This document shows positions 1 to 64,000 of a DNA stretch of 64,000 nucleotides, one piece after another. Under the pieces are notes generated by a model that was given only the letters and a program-made list of their open reading frames with translations, ran no database searches and had not been told where the DNA came from. The DNA is from Epithemia pelagica (taxonomy: Eukaryota > Protista > Bacillariophyta). The number at the start of each line of letters is the position of its first letter. Positions within the stretch are counted from its first letter, which is position 1. The stretch lies in the NCBI GenBank assembly GCA_946965045.2, contig OX337228.1, forward strand, positions 3,782,001 to 3,846,000, given 5' to 3'. The position numbers and the translations under genes are program-made.

Positions 1-95
1 AAGCGCGTTCACAACAAGGAAGACGAACGAAGGTCGTAGTTTGTCCTTCTCACAATTACCACGTGCAAAAGAAGTAAAAGAGATTCTCCACAGAT

Positions 96-1481
96 ATGTT
101 TCGAAAGTTTGCTGATCGAGTGAGCGCGGCTGCGTCGAATGCCTTCTCTACCTCATCGGATCGAGATGTGCAGCGTTTAACCGCAATGGGATTTGACCGA
201 ACTCAAGCGACTCAAGCTCTGCATGCAACCAATGGAAATGTTGACCAAGCGGCCGAGCTACTTCTGGCGTCGGCTCAGACGGAACCGTCACATAACCATC
301 ATCAACAACCTCCAACGGCACATCAGCTACCAAACCAGCAGCATCGTCCGCAACACAACCATGCCGCTCGAGAAGAAGAAGAATTAAGAAGAGCATTAGA
401 AGCGTCGTTGGAAGTTTCAAATCTGCCCGCACCAGCTGCAAATCCTCAACCACAGAAACGGACCGCGGCAATGCAAAAGGCTGCTGAAGCAGCGGAAGCA
501 AGAAACAAGACTCAACCAAAAGGAAAAGGCAAAACATCTCCAAAGTACCAACCGAAACCTACAACGACTGTCAATATCAATTATACGAACAATGGTGCGA
601 AAATTTCTGCAGCTTCACGGGCTTTGGCTGTGAACCATCCAGGAGTCAAAGTCATCCCCAAACTGCAAGACAAGTCAATAGAGGAACAAATTCTACGGTG
701 TGCGGATCGTTTAAAGTCCAGCCCAGCAGCAGTGGATACGTTGTACAAAGCTTGTGTAACCATTCAACAAAACCCTCAAGAATCAAAGTATCGAACAATC
801 GATACTAGCGCCCCTGGATTTCAGCGAAGTTTAGCTCCGGCACCTGGAGCGCTCGACTTTCTTAAGGCATTGAACTTTCAATCGGTTGGCCCTCACAAAT
901 TGGTTCTTAGTTTGGTGGATCCTGCATGTCTCTTTCTCGGCGTTTCAGCGTTGGAACAGACGAAGCTAACACCAGAATATGTCACAGGTAAACAACGGAT
1001 ACAACATACTGCTGAACTCGCCAAAATACACACAGAAGCTGACCACTCTGAGGAGGAAGCTTTGAAACGTGCAGCCTTTTTGGCAAAGTGCCCCACCGAA
1101 CCACCGGAAGGTCGTGGTGCCTGGATACAAGTGGCTCTCGCAGATCACGAAACCATTCGAAGGCGCTTCGATGCCGACGATACATTACAAGATGTACTCT
1201 ACTGGATGGCTGCTAGCCATGGGTCCATTTTGGTCGAAAAGTTGAGGACGCGAGAGTGGATGCTTCAGGATCTTAATCGTAATCCGGCCGCTCCTTTAGA
1301 CTGTGTCAAACACTCTAGTTCGACTTTGCAGTACTTGGGATGTTGGCCTAGCGGTCGTTTGGAATTGGTTGTGAGTACAAACGAATGGAAAAGTAATGAT
1401 CCGTCGGTACCGAACAACGGGGAAGATACAGTAAGAGGATCGGCACGAGGCCTTGGAGCTGCACCCAAGGAGGCTTTGTAG
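96..1481 (+). CDS. UBA-PUB-UBX domain protein (Cdc48/p97 cofactor-like)
   Basis: N-terminal UBA (LTAMGFDRTQATQALHATNGNVDQAAELL), UIM-like EEEELRRALEASL, PUB domain (AVDTLYKACVTIQQNPQESKYRTI...GALDFLKALNF), C-terminal UBX-like (IRRRFDADDTLQDVLYW). Confidence 0.85.
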   Translation: MFRKFADRVSAAASNAFSTSSDRDVQRLTAMGFDRTQATQALHATNGNVDQAAELLLASAQTEPSHNHHQQPPTAHQLPNQQHRPQHNHAAREEEELRRALEASLEVSNLPAPAANPQPQKRTAAMQKAAEAAEARNKTQPKGKGKTSPKYQPKPTTTVNINYTNNGAKISAASRALAVNHPGVKVIPKLQDKSIEEQILRCADRLKSSPAAVDTLYKACVTIQQNPQESKYRTIDTSAPGFQRSLAPAPGALDFLKALNFQSVGPHKLVLSLVDPACLFLGVSALEQTKLTPEYVTGKQRIQHTAELAKIHTEADHSEEEALKRAAFLAKCPTEPPEGRGAWIQVALADHETIRRRFDADDTLQDVLYWMAASHGSILVEKLRTREWMLQDLNRNPAAPLDCVKHSSSTLQYLGCWPSGRLELVVSTNEWKSNDPSVPNNGEDTVRGSARGLGAAPKEAL

Positions 1482-1730
1482 ATGTAATGTTTTAGATGAG
1501 TTACAGCTTTCGCTTCGTGGCGTCGCATTTCTAATTTCTAGGAGTACTGTCACCCAACAAATAGCGTTAATTTGTTGGGTAACAGTACCGAAGAAGTTGA
1601 TAGTGGTACTTCTCTAGGAGGTATCTAGGTACTCCTAGGAGAGCATAGTTTCCAATATACTCCTAGCTATGCGTCTGCTTGCGCATTCCCCGACCATGGC
1701 GATGGAAAAGTTGGTTTCTCGTGTCGGATA

Positions 1731-2420
1731 ATGATGGATGAATGCAATGAAGATTTATTGTTGGATTATGGGGTTCTTCGTGTTCCTCTTCCAAAGGAAT
1801 TCGATCGGGTATATTGGGCCACGACTCTTTCTACGATGACGCCTATGATTATGGCCGGCGAAGGCGACGGTGACTATGCGTTCTATCGCAACATACTGGA
1901 AGAACCCGACTTTCCATTTGAAATGTTAATGGAGTACTTTGCATCCGTGCTAAGCAAGCATTTTGATGTGTCCGTTTCACCTGGTCATGAAGCAAACAAT
2001 ACACATCATGTCGATGACATTCAACCTACGACCAGACACAAGTCGTTTTTGGACATCCGACTGGATGACGCCTTTTGTGTCCATTACAATATGAATCAAG
2101 AAGATACCTCAGGGGCCAAACATACTGATCCGAGCGATATAACTGTCAATATGTGCCTGGAGACAAGTGATGACTTTGAGGGTTCCCTCGTCAGATTTCA
2201 TGGAACTCAGTCCCTGGCCCATCCGATCGCAACAAGCAAGTCGGCACCACCCTCATTCTTGGTAAAGCAGAAGCAAGGCTATGCAACACTTCACTGGGGC
2301 CATCATCCGCATGAAACGACTCCACTGATTGCCGGCCAAAGGACAAATATTATTTTAACCTATTGTTATAGAGACCCATCAAAAAGCAACGCAGCAGACA
2401 GATCATGTTATTTTCCATAA
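1731..2420 (+). CDS. Fe(II)/2-oxoglutarate-dependent dioxygenase (prolyl/lysyl hydroxylase-like)
   Basis: HxD motif (KHTDPSDITVNMCL), distal His (LHWGHHPHET) and 2OG-binding GQRTNI; start codon uncertain. Confidence 0.75.
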   Translation: MMDECNEDLLLDYGVLRVPLPKEFDRVYWATTLSTMTPMIMAGEGDGDYAFYRNILEEPDFPFEMLMEYFASVLSKHFDVSVSPGHEANNTHHVDDIQPTTRHKSFLDIRLDDAFCVHYNMNQEDTSGAKHTDPSDITVNMCLETSDDFEGSLVRFHGTQSLAHPIATSKSAPPSFLVKQKQGYATLHWGHHPHETTPLIAGQRTNIILTYCYRDPSKSNAADRSCYFP

Positions 2421-2554
2421 GAGTGAAATGGCGTTATGTTGTAAAGATAAATCAATGTGTTTCTCAATTTGATGATGTTATGTACTCTATTGTATCTATT
2501 TATGTGTTAGGAGTGATTCAGTGCATCATGGACTTCACTCCATAGCACCATTGA

Positions 2555-5500
2555 CTATAAACGAAGCGTCCCTGTCGCGCTCGACCTACTCCTTATTGCT
2601 CGTGGGTTTCGTCGTCTGAAGAACCGCCTTCTAATAGATGCACTGCCCCGTGAAAATTGTGGACGATCAAGTATTGTGGCTGTTGGAATTTCAGTGCGAT
2701 TTTCCTCCATTGTTGTTGCCGTTGTTGGTATTCCCATTTCGTTCAACGACGGTAAAACTCCGTTAACAGGTGTGCGTAGTGCGGGTGGGAGCTCATGGAA
2801 TCCATCACTCCCCAAAACGGATGGTTCAAATGACAAATCACGTGAGTTCTGTTCCTCCCATGGCACAAAAGATCCAGGATCGGTGTCTGTCATGCTTCTG
2901 TCAGTTTCGGATCCACGCTGAACCAGAACGTCGCGGAAGTTTCCGAGGTGTGGATCATTTATTCTCAAATCAACCAAGACAGTCGCAATCATTTTGTCCT
3001 TGTTCCTCCTTTGGGATGAGGGCATATATTCACTCCTAGTTGCATCCCCACCGTCGCCATCGTTGGCGTCGTTACTGGAAGTAGCTGGCCCTGGCTGTCT
3101 CTTTCGCGCTGCGAGAAGAGGAACAAGGAAAAGGACAAGTAATGCAATGAGCGCGTATTGCCAATTGTCGTTGGACGAATTGTCTCCACTTTCAGTTTCT
3201 TTATCAGGCCCTTCGCCCTCCTCCTCAAGAGTGCGTTCGTCCTCGAAATAAATGTCACCAAGCAGGCTACCGTTTTGCGGAGAAAGATTTTCGTCATTGT
3301 CGGGAATAAAAAATGACGACCCTCCAGTACTGTCATCCACGGAATCACCTACGTCTGGAGATGAATCTCCGTCTTCAGAAGCGGACCCTTCCGGAAGGGC
3401 CGGGTCTATTGGGGCCCTTCCAATTTCAGGGCACCTTCCATCGGGCAAGGGCTCCACTCTAACTATCTTGCCATGGACGATAGTTGTACATCGCGGCACA
3501 CATTCTCCGAGGGTGTAGTTACAGATATGCGATGTACCCAAACAGTCTCGGGGACAATAAAAAGTCGGGCAAACTCTGACAGGGTTCGGCTGGAATAATA
3601 AAACTGTAAGAATGGGCAGAAGAGAATCACGGTAATGCTGCTCGGTCTGAATCACTTACGCAAATAATAGTTTCCTTCCGATTCTGAGTTAAGATCGGCT
3701 TCCCCTCGTAAGGGCATCGATGCCATTTCCCCTCTACTTGGACTCTTAAACTCTTGTCAGTGACCACACAAGCAATTCTTAAACACAACGCCATGCGTGA
3801 TCCTGACGGAGTAGAATGACTAGAAAGACAACGAGAGTTCCGGCTGCCAACCCGCTCGGTTGGGCTGACTCGTATGATTCCTTCATTTCTCGGATCTGAA
3901 CAGAGCCCGTTCTTCAAGCCGTTGTACACTGGACAATAGTCCATGAACGGGTCTTGCCCACCTACATTGGAACCGTACGTCATCGTGAAGTACTGGTACT
4001 CAGGAGGAAGTTCCCCATCATATTGGCTCATTGTGCAAGCAGCCTTGCGAGTGAGGTCGGGAGAACAACCGTCCAAAGAGGTCACAAATCCTTGATTGTC
4101 AATAGTGCTAAGCGAATTGCAAAATAGTTCATCGGAACCAGACACAACTTGTCCATTTGGTTGAATACATGGCTCTTCAACGAATGCACATCCAGCTGCT
4201 CTTCCCCAGATAGCTGGGAAGGCCGCACGTGAAAGATCCACTTGGTACCAACCAGAATCAGCGAAGTACGCGAGAGTGAGTAGAGAAATCAATGGCTCGA
4301 ATCTAAGTTCTTCTACCAGTGGATTCATAATATCCATTTTGAACAGTCGGCGTTCCCAATGATTTCCGATGCATGACATTTCTCCTGGATTTGTAGAAAG
4401 CGGAAGAGCTTCGCCACTTTCCAATTCTGCTCCTTCAAGTTTTTGGCAATCAAAGTGATTCCGTTCCACCTGCGCAACAGATGGAGTCACGACTTCTGCA
4501 ACCCGAACTCCTCCACGAACTATTCGAAAGTCCAGGATTTCCCTGCTGGGCAACTGCATCATAGCTCTGGGACGACCTCCATTTAGACGAGGTCCTGTGC
4601 ACTCTACGAGTGTCTGTGGGATCGCTCCAGTAGCATCGCGCGGTGTCACGGGCGATCCATCCGATCTTCTAAAATGGGCCAAACTTTGAAGATTGAATCC
4701 AAGTGCGTGTCCAAGTTCGTGCATGATTGTCATGATATTTCGAGGTAAGTATTTTGAGTCAAAAAATTCAGGTCCAATGCAAATGTGCAGCATGGCCGCC
4801 GTGGGGCGGTCAAGTTCATTGGTTGAGCAGTATACTGAAGAGGCCAGATAATCGCCAGCGCATTGAGATTTGGGGATTTTTGGAACGAACGCTTGGCTTG
4901 GAGGTGACGTTGTTCCCTCAAAAGTTTCTGCCGCTGACGGAGAGGTGCTCACGTTCCACTCTCCGTCTGTGATCGAACTACCTTCAAAACTTGCAACGTG
5001 CGATGCAACCGGTGAGTCCGAAAAATTTAGCAAAGGGGAATCGGGAGGGTCGGAAGTCTCTACCGAGGGAGCTAATACAGAGGGAGCAGAGATGGGTGAT
5101 GGGTCGGTCTGTGGTTGACCCACAGATTGATCCATAGTAGGCGGTGCAACACTGGGCATTGGAGTTGGTTCAGGGGTGGGTTCATAAACGAATCCCAAGT
5201 CCAAATAAACAACGAGGTCTGTTTCCGGCACACCGTATTTCAAGTGACTCAAGGGTACATGAGCTGTCGGAAGACCCGAATCAATACCAGGTCCGCAGGT
5301 AGTACCATCCAGCCACTGAGATGGATCGAGAGTCAAGTTCTTGTCTGGTCTCTGGACAGGAACTCTTAAAGCTTCGCTCCAAGCAAGAAGTGCTGGTTGT
5401 ACTATTTCTTCTAACAATATTTGTCGCCTTTTTGGGTCTAAATGTTCCCCACCTCCATGGAAATCCGAAAGAACGGCACGAATGCGGATTGGATGAAAAG

Positions 5501-6296
5501 CAGACGAGGACTTCTGCTCATCACCACCCAGCCCAGAACTTTCTCCACCACTCTCTGTGGATTCCTCACTTGTGCCTGGACTACTCCCATCTCCTGTACC
5601 TCCATTCTCAGTCCCATTCGCCTTTGTCAAAACGCTCGAGCTACCCTCTTCTTCTGGATCGATTGCACTTGTAGCGTTGTCGTCAACCAGCGTGTCGTTC
5701 CCTTGCCTTGTGGAATTAGAATCTTCCAAGTCCGTTCCATTCCCTGGTCTGTCGCTGTAATCAACCTCGCCAGTAACAACAAAGTCGTTCTCAGATATGA
5801 AGCTCAACCCACGAGGTGTAGATTGATTATCACTATTTTCAAAAAAGCCTGAAGCCTGGAACAAACCCCTCAATAAATTCCGTCTCCTATTTCCAGAGGT
5901 GGCATCGACACCACTTCCAAATGCCTCTGATGTTTCCTCAGTGCTCTCTGCCTTTGTTCTCAGTTTGGCAAACAACTCATTCGCAGCAATGCTATTGTGT
6001 TTGCCCCCCTGCACATGAAGAGAGTGGAACTTATCCTGAATCATGGATTCCATTTCGTCGTACTCGTCCCGTACAAAAAAGGGAATTTCGTGTTCGAGCG
6101 AGCGCGGCGGCACCCAAGGTTGACGAATTTGCCCAGTGTAAGCATGTGGATTCGTAAGCAGGTCTCCATCGTCGTCGCCCTCCACAACGTCCGACGACAT
6201 AAACATCAAAAGTAGAAAGATTAACTCCATTGTCCGTCTTGACCGTTGTCTGAATTTGATGGGCTGTTGCGTCCTCAGCAGTTTTTCGAGCACCAT
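2555..6296 (-). CDS. Leishmanolysin/GP63-like M8 metallopeptidase with C-terminal transmembrane segment; 2 exons (6296-3660, 3589-2555)
   Basis: HELGH zinc motif, CIGNHWERRLF, DIMNP, FADSGWY and Cys-rich tail; a 70-nt GTAAGT...CAG intron (3659-3590) joins ORFs 3627-6296 and 2555-3655 in frame (ETIIC|PNPVRVC); signal peptide and hydrophobic WQYALIALLVLFLVPLLAA. Confidence 0.85.
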
Positions 6297-6891
6297 GGTT
6301 GTCTTACGTGTAATTTTAATATTACTTTTATAACAGAGTTCTTTGTCGTGTTACTCTATGAATGTACTCTTCACTCGACATGATATCGCTTTCTGTGATT
6401 AGTTGGTCTCGCCATACTCTTTATTATCCTGTATAGGAAAATCTGTACCCTGGCTCGCGTTCAGATTTCTAAAGTCTCAGGACAAGACACAAGGAATTTG
6501 ACCCAACCAGAAACAGCATTCAAATGGTGATATTGCGGATACATAGCCGATCTAGCCGATGATGTTGTATGCCGGTGTCTGTAGTATTTTTCCGCGTATA
6601 CACGATGGGCAATTGTATCGGCAAGACCTGCCTGCGATTCGGAACATTCCTCCACACGAACACCACGAAATAGGATAGAATAGGAGTAGGATGATTAGGG
6701 ATTAGGCTCTAGCTCCTACTGCTCCTCTTTAGAGACTTTCGACGGAAACGCGTTTGTACCACCACTAAGAGATAGGAGTAGATTTTGAAACCGCAGCGTT
6801 GAACAAACACCGATTCATACTCGTTCTCAATCAAAAAAAGGGTGGGTCACCAAAATGATGGCCATATTTTTCACAAATCGTGACGGAGTGA

Positions 6892-8057
6892 CTACCGTCG
6901 ATAGCCTGAGCTCGTATTCTTTTTGTTCTTAGGCCGCACAATTTCTTCTTCGAGAACGCGATGAATGAATATTTCATTTCCCGGGATAAGGTTCATACTC
7001 CCCCTGGACCAGTCGTACGAGCTGGAATAAGCAAACAAATTTCCCTGTGCGTTGAACTGGGCTGCGGAAACAGGCCGTTGTAGTTCCCCGAAACCTTTTA
7101 GACGCTGCTTATTGTCCTTGTCCCAAAAGTTGACCACACCGTCTGATCCGACAGTCGCAAACGTTCCAAACTGAGAATGAAAGGCAATGGCGTTGACTGA
7201 GTGAACATTACTTTCTTGTCGATGACACTTGAACGCAAACGAGTCACGACCATCAACAGGTTTAATGTAATGAATTCCCACCCGGCCTTCAATACTTCCA
7301 ACAGCAAAGCCTGTGGTATCGGAAAAACAAGCAATACATCGGGATTGGAATCGAAGTGGGGACTCTTTCCGGTGGATTTCACGTGGCTGACTGGTACAAT
7401 CGTACGCTAGAATATGTCTCCCTGCCGTCGCCACCACCATGAGATTATCTCGTACATCCATTGCGTAGACACGTTCTGGTAGATCGAACACACCGACGGG
7501 GTTTTGACTACGGGCATCCCAGAACTTGAGTTTGCGATCCCATCCACCGCTTACTACCAAATTAGTTGAATTTAAAAATCCCACTGTTTTAATCGGAGCG
7601 TCATGAGCTCCTATCTGAGGAGGTGTGTTGTTGGGTGGAGTTTGACCGAGCTGCCACATTCGAACAGCTTTATCACACCCAGCAGAAAAAACTACATTGC
7701 CATCTCGAGAAAAACAAGTGTCCAGAACGGGCATACTGTTTTCGTGATTCACTGGAAAAAAAACAAGAAGAGATCACATGAGCTCCGTGTCGAATCGTCC
7801 CCTAAATACAAGAAAGAGCAACGGAATGACTTACCTTGCGCTTTAGGATTCGCCTGAATTTGGCCTCCTGCGGGTTCGGCAACCTCCCAACAGCGGACAC
7901 CCGAATCCCAATTTCCCGATACTAGAATGTTAGCTGTTGGACTCCACGATAGACTGCTAATACCATCATTTCCAGCTTGAGGGACATTGCAGTCTGTGGG
8001 AGCAATGGAAGCTTGTTTTGTGCTTCCCGTACCTGGTGCTTGTCCAAACGTCGCCAT
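6892..8057 (-). CDS. RAE1: mRNA export factor Rae1/Gle2 (WD40); 2 exons (8057-7835, 7751-6892)
   Basis: D.ISSLSWSP, SGGWDRKLKFWD, GSIEGRV, FAFKCHR, YDWSRG motifs; 83-nt GT-AG intron 7834-7752 restores the frame. Confidence 0.92.
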
Positions 8058-8480
8058 CTTCCTTTCACCACACGATTCTTCTTCGGGTTTGGAGTTGGAG
8101 TTATTGGATGCACATAGTGTGCATGTCTATTTTTTATTTTTTACTCTTCTACTTTTTACCAAATAGATCAAAAAATGTATCGAATAATCAAAAACTGTAC
8201 AAAGATTCTGGATTCTGCCTCGCCGCTCGCCGTCTTGTCCGTCTCCCGTCTCGCGTGTGACGCCGGCCGATGCATCATTTTTCGCCAACTTTTCTCTGCC
8301 GCAACTCTTTCTTATCAATGGGAAAGGGGAACCCACAAACCGAAACCGAAGAAACCAAAACATCAGAAAGCAATTTGGTGAAAAGAATCACCAGGGCCTG
8401 AAAGATATTGGTGACTTACTCTGTTGCTCTCGATACATTCGCGCAAGGCTCAAGAAGAACCGAAGTTGCTTTATCGAAGA

Positions 8481-9673
8481 ATGGGACGGTTGACTTTGGA
8501 TTGCGTCTCGGTTGGACGTGCAAAACGGTTTCCGGCATTACGCATTGATGCTCTTGATGACAAATCAAACATGGAGCAAAGCTGGAACTGGGGAGATACA
8601 ACGTACCGTAAAGATGGGTTTTCCATCGGTCGTGACTATTTGCGACTTGAAGGAAAGACTGTAGTGAGAGGAAGTCTCAACCCTGAGCAATTGGAACCTC
8701 TGAATCAAGTTCTGGGGAGAGGGGCATTTAGTACTGTTCAACTTGCTTCCTGGAAAAGACCATGTACCAGTGATGCTGGGGCTTCTGTACGATGTGAAAA
8801 AGTTGCGGTCAAGCAGTGTGGCCTTTTGGAGACATCGAAGGAAAGACGTGCTATGTTACTACAAGAACTGAAGACCTTGTGCTTTGTGGACTGCGCTTCA
8901 TTGGTCAAACTTCATGGAGCTTTTCTTGAACAAGGAACTGTAACGACTGTTCTTGAGTTCATGGACAAGGGGTCGCTTGGAGACTTGTTCGCGAACTGTG
9001 ACCTCTGGAAAGGTACTAAGAGGCTTGCGGAGCCTGTGACAGCCGCTATAACTTACCAAGCTCTTCAAGGTCTCGCAGCGTTGCATAAGGACAAAATTCT
9101 TCACAGGGATATTAAACCGGCCAATTTACTTTTTCACTCGGATGGCTCTCTGAAACTTTGTGATTTTGGATTGACAGCGTTTGGTATAGATGGGGATTCT
9201 TTTCACAAAACTGCCGTTGGAACCGCAGCCTACATGGCTCCAGAGCGTCTTCGAGGGCAGCCCTATAGTCGCTCGAGTGATCTGTGGAGTCTTGGATTAG
9301 TGCTGATGCAATGTGCTACGGGACAATCGCCTCCCTGGAGTAATTCCATGTCGCTCATCGATCTACTCGTGACCGTGGAAGATACAAATTTGGCGCAGTA
9401 TTTGAACATGACATACAAGTACGAAAGCAAAGGATCCAGGGAGATAATTGAAGGGTGTCTAAGGCATAAGCCTGGTGAGTTCGTTCTACATTCGGTTTTA
9501 TCTACACTGGTCACAATCGTCACTCAATTATTTTTGTCTTTCACACATTTGGTACATCAGCGCAACGAATACCGGCTGCTCTCCTGCAATGTTCGCCATG
9601 GCTTCTCGAAAACAAAATACGTTCGATAGAAGATGCACGAAAGATATTGTGCCCTTTTCTTCATTCCATATAG
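8481..9673 (+). CDS. MAP kinase kinase (STE7/MEK)-like Ser/Thr kinase; intron 9475-9560
   Basis: LGRGAFS, VAVK, HRDIKPAN, DFG, activation loop DSFHKTAVGT (S-x3-T as in MEK), YMAPERL; the spliced last exon gives QRIPAALLQCSPWL; start uncertain. Confidence 0.8.
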
Positions 9674-9761
9674 TGATTCCATTACACGTGAGCACAGAGC
9701 AAGAACCATTGATTAATCCGTCGAGCTTTCTGTAGCACGTTGTCACAAAAACCTGATGTAA

Positions 9762-10088
9762 TTAACAGTCCAAATATTTTGCCGCAATAAGTAGTTCGAG
9801 AGCCAATTCTGGTTCAATCGCAAACTCTGGGATTCTGCTTTCGGAGTTGGAGTATTGGGCTTTGTAGTGAAGATATTGCACGACTTTCTCGAGAATGTAT
9901 CCAGATATGTCCGGTAATCGGATTACATTGTCCTGTGCCTCTCGGAAAGATCCCTCCAACATGAGACGAATTGTTTGGCTGGCAGCAATGGCAACCTCAC
10001 GGTTCATGATAAACTCGTGTCCTTCAGCTGACAGTAGCTTGACATACCGAGGCGCGGAGGCTTCATCCTCGTTGGATAAGCTGGTCAT
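9762..10088 (-). CDS. ELOC: Elongin C (Skp1/ELOC family)
   Basis: YVKLLSAEGHEF, SQTIRLML, FAIEPELALELLIAAKYLDC match the Elongin C signature. Confidence 0.93.
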   Translation of the reverse strand: MTSLSNEDEASAPRYVKLLSAEGHEFIMNREVAIAASQTIRLMLEGSFREAQDNVIRLPDISGYILEKVVQYLHYKAQYSNSESRIPEFAIEPELALELLIAAKYLDC

Positions 10089-10489
10089 GACTAGCTGCTT
10101 CACACAAAAACACTAAAATAATGTGGATAGCGACAATACGCACTCGATATCCAGTAATAGATTGTGGATAACGAACCCAAAGGGTGGAACAGACGATGTT
10201 ATGTTTTTGTGTCGTGATTACGGATTACGGAGAGCTGTGTGTACGAAGCACAGACGTGTTCCACATACCGTAGTGGTAGTCTATGTGAATGTGAACCTAT
10301 GGGAGACAACTCCTCCCTCACTCCTACTCCTACCAAACGAAACAACAACCATTCACAATCCAACCTCCAACACTTCCCCAATCCACGTTACTATCGAGTG
10401 AACACGCATGGCGCGATAGCACAGGGGCGCACGGTCAATCAAGTAATAATGTTGTGAAATCGATCAGGTCTTTCATGTATCGACTAGAT

Positions 10490-11122
10490 TTAACGATACG
10501 ATTTTTGAAATCGCGCTCGTGCAGATCGTCCTCCGTATTTCTTAGGTTCGCATCGTCGTGGATCAGAGACGAGCATGTTACGATCGTATCCCATCAAAAG
10601 AGATCGCAATTCATTCTTGGAGTGTTCGTCCACGTACTTGGCATGATAGGCGACAACCGACTTGGCAATGGCGGCCCGAATGGCATACATTTGCGCTGTG
10701 ATACCACCCCCAGAAACTCGAATGCGAATGTCCAAATTACTAAACTTGTCTTGTCCGACAATCAAGACGGGTTCGTAGACCTTGTACCGCAATTGCTCCG
10801 GTTCCAACAATTCCAAAGGTTGACCATTGACCTTGATCAAACCACGACCTTGTTTGCAAAAGGCCACAGCCGTTGCTGTCTTTTTCCTAGATTAAGCGAG
10901 AAGGAGAAAGAATAACCAAAACCAATAGAAATACCGTGTCCAGCGATGGACGAGGGAGGAAATGACAGTCAAGAGGACAAGAAATAAAGCAAGGGACGCA
11001 GTAAAGGGTAGAGAAAAGAGATCGAAAAATGAAACGATGAGTAACCTCCTTTGCAACAGAGAAACAGAGTGGTTTCCAACTTACTTGCCAAATACTTGTA
11101 CAGATTGTGCTGTTGCAGGCAT
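10490..11122 (-). CDS. RPS16: 40S ribosomal protein S16 (uS9); 2 exons (11122-11085, 10886-10490)
   Basis: Spliced N-terminus [21 protein letters not shown]; [25 protein letters not shown]-terminus; 198-nt GTAAGT...CTAG intron. Confidence 0.96.
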
Positions 11123-11825
11123 GGTAGAATATCACTCAAAGCGCTTCACGTATAATGAGTTTGCTAATTGCTGTTTGTGCTATGGCACTTTGACAAGTAG
11201 ATTGGTTGGTGCTTCCTACAGTAGGGAGATCGAATCTTCTTCTCTGGTTGGTCTCAAGGGAGCAAATCCAAGGTCAAACTGAGTTGATGAAAGCCTTGCT
11301 TGCTTGGAGGCAGAAGAGGTCGAAGTGTATTTTAGTAAAGTGGTAAGCCGTATCCACTGGGCAGAATGTCAGTTGTCAGTTATTATTAATTTTTTGAATT
11401 GGGGGGTGTTGGCGTTTTTCCGTCTCACCCCTCTTTCTTTCTATCGCACTATCCCAGAAACGATTTTCGCTCCTCGTGTCCCGTGTCCCATCTCCATGGC
11501 GGTTGTGTCGCAACAACACGAAACGCCGACCACGATAAAGAACCGAACCGTTCCACCATTGAAGGTTGAATTAACCTGATCGAGTAGAGAAAATATAAAG
11601 GAAGGGAAGCCATTCATTGTCACACCGTCAAGAAAGCTGTTCTTCCACCATAACATGAAGTTGCTGCAATTCTGAACTCCCCCAACGCAAGAAGCATAGC
11701 GACACTTTTACAAAGCACTGGCGGAGCCATTCCAAGAAAAGAAACCTGATTCTCGCTCCTCGATCCAGAGACGGAAGGACTGAGCGACCACGCCTGAGGA
11801 TTCACACAAGTTTGTGTTGTAGCAC

Positions 11826-14800
11826 ATGCTGCCGTTGGTTGGACGACCATCAGGCAGAGCAACTCATCCACCACAAAACGACGATCAACCATCACATCGG
11901 GTTGGAGACGACGCTATCCCTTCCTCTGGGGAAGATTCAACGCAACAACGACAACGACGCCTTGTTTGGTTGCCTTCCAGCACCGTTCCGTCTCTGTGGA
12001 CCCGAACACGAAGAAGAAGAAACCAAAACAATAACAACGACCAAGTTCCACACAATTCACAGCCACCACAACGACAGACTGGCCCACGTCCTCGTTTCCG
12101 CAATCGAACTGCTCTTGGTCGAACGGTGTCTCCCAGCTCTCTTGCACAACCGTCTTCCGATCATCGTGATTCAGTCGTAATGATTCCGCCATCCAATGCC
12201 GGTGCCTGGTCCACTGCGGCCACTCCTCCCTCCACTACCAGTTCCGCGGCTGTTTGGACGGCCGAAGCTGTCGCGTCCTTGCCTCCTCCAGGTGTTTCGG
12301 GACCCAGTCAAGTCACTTTTTCTCCACCGCCACCAAGAAGAAGAAGGCGAAGACAAGACCTGAAGCAGCCCACCACAGGAGACCCACATCCAACGAATGG
12401 AGTTGGGAACAGTCACCAGGACGAAACTTATGACACAAACCTGCATGATCAACACGGTCCGTCTTCGTCATCGCCCCTTTTTCTAGCTTTTGTCAGTGCT
12501 CCAGGAACAGTCATTCGTACCGCCAAACCACCTCCCAGTATGTTTCGACCACTCACGACAGGATTGTATCCCTCTCCTCCTGGAGGCACTTCGGCAAAAA
12601 ATAGCGGCCGTGCGGCATCATCTTCTGGAGCCGCAGTGCAGCATTCTCAGACCAATCTTCATCCTGACATTTATGGCACGTCATCGAGCCAACCGCCTTC
12701 GGAACCACACCCTCAAACCTCGTCATCTCATGCAACAACAACAACACCTCCCTTTTTCTTCATGCCTTCGTCTGCTTCAACCACGGCCTCTCAACCAACT
12801 GCACGTACGAACCGCAACGTTTCTGCAAAACCACTTTCGTCCATTTCGGAACGTGTCTTGATGTGCCTCGATGTTACAAGTACCGTAGCCTCTCCCACCG
12901 GATCATTCAATGAACCTCAACATACGCACTTGCAACCACACCCCTTGTTGCGCCTCGGTGGAGCGTCCTCTGTGACCACAAAAACCGCTGCAACTGTTTC
13001 CAATCAACACAACAATAACAAACGACGACTGCTGGAATCGGCCGCCTCCTTCGCCTCTTCCTCTTCGTCTTGTTCGTCGTTAGGATATGGTAACAAAGCC
13101 ACTACGACGGTTTCCAAAAAGAAACCAACATCCAAAGAACATCAAAAACATGAAGCACAGGCCTCTCGTAACCATTCATCGTCGTCCATTTCCTTGACAT
13201 CCTCCTCGCAACCCGTAACACAGTTTTCATGGACTTGGTGTTGGCCCTCGACTGGCGTCCTCGACCCTTTTTTGGATAACAACGACGACGACGAGCTTCC
13301 CTTTTTACGCGTCTTGATACCATGGAGGGGGAACTTGTTTGTTCAAGACGGGGTTTCTTTCACCTCTCACCTTGGTAGCAGTGACGGTAGTCGTCGACGA
13401 CAACGACCGACTGTGCATTCCAAGAACAGGAAGGATCAGGATGACAATGACATGACACACGACGAACCTCGCTGTATCTACAATGCCTTGTCTTCGTCCA
13501 ACTCGTTGAGTAGTCCCTGTATTGATCCACAACTGTCACCAGACGGAAGCATGGTGGCATGGGCAGCGAACGGAGAACTATTTGTACAGTCTTGTGGGGA
13601 TTCGTACCTTGCTGAGAAGCAGGACTCTGTGGGCAGTCGCGCCAAACGATCTGGTAATTCTTCTCCTCGGGATGCATCTAGTTCTGAATCATCTCCAACT
13701 CCCATACAAATTACATTTGGCGCCGTCCAAACAACAGAACTTTGTATCAGTCATGGCATTGCGGAGTTCGTTGCACAAGAAGAAATGGATCGATACAGAG
13801 GATTTTGGTGGCATCCTCAATCTACAGGCATCTTGTTTGTCCGGGTTGATGAATCTCATGTTCCACCATTTCGAATCTTGCATCACCATGATGCCACCAC
13901 CACCGGACAATCGTCATCAAGCGCTCAGTCGACAACAACGGCGAGTGAATCGCCCTTGTCACCTGGTCACCAACCATCACAATCACAACCACCCCTCTCT
14001 TCGTCAGCCATTCCATACGAAGATCATCGCTATCCCTTTGCTGGAAAAATGAATCCCAAAGTGCAATTAGCATATGTCGAAATTGATCGACAGTCCATCC
14101 TATCCCCCCACACGGTCCAACCTTCAACTGATCCTTCGACCTCCACCCACCCAACCAACCGTGCAACGAATTGTAACACGAAGACAAAGACCGTGCCAAA
14201 TACCACGACGACACCGCCTTATCAATCTAGCTCCGCATCTTCCGAATCAAGCGCCACGGACAGCTGTGCCATGATGATGATGGATGATGACGAGGACGAC
14301 GACCGCGCCGAACAAATCTCGACCATGTCGTCGTCTTCGTCGTCTCCTCCTCGTCGACAAGGTAATGCCGAGACGATTGCGATGGAATCTTCCCCTCCTC
14401 CTTCAAATGGAGGCTCAGTGTCACCGACCCATCATCATTCACCATCCAACACGCGAAGCAATGGAAGTGGGACTTTTGCGGCACAAGATATTGCACGCGA
14501 GAAATGGACTGAATGTACATGGTTGGACGCACCGCAAGAAGCATCGGAATATTTGGCCCGAATTCGTTGGTTGCCAAATGGGTCGGCCGTTGCGCAATGG
14601 CAGAATCGCGCGCAAAATTTATCCATTCTTGTACTCATGGAACTTCCATCTGCCACGACTCCTCCATCGTCCTCGTCAGTGCGACGACGCAACAAACGCT
14701 CCAGCCAAGTACTCCTTATGGAGCAAAGTGAAGAATGGATCAATTTGCACAACATGTTTCATGTATTGCCAAGAGCTGTGCACCCCGATGAATGCATTGT

Positions 14801-16694
14801 TACTTCGACAGCTGGTACTGCGCATTCGGACAAGGTGCATAATGTGCAAATTCCGTCACTTCCTAATCCCTTGCCGGAAGGTAGTTTCAGTTTTCTATTT
14901 GCCTCTGAACGGACAGGATATCAACACTTGTACCTCTATACCTACTGCCCAGGTATCACCAGCGCGGGCCGACTGGGCAACCATGACCATTCCAATTATT
15001 ACCATTCGCAACAGCAGCCACAACCGCAATTCCAACAAGCAGCCATACCACTACGAACTGTCTCGGCGGGGAAATGGATGGTAGAGAGTATAGCTGGTGT
15101 TGACATGGACCAAGACGTTGTTTACGTTACCGGTACCTATGATTCGGTTCTGGAACGGCATCTGTATGCCTTGCCCTTGTTGAATCGACGATTGGTGGTC
15201 CAACCCTCTCTTGCCGCTACAACGACATCAACCGCTCTTGATGGATCATGTGACGTGGACCATTCCGACCCAAACCACCATTCATTGTTGTTGAATCATA
15301 CGGCTACCAAGGGTGTACGACGAGGGTTGAGTAAAGTGATGCATGTTCTCTCCGGAAAGGGAAATTTGGGTCGAAGCAATAGCAACAGTGGCAATCATCG
15401 CACGACTTACACAAATCGTGTTCTACAAGAAGCAATATGGGCAAGCATGAGACCTGTCCGATTAACGTTGGAAGCTGGTATGCACAGCATTGTTATGGAT
15501 GATCTATGTCGACTGTTCGTCGACACCAGCAGTGATATGGACCGACCTACGTCATCTCGCATTTATCAACTCCCACCCAAGCAAGGAGATTTTTGGACTA
15601 CCTTTCTACAAAGACAAACAGAACCAGTAGAACTGCAGTTGGTGTACACCCTCTATGATGCACTTAAAGAAGATAATTCTGTTTCGTCGGCTGCTGCTGG
15701 CTCAATCGCTGTGGGAGGAACTGCCGCTGCAGCACTACCATCCCCTCTGCATGGATTCCCCAGTGGTGGCGCTCGTCTTTTGGCGAGTTTACCGCCTCCA
15801 GAATTGATCTCATTTCCATGTTCGGATGGTATTGAAACATTGCATGCGGCATTATATCGTCCGAATCCTCGTATTTATGGACCAGGTCCATATCCATTGG
15901 TCTGTGCCGTTTATGGTGGCCCTCACGTCCAACGAGTCAACCGTTCCTGGTCGCAATGTGCCGATATGCGGGCACAGAGGTTACGAAGTATGGGATTTTG
16001 CGTCATCAAGTGTGACAATCGAGGTTCAAGCCGTCGTGGATTGGAGTTTGAAGCTGCCATTCGTCGTCGGTTGGGACGGTTGGAGGTGTTGGATCAAGTG
16101 GCAGCAGCTCGGCAATTGATCTTGCGTGGTTTGGTCGATGCCTCCCGGATAGGAGTGTATGGATGGTCGTATGGAGGATATTTGGCTGCCATGTGCCTGA
16201 GTCGCGCTCCCGATGTCTTTTGCTGTGCTGTAGCGGGTGCTCCTGTTACAAGTTGGGATGGATACGATACGCATTATACCGAGCGATACATGGGTCATCC
16301 TCAAGACAATGTCATTGGATATCGTGAATCGGCCGTGCTGGATCATGTGCCCAACATCAAGGGCAAACTGCTATTGGTACATGGGTTACTGGATGAAAAC
16401 GTTCATTTTCGCCATACAACTCGGCTAATCAACAAACTTGTTGCATGCGGGAAAGAGTACGAGGTTTTGTTGTTTCCTGAAGAACGACATTCACCACGAC
16501 GATTGCGAGATCGGATATATATGGAACAACGAATCAGTGATTTCTTTGTCCGAAATTTGCTCATGTCGCCGGGGTCCTCCCCTGCAGGAACTGCAAGTCA
16601 TTCGCGAATGATACGTTCGGCAGCCTTGGATCCACCCTCTGCCAGTGGAACCGGTAATGCAGCTGGGATGATGCGTACATTAGGGCATTTGTAA
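11826..16694 (+). CDS. Dipeptidyl peptidase IV/DPP8-9 family (S9B) serine peptidase with long low-complexity extensions
   Basis: AEFVAQEEMDRYRGFWW, YPFAGKMNP, GWSYGG nucleophile, LDENVHF and PEERH (Ser-Asp-His triad). Confidence 0.9.
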   Translation: MLPLVGRPSGRATHPPQNDDQPSHRVGDDAIPSSGEDSTQQRQRRLVWLPSSTVPSLWTRTRRRRNQNNNNDQVPHNSQPPQRQTGPRPRFRNRTALGRTVSPSSLAQPSSDHRDSVVMIPPSNAGAWSTAATPPSTTSSAAVWTAEAVASLPPPGVSGPSQVTFSPPPPRRRRRRQDLKQPTTGDPHPTNGVGNSHQDETYDTNLHDQHGPSSSSPLFLAFVSAPGTVIRTAKPPPSMFRPLTTGLYPSPPGGTSAKNSGRAASSSGAAVQHSQTNLHPDIYGTSSSQPPSEPHPQTSSSHATTTTPPFFFMPSSASTTASQPTARTNRNVSAKPLSSISERVLMCLDVTSTVASPTGSFNEPQHTHLQPHPLLRLGGASSVTTKTAATVSNQHNNNKRRLLESAASFASSSSSCSSLGYGNKATTTVSKKKPTSKEHQKHEAQASRNHSSSSISLTSSSQPVTQFSWTWCWPSTGVLDPFLDNNDDDELPFLRVLIPWRGNLFVQDGVSFTSHLGSSDGSRRRQRPTVHSKNRKDQDDNDMTHDEPRCIYNALSSSNSLSSPCIDPQLSPDGSMVAWAANGELFVQSCGDSYLAEKQDSVGSRAKRSGNSSPRDASSSESSPTPIQITFGAVQTTELCISHGIAEFVAQEEMDRYRGFWWHPQSTGILFVRVDESHVPPFRILHHHDATTTGQSSSSAQSTTTASESPLSPGHQPSQSQPPLSSSAIPYEDHRYPFAGKMNPKVQLAYVEIDRQSILSPHTVQPSTDPSTSTHPTNRATNCNTKTKTVPNTTTTPPYQSSSASSESSATDSCAMMMMDDDEDDDRAEQISTMSSSSSSPPRRQGNAETIAMESSPPPSNGGSVSPTHHHSPSNTRSNGSGTFAAQDIAREKWTECTWLDAPQEASEYLARIRWLPNGSAVAQWQNRAQNLSILVLMELPSATTPPSSSSVRRRNKRSSQVLLMEQSEEWINLHNMFHVLPRAVHPDECIVTSTAGTAHSDKVHNVQIPSLPNPLPEGSFSFLFASERTGYQHLYLYTYCPGITSAGRLGNHDHSNYYHSQQQPQPQFQQAAIPLRTVSAGKWMVESIAGVDMDQDVVYVTGTYDSVLERHLYALPLLNRRLVVQPSLAATTTSTALDGSCDVDHSDPNHHSLLLNHTATKGVRRGLSKVMHVLSGKGNLGRSNSNSGNHRTTYTNRVLQEAIWASMRPVRLTLEAGMHSIVMDDLCRLFVDTSSDMDRPTSSRIYQLPPKQGDFWTTFLQRQTEPVELQLVYTLYDALKEDNSVSSAAAGSIAVGGTAAAALPSPLHGFPSGGARLLASLPPPELISFPCSDGIETLHAALYRPNPRIYGPGPYPLVCAVYGGPHVQRVNRSWSQCADMRAQRLRSMGFCVIKCDNRGSSRRGLEFEAAIRRRLGRLEVLDQVAAARQLILRGLVDASRIGVYGWSYGGYLAAMCLSRAPDVFCCAVAGAPVTSWDGYDTHYTERYMGHPQDNVIGYRESAVLDHVPNIKGKLLLVHGLLDENVHFRHTTRLINKLVACGKEYEVLLFPEERHSPRRLRDRIYMEQRISDFFVRNLLMSPGSSPAGTASHSRMIRSAALDPPSASGTGNAAGMMRTLGHL

Positions 16695-17046
16695 AGAACG
16701 AAAAACATTACGTTTCACATCATGGCCCTGCTCACTAGTCGCTAATAGACCCTGTATATCAACTATCAACACCCCCCAATCACGATAGAGTGTCTCGTTA
16801 TTTTCACAGCAGGTCTCCTGGACAATATTTTGCTTTCTTCTGTCCACACGTACAATGAAGGTGAGACGAAAAGTAGATGAGATACAATCTACTATATACT
16901 AAGTACTGTCTCTTGTCAACTGTTTGCCTGTGACTGCTACAGACAACCCAAAGATTTGTTCGAACTGGAATGCTATGCCACTGGTGTCTGACGCACAACA
17001 TGCATTAGAAACAGAGAACACGTGGTTTGGTTGTACCATTGAATCA

Positions 17047-17781
17047 TTACAATTCTTCTCCGGTATTGTGAAGGGAGAGGACGTAATCGAGCAGGGATTC
17101 TGGTTCGACGTCACTGAACTGCGAGATTTGACCTTTTCCATTGACAACAAAATAGGTATCAAAATTCCATTGAATCATGGGCACATTGGCTTTGTACTTC
17201 AAATACTGATAAACCTCATGCGCGCTAGGGCCATTAACGTTGATCTTGCCCATCATGGTGAATTCCACTCCTTGTTCATGTGCAAATTCCTGGATGTCAT
17301 GGGCCGTTCCAGGTTCTTGTTGTCCAAACTGATTGCATGGAAAGGCCAAAATGCGGACGGGCAACTGTCGTTCCTTTACCAAATTTGCCCATAATTTGAC
17401 CAAGCCATGGTAGTGTGATTCTGTGCGACCACAATAGGTGGCCACATTGGTCACGATTGTGGTATGACCTCGAAACTGTTCAAAGTCCACCATGTTTCCC
17501 TCAATGTCAGGTGCCTTCAACTCAAAGAAGGATCCAATATGGTCGACTTTATGATTTTTGGCATTCGAATCGTTAACACTGGCACACGATGATTGGCAAC
17601 TTTGCAGCATGTAACCAGGATTTTTGTCGCATTCACCCACCGAGGCCCAATGTTCACAACGATGATCTTGGTCCGGAGCAGGAATGTCGGAAGCTAAGAT
17701 GGCACTGGACGTCATTGTCCAAAACACCATCAAGTACAAACTGAAATGGGCGAACGTCATCCTGGTCCTTTCAATCATCAT
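17047..17781 (-). CDS. Cys-type glutathione peroxidase with signal peptide and ShK-toxin-like domain
   Basis: NVATYCG, FPCNQFGQQEPG, WNF motifs; ShKT pattern CEHWASVGECDKNPGYMLQSCQSSC; hydrophobic N-terminus. Confidence 0.9.
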   Translation of the reverse strand: MMIERTRMTFAHFSLYLMVFWTMTSSAILASDIPAPDQDHRCEHWASVGECDKNPGYMLQSCQSSCASVNDSNAKNHKVDHIGSFFELKAPDIEGNMVDFEQFRGHTTIVTNVATYCGRTESHYHGLVKLWANLVKERQLPVRILAFPCNQFGQQEPGTAHDIQEFAHEQGVEFTMMGKINVNGPSAHEVYQYLKYKANVPMIQWNFDTYFVVNGKGQISQFSDVEPESLLDYVLSLHNTGEEL

Positions 17782-18250
17782 TTCCTTTTTCCTTTGTTCG
17801 GATGGATCTTGTGGCCTAAATCTGAGACCTCTGGGAAAGAAATAATGTCTCTCTCAAATGTCCCCTCCTCCCACCTCTGCTCCATCCAGGACGCCTCAAG
17901 GATGAGCGATCTATGTGCGTCGAAATCTGGAGCTCAGATGTAGCGGAGGGTAGTTTCTCTAGAGTTGAAGCGCAAATCATCGCGATCTTTGTGTGAGTTG
18001 ACGTGTCTCTACGTGTACAACGCATGGTAGTAGAGGTTGTAATAGTGAGAAACAAGTTGGAAACGCTGGAGACACGGATGTGTTATCAGGGTATCTTACC
18101 GTAGAGAATTGGACCACCGAGAAGAAGGCGTACCTTTGGGTGTTCAACTTGTCTTTCTCTCGCGTGTAGTAGAGCCATCCCGTAGAGTCGAGACCCCTTT
18201 TTGTCCCACACACTCTGTGCCAAATTCCCTATACACATACACGAAACACC

Positions 18251-19068
18251 ATGAAGGTTGCTGCCGTTGCGTTTGTTGCTTGCTTCAGTGCCGTTGAGGC
18301 CTTCACCACACCGGCTTCGTCCTCTGTTTCACACAGCCGTGTGCAAATGAGCGAGGAAGAAGCCGAAGCCCCGGCGGAACCCGAACCTGTGGCCGTTGTG
18401 GCCGCCACTCCCGAAAAGGTTCCTTGCTTTGGTGCCTCTCCCGGACCCAAATTCTTCTTGGGAGAACCCGTCTGGGACAAGTTGACCATGGAAATTGGCA
18501 GTGCCCAAACAGGAGACTTTTTGCGAGCTGCTGAATTGAAGCATGGCCGATCCGCCATGTTGGCCACCCTTGGCTTTTCCTTGCAAAAGTTGGGTGTCAC
18601 CTTTGACAAGATCTCCCCCCATGAATACTTGTCCGTCACCCAAGACATCAAGTTCGCCGACTTGGCTGCCATGGGACCTGTCGAAGCCATGAAGAGCATC
18701 CCAGGAGAAGGCTTTGCTCAAATCTTTGCCGCCATTGCTGCCATTGAAATTTACGAGTTGACCCACCGTGACGGTGAAATCAAGGAAGGAGAAACCGTTG
18801 CTCCTGGATTGCAAGCTGGTGGATTGAATGGTATGTATGATCAGGACCTAGATGGCTTATGACTTTTATCTTTGGAATACATCTCACAAGAGTCCTTGTT
18901 CACCACCTGATAGGATACAACTTGAACTGGAATCCTTTGAAATTTGAAATTACCGACCGCCGCAAGTTGGTTGAGTTGCAAAACGGACGAGCGGCCATGG
19001 TTGCTATTTCTGCTTGGGTTGCTGCCGAGACCATTCCAGGATCGGTCCCCATCTTTTTGCCATGGTAA
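18251..19068 (+). CDS. Light-harvesting fucoxanthin-chlorophyll a/c binding protein (LHC family); intron 18831-18913
   Basis: AELKHGRSAMLA and ELQNGRAAMVA helices; signal peptide ending VEA-F (plastid ASAFAP-like motif); 83-nt GT-AG intron. Confidence 0.93.
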
Positions 19069-19366
19069 TTTTCTTGTCCATGGATCGATAGCCCGACCGT
19101 GATTGGGCGTTTGTTCCCATAAGAGTTGTGTGACCAAAGATTACGAAGACAGCATTCACCTCTTTGACGCTCTCTTGTTTCATGAACCACGGAAATAGAG
19201 ACCGCAGTAACACCATAGTGGCCCTTTTTTCACCTGGCGTTCAAGTGTTTCCTTAGTCCAGCTTGTATAGTGTCGTCCCCCCCTTGAATGCGCACTGGAT
19301 GAATGCTGATTTGATCTCGCTGACAGTACAAATGCTGCAGGGTAGAAACAATTGTCACGCAGTGTC

Positions 19367-19506
19367 ATCCAAATCGAACTCTTTGGTTTATCACCTATGA
19401 CTATCCTATGTTTGCTGAGAGGCTCTACTGGCTATGATCCAAATCGAACTCTTTGGTTTATCACCTATGACTATCCTATGTTTGCTGAGAGGCTCTACTG
19501 GCTATG
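19367..19506. repeat. Perfect 70-bp tandem duplication (2 copies: 19367-19436, 19437-19506)
   Basis: ATCCAAATCGAACTC...GGCTCTACTGGCTATG repeated identically head to tail. Confidence 0.95.
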
Positions 19507-19535
19507 GCTAATGGATGTCACGAGAACTTTGAGCT

Positions 19536-19555
19536 ATTATTTATATTTAATAAAT
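19536..19555 (+). promoter_or_regulatory. TATA-like AT-rich tract upstream of the permuted tRNA (putative external Pol III promoter)
   Basis: TATTATTTATATTTAATAAAT-type tract about 35-50 nt upstream of the tRNA 3' half; function inferred. Confidence 0.5.
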
Positions 19556-19587
19556 TCGTCGTTCCGTCAGGATCGTAGATGTAGTCC

Positions 19588-19671
19588 ATCAGGAGATTCC
19601 GGGTTCGAATCCCGGGCAGGTTTCTTAGCCCTGTTGACCTGTTGGCCCAATGGTAAGGCGCCTGACTACGG
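19588..19671 (+). tRNA. tRNA-Arg(ACG): Circularly permuted tRNA-Arg(ACG): 3' half 19588-19623, 12-nt spacer 19624-19635, 5' half 19636-19671
   Basis: Rejoined sequence GACCTGT TG GCCC AATGGTA AGGC G CCTGA CT ACG G|A TCAGG AGATT CCGGG TTCGAAT CCCGG GCAGGTT T folds with a 7-bp acceptor stem (2 G-U), D arm, 5-bp anticodon stem and 5-bp T stem; B box lies upstream of A box. Confidence 0.85.
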
Positions 19672-19682
19672 AACGACATCTC

Positions 19683-19687
19683 TTTTT
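19683..19687 (+). terminator. Putative Pol III terminator (T5) after the permuted tRNA trailer
   Basis: TTTTT 11 nt downstream of the 5' half; no run of 4 or more T occurs within the leader, either half or the spacer. Confidence 0.55.
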
Positions 19688-19807
19688 GCTTTTCCCTCTT
19701 GGGACAAAGATTCGTTTCATCTCACACAAGATCCACTTCTTTCTGCGTCGTCGATCGTCGATGTCGACATAGAAACACAATCCATACCCTCTATTATACA
19801 GCAACAG

Positions 19808-21505
19808 ATGAAGCAATCCCCTTCTATGGTCGTTGGGAGTGCCACGCGCCATGATTTGCGCTTATGGGCCGCTGTTGTGGTCATCGGCCTGGTGGGAGGA
19901 TTCACTCCTGCCATGGCGGCAACCCTCGAGTATCAAGTTGGAGTTCAACCCTCCACACCGGTCCGATTGACCAAAGGCAATCTAAAAATGGCCATTCAAG
20001 ACGATCCTGTCAATCCAGTTTGGTTCCTCAAATTCTTTGCTCCCTGGTGTGGACATTGCAAAAGATTGGCACCGGTACGACAACCATAACCAAAATCACT
20101 TCTGTCTGCTGACTTTCTTCCTTTCTCTCACACTTGTGTGTTTGTGTATGTGTTTCTCTAGGTATTGGAGCAAGCGGCTGCCGAGCTGCAGGGGAAAATG
20201 GCGATTGGAACCATTGATTGTACATCCGAACGGAAATTGTGCGATGAATACAACGTACGAGGATATCCCACTTTGAAATACAGTCTCCATGGAACGGCGG
20301 ATACGAATGGCAAATCCGACATGCCTGCCTTGTACGAGTACAAGGGGGGTCGTAAGGTGCCCGATATTGTTCAGTTGGGACGGCAATTGACGCGACCAGC
20401 CCTTCAAATGGTCTCGAATATGGAACAAGCCCTTGATTTGGAAAAAGGAGAAGAGGATTGGAATCACCATGATCGTGTTGTGTTCATGGTCCATCATCCA
20501 ACGTTAGTCCAATATAAAGACCAATTGTCGGGAACTCAACAAAAGGAAGATGACTCAAAATCGACTTCCCCTCAAGCAATTGTGGGCCAGGTGACACCAT
20601 TGACAAATATCTTTGGACAAGTGGCACGCAAATATCGGGCCACGACTGAGTTTCAAGTGTTGGTTCAAGGCAAACCCTCGGAACAAGACGACAGTGAAAA
20701 AGCCACAATTGAGTCGGCGACCGAAACGGATTTGTCAACGATACGATACCTCTCCTCCTTCGTCGGATCGACGGCCTTTGTCTGTCGCTTGGAGCGCCAT
20801 GTTCCGGTTCAGTGCTTGTCTGTGTTGCCCGACCCAGAAGCTGAAGATCCCAGTCACGATCCCACTGTCGACTTTGCGTATCTCGAACGCTTTGTGGCCT
20901 CAAATCGTCATCCCACGGTAACTCAATTAGGACCCCACAATTTTCAGGCTCTCAAACAAGGAGGACGACCACTGGTCATTGGCGTCGTTCAAGTATCCGA
21001 TGTATCGCAAGTTGTCGCCATGAAACAAGTCTTGGTCGACGTGGCCACTTCTCCAACCCACAGTCATTTGAAAGAGGCTTATTTCTTTTGTTGGATGGAT
21101 GGTATCCGATACAGTCGATTTTTAGAACAATTTGGAATTGGTTCCAATGACAATGATCCAACGTCGACATTGCCCCAACTGTTGGTCTTGGACAGTGACA
21201 AGGGTGTTTATTGGCACGACAAGAATCAAACCTACCATGTCATAAACGATGCTGCCAAGTTTGTGCAACATGTCCACGATGGTACCTTGGAATCGCGTCC
21301 GACAGAGACATCTAAAAAGAACGGCAATGTCTTGACCCAGCTTTATTGGATGGTCATTGAAAATCAACCATGGTCCATTGTTTGGCTTGCAGTTTTGGTC
21401 ATTCTAATAGCCCTTATCATTACCACGATTATTTCAGAACCAGAACCATCCCCACCCCAACGACAACCGACTGCACCACCACCCGAGACCAAAAAGGCCC
21501 AGTAA
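19808..21505 (+). CDS. Protein disulfide isomerase-family, TMX3-like membrane thioredoxin; intron 20075-20161
   Basis: Signal peptide, FFAPWCGHCKRLAP|VLEQAA across a GT-AG intron, YNVRGYPTL, further thioredoxin-like folds, C-terminal TM helix. Confidence 0.85.
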
Positions 21506-21909
21506 AAACCACTTCACGGCAACGCTTCGAACGGTCAAGACCATGGTGTCAGTTTACATTACACATAAACTGTTCGACGTACATGACTAATCGTGTCTGA
21601 ATGGAAATTTCATAGCAAGTGTTCGATAAAGGAAAGAATACAATTGATATGGTCCTTGTTCAGTTATAAACGACTTTATTTGATGACTATTCGATAAAGT
21701 AAAAATGATTGTTTCTTAATGAATGAGAACATGTGAAGTGAGATGAGAATCGAGAGATTTTTTTGTCGAAAGATCTGGGTACACAAACATCAATGTTTGG
21801 TCGACTGCTGCTGAACGCTTTGGTAAATGAGCTTGTAACAAAAGTAAAGAGGAATGCCGTTCACTTGTTTCCGGTTCCACTCTGAAATTACTACTAGAAC
21901 GCCTGTTGT

Positions 21910-24900
21910 TTAGGTGATGACAGTTGGTTCTTCAGTGCCCAAGAATCCCTTAATGTCACAAAGGTCCAAGGCAACGCGAATCAAATCGGCCAAGGCATCG
22001 GCGGCGTTGGCGTCAATCTTTTCGGGTTCGTATTGCTCCACGTACATACGAACAGTTGCACCGGATCCAGCGGTTCCACTCAAACGGAAGATGATACGAG
22101 ATCCATCCTCCATGAGGAATCGCAAACCTTGCTTCTTGGCAACAGAACCGTCGACGGGGTCGACGTAGGTAAAGTCGTCGGCCTTGGCGATAGTGTACTT
22201 GCCAACCGTACGTCCCGTGTTGGTTTCAACATCGGCGCGCATCTTGTCCATCATGGCATTGCATTTGGGCTTGTCCATACCTTCGAAGTCCCATCGGGCG
22301 TAGTAGTTGCGGCCGTACTTCTTCCAGTGTGCCGTCACAATGTCCTCAAGGGTGGTCAAGGGCTTGCTGGCGTCTGGGTTAGCCACTGCCAAGATTTGCA
22401 ACCATGCCAAAACTGCCCACAAACCATCCTTTTCGCGAACGTGGTCAGATCCAGTTCCAAACGACTCTTCACCACACAAAAAGGGAGTGTAGTTGGTTCC
22501 ACCAAACAATTCCTTGGAATCCATCAAGTTGCCAAAGTATTTCCAGCCAGTGGGAGTTTCAAACAAACTGTAGTTCAAGTCCTTGGCGACACGGTCGACA
22601 GCTCCGGATGTGGGCATGGATCGGGCCACACCCTTCAAACCACCTTGGGCACGGATGAATGGAATGGCATCGGCTTGGGCAGCAATGACTGCCAAAGAGT
22701 CGGAGGGACTCACAAAGAATTGTTTTCCCAAAATCATGTTACGGTCACCATCTCCGTCGGCCGCAGCACCAAAATCGGGAATAACGGTGCCTTCGGGCAC
22801 TTCGATCTTCATACCCTTGCGGTCCAATCCCATCTTGGCCACCAATTCCTTGGCGTAGGTCAAGTTGGGGTCGGCATGACCCCCGTTGAAGTCATCCTTG
22901 GGCGTGGCGTTCATGCACACAGATTCAGGTTGACCAAGTTCTTCGCAAATAACCTTCTTGGCGTAGGGTCCATTGACACCATACATGGTATCGTAGACCA
23001 TCGTGAAATCGGGGCGGTCCAACAAGGCCTTGATTTGTCCAAAATCAAAAATGGTCTTGAGCAAGTTGACATGCGTTTCGGTCGACGAGATGACTTCGAC
23101 GGAAACGTCGGTACTGCCATCGGCCGCAGGTACAGTGGTCAAACCAGGCTTGCTGACATCAATGGTAGGGAAGTCAGCGCATGTCATGTAGGACTTGATG
23201 GTGGTGGTACCCGCATAAATGGCATCAGTGAGCGAGGCCGTCGCCGGCTGTCCATGTTCACAGTTGTACTTGATACCAAAGTCTTCCTCTGGGCCACCAG
23301 GGTTGTGACTGGCAGTCAAAATGAAGGCACCAAAGGCCTTTTGCCAGCGAGGACCACGTTCACGAATGACAGCCGACACGGCAGGAGTCGACAAGAGACC
23401 ATCTTGTCCAATCCAGAAGCGCTTGACGCCGTTGGCAACACCCATCTTCACAATGGTCTGAATGGCTTCAGGGTTGAAGTAACGACCATCTCCACCAATC
23501 AACAAAGTTCCCGTCGACACGTCAGTACCCGAGGCCTTGACTGCATCAAAGGTCGCTTGAACAAAGTTGTTGAGATAGTTGGGTTGCATGAATTCCTTCA
23601 CCTTCTTACGCAATCCCGAGGTACCTGGTTTTTGTCCTTCAAACACAGTCGTTTCGACCTTGGTGGGCTGCAAGGGACCCAAGCCGACGGCATCGGTCAA
23701 ATCCAATTCACCAGTGACAACACCAGCGGGAACAAACTTGGCCTCGTCGCTCGAGTTGGTGATCTTGACCTCACCGACAAACTTGGTCTTTTGCGACATT
23801 CGGACCTTTCCCTTGACGGTCAATTTGGTACATCCGACCAACGAGGGGATACCACCAGTCGTGGCGGCCTCCAAGGCGTCGACCAACTTGTACAATTTCG
23901 AGTCCATGCTCATAATGGGAGCGGCACCATTGCACAATGGGTTAAGGACGGGTTTGTTGTCTTCCAAAATGTAGGCGTCGGAACGCAAGAGCAACAAATC
24001 GTTGCACTTCTTGACCGGCGCAAAGCGCGTACGGGGCACGACAATGGCGGTGGCACCTTCAAAGCATTCAATGGCAGCACCCATGGCAGTTTCCAATTGA
24101 ATCACCTTTTGGGAGGAGTCGTCTTTGGGGTCGACCGTCTTTTTGTTCTTGATCATGGGGAGGGGAATGAAACCACCATTCTTGTCAATGACTTGCTTCA
24201 ATTTGTCGAGACGAATCCACAAGTTGTTGGTGTTGAAGAAGCGATGCTTGGTAATATCTTGAAAGGCATCTTCGTCCTCGTCGGCGCACATGGCGGATTC
24301 TCGCAAGATGAGCTGTTGGTCGGAATTTCGAATGGCCAAATGACCACCCTTCTTGTCATTGGCGGTACGTTCGCAGCATTCCATCAAGAAGGATGCATCC
24401 TTTTGGGCAAAGTAAGTCAAGATATCCAAATCGAGGGTGGCACCCAAGTTGTCCGAGTTGGAGACAAACATGTACTTGTATCCTTCGGCCAACAACTTGT
24501 CCAAGCAACCAGAAGCGACCAAGGCAGCGTACAAATCACCGTGACCGGGAGGACACCATTCATTGTCGGGGTTGCTTTCGCAGACAGCGGGCTATCAAAC
24601 ACGAGAAAAAGAACCGCAGTACTGTAAGAACACGAGTCCTTCACAACAGTCTCCCCTGCATGCTGTATACGTACTTCCAAAGTGGTGGCATCAATTTTGG
24701 GCACCTTGTTTTGCAACATTTCCAATCCTTCTTCGTAGGCCAAGGCGGGGTAGTTGGCCTGCAAAAAGTCCAAGGTATCCTTGGAAGTGGAGAAACTGTT
24801 CATGAGCATGAATTTGACCTTGAATCCATGTTCCTTGCGCATGTGCAAGACTTGTTGGGCGGTCAAATCCAAAAAGGTATCATCACCCTTCACCTTAAGC

Positions 24901-25303
24901 AAGGACTTGGCCTTGTCGAGACCCATACCAGTTCCCAAACCGCCATTTAATTTGAGCATGACGGTTTGTTTCAACAAGGCCGTGTCTGCGGTAATTTGGA
25001 ATTCGGCCGACTTGTCCAAATCGGGGACGGGAGCAATGGTGCTTTCGGGGATCATACCAGTAGCACCCGAGGCCAAGGCAGTAAAGGTGGATTCAAAGGC
25101 GGAGATGGCCGAAGTGGCAATGCCTTCGGCCTCCATTTTCGTCTGCATATCGAAAAAGAATTCGACAAACATCGACATGAGATGAAATCACCAAGACGAC
25201 GGCAACGAATCTAACAGAAATGCCATGGTCGAATCTGCAATGTCCATTCATAACAACAACAAATTCATGACAAACTTACACGACAAGGTTCAAACGACGT
25301 CAT
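21910..25303 (-). CDS. UGP/PGM: UDP-glucose pyrophosphorylase/phosphoglucomutase fusion; 3 exons (25303-25280, 25142-24675, 24591-21910)
   Basis: UGP motifs KLNGGLGTGMGL, WCPPGHGDLY; PGM motifs QKPGTSGLRKK, TASHNPGG, DGDGDRN, GEESFG; introns 25279-25143 and 24674-24592 are GT-AG and in frame. Confidence 0.95.
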
Positions 25304-26157
25304 GATTGCAGTGGGTTTGGATGTTTCCACAAAAAATGACCACAAGTGGACAGACAAGTGCGCGATGGATGGCGATGGTTCACGTCGACGATCGACAAGT
25401 CACAAAGGCGGCGACGACAGGTCTGCACCAAAAAGACTGAGGACACCACAAGACTTTTTGGAGTGTTGTCGTCGCGAGTTGGATCTGTTCCGGGATAACG
25501 GACACACAAGCGCAAGATCGCAATAGTGGGAATGGCAGCGATGCAACGGGGGACACCACGTCGCTTCGCAAATGCAATCGTAAGTGCAGTCACTTTCACT
25601 GCGTTGGTTCCGATCGAGCCTGTACAATACCAAGAAAAGATCGCACACGTAAGTGAGGAACCCACATCCTCTTTTGAAGGAATTTGAGAGGGAAAAAGAT
25701 TCGTCCGTGTCCGACCAACAGATTCTCTACCGGCCGGCGCGGAAAGATAGTAGAGAGACCCACAAGCGACTAATATTGAATCTGAGTACGGGAATGATCT
25801 ACCCAACACCCAACACACTAAGCAACAAGGAACAAGGAAAGTTCCCCCTCTAGGAATACCTAGGAGTACCTACTACTCCTAGGAGAACAAAAGAGCACTC
25901 CGGTAACCGGCAACGATGAAGACAGTACAATGTCAATGCTCTCACTGGGATGGATCTCTATGCTGCTCGAATGTTGATATCGAAAGCGTAACTCAAATCC
26001 TCAACTAGGTAGTAATTATTATCTTATATTCCAACAAAACGAATTTCCAAAGACAAACAAAACAAATCATGAAAAGTTGAAATTGTACAAAATCCTCGCG
26101 TCCGGACCACAATGAATACGTTTTGCAACACTGTTTATTCCTGCAGCGTGCGTACTG

Positions 26158-28191
26158 CTATGGCTGTAGTTGTTTCGCGACTTGCTGCAACAATTGAATG
26201 GACACGTCAATGGGTGCCTGTTGTGTGGACTCCACCTGGTCACCCACACCACCGTCACCCACACCACCCCGTGCCAACACTAACAAATCCAAGGGTGTTT
26301 GACCCCATTGGTTGGCTTTGAAGACGGAGGAAGAATAACAGAGGACCAAATAGCGAATAATGCGTGTCCAGGCCTTGTGTTCCTCCGTGACTTGCTCCAC
26401 CACAACGGCAAGATTGGCCAAGGATTTACACGCCAAATGTAACGGAAGCATTCCACAGTGCTTAGTGGCTGGTTTACGAACTGCCTCGGGGAAGGCTTCG
26501 ACCAAGTATTTGACCACATCCACCAATGCCTCCTCGTCGACAAGGGGCATGGTGGCTTTCTGGTCCAGATACAAATGGAGGGGCAACGATCCCGAATCGA
26601 TTGGTTCTTGGACCGACTGAGGCCAGGCCTCGACCAAACATTGGACGACCTTTTTGTTGGCACCCCAGATGCAGGCATGATGGAGGGCGAGGAAACCGCC
26701 ATAGGAACTCCGCAAGTGGACAGCCTTGTTACAGCTATGGACGAGTTCTTGAATATAGCAAGCCGGCGATTGGTCGGCACAAGCTTGGTGCAATCGTGTC
26801 GCGTACTGTTTCACTCGATTGGGCCATTGTCGAGCAAACACACCACGCGGTTTTCGAAACGGTCCAACTACGGCGCGTCGACTTTTGTGGGTTCCTTGGA
26901 CAACAGCACGTGTTGTTGATAGGTCGACATTTCGCGTGGAGGATTGCACCGAGGACGTGGTCGACGATGTGACTGTGGTGGTGGTGGATTCTTGTGCCAT
27001 ACTTGAATTGGATACACCACGTTGGAGAGTGGAGGGGGACAAGGGCGAAGGAAAGGACAGTCCTGCTGCTGGCTTTGGTTTCTTTCTCCGTGTGGTGGTG
27101 GTGGTGCCATTCAGTTCTTGAGAGGCATTCTGAGGAGGAGGCAGCGGAGAAGGCTGAACTGGAGACAATGGCAAAAAGGAGGATGATACCGGTGCTCGTC
27201 GTTCCTGGGCAAGAGGAAACAGGTCGGGGTCTCGGTGGATATGAGGAAACAGGGCACGTTCGCGTTGAAGAAACTGGTCACGTTCTCGTTGGTCGTACTC
27301 CTGGTCATGGTGATTGTCATTCCGGTCTTGTGGATCCTCCGTTTCAGCATCACGGTCGTCGTTCATGGGATAAATATGATCCCACTGAACAGTTCTTTGA
27401 TCTAGCTCGTCCTCCGTAGTCTCTTCCGGTTGCAATCTTGGTGGTGAGTCGTCTTCGTGTTCTTCTTCTTCTTCTTCTTCTTCTTCTTGTCGAGGACGTG
27501 GCTCTTGTGGTACTCCAGAGACGACTGGATCGTCTTGTAGACTTTCATCATCTGCCGCCGGATTGTCTCCTTGTTCTTCTTCCTTTGTCTCTTCGTCGTC
27601 CTCCTCCTCGTCTTGGTCTGATCGAAGAAATGAGTGAACCCGATACTCTTCCAAATTGGGACGGGGTGGCCGTTGATGAGGTGGAAGAGTGGATTCCAAC
27701 CATTTCACCACGTGCCAGGTTTGAGGCAAGGGGTGGTCCGCATGATCGATCAAGCACAAAAAGGCATACTGAAGGGGTGTCCATTTTCGGTGCAAACAGG
27801 GAGCCGTCAAAAGTTGCGGCTCCCAATCAATCATGGCCTGAACGGCTTCCAAGGAGGCACCGTATTGACACAGAAGATGAATTGGCAAGCGAGCTCCCAA
27901 GGCTAGCACTCCATCGTTGGTCCATTCAAAGAGTGTTTCCGGACTGTGCGCAATCAACAAGTTTACGAGTTGGACACTGGGTTGACGCCGACAGACTCGA
28001 TGGAGAGGGAGCCATCCATCGCTGCCACGAATTTCCGTAATGGCATCTGTTTCTCGTCCCAAATCATCAGTACCATCGTGTTGCAACAAGGCTTGAATGG
28101 TTTCCAAGGGTGGCAAGGGTCGTTGTTGACAAGCCACATGCAATTGGGCAATCCGTTCGTTGCGACGACTGTGACGTGTGGGACGAAACAT
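26158..28191 (-). CDS. Ankyrin-like repeat protein of an expanded diatom-type family, with acidic/low-complexity linker
   Basis: Repeated LPLH/LPIH/LALH-x-AC helix motifs (GWLPLHRVC, RLPIHLLC, FLALHHAC, SLPLHLYL, MLPLHLAC) in two blocks. Confidence 0.7.
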   Translation of the reverse strand: MFRPTRHSRRNERIAQLHVACQQRPLPPLETIQALLQHDGTDDLGRETDAITEIRGSDGWLPLHRVCRRQPSVQLVNLLIAHSPETLFEWTNDGVLALGARLPIHLLCQYGASLEAVQAMIDWEPQLLTAPCLHRKWTPLQYAFLCLIDHADHPLPQTWHVVKWLESTLPPHQRPPRPNLEEYRVHSFLRSDQDEEEDDEETKEEEQGDNPAADDESLQDDPVVSGVPQEPRPRQEEEEEEEEEHEDDSPPRLQPEETTEDELDQRTVQWDHIYPMNDDRDAETEDPQDRNDNHHDQEYDQRERDQFLQRERALFPHIHRDPDLFPLAQERRAPVSSSFLPLSPVQPSPLPPPQNASQELNGTTTTTRRKKPKPAAGLSFPSPLSPSTLQRGVSNSSMAQESTTTTVTSSTTSSVQSSTRNVDLSTTRAVVQGTHKSRRAVVGPFRKPRGVFARQWPNRVKQYATRLHQACADQSPACYIQELVHSCNKAVHLRSSYGGFLALHHACIWGANKKVVQCLVEAWPQSVQEPIDSGSLPLHLYLDQKATMPLVDEEALVDVVKYLVEAFPEAVRKPATKHCGMLPLHLACKSLANLAVVVEQVTEEHKAWTRIIRYLVLCYSSSVFKANQWGQTPLDLLVLARGGVGDGGVGDQVESTQQAPIDVSIQLLQQVAKQLQP

Positions 28192-28865
28192 GATCCAGCG
28201 GATGCACTTGTGGGGTAGTGGTTACGAGTCGAGCGTCGAGGAGTGTCTCTCCCGCACAAAAGTCTCTCTGGGGGAACCCGTGAATAGAACAATTCGCCTA
28301 CTTGGCCTTGATGTGTTGTGGATGAATCTCACAAAGCCAAACTGTGGACAGGTTCACCAGAAGGTAGACCACACGAGAGGAGAAGAGAGGGTTGGGTCCT
28401 ACAACAAACAGCAACGGATGACAACAAGTATTACAACAGAAGCAACAACAACAAGACGACGACGCCTCACACATCCAAAATCCAAACCGCGAAAGGAAGA
28501 CGCCAAAGATTGCAAAGCCATGCCAGCGAAATCGGAAGTGCACATAGTGCGTGTGCAGGTTTGTTTGTACTGTTCGGTGCAGTGTGTTTGGTGATGTTCT
28601 GTTCTATGTGGAAGGTTACGATTTACGAGTACACGGATATCCAATTGGGCGGAAGGGCGCAGGGCGCCCATATGGTAGGACTTCGATAAGACATACGACT
28701 GTACGATAAATTGTTAGTATATTAGTCTGAAAGACATCTTGAAAATTCTTGGATTTTTCGTGCTCCCTTCTCCGACGACACCAACGATGGACGACACATC
28801 GTGTCGAGTGTCGAGTGTCGAGGACGTACAACCACCCCGATTCTATTTCGCTCGTCTAGAGAGTA

Positions 28866-31711
28866 ATGAATTCGAACGACACTTTTCGATTCGCGGCCGA
28901 TGATGCGACGGTTGGCCATGTATTCTCACACTCACAACAACAACAGCAACAAGGAGAATCAGATGGTCGCCGCATTCCTGACAACCACCACCAGCATCAA
29001 GACAGTGTCATTCACAGTCACCAGCCAGCAGTCGAAGAATCGGAAGGAGGAGGAAATGTATGGAATCGTATCCGTGCCGAAAGCAATGGTAGCAGCAGCA
29101 CGACACGCCGTTCCTATTGGCCCGTTCTCCCACAACACGACGAAGGAATCACCGTACGGGGATCCTCCACCAACGAATGGTTCTTGTCCTCTCGAGGAGA
29201 AGATCCTCCTAGTGCCATATCGTATCAGTCCCCTGTATCCATGATGATGCAACCCTCGGACGATCTGCCTCCCTCGTTGGCCGATTCGACGACGTTTTGT
29301 CCCACGTATGTGTGGACCCGCATTTCAACACCCTCGGCTCATCCTCATCCGTCCAACAGCAGCAACAACAACAACACGATGGCTCATCCACCACCAAGAG
29401 CTAGATCGGGTGCTGCTAGGTACGACGATGGATGCACTCGTCGGTTTTTGTGGTGCCCTGGTGATTGGTTCGAGTGCTCATACAGTTTGATTGTTGTTTC
29501 TTTCTTTTTTATTAATGTTCTGCTACAATTTCTGGTTGCCATTGCACCCCGAAACACAACAGTGTTGTGGTGGGCGATTGTTTGTACGTGTTGGGTGGCT
29601 ATGGAGGTGGTACGGGTCGATTGGAAGATTTTTGGTGCTTTGACTTTGGTCGACAAACCTGGCATCCGGTCGAGGTTCGTTCCTCGGTGCAACCGGGCTG
29701 TCGGGAAAACAATGGCGTGGTCATGGCCGATCCAGTCACTCAATCCATTTTCTTGTTTGGAGGATACAATGGCCAATCTTGGTTGAACGATTTATGGAAA
29801 TTTGATATTCGCACCCAATGCTGGACCTGTTTGCAAGAATCGACGACGACGACAACAACAACAAGTCCCAACAATCCTCTGTCTCAACAAGAGAATCTCC
29901 GCGTCGATCCGAATCACAGCATTAGCAATCACAAGAGTCTTCAGGGACGACAACGACGTGGTAGTATTCCAAGTCGTCGATTTGGTAATGTCTCTGTCGT
30001 ACACCAAGGTCGTTTCATTGTGTGGGGTGGCTTTGATGGATCTCGCTGGCTCAATGACATGTACGTCTATACCTTTGAAACCAACACGTGGACAGAAATT
30101 CTACCGCCATCAGCATCATCCGCGGATTCGTCGTCAACGGCCGTGTGGCCGTCAGTCCGATCGTGTCCAGCCTGGGCCAAGGACGATCGTTATGTGTACA
30201 TTCAGGGAGGATACGACGGAATGGAACGCAAATCCGACTTTTTTGCCCTCAATCTCACCACCTACCAATGGAAGGAAATGCCCTGTTGGGGAACTCCACC
30301 CTCTCCCCGCTACTTTCATTCCTGTGGCATTGACGGTCACCAACTCTACTTGTACGGTGGATATTCTGGTTCCGAACGATTGGCCGATCTCCATGTGTAT
30401 GATTTGCAAACCCAACATTGGTCTCGGATTGATGCGCGCGGAGGCGACGAGATTCCCAGTGGCCGCTCGTCCTTGGTGTTGCAAGTTTACAAATCTCATC
30501 TTTATGTGTTTGGCGGATACAATGGAATGACCGTCTTGAATGATTTTTACAAATTTCGACTCAAACCCCTGGCCTTGCCTCCGACCTCACTCGTCCAGGA
30601 TTTGGCACAATTGTTACATACTCCCGAGTTGGCCGATGTGGCCTTTTTGGTAGAAGACCAAGTCGTCTATGCCCACAAGGCTATCTTGGCCATTCGATCC
30701 GATTATTTTCGTGTCCTGCTCTGTGGACCCATGCGTGAAGCCACAGCGGCGGCGTCCATAGCAACAGCAACGACGACGGCAAGTGTAAATGCCGCAGAGG
30801 ATGATGACCAAAAACCAGCAGGCTCTACCGGCGATTCGATATCCTCCGAGTCATCGCCACGACAACGACGTCGACAAATAGGAGAGGAAATTGTTCTTTC
30901 GGGTGTTTCCTATCCGACCTTTTTGAGAGTATTGGAGTTTTTGTATACCGATACGGTGAATCTCGGCACAAATGGTGGTGGCGACAACAACGACAATGAC
31001 CAGGAACACACCCATGGCTTTTTGCTAGACGCGGCCATTCAGTTGTTGATTGCCAGTGAATTGTTTTTGCTGGATCGTCTCAAGGCCTTGTGCGAAAACT
31101 TGATTCAACAAGAAATTCAGGTGGACAATGTCATGGAAATTTTGGTCGCCGCCCATCGTCACAATGCAGTGGCACTCAAGGAATTGGCCTTGGACTTTAT
31201 TTTGCAACATTTGAATCTATCTACCGTCATGGATGGTTTGGCCCTGTTAAAATCCGAACCCGATCTGTTGGTGGAGATTATCAAACGAAACTCATCGTCG
31301 TCCGGGCACATAAGGACGCAGTCATCTCCGCCTCGTCATCATCATCATCATCATCACGCCAGTAGTAGTGGGAGCAGCAGTACGACGGGAACCTTTGTGG
31401 AACATACCGCAGGAGCAGCAGCAGCAGCAGCACCGCATCCTCTGTTGCATCGAAGTCCTTCCATTTCCATGGAACAACAACCTCCACCCGCACATGCGGC
31501 AGCCGCTGGTGTCGATCGGATTCCCCCCGATGAGAGTAGTAGTAGTGCCTCGGAGAATCGTTATGTCGTGTATTGGAATGGTCGTACTGCGGCGACGGAC
31601 CGTCATCTGCATTTTCACGAATACCTCCAACATGCTCCACCATCGTCGTCGTCCCAACCAACGAGAGGAGGACGGACGGTACCAACGACACGTCGACTCG
31701 TGTCCCGATGA
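28866..31711 (+). CDS. Kelch-repeat + BTB/POZ protein (LZTR1-like); intron 29420-29562
   Basis: The GT-AG intron joins PRARSGAAS|VVVGDCLYVLGGY in frame; six GGY/GGF kelch repeats; BTB DVAFLVEDQVVYAHKAILAIRSDYFR plus BACK-like region. Confidence 0.88.
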
Positions 31712-32167
31712 TACAGCGAGGGTACAGGAGTGGCACGAAATCACCACAACAGGAAGAAGGCAACGCGGTGAATGTGCCAACCGTTATCCATCGATTGCCG
31801 TGCCTTGGTATTCCCTCTATCTGTGCTGCTCGGAATCTGCCTCTTTGTGATTCGACTGTATAGCAGTCGTCGTCTGTGGCGAGTATGGTATGGCAATACG
31901 AATCCTGACAGTTAACAGTAGTGAGACTTTCAATTCTTTATCCGAGTTATTGGCTTACAGGAAAGGACCTCTTCCAGGTAGGTTCTTCTGGTCCCGTTAT
32001 TCCTCTCTATATTCTTCTAGGAGTACCTAGATAGAACTACTACTACTAGAGAGTACGATCAACAAACACTATCGTTGGATCCCTCGCTTCATGATGTTGC
32101 GTTTCACAGTCCCATGTCGCGGTTGTGATGTTTCTTACCGTAGAGGATTCTTATTATTCTCTTATTA

Positions 32168-34660
32168 TTATTGCAGTACTTGATAGACTTCCTTGGCCGC
32201 CGCCTTGACGTTAGGTCCATGGGGAGAGGCGGCGGGTTCCACTTGCGAGGCCAAACCCAGGGCTTGGGCGGCTGGTTTGGCAACCGAGGGAACCGCCAGA
32301 CAGGTCGTCCCCAAGGCTTGGAGCAATCGCAACATGGCGGTTTCGTCGTAGGCGGTACGGTGTCGTGTCAAAATGGTTCCCACCAGTTCTACCACAGTTT
32401 GGACCGAGGAGGCCGTAGGGTGGTTGTTGTTGTTGTCATTGTCCTGTTTGGTTTGATGATACCAACACCACGCCAAATTGTACAACAAGGTGGCCAAGGC
32501 TCCTCGAACCGTCTTGTGCGGTGAGGCGACGAGGGCGGAGGAGGATACGGCCGCCAAAAGTGGATCGACCAGAGTCGTCAGGATGGCTTGTCGTGCAGCG
32601 CCTCCCGCCTTGAGGGCATTGGTCAAGAGCCTCAAGGACAACATGGGCAAGGCGGCCGTTGTTCCCCATCGCGAGGGAGTTTGTAGCAAGGGCAAGACGT
32701 GGTCGTGCATCAACCGTGTCCAACTGGGTCCCGTGGCGGCCGCCGTGGCGGTGGGATGCAACATGGTAATCCGCGCCAAATCCAACACGACAAATCGTTG
32801 GGCATCCTCCAAAGCAGTCCACAAATCCATCAAGAGCGAAATGTCGTGTTCCGATACGGTACTGGCATGATACCGATTGGTCGCTTGCAACGTCTCGACC
32901 AGGGTGTTGAGACGACTCGCTTGGTCGGGCGTCAATGTGCCAAATTCTTGCAACTTGGCTTGAATTTTCCCCAACAAGGTTTGCGGTGACGTGGATGGCA
33001 ATTCAAAGGCCAATGCATGGGCCATGGGCAGATACTGATACGAGACCATGGGCATGCCCGTTGTTGCGGCTGGCAATGGGTCCATACCGAGTGTGGGTGT
33101 GGCGGAAGCTCCCGTGCGTTGTTGAATGTATTCGGCAATTTGTCGCAATTGATATTGCGGCAACATGTGCGCATCGATAAATCGTTGGGCCGCGACAAAG
33201 GGATTTTCTCCCGTATTGTAGCCAATTTTGAGATGGACGACCGATCCGGATTGTTCCACTTCGACGGGCAAGACATGATCGTAGCGAACGCCATCAATTT
33301 CTTGCGGCGAATTGTTGTTGTTGTTGTTGTTGTTGTTGGTTCCCATGACTTGACCCACTTCAATCCAGGTTTGACTGGCCATGCTCCATTGGGCGGCAAT
33401 GGCAATCCCATTTTTGTTAAAGACTTGGACTTGTCCTTCGGATTTGCCTTGTCGTTGCAAGTTTTGTTCCCAGAGTGGTAATTTGGCAATTTCTTCCGCC
33501 GAGGGACCACCACTTTGTTGTTTCTGTTGGGCGGCTGCCGCGGCTTCGGCCGCTTGTTGAGAAAAGGCTTGTCGTTCACTGTGCAGTGCCATGCGTTGCG
33601 TGGCCCTGGTAAAAATCCGGACCATGCCATGGTCCGTGGCCGTGGCAAAATCGCCATTGGACAAGGCTTCGACCCGCCAGACACAGGCGGTATGCAACAA
33701 GAGTTGGGGTGGTTGTTGAGGACGCATCAAATCCCACACAATGACATGTCCATCTTCGGCCGATGCCACCACACATCCATCCGTGGTGGCACAGACACTC
33801 AAGAGCATGGGTGGTTGTTGTTCCGAGGACGACGACGACGGCACAAAGGTCAAGGTGGAAGTACACTTGCCCGTGTCGACAGCTCGCAGTTTGACCGTCC
33901 CATCGTTGGAACACGTGGCCAACAAAGTACTAGTGTCATTCCCCATGGAGACGAGACTGACATCGCGAATGGGTCCCTCGTGATCATTGGCCACATGATA
34001 GACGGATTGGACATGGCCCGTATGGGTATTCACGTGAAACATGCGGACGGCATGATCTCGAATTTGATTGTTTTGAGCGAGACCGGCCGACCCCGTGACA
34101 ATTTGCAACACCGTTTCGTCGGTCGTTGTTGTTGTGGGTGGAATGAGTGCGACACTGACGGAATTTTCGTGATTCGGCAAGGTGGCAATCAAGGACCGTG
34201 TTTGGACATTCCACACTTTGGCCGTGCCATCCCACGATCCCGAAACGACAAAGTGCTTCCAACACGACAAACTCGTCACGGCCTTGTCGTGTCCTTCCAA
34301 AGTCCCAATCAATTGTCGTGTCGTTCCATTCCACAATCGGACTTTGGCATCCTTGCTGCCCGTGACAACCATCACAGTGTTGTTTGCGACATTGGACCGA
34401 ACAGTACAAATGGCCGTGACTGCCGCATCGTGTTGACCGGATGACCAGGGTTCCAAGGATGCACTGGGAAGACCATATTCCATCACGGTTCCTCCTTGCG
34501 TTCCCGTCACAAGGCGCACCGTATCCACAGCATCACTACGGTCGGCCGAGGGCTTTTGGTCGAGTGATGATGACGACGACGATTCCTCAATAATTCCAAT
34601 GGCTCGAACGCCTTGACCATCGCTCGTCAAGGACTGACTCAGTTCGAATTCCACTTCCAT
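32168..34660 (-). CDS. PLAA: Phospholipase A2-activating protein / Doa1-Ufd3 (WD40-PFU-PUL)
   Basis: WD40 repeats (SGSWDGTAKVW), GKSEGQV...AAQWS, PFU (DGVRYDHVLPVEVE...NPFVAAQRFI), armadillo-like PUL C-terminus; start taken at MEVEFEL. Confidence 0.88.
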   Translation of the reverse strand: MEVEFELSQSLTSDGQGVRAIGIIEESSSSSSLDQKPSADRSDAVDTVRLVTGTQGGTVMEYGLPSASLEPWSSGQHDAAVTAICTVRSNVANNTVMVVTGSKDAKVRLWNGTTRQLIGTLEGHDKAVTSLSCWKHFVVSGSWDGTAKVWNVQTRSLIATLPNHENSVSVALIPPTTTTTDETVLQIVTGSAGLAQNNQIRDHAVRMFHVNTHTGHVQSVYHVANDHEGPIRDVSLVSMGNDTSTLLATCSNDGTVKLRAVDTGKCTSTLTFVPSSSSSEQQPPMLLSVCATTDGCVVASAEDGHVIVWDLMRPQQPPQLLLHTACVWRVEALSNGDFATATDHGMVRIFTRATQRMALHSERQAFSQQAAEAAAAAQQKQQSGGPSAEEIAKLPLWEQNLQRQGKSEGQVQVFNKNGIAIAAQWSMASQTWIEVGQVMGTNNNNNNNNNSPQEIDGVRYDHVLPVEVEQSGSVVHLKIGYNTGENPFVAAQRFIDAHMLPQYQLRQIAEYIQQRTGASATPTLGMDPLPAATTGMPMVSYQYLPMAHALAFELPSTSPQTLLGKIQAKLQEFGTLTPDQASRLNTLVETLQATNRYHASTVSEHDISLLMDLWTALEDAQRFVVLDLARITMLHPTATAAATGPSWTRLMHDHVLPLLQTPSRWGTTAALPMLSLRLLTNALKAGGAARQAILTTLVDPLLAAVSSSALVASPHKTVRGALATLLYNLAWCWYHQTKQDNDNNNNHPTASSVQTVVELVGTILTRHRTAYDETAMLRLLQALGTTCLAVPSVAKPAAQALGLASQVEPAASPHGPNVKAAAKEVYQVLQ

Positions 34661-35482
34661 GGTAGAGATGTAGTGGTCTTGTAATTCTGCTTTGGTTGTG
34701 TTGTTGCAACAAGTCCTGTTCCTGTTGGTGTCGAAAATCGAAAAATGATGAGATGGAGAGATGCGCAAGGATCTGGGACGAACGAAACCCGGATGCTCTG
34801 AAAACTGGGACGTTGGTCTCGCGTGCGCGCACGTCGTGCTTCGGGATTCGGGACGACAAGCTCCACCCATATTCTTGGACAGGAAATAGGAACAAAGTAC
34901 CACAATCTATTGCCCATCATCATCATGGAATGAACCTATGACTACTGATCACCCATTAGAAACACAAGATTTCAGGCCCCCAATATACACAATAACAACA
35001 CTATATCTGCATACATACAAATATATATTTTATACATTCTTCATGTGAGGGAAAGGTCCGCCCCGTAGACCAGTAGTGAATCCTTCTCCCTACTAGAGGG
35101 GAACTGAGAAACAGCACTCTGCGCGTAGTCGTCGAGCACTGGATTTTCGTGGTTCCTCATTCGTAGGATCCTCCCGATCGCTTGTTGTTGGTTGTGACGA
35201 CGAGTCGTTGGGAACGAAACGAGGATTGCATCGAGAGTTCCGTACGCGTACCACAAAGGCGCGCACGACCCATTGGATATTCGTACAGTGCTGGCGGCTC
35301 ATTCCACGCCCGGAATGGATCGAAATGGGTGGAACATGGTGTGCAAACTCCCAATCACTGGAGATCCATGGCTTGTGTGTGCTCCGTGCCTTGGGATCCT
35401 CCATCCGAAAAATAGAATGCAGGTCCACAACACAAAATGGTGGTGGTGCCGTGTCGTCGCGCGACATCCCTCGGTCCTTCGA

Positions 35483-37141
35483 TTACGAGGACCGAAGATC
35501 TCTCTTGGTCGAGATCTTGCCATTGCTGGGTTTTCGGGAATGATTGGACGATTCCTTCTTTTCTTCCCATACGGACGACTTCTCTTGGGAGGAGGATGGT
35601 TGTTTGTTCTGAGAAGAGGAAAAGGACGACGATGACGAGTCTCGAGATGCCGGAGACACCTTGGCATGGTGGTTGTTTGTCGTCGTTGTTGTTGTTGTGG
35701 CTTGGTAGGGATAGGGATAGGCGGCGGAGGTGGTTCGGGGCGATGGACCACCACCACCACTACTACTCTTGGGATGATTTCGTGCCGCCACGGCTTCTTC
35801 GACTCGTTCTTTCAAGGCCACGGCGATTTGTGTGGCATGAAAGCCCAATTTGCGGGCCAGGGTCGATTTTTGCGCCCTACCAAAGAGCGTGGCCAATTGC
35901 GCCGTGGATTTGCGCAAGGTTTCGGTGGCGGCATTGGTTTTGAGGACGCGACGATTGTCAAAGGTGGGACAATAGGACAACAATTTGCCTTGATGGTCCG
36001 TTTCAAAGACATCGACAATCGTCAAGGTGACCAAATCGCCCGGTCGCAACAAGCCTTCGGGAGGATGGTATTCATTGAGAGCTCGGGGCGGCGGAGGAGA
36101 TCCTCCTCCTCCTCCTCCACTGCTACCACCCCGTCGGGGAGACGACGACGACGGACGACTGCTGCTGTTGGTACTCCCATGACTCGCCGTGACAAAGGAA
36201 TCGTCGGGACGCAACGACAACAAGGCTTCTTCTCCGTCCCCACCACCACCACTTTCATGGGGCGACGAAAAGTAGTCTTCGGTGGTGGCATCTTCCAATC
36301 CGGTCGCACTGCTCAGGGTGGTAAAGGAAGGAGGGGGAGGAAATTCATTCATCCAGGTCCACACGACTCGATGGGCGGCCGTGACACGATATCGACCTCC
36401 GGCAATCCGCATGACGGTCAATCCAGGTGGATCAATCAAATTCAAATGATCCCCGCCGGGCATGAGCGCCAGCCATCGGACAAAGAGTTGCGACAAGGCC
36501 GGTACACCCGCAGCCGCTTCCAATTCCATACCCGTCACTTGTTCGACTCCAAACAATTGCGAGGCCGTATGTGCTGCCGGCAAGACAACTTCGGCATCGT
36601 CGCAAAAGACCACAAAGGGTAAAGGCGTGGTGGAATGGTATCCACTCACGACGCTCGGTGTGGCATCCGTCGTCGTATCTTCGGCCAAACTACTTTCGGC
36701 ATCTTCGTATTCGGCATTCCATTCGTGCAAGGTCGTGGCACCGCCATTGCCTCGAAAGGGTGGCCGTCCATTCGGAGGATGCGTCCGAGACGACGACGAC
36801 AGGGCGCGTTGAAATTCTTCGGGATTGGAGAGTAAATACAACAAGGCCAAATGCATTTCTTGTACCACTCGTGTGGCATCGTCCGCATCGTTGCCATGAC
36901 TGTGCAGGTGGTGGTGATGACCGGGTGGATTGAGCATTTGAGCCGTGGCCAGACTGGCACCGTCTTCGTCTCGGGCCACAAAGAGTTCGGATTCCAATTC
37001 GGCCGTACTACTGGCGTATCCGACCGACTGCAAATCATCGTCTTGGTCTCCTCCTCCTCCTCCCAAATCATTGTGGCTGTTGTGGTGGTGATGGTTGTGA
37101 TTGTTGTCAACTGCCCCAGAGGCAGGATGATAATTCGGCAT
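35483..37141 (-). CDS. Hypothetical protein with a conserved-looking core (possible SnoaL/NTF2-like fold) and low-complexity inserts
   Basis: 555-aa ORF; ordered segments RYRVTAAHRVVWTWMNEF and DLVTLTIVDVFETDHQGKLLSYCPTFDNR; fold assignment tentative. Confidence 0.6.
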   Translation of the reverse strand: MPNYHPASGAVDNNHNHHHHNSHNDLGGGGGDQDDDLQSVGYASSTAELESELFVARDEDGASLATAQMLNPPGHHHHLHSHGNDADDATRVVQEMHLALLYLLSNPEEFQRALSSSSRTHPPNGRPPFRGNGGATTLHEWNAEYEDAESSLAEDTTTDATPSVVSGYHSTTPLPFVVFCDDAEVVLPAAHTASQLFGVEQVTGMELEAAAGVPALSQLFVRWLALMPGGDHLNLIDPPGLTVMRIAGGRYRVTAAHRVVWTWMNEFPPPPSFTTLSSATGLEDATTEDYFSSPHESGGGGDGEEALLSLRPDDSFVTASHGSTNSSSRPSSSSPRRGGSSGGGGGGSPPPPRALNEYHPPEGLLRPGDLVTLTIVDVFETDHQGKLLSYCPTFDNRRVLKTNAATETLRKSTAQLATLFGRAQKSTLARKLGFHATQIAVALKERVEEAVAARNHPKSSSGGGGPSPRTTSAAYPYPYQATTTTTTTNNHHAKVSPASRDSSSSSFSSSQNKQPSSSQEKSSVWEEKKESSNHSRKPSNGKISTKRDLRSS

Positions 37142-37738
37142 GGTGATCAATTAATGTCAATCGCTTCTGAAAGCGAGGGTTCGAACGAGGAGTGTGTGCG
37201 ACTCGTTGCAATACAAGAGGCTGACACAAATGCTTTGGACTCCTCCTCTCGTTCCTTGTTGGTGGTGGGTTTGGTAGTCTGCTCGTTCGTGTGGTGGTAA
37301 TTGGTACACAGCAATCGTTTTCTAGTCTAGCGCAGAAAGTTGGTTGGATTTGTCGCCATGGTCCTCTTTGTCTCGTCCGAGCGGTCGCAACGGTCGTGGT
37401 CGTGTCGAAAAGACCAAAATTTGCCAATTCATGGCATGGCAGGCTCGTAAAAATTCAACAGTACTTAGGGAACCGGACTGAACACAAGACCAAGAAAGAG
37501 GAATAGTTATGAAAAAAAGAAATCATTGCTCGACTACGAACTCGTCCGACACTCCATACTCCCATCCAAATCCAGATATCCAAAAGCTACCAGATCTGTC
37601 TACCGACCCGTTCCGCTAGGAGTACGAGCTCTAGGATATGAATAAGGACCATGAAACGCAACATCATGAAGCGAGGGATCCAACGATAGGGACTGTTGAT
37701 ATCGGACTCTCTAGTAGTAGTAGTAGTTCTACGAATCG

Positions 37739-39058
37739 CTAGGATATAAACAAGGATTCATATTGGAGTAGCGTGACACCCCGTTCGGCCAGGTAGGTTT
37801 TGATTTTGGGATTCTTTTCTTCCACATAATGGCCTTGTTCCAACAAACAGACTTGGGCCAAGAATAATTTGGAGAGTTTGCCTTGGACGATTTTTTCCAC
37901 CATGTCGGGTGGTTTGGGTTTGTTGTTGTTGGATTCTTGCAGTACTTGTTGTCGCAACAAGTCTCGTTCCTTGTCCAAGACTGCCGGTGGAACCTGGTCG
38001 ACGGTCAAGTACTGTGGTCGAGCTGCCACGACATGCATGGCCAATTTTTTGCCAATCTCGTACAATTCCGTCCGTGACAACACGGCATCGGAGGAGGATG
38101 GTTGCACCAAGACGGCGGCCGCGGCCGTTCCCGCGCAACTTTGGGGATGCACCCGATTGTGGACATAGCCGACCCATTGCGCTCCTGTTGTTGTTCCCGA
38201 GGAGGAGGACGACACTGGCACGTGCAATTGGAGTGCCGTCGAAACGGAGATATTTTCTCGAATAGCCAAGACGGCTTCCTCCAATTGTGTTTGAACTGTG
38301 GAACCATGTGGTGTGGACAATTGATCAATGGCCTCCTTGGACAAGACTGTTTTCGTTTCGCTAGTGGTGTCGTTGTTGTCGTTGGTGGTGGAGGATGTCA
38401 AGGCGGCTTGTGCAATGGTTTCCACCAAGTCGACAAAGCGTTGGGATCGTCCGGCAAAATCGGTTTCCGAGGCCACCTTGACCAAGACGGCCGATGGATT
38501 GCTTGTCGTCGTACCATCCTTGGACGACGATAAAAAACAGACCAATCCTTCCGTGCTGGCTCGATCGGCCACTTTGGAACTGGCCTTGGCGGCTCCATGT
38601 TGTCGCAACCAATCCATGGCGGTTTGAATCAAGGCTTGTTCGTAAGCGTTTTCGTCGTCGTGTGGTGGGGCACTCTGTTCTTCCACGGCGGCCTGCAAGG
38701 CTTTTTTGCATTCCACCACCGGAGCACCCGAAGCGGTACGAAGCGATTTCAAGGCGGTCAACGAATAGCCACCACTGTTGTTGTTTTGCGGAGAACAACC
38801 CGATGCATGAAACCATCGATGAAATGACCATGACCCATTCCATGCCACTCGTTTGGTCACAACCATGCGGTTGTGGGCCCCGCCGGTGGTTGGACGACCC
38901 AAATTGGGGAGAGTCGGAGTGGCCAGGACATGGGCCATTCGCCAAGATGAGCCTCGACAACGACTACGACTGCCAATTCCCATCCATGGTTGGCACGGAT
39001 TTGGAAACAAGGAAGAAGACGACGAAGCGGACCATCGTTTGCATGCTTGGCGAATCAT
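37739..39058 (-). CDS. TSFM: Mitochondrial translation elongation factor Ts
   Basis: LKSLRTASGAPVVECKKAL, KVASETDFAG, IRENI, KKLAMHVVA, KPPDMVEKIVQGKL; Arg/Ser-rich presequence. Confidence 0.92.
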   Translation of the reverse strand: MIRQACKRWSASSSSSLFPNPCQPWMGIGSRSRCRGSSWRMAHVLATPTLPNLGRPTTGGAHNRMVVTKRVAWNGSWSFHRWFHASGCSPQNNNSGGYSLTALKSLRTASGAPVVECKKALQAAVEEQSAPPHDDENAYEQALIQTAMDWLRQHGAAKASSKVADRASTEGLVCFLSSSKDGTTTSNPSAVLVKVASETDFAGRSQRFVDLVETIAQAALTSSTTNDNNDTTSETKTVLSKEAIDQLSTPHGSTVQTQLEEAVLAIRENISVSTALQLHVPVSSSSSGTTTGAQWVGYVHNRVHPQSCAGTAAAAVLVQPSSSDAVLSRTELYEIGKKLAMHVVAARPQYLTVDQVPPAVLDKERDLLRQQVLQESNNNKPKPPDMVEKIVQGKLSKLFLAQVCLLEQGHYVEEKNPKIKTYLAERGVTLLQYESLFIS

Positions 39059-39444
39059 GGTGGTGGTGGTGGTGGTGGTGGTCTCTGGACGACACCGAAA
39101 TGGGACAGATCTGATGAATCATGTGAGATTGACAAAAGATCCACTGACTGAGGGACGGACAGACGAACTCAAAAAATGAGAGCGGGAGAGTCGACGAATC
39201 TCGCGTGCGCGCAGGTCGGTCAATCTATCGAAGTCGAAAGAAGAAGCTCCTCCATATTCGTACTTACGCAATCAAATACGTACGACACGAGACGCACATG
39301 AGAGATGAATGAGTAAGACCAACAACGCAAAGCAGATCCACACACAAACACACTGCGAATCTTTTGACAAGAAGAAGCTCTTGCAGAGCACCAGTAGCAC
39401 GGTCGTTCTCCTTCCAAACAACAACTCTATAGAGTATCGCAAGA

Positions 39445-41265
39445 ATGTGTGCTTCATCATCCTCATGGCCATTGACGGATGCCGCCCTGGTGGCGTGTGA
39501 CCAACATCCCGATTCCGACGTTGAAGCGGCCTTGGCCTTTTGCCACTCTAGCGTGCCTGCCTTTTGTGCGGCCGACAATGATCGTCTCGTCAAGGTGGGG
39601 CGATCGGTCCGTAGTTTGCTGGAGCTCTTTTTCTCCACCACCACGGCCGCTAGCAACAACGACAGCAACGAGGAACCCGACACGAAAAAGATCAAAACGA
39701 CCACCCTTGGGGAGACTGAAAAGAAGGACTTGGAAGCCTCCTTGGCCATGCTCGTGGACGAATGCAACCTACTCATTTCCAATCAATGCAAAGTCCCTCG
39801 CGTCCCCTTTGGTAAGACGGGGTTATCCATGCCCATTGTGACCTTGGGCTGTATGCGCTTTCAACAAGCGTGGGGACCGCACATTACCAACATGAATATG
39901 GTACAGGCCGATTGTCAAGACAATTTGGTCGCCATTCTGAAACGAGCCATTTTGGACTTTGGAATGAATCACATTGAAACAGCGCGTGGGTATGGAAGTT
40001 CGGAACTCCAATTGGGCGTGGCCCTCCAACAACTCTTTGCCACCACCTCCATTCGACGGGAGGATCTTATTTTGCAAACCAAGGTCAATGCCATGAAAGA
40101 CCCCAAACAGTTTCGACAGACGCTAGAAACATCTTTTGCCAAGCTTCAAGTGGACTATCTAGACTTGTTTGCCTTTCATGGACTCAACTTGCCCATTCAA
40201 ATGGAATGGATCTTTGGTGGAAAGGATATTACCAATGAGACGGAAACGTGTTACAGTGTCATTCAAGAATATGTCAAGGCTGGGAAAATACGTCACATTG
40301 GCTTTAGCACTCATGGTTCCACCGATTTGATTTTGGAGTGCATTCGGAAAGACGTCTTTAGTTATGTCAATCTACATTATCACTTTGTGGGCTCGTATAC
40401 CGCTTCGGGCGGTGGTCCCGATGGACACGGCAATCGCGAATGCATCCGCTTGCTCAATAAAAAACAAATGGGAGTATTCATCATTTCTCCCTTTGACAAG
40501 GGCGGTGCCCTCTACCGACCCTCCCGGACCATGCGCAAGTTGAGCTTGCCGGAACTGGAACCCATGGCCTTTGAATGCTTAAGGATTTGGAATCATCATG
40601 AATTGTTTCCCGGTCTGCACTGTCATACCTTTACCAATGGCGCCGCTCGACCCAGTGATTTGGATCAAAGTGCCGTAGCTGCCTATTGGCATGTCCACCG
40701 CGAGGAAAATGGCATTGTGGATAAATTGAAAACGGTCCATCAACGACTCTTGGACCATCAAGTACAAGTCTTGGGCAAGGACTGGGCCGCTACTTGGTGG
40801 AACGGTTTGACCAAGGCCAATGACAATCCCCATTTGATTGAACACAATCAAATTGTTTGGATTTACATTTGTACCATGGTCTATGGACTCTACCACTTTG
40901 CCCAGGCTCGCTATGCCTCGTTTGAATCCAATGCCAAGAATTGGAAGTCTACAGAAACCGTGGAACAAAATTTGGAACGCTTGCGGATTGGATGGGGCTT
41001 TGTCCCGGGATTGCCCCTGGATCGGACGGTCGATTATCTTCAGACGGTGGATTTGCAGCACGTGCCGGCCGCAAATGTCGAATTGGTCCAACGGGCCCAC
41101 GCCTTTGTGTACAAATATCTGGCCACACCGCCGCCACCCTCCACCAAGGAAGAGGAGGACCAGAAGGGTACGGCGGCTCGGAGCAAGATTCCCAAGGAAT
41201 GGATGGACTCGTACGATATGAGAACATGGGACGATTTTCCCAACCGGATTAAACGAGTCGAATAA
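39445..41265 (+). CDS. Aldo/keto reductase family oxidoreductase
   Basis: PFGKTGLSMPIVTLGCMRFQ, NHIETARGYGSSE, LILQTK, YLDLFAFHG, IRHIGFSTHG. Confidence 0.85.
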   Translation: MCASSSSWPLTDAALVACDQHPDSDVEAALAFCHSSVPAFCAADNDRLVKVGRSVRSLLELFFSTTTAASNNDSNEEPDTKKIKTTTLGETEKKDLEASLAMLVDECNLLISNQCKVPRVPFGKTGLSMPIVTLGCMRFQQAWGPHITNMNMVQADCQDNLVAILKRAILDFGMNHIETARGYGSSELQLGVALQQLFATTSIRREDLILQTKVNAMKDPKQFRQTLETSFAKLQVDYLDLFAFHGLNLPIQMEWIFGGKDITNETETCYSVIQEYVKAGKIRHIGFSTHGSTDLILECIRKDVFSYVNLHYHFVGSYTASGGGPDGHGNRECIRLLNKKQMGVFIISPFDKGGALYRPSRTMRKLSLPELEPMAFECLRIWNHHELFPGLHCHTFTNGAARPSDLDQSAVAAYWHVHREENGIVDKLKTVHQRLLDHQVQVLGKDWAATWWNGLTKANDNPHLIEHNQIVWIYICTMVYGLYHFAQARYASFESNAKNWKSTETVEQNLERLRIGWGFVPGLPLDRTVDYLQTVDLQHVPAANVELVQRAHAFVYKYLATPPPPSTKEEEDQKGTAARSKIPKEWMDSYDMRTWDDFPNRIKRVE

Positions 41266-41831
41266 TCCTTGTGATGGTTCCTCCGACACATTGTACACAG
41301 CGAGGAGGTTGGTACACCGTGAGAGAGACTCCCAGATACAACAGGAAGAGCATCATAGTACAACTGCACATAATCTTATATTCACACAAGAGGAAGGGTT
41401 TTTCCCGAACCAAGCATTGCTAAGTCTATTCCTAGGAGTATAATGTGAGCAAAACAGAAGCTCTCGCCACTTACTCCTAGGAATACTCTCTAGGAGTAGT
41501 TCTAGAGGAGAAGGAGAGTAGGGGGTCGTCGTTACGTAGTAAGGGTAGCCGGGACCCGGACCGGTTTCATTCTTGAATAAAGATCGATGAGATAATAATG
41601 GCCCAACTAAATATCGCACCTATTGACCATCTTTGGGGTGTACTGATTGGTCTTGGTCCTCATCCAATCCCTATCGCTTAAGATACGAAAATCGTTAGAT
41701 GTGATAAAGGTATTTCGAAAGGCCAGTCTTGAGTTGTCAGATGGCATCACGTGATTCTACGATCTCTCTCTTGGGACAAAAGACCACGATTTTTTTATTC
41801 CATACACCATTTTCTTGGTTCTCTGGTCACG

Positions 41832-43271
41832 ATGATGATGGATCCATATACCACACGGCCTCCGCAGGATGACGACGATTACTATGAGGAGGAAGTGATT
41901 GAAGAAGACGGTGACGAGTATATATTGGAAGTCGAGGCCGACGATGATGAATTTACCGAAGTCTCTGTCGAAGTGGATGACGAGTTTACGGTCCACGAGT
42001 TGCAAGACGCAATGACTCGGACGAAAGAAGCCCACACAGAGGCCATGATGCAAAGTGCTCGGGCGGAGGCTGCTCGAGCCAACCACGACGCCTTACTGGA
42101 TAAAAGGAAACAACTGGAAGCGCAGTTGGAAGATGTACGACTGGCACAAGAACAGGAACTTGCTCGGCTCTCCGATCAAAAGAAGGAGCAACAGCAAGAA
42201 GAGATGGAAAAACAAGCTTTGGCCAAAAAGACAAGTACGCTTCAGTTTCAGATTTGCGCCGAAGCAGCGGCTGCCAAGACAGCGGAAGCAGAACTTCAAA
42301 AGGCACAAGCTGCACAAGAAGCAGCCAAGAAAAAGCGTGCCGAAGAAGACGCCAAGATGCGAGCCAAAATACAAAATGTCAAGGAAACCCAGAAATCACG
42401 AAAGTCGTCGAACAACAAAAAGGCTGCAAAGGAAGGAGCAGCCCCGGAAAAGCGCCGTGGTATCTTCTTCCGTCTGTTCAGTCGACAAAGGTCGAAATCG
42501 GTTGGAAAAGAAAAGGCATCGCGTCGGAGATCAAAGAAAGGAGGGTCACCTGTCACCGAAACACCTCCGGCCTCGCAAGAAATGACTGCAAAGTCCCGAT
42601 CTGCTTCAATTACAAAGGCTCCCACCTCACCTGCTCCAGCTGCCGTGTCGAAACCACCCGTTGCGGCCAACCCGCCGCCACAAGCTCCGCCCAAAGCAGC
42701 AGTTCCAGAACCTACTTATACTTCGGCTCCTTTGCGTGTTCCCTCTACTTCCACGAAACCAGCCACCTCCGCTGTGGTTGACAACCCTAAACCAGTTCCA
42801 ACCAAGCCCACACCAGCCGTTGCTCCGATTGTATCGGAGCCAAAGGCTGCCCCAGCAGTAGCGCCACGGAATCCAGTACCCTCGGCGCCCGAGCCCAAGC
42901 CGGTATCCGCTCCTCCTCCCAAAGTCACAGCCAGTCCTCCTGCTCCCCCTCCACCAAAACCGGCTCCACCTGCACCCAAGCCTGTAGCCACTCCACCGGC
43001 ACCCAAACCGGTGGCACCTCCAACTCCACCCGTAGAAGCGGCCCCCGCTTCTACACCAGTCGCCGATAAGGGAGGCGACGACGAACCTGTAACATTCTAC
43101 AGTGTGGAGGAACTTCGGAAAATGTCAGTGCCTGGACTCGATTATCCCAATCGCGAAAAGTACTTGTCACCGAGCGATTTCCAAGAACTCTTTGAATGCA
43201 CCAAAGAGGAATTCGCAGCCATGCCAAAATGGAAACAAACCAAGGCCAAGCGGGCCGTCAAAATGTTTTAA
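41832..43271 (+). CDS. Villin-headpiece domain protein with acidic N-terminus, coiled coil and Pro-rich linker
   Basis: C-terminal REKYLSPSDFQELFECTKEEFAAMPKWKQTKAKRAVKMF matches the villin headpiece (HP35) signature. Confidence 0.82.
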   Translation: MMMDPYTTRPPQDDDDYYEEEVIEEDGDEYILEVEADDDEFTEVSVEVDDEFTVHELQDAMTRTKEAHTEAMMQSARAEAARANHDALLDKRKQLEAQLEDVRLAQEQELARLSDQKKEQQQEEMEKQALAKKTSTLQFQICAEAAAAKTAEAELQKAQAAQEAAKKKRAEEDAKMRAKIQNVKETQKSRKSSNNKKAAKEGAAPEKRRGIFFRLFSRQRSKSVGKEKASRRRSKKGGSPVTETPPASQEMTAKSRSASITKAPTSPAPAAVSKPPVAANPPPQAPPKAAVPEPTYTSAPLRVPSTSTKPATSAVVDNPKPVPTKPTPAVAPIVSEPKAAPAVAPRNPVPSAPEPKPVSAPPPKVTASPPAPPPPKPAPPAPKPVATPPAPKPVAPPTPPVEAAPASTPVADKGGDDEPVTFYSVEELRKMSVPGLDYPNREKYLSPSDFQELFECTKEEFAAMPKWKQTKAKRAVKMF

Positions 43272-43433
43272 ACCGATGCGGAGAATCGTGTGTGAGGATT
43301 TCTTCTGCGTGGGCTGCAACATGGCGCACTATGGGTGGACTCTAGTGCACAAAACGTTAACTTTTTCTATTCCAATTACCAATCTATAGATACATTGCTA
43401 GGTCTGACCTTGCGATACAAGTGGTCGGAGGGA

Positions 43434-44546
43434 TCATGCTGTTCTGGTTGTTGGGCGAGAATCGGTCATTGTTTTAAGTTCACTTTCTGTCAACCACGTA
43501 TGTTGTCTGTCACTGGAAACCCACAAACCTTTGAGTGCTGGTACACCATCTGTGTCTTCTGTATTTCGTTCTTGGTTGGCTTCCGACAATGGAGGAGGCG
43601 GCGAAAGGCTTTGTGTAATACATCGTGTACATATGTCAATGGCTTGGTGTTTCGAGAGGGCTGCAACCTTGTTCGTGGCCAAGTCACTACTTTCTGTATG
43701 ATTCATCCTGTCCAGTTCCATCATTATGGCATGTTCGGCTTCCGCGGCATTTCGTCCCAGTACGGCTCCACGACATTTCCAAAATTGGCCGGTTGGATCG
43801 ACTCTCCAAATTTCGTTGTGGGTAAAGACCAAAGCAAAGGCGGCCAACATGCGGCCACTGTCGGTCCGTTGTACTTGTGTGAGAATTTGCATATTGTCGG
43901 CCAATCGTCGTGCCACAATATCGGGGCGGTCCCACGTTATGGAGGTGGTTGAATCGTGGCTCTGTTGTGGTGGTGGAGGCAATTGTTCAGCCCGGATTTC
44001 TTCGGCCAATCGATGGAGTCGAAGGCGCAAGATTTGGGAATCGACGTGGTTCCCTGCCGTGACTGCCCACATATTGGTCGACAGACGCACAAAGGGTGGC
44101 CGAGCCACACCGGTTTCCGGCACAATCAGGGATACAAAGGAGGAGGTGGATGTTGAAGTGGTGTTGTTGTCTGTCATGCTGGATGAGTTGGTACTGCTAC
44201 CATTGCCATTTGTGGGTGGTTTGGGCACGTAGGGAGATTCCGCAAGACTGGCAACTACTACAACTCCTTCTCGACAATGAACTGCTGCAACAAGGTTGTT
44301 GGAGGGGTCTTGGAGGAGACCCGCTTGTGCCGCCATTTCCACCGAGCTCAAACGTCCACCTGGTGCAAAGGTGGAGGGCGGCAGAAAGGCATGGTTCGCA
44401 CTGTTTTGGGAAGACGATGATGATGATGACGCGTCCACCCCCAAGTCAACCTGACAAAGGCACCAAAGGTTGAAAGCAGAAAAGGCAATGATTCGACTGA
44501 TCCAGAAGGGCTGTCGTTTTGCACCGAACCACAGAACAAATCTCAT
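43434..44546 (-). CDS. Divergent 20S proteasome alpha-type subunit with N-terminal signal-peptide-like extension
   Basis: STFAPGGRLSSVEMA (cf. TFSPxGRLxQVEYA), AVHCREGVVVVA, IWRVDPTGQFWKCRGAVLGRNA. Confidence 0.7.
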   Translation of the reverse strand: MRFVLWFGAKRQPFWISRIIAFSAFNLWCLCQVDLGVDASSSSSSSQNSANHAFLPPSTFAPGGRLSSVEMAAQAGLLQDPSNNLVAAVHCREGVVVVASLAESPYVPKPPTNGNGSSTNSSSMTDNNTTSTSTSSFVSLIVPETGVARPPFVRLSTNMWAVTAGNHVDSQILRLRLHRLAEEIRAEQLPPPPQQSHDSTTSITWDRPDIVARRLADNMQILTQVQRTDSGRMLAAFALVFTHNEIWRVDPTGQFWKCRGAVLGRNAAEAEHAIMMELDRMNHTESSDLATNKVAALSKHQAIDICTRCITQSLSPPPPLSEANQERNTEDTDGVPALKGLWVSSDRQHTWLTESELKTMTDSRPTTRTA

Positions 44547-44776
44547 GGTGGTCGTAGGATTTGGAGCATAGTTGGTGAAGAAAAGCTATGCCGCTCGGAC
44601 TGCGCGGCGCGACCGACGGTTGAAACGTGCGCCTGTCCGTGGCATTCAGATTATGCGCGATCCAGTCATAGGTTCCGAGTTCCGAACAGATCGAGGCTCC
44701 CTGTATTTGTATTATTACGAGTATCTTGTTAATTGACTATGATAGAACCCTGGACAAAAGGAAAGTCCTACGGTAA

Positions 44777-45065
44777 AGAGGAGGACCAGTACAAGGAAGG
44801 TTCGTGGCAAAGGGTTCAACGTGAAAAGATCGTTTTTGCAATGCTGCTATTTCGTCTTTACCAGTGGAGACGATAAACATAGAACAACTACAATACCTTA
44901 TTGACAAGCACTAGTACGTCAAAAAGAAAGTAAGAGGAGGACCAGTAAACTGGAAGATTCATGGCAGGGATGAATGTCACGAGGTCGTTTTTGAAATGCT
45001 GCTATTTCGTCTTTGCCATCGAAGACGATAAAAAACTATCTTGTCGACAAACACTAGAGACGTAC
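44777..45065. repeat. Diverged tandem duplication, about 156-bp period
   Basis: AGAGGAGGACCAGTA at 44777 and 44933; AATGCTGCTATTTCGTCTTT at 44840 and 44995; GAGACGATAAA/AAGACGATAAA and GACAAGCACTAG/GACAAACACTAG follow in register. Confidence 0.85.
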
Positions 45066-45926
45066 TACTCCTACGAACCATGGAAAGCGTTGCTGTACTC
45101 TTTTTTGCAGCTTTGGCCAGATGATAGAGGTGAAATGACTGCAAATCTTCTCTTTCAGGTATTGGACATGGACCTTCATCTTGGCCAAGTCCACATTGCA
45201 ATTGGGCAACGCAGAATGCGGGACGGAAGTTGGCGAAAGCATGATTTTAACTATGGTCGAACGCCTCCTTGCACAAATAGTTCCGTTCAACACATAGATA
45301 CGTGATGGCAAGCATTGGAAACAGAAACCGTTATCTCTCTGTTTTTCATGACTTCTAGGCCGAAACCATGCATATAGGAGTAGACATTCAAGAAAAAGAA
45401 TAGGCCTGTTTGATCATTGATAGCTTGAGAGCAGTCGCGCACAAAGAGAAGATTTCACATTGTACAATTACGCGACCAACTGCTCACAGAATAACCCCTT
45501 ACGGAATTCTCGTTTCCGAATGAATCGGTCGCGGACCTTCGCGGACACTTGTATCTTCAAGTCTCAGCGCTGACATGTGAGTTCTTCACAATAAGAATTG
45601 CACCGAAAAGAAACACCGCCTTCTGGGGTGTCACGAAACATCTCGCCAAAGCTGTCATGAGAAGTGTCAGATTCGACGTCTGGAGATACACCAAATCAGG
45701 CTATTGCAGTACGTAGAAATCGTACCAAAGGCCTCTCATTTTTTGCCGTTCTCCAGGAAAATACGAGGGATGTGAGTTCGCACTTCCCCCTCACACATTA
45801 AAACATTTCTTCGATACTAGCAGGAAGTGTGTGTATTCCGTGAATGTTGGAGGCAGTGGCTGATTGACAAACCAAAGACAGTGTGTCACTCCAGCATCAA
45901 AAGCAGAGAGCAGAAGCAATCGAACA

Positions 45927-48047
45927 ATGGCGTGGCGCAGTAGTGGATCGAACAACGATGAGATGGTGGACAACCTCAAAAGTAAGTGACGCGTAATTCT
46001 CGTTCCACAGAACAATGGAACAATATGTCGGGGAATGGTGATTGGATTCGACAAAATATCTTCGAGATTGCCTCTAGAGAGCCAAGATTCATCTCTCTTG
46101 CCGTCTTGTGCCATCGGTGGCCCTGGAAACGAACCCCGGGAATGGATCCATTGGATGGAATTCATCTGGATGTGACGTATCCATCAAGTTGAGGTTTTCT
46201 GGAGTTCGGAATTCTTCTCGCATATGCCGTGGCCAGAAGTTGCTGATGAGGTTGGTTAGTCTAAACTCAACACGTTGAGCCTCCTTGGTTCATACCATTG
46301 AAGAATCCTGAATGAAAGGTTCTCCTCCAGAAGAATTCTTTCTGGATATCTTTCGTGGTGAATCTCGTATTTACTCGCAGAAGCACGTCTCGCGCCGAGT
46401 TTCTTTACCACTCTCACCATTCTTAATATTCTCTTCTCTTGCAGGATATGGTGTGATTCATAGCCAAGCTGTAGAAGATGCTTTTCGTGCTGTGGATCGC
46501 AGGTTCTTTCTCCCCAAGGTACGGACTCGTTCTTATTTGTTTCTGCTTTGTACTGTTACTTTTGCTGACAAACCATGACCTTTTTGCGCTTATTTTTGTT
46601 GACAGGGCCTCCGCTCTCTTGCTCATACAGATCAACCCTTGAAGGATGGAAATATTCATATATCGGCCCCTCATATATATGGTAGCGTCGTGGAAGCCCT
46701 GGAACTGTCACCGTCCTCATCGATGAGCTTCTTGAATCTCGGCTGTGGAACGGGATATTTGAGCTCCTTGGTCGCCAAAATTTTGGGCCCGTCGTCGCGG
46801 CATGTGGGTATCGATGTTCATAATGAAGTTGTGGAGCATTGTCGCCAATCCATTCGAGAGTGGAAAGAAGCATCCGCGCTCGATCTACCTCCCATTGACA
46901 TTCTCCTCGGAAATGCACTGCATATAGATACGGACAAGGGAGAAGCCCTTACCGGATTTGATCGGATTTACGTTGGTGCTTCTGTTGAAAGGCGAAAGTT
47001 ACATACCATTGTGAAGATGCTTCGTCTTGGTGGAATCTTTGTCGGCCCTGGTACGTTCTAAATGCGCTCGGTGGGAACCAACAGTTGGTCCACAAGGCTC
47101 ACCATGTTTCTTTTTGACAAATAGTGGATGATGAACTTGTAAAAGTTATCAGGATTTCCGAATCTGATGATGAAAGTACTGATGTTCCTTCCATACCACG
47201 GAGTCTACGAGGCCACGTCCCTCCTCTGTCATCAAATTTCTTGATGCAAGTCATCTCGAGCGTACGATTTACTCCACTTTTGAATAGTCCCGTATTGCAC
47301 ACTGAAATTCCTAGTCAGGTATGGGAACCGTCCATTCATCAACACTATCCAGAAAGCTTCCGTCGTTCGTGCAAAGAAATCCTGCTGTGTTCTCATGCTC
47401 CAACATATCAACCGCCCCCGGCACAAGTGCATGTCCAACACAGAACCAATACAGCGGCAACGCTTCCTCGAGCGATATGGATAGAAATACTTTCTTATAC
47501 AGATCGAACATGGTTTGAGAAGCCCCGTACAGCGGATGAAAGTCTATTACGACGACGATTGCTCGAAGAACAGGCCGCGGCACGTCGCGCTCAGGAGGCT
47601 CGTCTCCAAGCAGAGTCGCGCCTTCAGTTGGTGGAACGGGAAAGAGAAGTCTATCGACTGCTTGCATTGCGATGGCAATCACGTCTTCAAGGAATTATGC
47701 GCGAACGGGGCGGGCTCCAAGACGACGACTCCATGGTGGACTTGGACGATTATGCAGAAATCGCACGGTCGACCGCTTCCTTGTCCAACGAACCTCTGAT
47801 GCTGAGGCTAGGGACTCTGTCGGCTCTCATCCGCCAATTCCAGAGGGATAGCGATAACGAAGAGGAGGAAGAAGAAGCATTTCCAGATGGGGAGGATAGC
47901 GAGTCAGACAATATGGATGATGAAGACTTAGATGACGACGATGTTGGAGACAGCGACGAAGCGATGTCCGTGACGGCAGATTCTTCTCCCGCGATGAATC
48001 TTGGTCGTCCGGCGCAAGCTGTACCTATTTCGAGAAGCGATAGTTGA
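45927..48047 (+). CDS. Protein-L-isoaspartate O-methyltransferase domain protein (PCMT/PCMTD-like) with C-terminal extension; 4 exons (45927-45981, 46445-46518, 46606-47050, 47125-48047)
   Basis: Spliced MAWRSSGSNNDEMVDNLKRYGVI...AFRAVDR...HISAPHIY...LNLGCGTGY...FDRIYVGA; three in-frame GT-AG introns. Confidence 0.85.
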
Positions 48048-48241
48048 GGTATTACTTTGTGAGTGAATCCAGTGTGGTCGAGTATAGATCGGCATCAGAC
48101 GTTCTTTATATAGCACATTCATATTTATCACATAATCATATCATTCAGGTCAAGATCTTGTGAAAATACATGACTGGAATATCCTTGCGTTTATGTTCAA
48201 ATTATTATTGCTTATTGTACAAGCAATCAAGTTTCATCTAT

Positions 48242-51200
48242 CTAATCCTTTAGGGGTTCGAAATGCACTGAGACCAAGTTGGTGTTGGAGAAGTCTGTGA
48301 AACTCTTGGATTTACGTCGGTCCAGTTTGATCGACTGCTCATCCCGCTGATGTAGTCCCGTTTCGTGATTTTGAGTACTCGGGTGGCTGTCGCTCGTCGC
48401 ATTCGATGGTGACTTCAGATTTCCTGTACTTCCATGGTTACCAGTTTTCCGATAGTAAAACTTTGCCATGCTGGTCGTCTTTAGATAACCCTTTTGCAAA
48501 TCAATTGTGCCGTCACTTGTCGAACGATTTTGAGCAGAAATGCCCATCTCAGGATGATGCATCTTGGGAAGCTCAGCCTGAACTTCTCCTGGTTCTTGTT
48601 GCTGGGTCCCGTCTTCTTCAATGAATAACCCTGATGCCTCGGAGTGAGTACGGGCAAGGTTTCCCGAAGAACGATTTCCTCGTAAACCCATTCCCGCCCA
48701 GCCCGAGTTGATGGTAATCTCTGTGAGTGCAGCAGGAGCGGGTTTTGTATGTTTGGGGCCCTTTGACATCAAATCCTCCTTCTGTTTGGCAAGATCCGCT
48801 TCCAACTCTCCTTCTTTGGTTGGTTGATCTGTGATGGCAAGTCCTCCGAGGTTTGCCAGACTTGGGCTGGCAAAAAAACTTGGCACACGATCACCCAATT
48901 TCTCGCCCGTACTCTTGGAGAGAATCGAGTGCTTCTGCCATGACTCCAAGACAAGCTTCTTCCGTAATCTCTGAACACATCGGTCCAGTGTAATCTCCTC
49001 GGCAATGTGGCTCTTAATGGCCGGTATATGAGCCCATGTTTCACGTTCAGCAGCTTGCATCCATTCCCTAAATTCAGCTTCACTAGGGTTGTAGATTGTG
49101 TGAAGAAGCGCACTTGCAAGGCCTCGATGGTTTAACCAGGGAATCAAGGACACATCAGAGGAACGTCCCTCGTATTCTTGTGTGAAGAACTGCGTCGGCA
49201 AACCTCGATGCTCATCGAGGAAGGGGGTCCAGCGTTTGATTCCAATGCACTCGACAAGATTAGCAAGCCATGATCTTGCTTGATCCTTCAAGAAGGTCAT
49301 GATAGATTGGACAACAGCAGAGAACGGACTGGTCCACACAGTTTTCTTTTGATTGTAGGAAGCAAACATGACTGCATGAGGATTGGCCTGACTGATAATG
49401 AAGTGATTCACGTTGAACATTTCGGAGAGTTGCTGCATGGGTAAGTCACTTTCCATAGATCCGTCAAAAAATGCTTGACCACCTCCACTTTCGTAGCGTT
49501 CCCAGCCATCCGCCTCTTTCACAACGAGACGGTTGGCTTCGAACACACCAGGCAATGAACTACTTGCCACGGCGGCGGACCACACAAGAACGTGAGGAGC
49601 GGTGAGATAGTTCAACAAACGTGGTGGGTCGTTCTTATTCTTTGGAGTTACAATAATGTTGAGAATACGCCCCGTGCGATCAAAGGCTTCTTGAAACGTG
49701 AAATTTCCAACCTTGAATGACGCAACAATGTGAGCAATAAAGCAACATGCGAGCAGTGTCTTCGTCATGAACTTACATTGGCTCGAACGCACTCCCGAAA
49801 GTGGTTCGTATCGTGTTTGAACAAATCTTGAGCTCGGGTGTTGAAAGTGACAACATTGTACACAAACGATGAAAAATGCCGCAGAGGCCAAGGAACCAGA
49901 CCTTGAACTGTCCTCTTCACATCCCGAAAGGCTCCTGCAGTGTTGGTATAAACCTCCCAAAAACTTCCTTGTCGTTGAGGGTGGCTGGATTCCTGATCTG
50001 TCTTGATTTCATTGACGGGTCGGAAAAAGTTCAAGGCCAGACGACCCGAATGTCCTGGTGCATGCGACCCTTTGACATCGTAAAGGTCGTTGACGCATTC
50101 TTCGTCCGTTCTTGTGCCTATCATGGCGCAGAGAATGGACCTACAATCACATGGTAAGAGACGCACGTTCGATTTCCCGCGGTAGCAGATTGTACTTACC
50201 CTGCTGAAGCTCCCCCAATGACACGAGGCATGAGACCATTATTCATGAGCGTTTTGACGACACCGGCATGGTAAAAGCCCAGTGCTGCTCCACCCGACAA
50301 GAGAAGTGCTGTGCGACCATAGGAGTGTCGTGTTTCATTGAAAAAGGCCAGACGGGCTTCCGTTGGAATGGGATCTTCTCCGGGAAGGACATCGGAATCA
50401 CAGACAAAATCCAAAGCAGCACACACTACGTTGTGATAGGATTCCACCAAGACCTTACTTCCCGCTGAAAGCACCAGTCGAAAAGAATTGGAGAAAATGA
50501 GAAGTGAGACTCTCTAGAAAGTCATCAGACCCAGCAAGGTATCAGACCAAGACTGCACGTACCCAACGCTTGGGAAAAAAGTCCCTCATGGAGTAATCCA
50601 AATTTATTGCGACCAATACTCCCACTGCAAGGCAGTTGAGAATGACAACAACCATGTCAGAGATCGGTACTTAGATATGCGCTCCAGTTTTGGCGACTGT
50701 ACGTACCGCAAGACAAACATGAGCTCAAAGATATCTTGTCGTCTCATGAGATGGACGTATTCGTCAATGCGTGCACAAATACGGTCTCGTTCATAGAGTG
50801 GACAATTGGGATCACTCCTCCACACGTCGTTTCCCTGGATACGATCGATACGTTCGGCAACATCCATCCAGTCATCTTGTGTGACTGTCTTTTGCTGTTC
50901 ATGTCGGAGTTGTCGTATCATGCGTGTACGGCTGCTAAAATTGCCCAGAATGGATTGAATGATACCGGTGACCTGGTGGACGGTTACAATCCCCGTTTCC
51001 AAAGCAAGCAATAATACCAATTGTTTGGCTATCGTCGTTGGCATAAAGACTGTCTCAATCAGATCAAGTGTTGCTTTCTTGATCAGAGGGAAGTTCGCAA
51101 TGAGAAACGAGGCGACTCTGCCATTTTCCAGATGAAGAAGTAGTCATGCGTTAGTGAGAATGGTTCAACATCTCTCGTGGCGGTCTCCCTCCAAATGTCA

Positions 51201-51279
51201 AAGATCTAACTTACTCATCAAGCACCTTTTGCGCGAGTTCCGCCCTTGGATCTTGCATTTTGTTTCCCGTCGACGTCAT
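48242..51279 (-). CDS. Patatin-like triacylglycerol lipase (TGL3/4, SDP1-like), multi-exon
   Basis: DUF3336-like W..VAERIDRIQGNDVWR, GRTALLLSGGAALGFYH, GASAG|S nucleophile split by an intron, RLLNYLTAPHVLVWSA, FFDGS; first exon MTSTGNKMQDPRAELAQKVLD from 51279. Confidence 0.88.
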
Positions 51280-51720
51280 GTTCGGTTCTGTGTTCTGGTC
51301 AATTTCACCAAAAGCACAACAGTCAGTGTTGGTTCGGTTTTTGGTTTCGTGACAAGGTCGTTTTTTCTGCTGGTATCAAGACACACGAAGCAAATGATTT
51401 GTGGGATCTAGTGTGGGCGCCGACAAGAAGACACAAGAGTGAAACGAGACATCAAAACACAACGGCATCCACAAATTTCATGCTTGATCTTGATGTCTTT
51501 ATTGCTCTCGGAAGTGCATCGTCATGATTCCGGTGTCAACCCTCACAAATTTTATGTCGCTTCTCCTACTCAACGCCAACAGTGGGTTTAGTCTCACTTT
51601 TTCTGTACAACGAAGAAATGTGGTTCCGAATGACCACGACTGGTGGTCGAAAGTGCGACCGACTGCAGGACGGACGAACCTCCACAACTGCCATTCATGT
51701 CGTTCCACATCTTCTGAACA

Positions 51721-53319
51721 ATGGGCGAAAGCAGCGACGATATCGGAATGATGAAAAACCTTCCTCGCAGCACGTTTGCTGTGATGGTGCATAAGTTGTT
51801 TCAGAATCGTGTGCAAGACTTTTTATCGACCTCTCCGAAGGAACGGCTTCAACTTTTACATCAGAATATCAAGGATGCGAAGCCAAAGAAGGACACGGCG
51901 GTGGAGGTATTGGATTGTCCTCCCGTTGCTGGTGTCAGTCGATCTCGTCGAGGATATATTCTCTTGTTGCTTCGTGACACGGTGGACGAGTCGACCGTGA
52001 TTCAATTGTCTCCGTTGGCACGACAAAATATATCCTGGATGGCTCGAATCTCGCATTGCTCCCGTGTTCCCCTTGCGCCTCGAGACATTGACAACAACAA
52101 GCAGCAGCCGCTCTCGCTGGATCGCAGCCGTACGGTGGGAGACACTTTGTGGAAATCCTTGACTGGAACCCATGGGTATGTCGTGGACAAGGATGTCTTG
52201 CGTGTAGGAGTTCATCCACGAACGGAAATGGAGTTTGTGTGTCGATCCCTGCAACGTGCCGCAATTCGCCAACAAGAACCTGTCCATTCGGCGGGTGCCA
52301 CACCGGTAACAATTGATCCCAACGATGAGTATGACGGTCCGATTGACCTGACGCCTTCGCGGACCAAATGTACCTTTCGAATCACGGTCGTCTTTCAACC
52401 CATGGACGATCCAAACAGTAACACAGCAATTACTACTACTCGGTCTACGGATTCCAGTACACCACCACAACCACACCAGTTTCAAAACATCTTTTGGGGT
52501 GTCGACAGCCGTCCCCCACACAATGCATTGATTGACCTTCGACTCAATCATGAGGCCACTGAAGAGATTCCGGTGATACCCTCGGACAATAGCACAGGGC
52601 AGGATTTGAAGCATGGTCGGAAACGAACTGTAAATAGTCACAGCGATACAGTAACACCAGCCGCCATGGTCACGACACCCCTTTCTCGAGCCTACTACAA
52701 GCTCGAACAAGTGTACAAGGACTATCTACAGCAATTTCCACCACAGGATCGGCACTGGCAAAATTGCATGGGTCTAGACTTGGGAGCAAGTCCAGGTGGG
52801 TGGACCCAAGTGTTGGTGCACTTGCTGGGTCTTTCTAAAGTAGTGTCAGTGGATGCGGCAGCCTTGGCAGATCGCGTCACGCGGTTGCCTCAAGTGACGC
52901 ACATTCGGTCCAAAATGCAAGAGTTGGAGTCCTCGTCCTGTCCCAAGGGCCCCTATTCTATTATTGTGTGCGATGCCTGCGTCTTGTGGATGGAATTGTT
53001 TGTCTTGTTGAAAGAAAAGGTCTTGCCCTGCATTCAATGTTGTTTGCCCTCGACATGGGTCATGACCATGAAATTGCCATTTCGAAGTACGGGAAGCATT
53101 CGACGTCACATTCAATCGTTACAAGAACAACTGGATACGACTTTGGACGAAATGGCCCGCATCTTGTTTCCTCAACAGGAGGAAAAGGAGCAATCGCGGG
53201 TGCGCTGTACATGGCAGTTGGTCCATTTAATGGCCAATTCAGACAGTGAACGGACCTTGCTGGTCCACTTCCAGCAAGCCACTGCCACCAACACTTCGTC
53301 TACCCAAGCTGGAAAGTGA
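51721..53319 (+). CDS. FtsJ/RlmM-like 2'-O-ribose RNA methyltransferase
   Basis: PLSRAYYKLEQ, GLDLGASPGGWTQVL SAM-binding motif, IVCDAC, MTMKLP. Confidence 0.78.
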   Translation: MGESSDDIGMMKNLPRSTFAVMVHKLFQNRVQDFLSTSPKERLQLLHQNIKDAKPKKDTAVEVLDCPPVAGVSRSRRGYILLLLRDTVDESTVIQLSPLARQNISWMARISHCSRVPLAPRDIDNNKQQPLSLDRSRTVGDTLWKSLTGTHGYVVDKDVLRVGVHPRTEMEFVCRSLQRAAIRQQEPVHSAGATPVTIDPNDEYDGPIDLTPSRTKCTFRITVVFQPMDDPNSNTAITTTRSTDSSTPPQPHQFQNIFWGVDSRPPHNALIDLRLNHEATEEIPVIPSDNSTGQDLKHGRKRTVNSHSDTVTPAAMVTTPLSRAYYKLEQVYKDYLQQFPPQDRHWQNCMGLDLGASPGGWTQVLVHLLGLSKVVSVDAAALADRVTRLPQVTHIRSKMQELESSSCPKGPYSIIVCDACVLWMELFVLLKEKVLPCIQCCLPSTWVMTMKLPFRSTGSIRRHIQSLQEQLDTTLDEMARILFPQQEEKEQSRVRCTWQLVHLMANSDSERTLLVHFQQATATNTSSTQAGK

Positions 53320-53530
53320 CAACGGGCTTGGAAGCAAACAAAGTCGCAACATATCGCGCCCGTCGCGCGACTGTGACGAAACTCAAGCGTCGTCTCTCTA
53401 ATTTTCTGTATATTTCTTCCTTGCATTCGTCGACTATGACCGCTTGGGCGTGATTTTTTCATACCAACAGCGATGGAGGGAACGATACAATCAACGATCA
53501 CCTTCTCACAAATCATGCCGAGTGGTCTCT

Positions 53531-55219
53531 ATGAACACTTTGAACACTTCTGCAAAGACATTCGACATGGTGGAACCCTGTCAACAGTGTAAGACAATCT
53601 TGGTTCCATCCGATAGTGGGATATGCAAGAATTGTGCTTCCAGCATCCTGTGTGCATTGAAACCGCCTTCCTCACCATCGAAACCGCCTTCCTCACCATC
53701 AGTGGAGGGAACACGAGGAAAAAATGACAATGTCACCACCTACACGATTGTTTCAGACGAGAAGGTCGAAGAGGTCATCTCTTTTCCCATATGGAACCCA
53801 AATAGTCAATTGGGTCATGGTTCAGAAACACGAGATGATCCGTTGCTCTTGTCTTCTATCTTTACCACAGAAGCCAGTCGCGGCGCAAGCACACTCGAAG
53901 ATTTGGTTGGATATCCCGAACGAAAGCCAAAGGCACTCAAGACAGGACACCCGTATTCGAACTCTCCGGATAGTGCAACATCTGTACCAGCCGCGTGGCC
54001 AGACCCCGTCAGAATCGAAGAACATCTAGGTATCGACATCCCCCAGGCACCATTAGCGTCCTCGTCAAGCACGACATACTCCTCTCAGTACCCCGACTCT
54101 CGCAAACGTATGCGAGAGGCTGAACAAGACACCAACATGTCGGTCTGCCAGGCAGTTTCGTGTCTCGTCCAACCTTTGACGACAACAAAAGCGCTCAATT
54201 TACCGTTTATCCAAGGCGGATGGCAAGATCAAAAGACATTCTCCAATCAGATTGAAAATATGAGTTTACCCCACGAGCTGCGACGAGCCTCGGCCCGTTC
54301 TATGTTTCTCAGACTGCTCTTTCGAATGACCTCTAAGAGGGTGAATGAACTCCGCGTAATATTTGAACGCAACTGCAACGTGAAGCGCATTTCATTATGG
54401 ACTTTTCTGGAGAGATTTTCGAAACAACCTGAGATTGAAGGAACTTTAGAAGCAAACAAAGATCGATGCAAAAGATTTGATGCGTCAGCTCGGAACAAAG
54501 GCGCTCTTGAGCGCATGAGAAACATTTTCGGTAAGGATAAGTGGGATATCCTACAGAGAAACATAGACGCCCACCGACAGAAGGTCTTCTTCCAACAATG
54601 GTTGGACTCAACAAAACCTCTCCAAGATGAAGAATCATGCTTGGGAATCTTTTGCCCTATCTGTTGCAATCGTTTCAGTCCAAAGGACACGTTGTCTTGT
54701 AATCAAGGAGATCACTCCATTTGCGTCACATGTTTCCATCGCTACGTTACGGAGACCATACGAGTTCAAAGTCTGTCCACTGTGTCATGTCTACATCCTA
54801 GGTGTCATGGTGTCTTTTCAATCGACGACACTCGACGTTGTTTATCTCAGTGGGATCAGCTGCGTATTGAAGAACGTGAAGAGGAAGTCAATGTTCGCGT
54901 TGCGCTGGCCTCCCAAACCTTGGTGGAGTGCAAGTGCGGTTTTGTTGGAGTCGTTCAACATGCTGAAGGCATGGGCGACAAGGTATGTTGTCCCTGTTGC
55001 CTATTGGATTATTGCGCAAAATGTGGAAACGAACACCACCAAGGACAAGATTGTCGGGCTCCGCCACGAACAATGAAATGGGTCAGACGCAATACGAAAT
55101 CTTGTCCCAACTGCGCGTTTCCTATTGAGAAAAATGGAGGCTGCAATCACATGTTTTGCCCTCCACCTTTTGGTTGCGGGACCCATTTCAATTACGAAAG
55201 CGGTAATATCCTTTCTTGA
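53531..55219 (+). CDS. RBR (RING1-IBR-RING2) E3 ubiquitin ligase
   Basis: CPICC...C.QGDH.IC..C RING1, IBR (CKCG...CPCC...YCAKC...HHQGQDC), RING2 TKSCPNCAFPIEKNGGCNHMFC with catalytic Cys. Confidence 0.85.
   Translation: MNTLNTSAKTFDMVEPCQQCKTILVPSDSGICKNCASSILCALKPPSSPSKPPSSPSVEGTRGKNDNVTTYTIVSDEKVEEVISFPIWNPNSQLGHGSETRDDPLLLSSIFTTEASRGASTLEDLVGYPERKPKALKTGHPYSNSPDSATSVPAAWPDPVRIEEHLGIDIPQAPLASSSSTTYSSQYPDSRKRMREAEQDTNMSVCQAVSCLVQPLTTTKALNLPFIQGGWQDQKTFSNQIENMSLPHELRRASARSMFLRLLFRMTSKRVNELRVIFERNCNVKRISLWTFLERFSKQPEIEGTLEANKDRCKRFDASARNKGALERMRNIFGKDKWDILQRNIDAHRQKVFFQQWLDSTKPLQDEESCLGIFCPICCNRFSPKDTLSCNQGDHSICVTCFHRYVTETIRVQSLSTVSCLHPRCHGVFSIDDTRRCLSQWDQLRIEEREEEVNVRVALASQTLVECKCGFVGVVQHAEGMGDKVCCPCCLLDYCAKCGNEHHQGQDCRAPPRTMKWVRRNTKSCPNCAFPIEKNGGCNHMFCPPPFGCGTHFNYESGNILS
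53659..53700. repeat. Perfect 21-bp in-frame tandem duplication (KPPSSPS x2) inside the RBR gene
   Basis: GAAACCGCCTTCCTCACCATC repeated twice. Confidence 0.9.
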
Positions 55220-55379
55220 TGTCTGCATGATCCCTTCTTGACAGAATCTGAAGGATGGATGTACAACATTTCCACACAGAAAGGGTGGGCAAATGACAAC
55301 CAATAGCTTCCTTAGTTTTACAAACAGTGAAACAATTATTTAGCACCACATCTCTAGTACACACGTCATCGTAGATTTC

Positions 55380-57386
55380 TTATTGGCGAGAATAAAAGTC
55401 CATGAGAGAGGGCTGGCTGACCACCACTCTCATTGGAACATTGCTCGTAAAGACCATTGGGCCCAAGTCCTCTTCGGAAACACGCAGTGGAGCCATGGAG
55501 TTGTCGTCTGCAGTATCCTCGCCAACCTCGGTTTCGTCTGCATCCTTCTCCATTCCCTCCTGGTCCAATTCCACTATTCCTGTCATTGGCGATATACAGG
55601 TAAACGTGACCAAACAACCAACAAACGACAGGAGAGCACAGGCAAGGAAAACAGTTTCTTGTCCAAACCGATTTGTCGCTGCCACAAAGACAATGGTACC
55701 AAGAAAGGCCCCCGCTTTCCCCATGGCGGCACATACTCCATTCAAGGTAGATCTGCAGTGTCGAGAAAACGTCATGGAGGGTAGCATAAATGTGGTGGCA
55801 TTGGGACCGTAATTGCTAAAAAAGAAGGTGGCACCATAAGTCAACAGCAGCATCGCCTTGTGTCCAGCCAACTCGTCAAAGAGTATCCCAATAATCAAAT
55901 ATAGCAGACCCATGATGAAGAAGCCTTGTATTTGTATGAGCCACGGGCTTTGTCGTCCAACGGCAAAGACGCTGACAAAGTATCCCGGGAGTGCCAAGAG
56001 GGCCAGGAGCGTTGTGTCTTGTGCAGATTTGGCAACCGTCTCGGCCGAACCAAACGCCGCTGACAACACCACGGGTTGAAATAGTGTGTTGCCGTAAAAG
56101 AGAATATCAAAGAGCAACCAACAACCACCAGTACCGAGAAGCTTCCGAAAGAGATCTGGCTCACTGCCAATAGCGTCGACGACAGATACCGGGACCAAAC
56201 GACGAATGGGAACAGAGGAACCTGACGAATAGGATGCCGAAGACGAAAAGTTATGTTGTTCCACGTCCTTTGAAACAAGAGCTTTGGCAGGATATTTTGC
56301 ATTATCTGCGGGGTGTTTGGCTCGTTCTTTTTGCAGTTTGTGTCTTTGAATACTTTGCAAACGTCGTGCCGTCAACAGAATTCCTGGTACAGCGCCTAAT
56401 CCCAAAATGATTCTCCAAGACAGATCCGACTCTTGTCCAAACAGGGAAACCACAATCCATGTGACAATGGGGACGGACAAGTACCCCACACCTTGAAAGG
56501 AAAAGGTGAGGGCCACCGACTTGGCACGATCTCGCTTGGATTGACTGGATTCTGCTGTGAGCGTCGCGGCCAATGGATACACTCCACCCGCACCAAGGCC
56601 CAGAATAAATCGAAAGACAGCCAACACATGGTAAATTGAAACGGACCATGGTTCTCCCATGGTCTCTACCGTAAACCCATGGGAGAGGGCCGAACACAAT
56701 GCCGCAGCTACTTGCAGAAACATGACAACTGCCATTGCTCGGTGACGGCCCAAGACATCACCCAACGTCCCACCTGCTAATTGTCCGACAATCATCCCAG
56801 CAATGAGAGCCGAGGAGCATAGAGATTCCAATGACTTGGACATGACGTCCATCTGATGATGATGATGATTGTGTGGATAGTAAATGGGGTGCATTATCTT
56901 GAGTGACAAACTGATACTCAAAATGTTGTAGGCGGTGGAGAAATTAGAGAGCATCGACAGTCGCAAATCGGCTGCTGCCGTGTTTCGCATTGTGCCACGT
57001 TTATCATTGCTCGTTTGAGTGTGGACTTCTCGAAACGGATTCTGTCGAAAGCCGAGCATGTCAAATAGCAGATCTGACCAAGACGTCGATGTCTCTTTTG
57101 GAGACTCATGTTCATGTCTTTGTTGCCGTTCTTCGGTGTACAACGATATGGAACAACCGTTGCGATTCTCGTGTCGTTCCAGCAGAGCGTCGGATTCATG
57201 CGACGAGGCCTCGGTGCTATTTGCAGCGCTCACTGACAGGACGTAATCGTTGCATACGTCGTCTTCCTCTTCAGGATAGGTACCAGCGAGTGGCAGAAAG
57301 TATTGTTCTCCTTCGACTGACCCAAAGTCACTGATTCTTTTGTTGTCGTCCGGTTGACAAGGAAATTCCGGAGAGGTCTTCATCAT
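55380..57386 (-). CDS. MFS inorganic phosphate transporter (PHO84/PHT1-like)
   Basis: GTLGDVLGR, FRFILGLGAGGVYPLAATL, AFSFQGVG-like, NYGPNATTF, RSTLNGVCAAMGKAGA; about 12 TM segments. Confidence 0.88.
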   Translation of the reverse strand: MMKTSPEFPCQPDDNKRISDFGSVEGEQYFLPLAGTYPEEEDDVCNDYVLSVSAANSTEASSHESDALLERHENRNGCSISLYTEERQQRHEHESPKETSTSWSDLLFDMLGFRQNPFREVHTQTSNDKRGTMRNTAAADLRLSMLSNFSTAYNILSISLSLKIMHPIYYPHNHHHHQMDVMSKSLESLCSSALIAGMIVGQLAGGTLGDVLGRHRAMAVVMFLQVAAALCSALSHGFTVETMGEPWSVSIYHVLAVFRFILGLGAGGVYPLAATLTAESSQSKRDRAKSVALTFSFQGVGYLSVPIVTWIVVSLFGQESDLSWRIILGLGAVPGILLTARRLQSIQRHKLQKERAKHPADNAKYPAKALVSKDVEQHNFSSSASYSSGSSVPIRRLVPVSVVDAIGSEPDLFRKLLGTGGCWLLFDILFYGNTLFQPVVLSAAFGSAETVAKSAQDTTLLALLALPGYFVSVFAVGRQSPWLIQIQGFFIMGLLYLIIGILFDELAGHKAMLLLTYGATFFFSNYGPNATTFMLPSMTFSRHCRSTLNGVCAAMGKAGAFLGTIVFVAATNRFGQETVFLACALLSFVGCLVTFTCISPMTGIVELDQEGMEKDADETEVGEDTADDNSMAPLRVSEEDLGPMVFTSNVPMRVVVSQPSLMDFYSRQ

Positions 57387-57754
57387 TGTGGCAAGCTCTG
57401 AAGCTGTTCAAAGAGGGCAACTATCTGCGCTCAAGAATCCTGAAGCAAGTGTTCCACTGGTGTTGATGTTGTTGACGTAGAGAGTTCATTTGATTGTCTT
57501 TGCTCTTCTCCCTTCCCCATTGAAGAAGAACCACGTTGACAACAGCCACCAGACAAAAGAAGGGACGACACGTACAGATACAGAGTGTGCGACCGAATCT
57601 CTCGAATCTTTTCCAGACGCGCGAGCGAGCCCATCCTCCACCCGAACCCTTGCCAAAAGCTACCCTACCTATGTTCAAAAGTGATCTTTCACTTCATCTG
57701 CCTCTAGTACAACACATAGGAGTAGTTGTTTTGCAAGCGTCTTTTGTCTTTTCT

Positions 57755-58909
57755 TCAATGTCGTTTGAGTGGAACGGCCCGGGTGGATACCTGGGTTGTG
57801 TCGGAGCCAGGCCGTCGTTCCATGCAACAAAGCACGACAAAATCCCCCACTGTGGTTTGTCGTTCCGAGACGGCTCGAAAGGCTTGAATGAGAATTTCGG
57901 CCGCTTCTTGTGCCGATTGATCCACAACTAGAGGACAGCCGGTTTGGGAAAGAACAACCGTGTCATCTTTGTCAACCACACCACTCTGGGTCGTCGTTTG
58001 TTGTTCCTCTTGTCCTTGTCGTGATGAAAATGCTCGATCCAGAATGGGTTGCAACAATTGTTGTCCAATTCCTGCCGAAGCAACTGCGACTTGTTCGTAG
58101 GATCCAAGGGCATCGTACACATGAACTTGACCTTCGTGGTGCTCCTGTCGATCACTGGAAGATCCAAAAGATGGGGATGCTGCTTCAAGTCCAGCCACGA
58201 TACAAAAGGCATACCAAGGAAATCCTCGTCGTTCGTACAAAATGTGCGACAACAAGACCGCAATGTTCCCCACCAAACAGGTACTTCCACTTGTAGCAGT
58301 AATAGGGTGGTCGTGCTGGTTGTCCACTGTCGTAGGAGTCGTCGTCAATTCCCCCGAGAGGAGGGATTGTCGAACATCAAATCGCATGCGACGTTTGAGA
58401 AATTCGCAATCGGCTTGACATCCTGCCGAAGCAATCAAAATGGGCGAGGCATTGTACTGACTGGTGGTTGACCACCACCCTCGACCCGTATCTTGTAGTT
58501 GTGCATTGTCGTTCCGTTGACTATAGTTGTCGTCCTGACAGGTTGGATTTCCCTGTTGTTGTTCGGCGAGTGGTGGAAAACAAAGGGATCCATCTCCCTG
58601 AAAGACGGATCGTGGGGTCGTTCTTGCTGTTGTAGTAGTGGTTGTTGCTGGAGAGGGCACCGTGGCGGTCCACAAACGACTTTGCAAGTGTCGTCGTTCC
58701 AACAGATCATAACCACTGGGCCCAACCAAACGGGTATCCACCGCCACGAGACAATAGTTTCGACCAGCCACAGCGGCGACCAATCCACCGTTCAATTGAT
58801 AGGGATCAAACTCGGCACTGGCATGTCGTACGAATGCGAGAATCTCGAACAGGAAGAATAGTTGTGCATGGGTCCATTGCCATTGTGGTTGCCGACGTAC
58901 ACCCACCAT
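57755..58909 (-). CDS. 20S proteasome beta-6 (PSMB1)-like subunit with N-terminal signal peptide
   Basis: FDPYQLNGG..AVAG.NYC.VA.DTRL, LSHILYERRGFPWYAFCIVAGL, VYDALGSYE, AVSERQTTVGD, VPLKRH; hydrophobic LFFLFEILAFVRHASA directly before FDPY. Confidence 0.82.
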   Translation of the reverse strand: MVGVRRQPQWQWTHAQLFFLFEILAFVRHASAEFDPYQLNGGLVAAVAGRNYCLVAVDTRLVGPSGYDLLERRHLQSRLWTATVPSPATTTTTTARTTPRSVFQGDGSLCFPPLAEQQQGNPTCQDDNYSQRNDNAQLQDTGRGWWSTTSQYNASPILIASAGCQADCEFLKRRMRFDVRQSLLSGELTTTPTTVDNQHDHPITATSGSTCLVGNIAVLLSHILYERRGFPWYAFCIVAGLEAASPSFGSSSDRQEHHEGQVHVYDALGSYEQVAVASAGIGQQLLQPILDRAFSSRQGQEEQQTTTQSGVVDKDDTVVLSQTGCPLVVDQSAQEAAEILIQAFRAVSERQTTVGDFVVLCCMERRPGSDTTQVSTRAVPLKRH

Positions 58910-59165
58910 CTTTTTGTTTGTTGCTTTGGTTCCTTGGATTTGGATCTTTTTCGATCATGGCTTTCTGGAAGCGATAAGGTTAAGGTTACATCTGCTTTCA
59001 GAATCCGAAATTAACAGCGACTGCTGTGCTATCAAAGCTATGGAGGTTGTCACAAAAAGGTCATAAAATTGCGAGACCCTTTTTTATTCAACACAAACGA
59101 ACAAACCTGTGAGAGTGTCGTCGTTGGGTTGCTGTTGTTTTCGAACAGAGACGTACGTTTCCGTA

Positions 59166-62132
59166 ATGAGATTGCCGGAAATGAATACTACGGGTGCACA
59201 TCAACCACAGTCGTTTTCGTCTCGGAGCAAGTACGAGCAAGACAAGGCACGATTCTTGTTGGCCGTGGCCTGTTTGTGGCCCTTGTTGTTATTGGCCTTG
59301 GTCACATCGTCGTCGCCTCATGTTGCGGTGTCGGTCCATTCGTCGGCAAATGCTTCCACAGACAATAAGGAAGACGAAGCTGCGGCAGCCTTACGATTGT
59401 TGGAAGAGGATGCTGTCGACGATGAAAATGAAGGTGAATCGCACAATTCCGTGCGATTGAGTCTGCGCAATGTCTTGGATCGAGTCGACATTATGGGATA
59501 CGGTCCCACACATCCTCGTATTGGTATTGTGGTAACTGGTCCAGCTCATCCGACGAACAAGGACAAGCATCATTTTGTGTCCACAGTGGAATCGATTTTT
59601 GCCCAAACCGATATGGCTCGCATTTTTGTCGTGACGGTGGTGGTGGATGGCTTGGCTTCGACTCATCATGCCGAATGGCAAGCCGACTTGCACAAGATTC
59701 AATCCGGACAAATTCCTCATTGGCATGGTCTCCGACCGGACCTTCATTCGGCCAATAACGAGAAAAACGAAAATAATGAAGATGCCTCTCATCATGCCAT
59801 GTTGCACGATTCGAAAGTGCACGTCATGTTCAATGAAGAACCCCTGGGAATTACGGCTTGTCGCCAAGACGGGGCAGATTTTATACATATCTTGTCCAAA
59901 CATCACGAAGGTGCCGGCTTGAAGTCCACCGACGAAGACACGCTCTTGTTGTTGGTACAAGCTGGTACGGTCTTGACCTCTCGCCAATGGTTGCCCACTG
60001 TGACGCAAGCCCTCATTGTTCCACCACCCTTGGTACCACCCAGTCGTCATGCCAGAGGACAAGGACAAGAACCAGGTGTCGCGAACCGAAAAATGGCCAA
60101 TGCTATCTCCTTTCGCATTGCCGACCATGGAGCGTCTCCACAACAAGAACGCATGACTGTAGATGCCTTTTGGACACCTCAACTCGAATCAGTACCCGCC
60201 GAAGAATTGAATCAATCCAATGGAGCTTCCTACATGGCACCCATTTGGAATGGTGCGGCCCTCGCTTTGAGATTGGAAACCTATCGACAATTGCCCATTC
60301 ATGACATGGCTTTGACCGAAGCCTGGCCGGCCAATCTTGATTTGTCATTGGCCTTGTGGTTGTGTGCCGATGGCATGGATATTGTCATTGCTGGTGCGGG
60401 AGACGAGGACAACCATCAACAAGACAATAGCCAAGGTTTTAAGGATGCCTTGACGGTCACCTTGATGGATCCCTCATTGAATCCCACGACCGTCGTAACC
60501 GCGCCTCTTCCACCACCAATGGCGGCTCGTTTAGCCGAGGCTTGGATGGACGAAGGTTTGCAACGTCAATTCTTTTCGTACTATACCACCAACATTACCA
60601 CCTACCAACAAGTCACCTATGTGGAATGGCAAACCTACCAAGCCCAGGCCCGACAAAGTTCCACCTTTGTGTCCGATTTGGTTCAAAAATGCCGGTCCAT
60701 GGAATGGTATATTCGACAGGTGAATGCGCAAGGATTGCTCCCCATTCTGGAACAAAAGCCCATTCAGGAAACACCAAAGGAAAAGAAGCAACCTCCCAAG
60801 GAAAACAACCAAGACAGTGACAACAAGAAGGAGGAAACTGCAAAAGAACAAGAGGTACAACCGGTCATGGAACAAGACGAGGAAAACTCTGTTGCCATCC
60901 CAGAGCGACGCGAATTGAAAAAACCCTCACAACCATTGTGCGAGGAGTGCTTACAAATTGTCGAAAAGGCACAACCCATAAACTTGCAAAAGGTGGACAT
61001 GTCCGGTGGTCACCAGGACCATCCACATCTGGGCGCCAAGGACGCTGATGGCAACTTGGGATACGTTCATGATGAGACGAATTTGCACCGGAATCCTCCA
61101 AGTTTCAATATGGACAAGAATGATCTCGTCAATGCCTGTTCAAGGAAAGACAACAATTACAAAATGTTGACGGAAAAAGTCTTTGTGGATGTTGAGGGAG
61201 ATGCTCAAGCCACAAGAGACTTGGGAGGACCGGAGAATCGCGTCAAGTTGTTCTGTTTGGTCTACACAACCGAAAAGGGACACGACAATCTTCCTCGGAT
61301 TCGAGAAACATGGGGTCAAAAATGCGATGGTTTCATGGTGGGTTCGACTAAAACGGATCCCTCCTTGGACACGGTGGAAATTCCTCATGAAGGTCCGGAA
61401 GAATATGACAATATTTGGCAGAAAGTACGGTCCATGTGGTCCTACATTTACGACAATTATTATGACAAGTACGATTGGTTCCACATTGGAGGCGACGATT
61501 ATTACTTGTTGGTGGAAAACTTAAAGTTGTATTTGGAGTCTGAAGAGATTCGGACAGCCCAAAACGGTATGTTGTTGGTTGCGCTGTTCCCGCTTTGTTA
61601 TTGTTGTTGCATGTTGTCTCACGTCGCATTTTTCTGTTTTTGATTGGAAGGCGGAACTTACTTGCCCACGGGCACGGAAACCTCTCAAACACCCCTGTTT
61701 TTAGGCCGTCGTTTTGCCTATATGGGAGACAGGAACGACATTTTCAACTCGGGCGGATCGGGTTATACTCTCAACAAGGCTGCGCTCAAACGAATGGTTG
61801 TGGATGGCTTTCCCACTTTTCGTCCTCATGCCCATACCTTTTCCGAAGATACCATGGTGGCACGATTGCTCAAAACATATGGTGTGGAACCCTATCCGAC
61901 CAAGGATGACTTGGGCGGTGAACGGTACATGCCCTTTATGCCCGGTCATCATTATGGGTATCGCATGCCGCAAGACAAGGCCAAAGATTGGTATGCCATG
62001 TATTCCATTAATATCAAAACAGGCCTCGATCATTGTGCGGCGCGAAGCATTGCCTTTCATTACGTCAAGGGCAATGCCATGTACCGACTTCATGCTATTC
62101 TCTATCATTTGTGTCCGGCTGGGACCATGTAG
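59166..62132 (+). CDS. Membrane-anchored glycosyltransferase fusion: degenerate ppGalNAc-T (GT27)-like domain plus core-1 beta-1,3-galactosyltransferase (GT31)-like domain; intron 61567-61650
   Basis: C-terminal GT31 motifs ETWGQKCDGF, YDWFHIGGDD, FNSGGSGYTL, SEDTMVARLL, SIAFHYVK; N-terminal GT27-like residues LDLSLALWLC, ARLAEAWMDE, KCRSMEWY; N-terminal TM helix. Confidence 0.8.
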
Positions 62133-62746
62133 CCTTGTGTTACTCATTCTCTTTGCAAGAGTTGCACGTAGCCTGTACGTGTTATTCCATTGCCTCGTTT
62201 ATTCCAAAGGAATGGATTTCGAGGTTCTTCTGGTCCAACGTAGGCGCACCGATGTTGAGTTGTTCTTTTGTTGAAGGATGTATTGTAGAACATCTTCGAA
62301 AGGAAGATATAACGACTTCAGCAATACCCCTAGAATAGTTTTCATTGTTCCCATGAATCCGATATATTGCTAGGAGCTAGGAGTAGAATCTGGGGGTTGC
62401 TAGGTAAACTATTGCAAGGGCTAGGTAGCCCCTGTCATCACCTACGTCCGTCCGTATGTCCATGGGGATGCGATCTGGCAGGGATTTCGATAACTTCATT
62501 ATCAATTTGACTGGATGTCTGAGGAAATGTCTCCATCTGAATGGGATGAATGAATAAATCCCGCCAACAGGTCGCATATTGGCGGATACATGGTCGCATA
62601 TTGGCGAATATGCATCGCCTACATATGCTGCTACGCATCTAGTTTTCTAGTCATAATTTTGATCTAGCCACTTGTTGCACGCCGTATACACCGTGTTGTA
62701 GCGTGTAGTGGCAGGATTTATACAGTTTATCAGACCCAACATCGCA

Positions 62747-62820
62747 GAGCCGCAGTGGTTTAGCTGGTAAATGTTTCCTGTTGGCTCGTGGTGCCAGGGG
62801 TTCGAATCCCCTCAGACTCA
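62747..62820 (+). pseudogene. Degenerate tRNA-like element (intact A box, B box and T arm; acceptor and anticodon stems unpaired)
   Basis: TGGTTTAGCTGG (62756-62767), AGGGG-TTCGAAT-CCCCT (62796-62812), followed by CAGACTCA. Confidence 0.55.
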
Positions 62821-63497
62821 GCTTTAAGTTAAGACTTCCAATTTCTGGGGGCCGCCATATTTGGGGTGTATGGTACAAGACGTTTCCCCGCTGGTTAAAA
62901 GTGCATGTTCTTCTCAAGGGTGGCCGATCAATCCCGGTCGACTGGGATTCACCGCCTTGTACATATGCTATATGCCAATGCACGGGGGAACTAATATGTT
63001 TTTTGTCTAACTCACCAACTATGCTAGCTAAGCTATGCATCATGTGAAACTCCTTGGAGTCTTGCTCTCTGCCTTTTGCCCGTACTGGCAGCGGCTGATC
63101 ACCGCTTGGGAGTGTTCGCGCTAAGCTACTCGTCACGGTATGCTTGCGGCACTACTTATAGTTCACACTCGTGATGTGTGACCCATGGCACTCTCCCATG
63201 TGACGGGGAGCACTCGCTTAAGTGAGCGATTGTTTTGGTAATCTTTTCTCCAAACATGAAAATATAGATACCTCCTTTTGCACTGTGCCGACGCACACGT
63301 CCTAAGTATTTGTTCTCTGCCGACTGCAGCGCAAACGCAAGTCGACACTACTTGTGCACCTTAATTCCAGGTAGAATCGCGAAATCTGCGATCTGCATCA
63401 CCTTTTGGCAATGCCTCCACACTTCTGTGTTTTTGCCTGTGTTTTGCTCTGAACCTCTCCTGCTCCTAGCTCTCTTGCTTTCCTTTTGCCTTCCACC

Positions 63498-64000
63498 ATG
63501 TCTTCATCCACTGCCCCTGAAAATCCCAAGGAAGATTTCAAGGCTGCCGTTAAACGCTGTGGATACAATGATGCCACCGTGACCTACATCATTGAGCAGG
63601 GTTTTGATGATGCTCAATCGTTCATGACTGTTGCGGTCCATCAAGTGCCGTCGATGTTGAAGATGATGGCGAAGACCCCTCCAGAGAACGGGGCCTTTCC
63701 CTTCAGTGCTAACCTGCAGCTCCACGGCTTCCGAATGTGGCTCGAATACCGTTCGTCTCGTGGTCAGGCTCTTAAAGTCTCACTTTTCTCTGATCCGCCC
63801 CTGATCAAGAAATGGACCAAACGTACCCAGGAACTGTTTGCACTCAACAAGGAAGTTGCCTCCGATGAACTGACCCCACCGAAAGAGTTGACTTCGTTTA
63901 CTCAGTGGGAGGTGTTTAACGATGCCTTGCTCACGTTCCTCGCACAGCATCGCAATCCCCCTTTGACATACGTCCTTCGTGAAACTAAGCCTGTCGGTTC
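63498..64000 (+). mobile_element. 5' end of a Ty1/copia (diatom CoDi-type) gag-pol ORF, running off the window
   Basis: Open frame MSSSTAPENPKEDF...LHGFRMWLEYRSSRG...TPPKELTSFTQWEVFNDALLTFLAQHRNPPLTYVLRE resembles the diatom copia gag N-terminus as I recall it; LTR/PBS not delimited. Confidence 0.7.

Follow-up and report, generated by a model that had tools for sequence, protein, structure and literature searches.

The 84 nucleotides at positions 19588-19671 of the stretch of Epithemia pelagica DNA analysed here (64 kb in full, hereafter the window) probably constitute a working diatom gene, nuclear and circularly permuted, for the cytosolic tRNA-Arg(ACG). Its break, between tRNA positions 37 and 38, is that of type II, and it recurs in four or more independent contexts of leader and trailer. 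An initial annotation of the window had already proposed a permuted tRNA-Arg(ACG) interrupted there, and every part of this reading that could be tested held.

The 3' half (19588-19623, plus strand; ATCAGG...GGCAGGTTT), delimited by ARAGORN and by the sequence, covers tRNA positions 38-73. It contains the 3' strand of the anticodon stem, the variable loop, the T arm, the 3' strand of the acceptor stem and the discriminator U73, the B box GGTTCGAATCC occupying 19602-19612. On the same strand it is followed by a 12-nt spacer (CTTAGCCCTGTT, 19624-19635), read from the sequence as the loop that closes the acceptor stem, and by the 5' half (19636-19671; GACCTGTTGG...CTGACTACGG), delimited by ARAGORN and the Rfam tRNA model (RF00005). 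The latter covers tRNA positions 1-37, with the 5' strand of the acceptor stem, the D arm, the 5' strand of the anticodon stem and the loop bases C32-U33-A34-C35-G36-G37; the A box TGGCCCAATGG is located at 19643-19653 (plus strand), and position 20, in the D arm, is U. Checked against the sequence, the coordinates, the letters and the 36+12+36 layout are exactly those of the initial annotation. The two boxes of the internal promoter therefore come in reverse of the usual order, B before A. The consensus bases U8, A14, A15/U48, G18G19, U33 and TTCGA can all be read directly from the letters, and CCA is not encoded, the spacer beginning with CTT.

In native order, ARAGORN reported no tRNA over the 64 kb and Rfam gave no match at gathering thresholds, in agreement with the earlier expectation that standard scans would overlook the gene. 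When the 5' half was placed before the 3' half, as had been suggested as a check, ARAGORN returned a 72-nt tRNA-Arg(ACG) with a normal cloverleaf: an acceptor stem of 7 bp including two G-U pairs, a D stem of 3 bp, an anticodon stem of 5 bp and a T stem of 5 bp, with a perfect 7-nt anticodon loop, C-U-A-C-G-G-A. The tRNA model RF00005, which gives no match in native order, aligns positions 19636-19671 to its positions 1-36 as a weak, 3'-truncated match if the stretch is cut at G37; the matches listed for the 3' half were T-arm matches of other families. Allowing up to 3 mismatches, the window has a single copy of each half (shuffled sequences give an expectation of 0). A looser search near the unit, tolerating up to 6-7 substitutions, revealed no partner halves, so that, as annotated before, a 5' half is missing ahead of the first piece, as is a 3' half after the second. 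The codons served by this isoacceptor were also said to be heavily used in the window, and indeed CGT, CGC and CGA make up 71-77% of the arginine codons in its long ORFs.

As a permuted gene mimics an intron-containing one when the sequence is doubled, we also ran ARAGORN on sliding segments concatenated to themselves, a procedure that detects junctions in the anticodon loop only. tRNA-Arg(ACG) was recovered in 21 overlapping segments. For other permuted tRNAs, neither the window nor about 200 kb of fetched loci provided a reproducible candidate that withstood inspection: singletons near 4200 and 38600 failed to reproduce, and a reproducible "tRNA-Ser(UGA)" in a Thalassiosira profunda locus (L012; GCA_036939355.2) was a false positive produced by an array of palindromic repeats. 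This array (L012:11600-11830) consists of about nine palindromic units ATCGGGGTATACCCCGAT framed by the inverted sequences CACGTGATTCAC and GTGAATCACGTG; it is situated between an adenylate-kinase gene and the following one, has a MITE-like look, and fools ARAGORN when the sequence is doubled.

The arrangement is not restricted to the window. A scan of JGI metagenome contigs for the end of the 3' half followed, after a gap of 6-36 nt, by the start of the 5' half returned three contigs from three metagenomes (L001, L002 and L003). L001 and L002 represent one locus type sampled in two metagenomes, with both halves 100% identical to those of the window and a spacer of 18 nt; L003 (1491-1568, minus strand) carries three substitutions in each half and a spacer of 6 nt. 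In all three, the native order gave no tRNA and ARAGORN found tRNA-Arg(ACG) once the halves had been rejoined, and the BLAST homology to the window was confined to the unit (19588-19671 for L001/L002, 19581-19673 for L003). Two contigs of the sequencing run X8 add a further locus. In the first, identity with the window starts exactly at 19588 and stops at 19623; the second runs from GTTT through a 24-nt spacer into an entire 5' half, after which come a trailer unlike that of the window and a T5 run. Thus the window, L001-L003 and X8 all present the 3' half before the 5' half, on the same strand and with a short spacer, the arrangement that Soma 2007 defined. Spacer length varies among the loci (6, 12, 18 and 24 nt). 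Between the window, L001/L002 and X8 there is no difference in the 72 coding nucleotides (72/72), and the leaders, the trailers and most of the spacers are unrelated. The motif GCCCTGT is common to the spacers of the window, L001/L002 and X7.

The last of these, X7, is an ice metatranscriptome run with a 649-nt contig in which identity with the 3' half, here 100%, begins exactly at 19588, the match to the window extending over 19588-19634. In this contig, 565 nt of other sequence precede the match, and the 3' half and 11 nt of the window spacer are followed by ATCCTGGAAGCAAAAGCTTCC..., which can form a 6-bp hairpin, and not by the 5' half. The contig could be chimeric, or it could represent a 3' half on its own or a locus whose spacer is longer. 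Back-joints were not reported in the assembled contigs of the runs that hold the locus, including this contig from an RNA library.

The new loci also settle the position of the junction. The 5' half stops at G37 and the 3' half begins at A38, which places the break at 37/38. The initial annotation had named 38/39 as also possible, since an A flanks both ends; this second option is ruled out because in L001/L002 the base that follows G37 is C, and the 37/38 assignment stands. Across the three distinct full units, 96.7% of the structure cells of the tRNA body form standard pairs, compared with 19-50% when the partners are slid, and one compensatory change is present, at pair 27-43 of L003. In the same locus two T-stem pairs are broken (GG to AA), so that L003 is possibly a decaying copy. 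The 4.6-kb contig that carries it has no ORF of at least 100 aa. Taken as a whole, the comparison between loci argues that the permuted tRNA-Arg(ACG) gene is real, recurrent and selectively maintained in diatoms.

We also looked beside the neighbouring genes in other diatoms. No Arg halves or tRNAs were found beside the orthologues of the gene downstream of the unit in Epithemia clementina GCA_051400955.1 and in two contigs of ENA ERZ25042306 (neighbourhoods L004-L006), nor beside the orthologues of the gene that adjoins the unit in L002 (L007-L015, including Thalassiosira profunda GCA_036939355.2). A prokaryote genome collection searched with the 5' half and viral contigs searched with the 5' half and with the junction of a conventional gene gave 0 matches; both collections are poor in diatom DNA, and these blanks therefore say little.

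Regarding the host, a gene for a PDI/TMX3-like thioredoxin membrane protein (19808-21505, plus strand, identified by homology) begins 137 nt past the tRNA unit, in the same orientation. A short intron appears to divide it, between the end of an ORF at 20089 and position 20165, where the exon 20165-21505 starts. An Atlas look-up placed its product in the PDI/thioredoxin family, and all homologues with names are from diatoms (Epithemia, 37% identity, then Entomoneis, Mayamaea, Seminavis and Cyclotella). As the best diatom homologue is only 37% identical, there is no close relative among the proteins searched. Epithemia belongs to the Bacillariophyceae. In L002, the gene adjoining the unit encodes a fatty-acid desaturase fused to cytochrome b5, and its named homologues, at 64-80% identity, are likewise all from diatoms. 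Diatom nuclear tRNA-Arg has C20 or U20 without exception, and A20 is found in diatom organelles and in most eukaryotes (Igloi 2022, PMC8975779). The rejoined D loop reads A14-A15-U16-G18-G19-U20-A21, and the U at position 20 makes this a tRNA of the diatom nuclear type. The diatom nuclear origin that had been considered probable is thus borne out by the adjoining gene and by U20. Further upstream, a 1622-aa ORF (11826-16694, plus strand) has a DPP-IV N-terminal region, and its prolyl-oligopeptidase S9 domain is confined to the C-terminal half (residues ~888-1578); the first ~880 residues have no Pfam match.

Signals of the kind used by RNA polymerase III can be recognized on both sides of the unit. 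An A+T-only, TATA-like tract, TATTATTTATATTTAATAAATT (19535-19556, plus strand), is situated 32-53 nt upstream of the 3' half and would correspond to a TFIIIB/Pol III promoter element. In the window there is a 12-mer of 12/12 A+T at -43, which has a chance of 0.006 per random 60-nt window span; L001 has a comparable tract of 12/12 at -63 and L003 one of 10/12 at -23. A TATA-like tract is present in each locus type whose upstream sequence is long enough to show it. In Phaeodactylum tricornutum the tRNA genes present an AT-rich region at -30 to -40 (PMC3531208), and the permuted genes of Cyanidioschyzon merolae have a TATA-like element at most 50 bp upstream (PMC3978253). Downstream, a T5 run (19683-19687, plus strand) is the putative Pol III terminator. 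A run of T4 to T6 starts 5-13 nt past G37 in the four independent locus types, at a chance of 0.058-0.075 per locus and of about 1e-5 jointly, and no T4 run exists inside any unit, the longest internal T run in the window unit being 3. The features of a single transcription unit, namely a TATA-like tract upstream, a T-stretch downstream and neither of them in the spacer, are therefore visible in the sequence alone.

The leader (19557-19587, plus strand) was studied by MFE folding, a duplex test and a table of pairing registers. Its segment GTCGTTCCGT (19558-19567, plus strand) pairs with 19668-19677, i.e. with the last four bases of the 5' half (19668-19671) and the first six (19672-19677) of the trailer AACGACATCTC (19672-19682, plus strand), which gives a 10-bp helix between the leader and the loop plus trailer (p=0.0005 against shuffled leaders). 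L001/L002 show a 9-bp pairing (p=0.002) between the trailer GTCTGCTCA and a leader of unrelated sequence, TGAGCAGAC. Not every locus has such a leader/trailer helix: L003 lacks it, that of X8 is weak (5 bp, p=0.08), and the leader of a second allele of the window locus, from run X2, can fold into a hairpin of its own instead.

Closer to the upstream cut, GTAG (19581-19584, plus strand) pairs with loop positions 32-35, and TCC (19585-19587, plus strand) forms together with A38 the bulge that would hold the cut. In the window, the X2 allele and L003, this GTAG lies at -7 to -4, pairs perfectly with C32-C35 and leaves a 4-nt bulge; X8 and X7 have 3/4 positions paired in the -3 register. The layout of L001/L002 has the exact hBHBh' geometry, in the order anticodon stem, bulge U-U-A38, a central segment of 4 nt opposite C32-C35, 2/4 being paired, bulge G36-G37-C, and the outer helix from +2. 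All leader types thus pair 2-4 of 4 nt with positions 32-35 and place the cut before A38 in a bulge of 3-4 nt. The recurrence of this pairing in four independent leader types is suggestive, although not significant (a rough estimate of ~0.07). The bulge-helix-bulge of the window is approximate, with a central helix of 4/4, a bulge of 4 nt and an outer helix displaced by an 18-nt loop. Furthermore, the most stable helix of its MFE fold covers the G37 cleavage site, so that a second, less stable conformer would be needed to offer a substrate resembling a bulge-helix-bulge. The eukaryotic endonuclease relies mainly on the distance from the tRNA body and on the anticodon-intron pair, rather than on a strict motif (PMC4090602); a conserved pair to C32, together with a bulge at the upstream cut, may thus be what matters.

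An alternative, which we consider improbable, is that the locus is a non-functional relic, either of tandem tRNA-Arg genes that lost their outer halves or of a rearrangement that left two inert halves. The real tRNA would then come from conventional genes elsewhere, and the halves would still resemble it through recent origin or gene conversion. That dead copies exist is suggested by L003 with its two broken T-stem pairs, and the 3' half with spacer in X7, not directly followed by a 5' half, also agrees with this explanation. Against it, the break point is identical to the base in all independent loci, and coding parts without a single difference (72/72) are embedded in flanks that cannot be aligned. 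Tracts of 36 nt are, moreover, short for gene conversion. Decay would not account either for the T-run after G37 in 4/4 locus types (~1e-5 by chance), nor for a leader/trailer complementarity that persists in the window and in L001/L002 although the sequences are unrelated, and remnants of the outer halves were not found even by the looser substitution search near the unit.

Still less probable, in our opinion, is a tRNA-like non-coding RNA that works without rejoining, be it a mimic of the Y-RNA/YrlA kind or a source of tRNA halves or of a base-paired nicked tRNA. In a permissive run, the best Rfam match on the native locus was precisely YrlA (RF02553), over its full length, with 30.3 bits and E=4.7e-5, and YrlA RNAs have been described as resembling circularly permuted tRNAs (bioRxiv 10.1101/312249). 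The strands follow the same order in both: outer stem, T arm, closed acceptor-like hairpin, D arm and outer stem. Nevertheless, the 30.3 bits are far under YrlA's gathering score (69), the members of this bacterial family bind Ro60 and are not rejoined, and the outer helix, which in Y RNAs is the Ro60-binding element, is not conserved between our loci in sequence or even in presence. In addition, the termini in the window rebuild a true and perfect anticodon loop on a diatom-type tRNA-Arg body, and a mimic needs neither. We read the YrlA match as an independent recognition of the permuted topology, not as membership in the family.

That the order is real as DNA is confirmed by independently assembled contigs. 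A 1269-nt Logan contig of run X1 spans 19437-19759 with 0 differences, and run X2, which also sampled this organism, supports both sides, with an unchanged downstream part. The X2 allele has 7 substitutions and 3 indels, all of them in the leader, and its 3' half is untouched. These changes are packed in ~50 nt (19531-19580), the tRNA halves and 275 nt downstream being unaltered, and those at 19563-19573 create a near-perfect hairpin in the leader, GTCGTGCC-AGG-CACGAC. A perfect tandem duplication with a 70-bp unit (two copies, 100% identical) occupies 19367-19506 and ends 82 nt upstream of the tRNA unit; the short-read contigs of X1 and X2 break at 19437 because the internal boundary of this duplication is located there, and the tRNA pieces are not involved. 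An assembly or sequencing artefact, that is, a collapse or mis-join of tandem tRNA genes, to which this nearby duplication might lend some credit, can be set aside, since the independent X1 and X2 contigs as well as the three metagenome contigs and those of X8, from unrelated samples, carry the same permuted order; the collapse that the initial annotation had named as a possible objection is excluded.

If the locus is indeed a functional permuted gene, its RNA would mature as follows, every step being inferred by analogy with Cyanidioschyzon merolae. The upstream A+T-only tract would position RNA polymerase III, which would transcribe the leader, the 3' half, the 12-nt spacer, the 5' half and the trailer as one RNA and stop at the T5 run. 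This transcript would fold into a tRNA body in which the spacer closes the acceptor stem and the ends of the coding part form the anticodon stem, while the leader would pair with anticodon-loop positions 32-35 and with the trailer. The tRNA splicing endonuclease would then cut at 19671/19672, after G37, and at 19587/19588, before A38, and a tRNA ligase would join G37 to A38 into an 84-nt circle; homologues of Trl1-type ligases occur in diatoms (PMC4090602). RNase P, acting before 19636, and tRNase Z, acting after 19623, would excise the spacer and open the acceptor stem. Finally, CCA would be added and A34 deaminated to inosine, a modification that ADAT2/3 performs on eukaryotic tRNA-Arg(ACG) (PMC8007984). 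The predicted product is a 75-nt tRNA-Arg(ICG) reading CGU, CGC and CGA.

Permuted tRNA genes are a rare case of an essential gene stored in scrambled form, and a diatom nuclear example that recurs in environmental diatom sequences would extend the phenomenon to the stramenopiles. It would also add as a new isoacceptor Arg(ACG), which serves about three quarters of the arginine codons in the window, and it supplies a tangible explanation for tRNA sets that may come out incomplete in standard scans of diatom genomes. A broader and rather doubtful possibility is that the main arginine tRNA (ICG) of diatoms, or of a large clade of them, derives from permuted genes only and that several more of their tRNA genes are permuted. 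Should this be the case, tRNA maturation through a circular intermediate would be an essential pathway in dominant marine primary producers, the diatom tRNA catalogues based on tRNAscan-SE would have systematic gaps, and the trait would go back either to a red or green algal endosymbiont or to a further, independent invention. This evolutionary question, inheritance with the genes of the secondary endosymbiont versus repeated origin, can now be tested. The natural variants of leader and trailer, in turn, offer material on what the eukaryotic splicing endonuclease really needs.

Permuted tRNA genes have been described in C. merolae, Ostreococcus, Micromonas, the nucleomorph of Bigelowiella natans and the archaeon Thermofilum pendens (Soma 2007; Maruyama 2010; PMC3978253; PMC3218864) and, more recently, in the trebouxiophyte Auxenochlorella (PMC12633428). 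The hosts named in the initial annotation were correct, but its list was slightly incomplete, Auxenochlorella being absent from it. Its statement that no case was known from diatoms or other stramenopiles met with no contrary report in our search of the openly accessible literature. A review of August 2026 on the tRNA genes of photosynthetic organisms lists no stramenopile case (PMC13578239), and PlantRNA 1.0 and 2.0, which include curated heterokonts, list no permuted tRNA genes in stramenopiles. The listed papers in which permuted tRNAs and diatoms are both mentioned contain no such case either. Whether diatoms have a conventional Arg(ACG) gene is not stated in the PlantRNA papers, the 2026 review or the P. 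tricornutum small-RNA paper.

Among the known systems, the archaeon T. pendens (Chan 2011, PMC3218864) shares the permuted order and the processing through a bulge-helix-bulge, but its junction is at 59/60, in the T loop, its spacers measure 1-7 nt and it has extra introns. The resemblance is much closer to the type II genes of Ostreococcus, Micromonas, the B. natans nucleomorph and C. merolae, which have the same order of the halves, the 37/38 junction and a short spacer (the published range is 1-74 nt, and 5-64 nt for type II genes; PMC3978253). As in the window, these genes have an A+T-rich tract upstream and a T-run downstream, with none in the spacer, CCA is not encoded, and leader and trailer can pair around the junction. 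The differences are that the host here is the nuclear genome of a diatom (stramenopile, SAR), that Arg(ACG) does not appear in the table of PMC3978253, and that the bulge-helix-bulge of the window is only approximate (4-nt bulge, and an 18-nt loop between the central and outer helices). In C. merolae, furthermore, the circles were shown by experiment, whereas that of the window gene is a predicted one. Compared with the canonical nuclear introns at 37/38 that are removed by the Sen endonuclease (PMC4090602), both predicted cuts fall at the exact positions of the intron splice sites, a leader G located 3-4 nt before the cut pairs with C32 in the manner of the anticodon-intron pair, and the distance between the tRNA body and the downstream cut is fixed. 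The "intron" here, however, is open-ended, made up of trailer and leader, and for this reason ligation would circularise the RNA instead of joining two exons.
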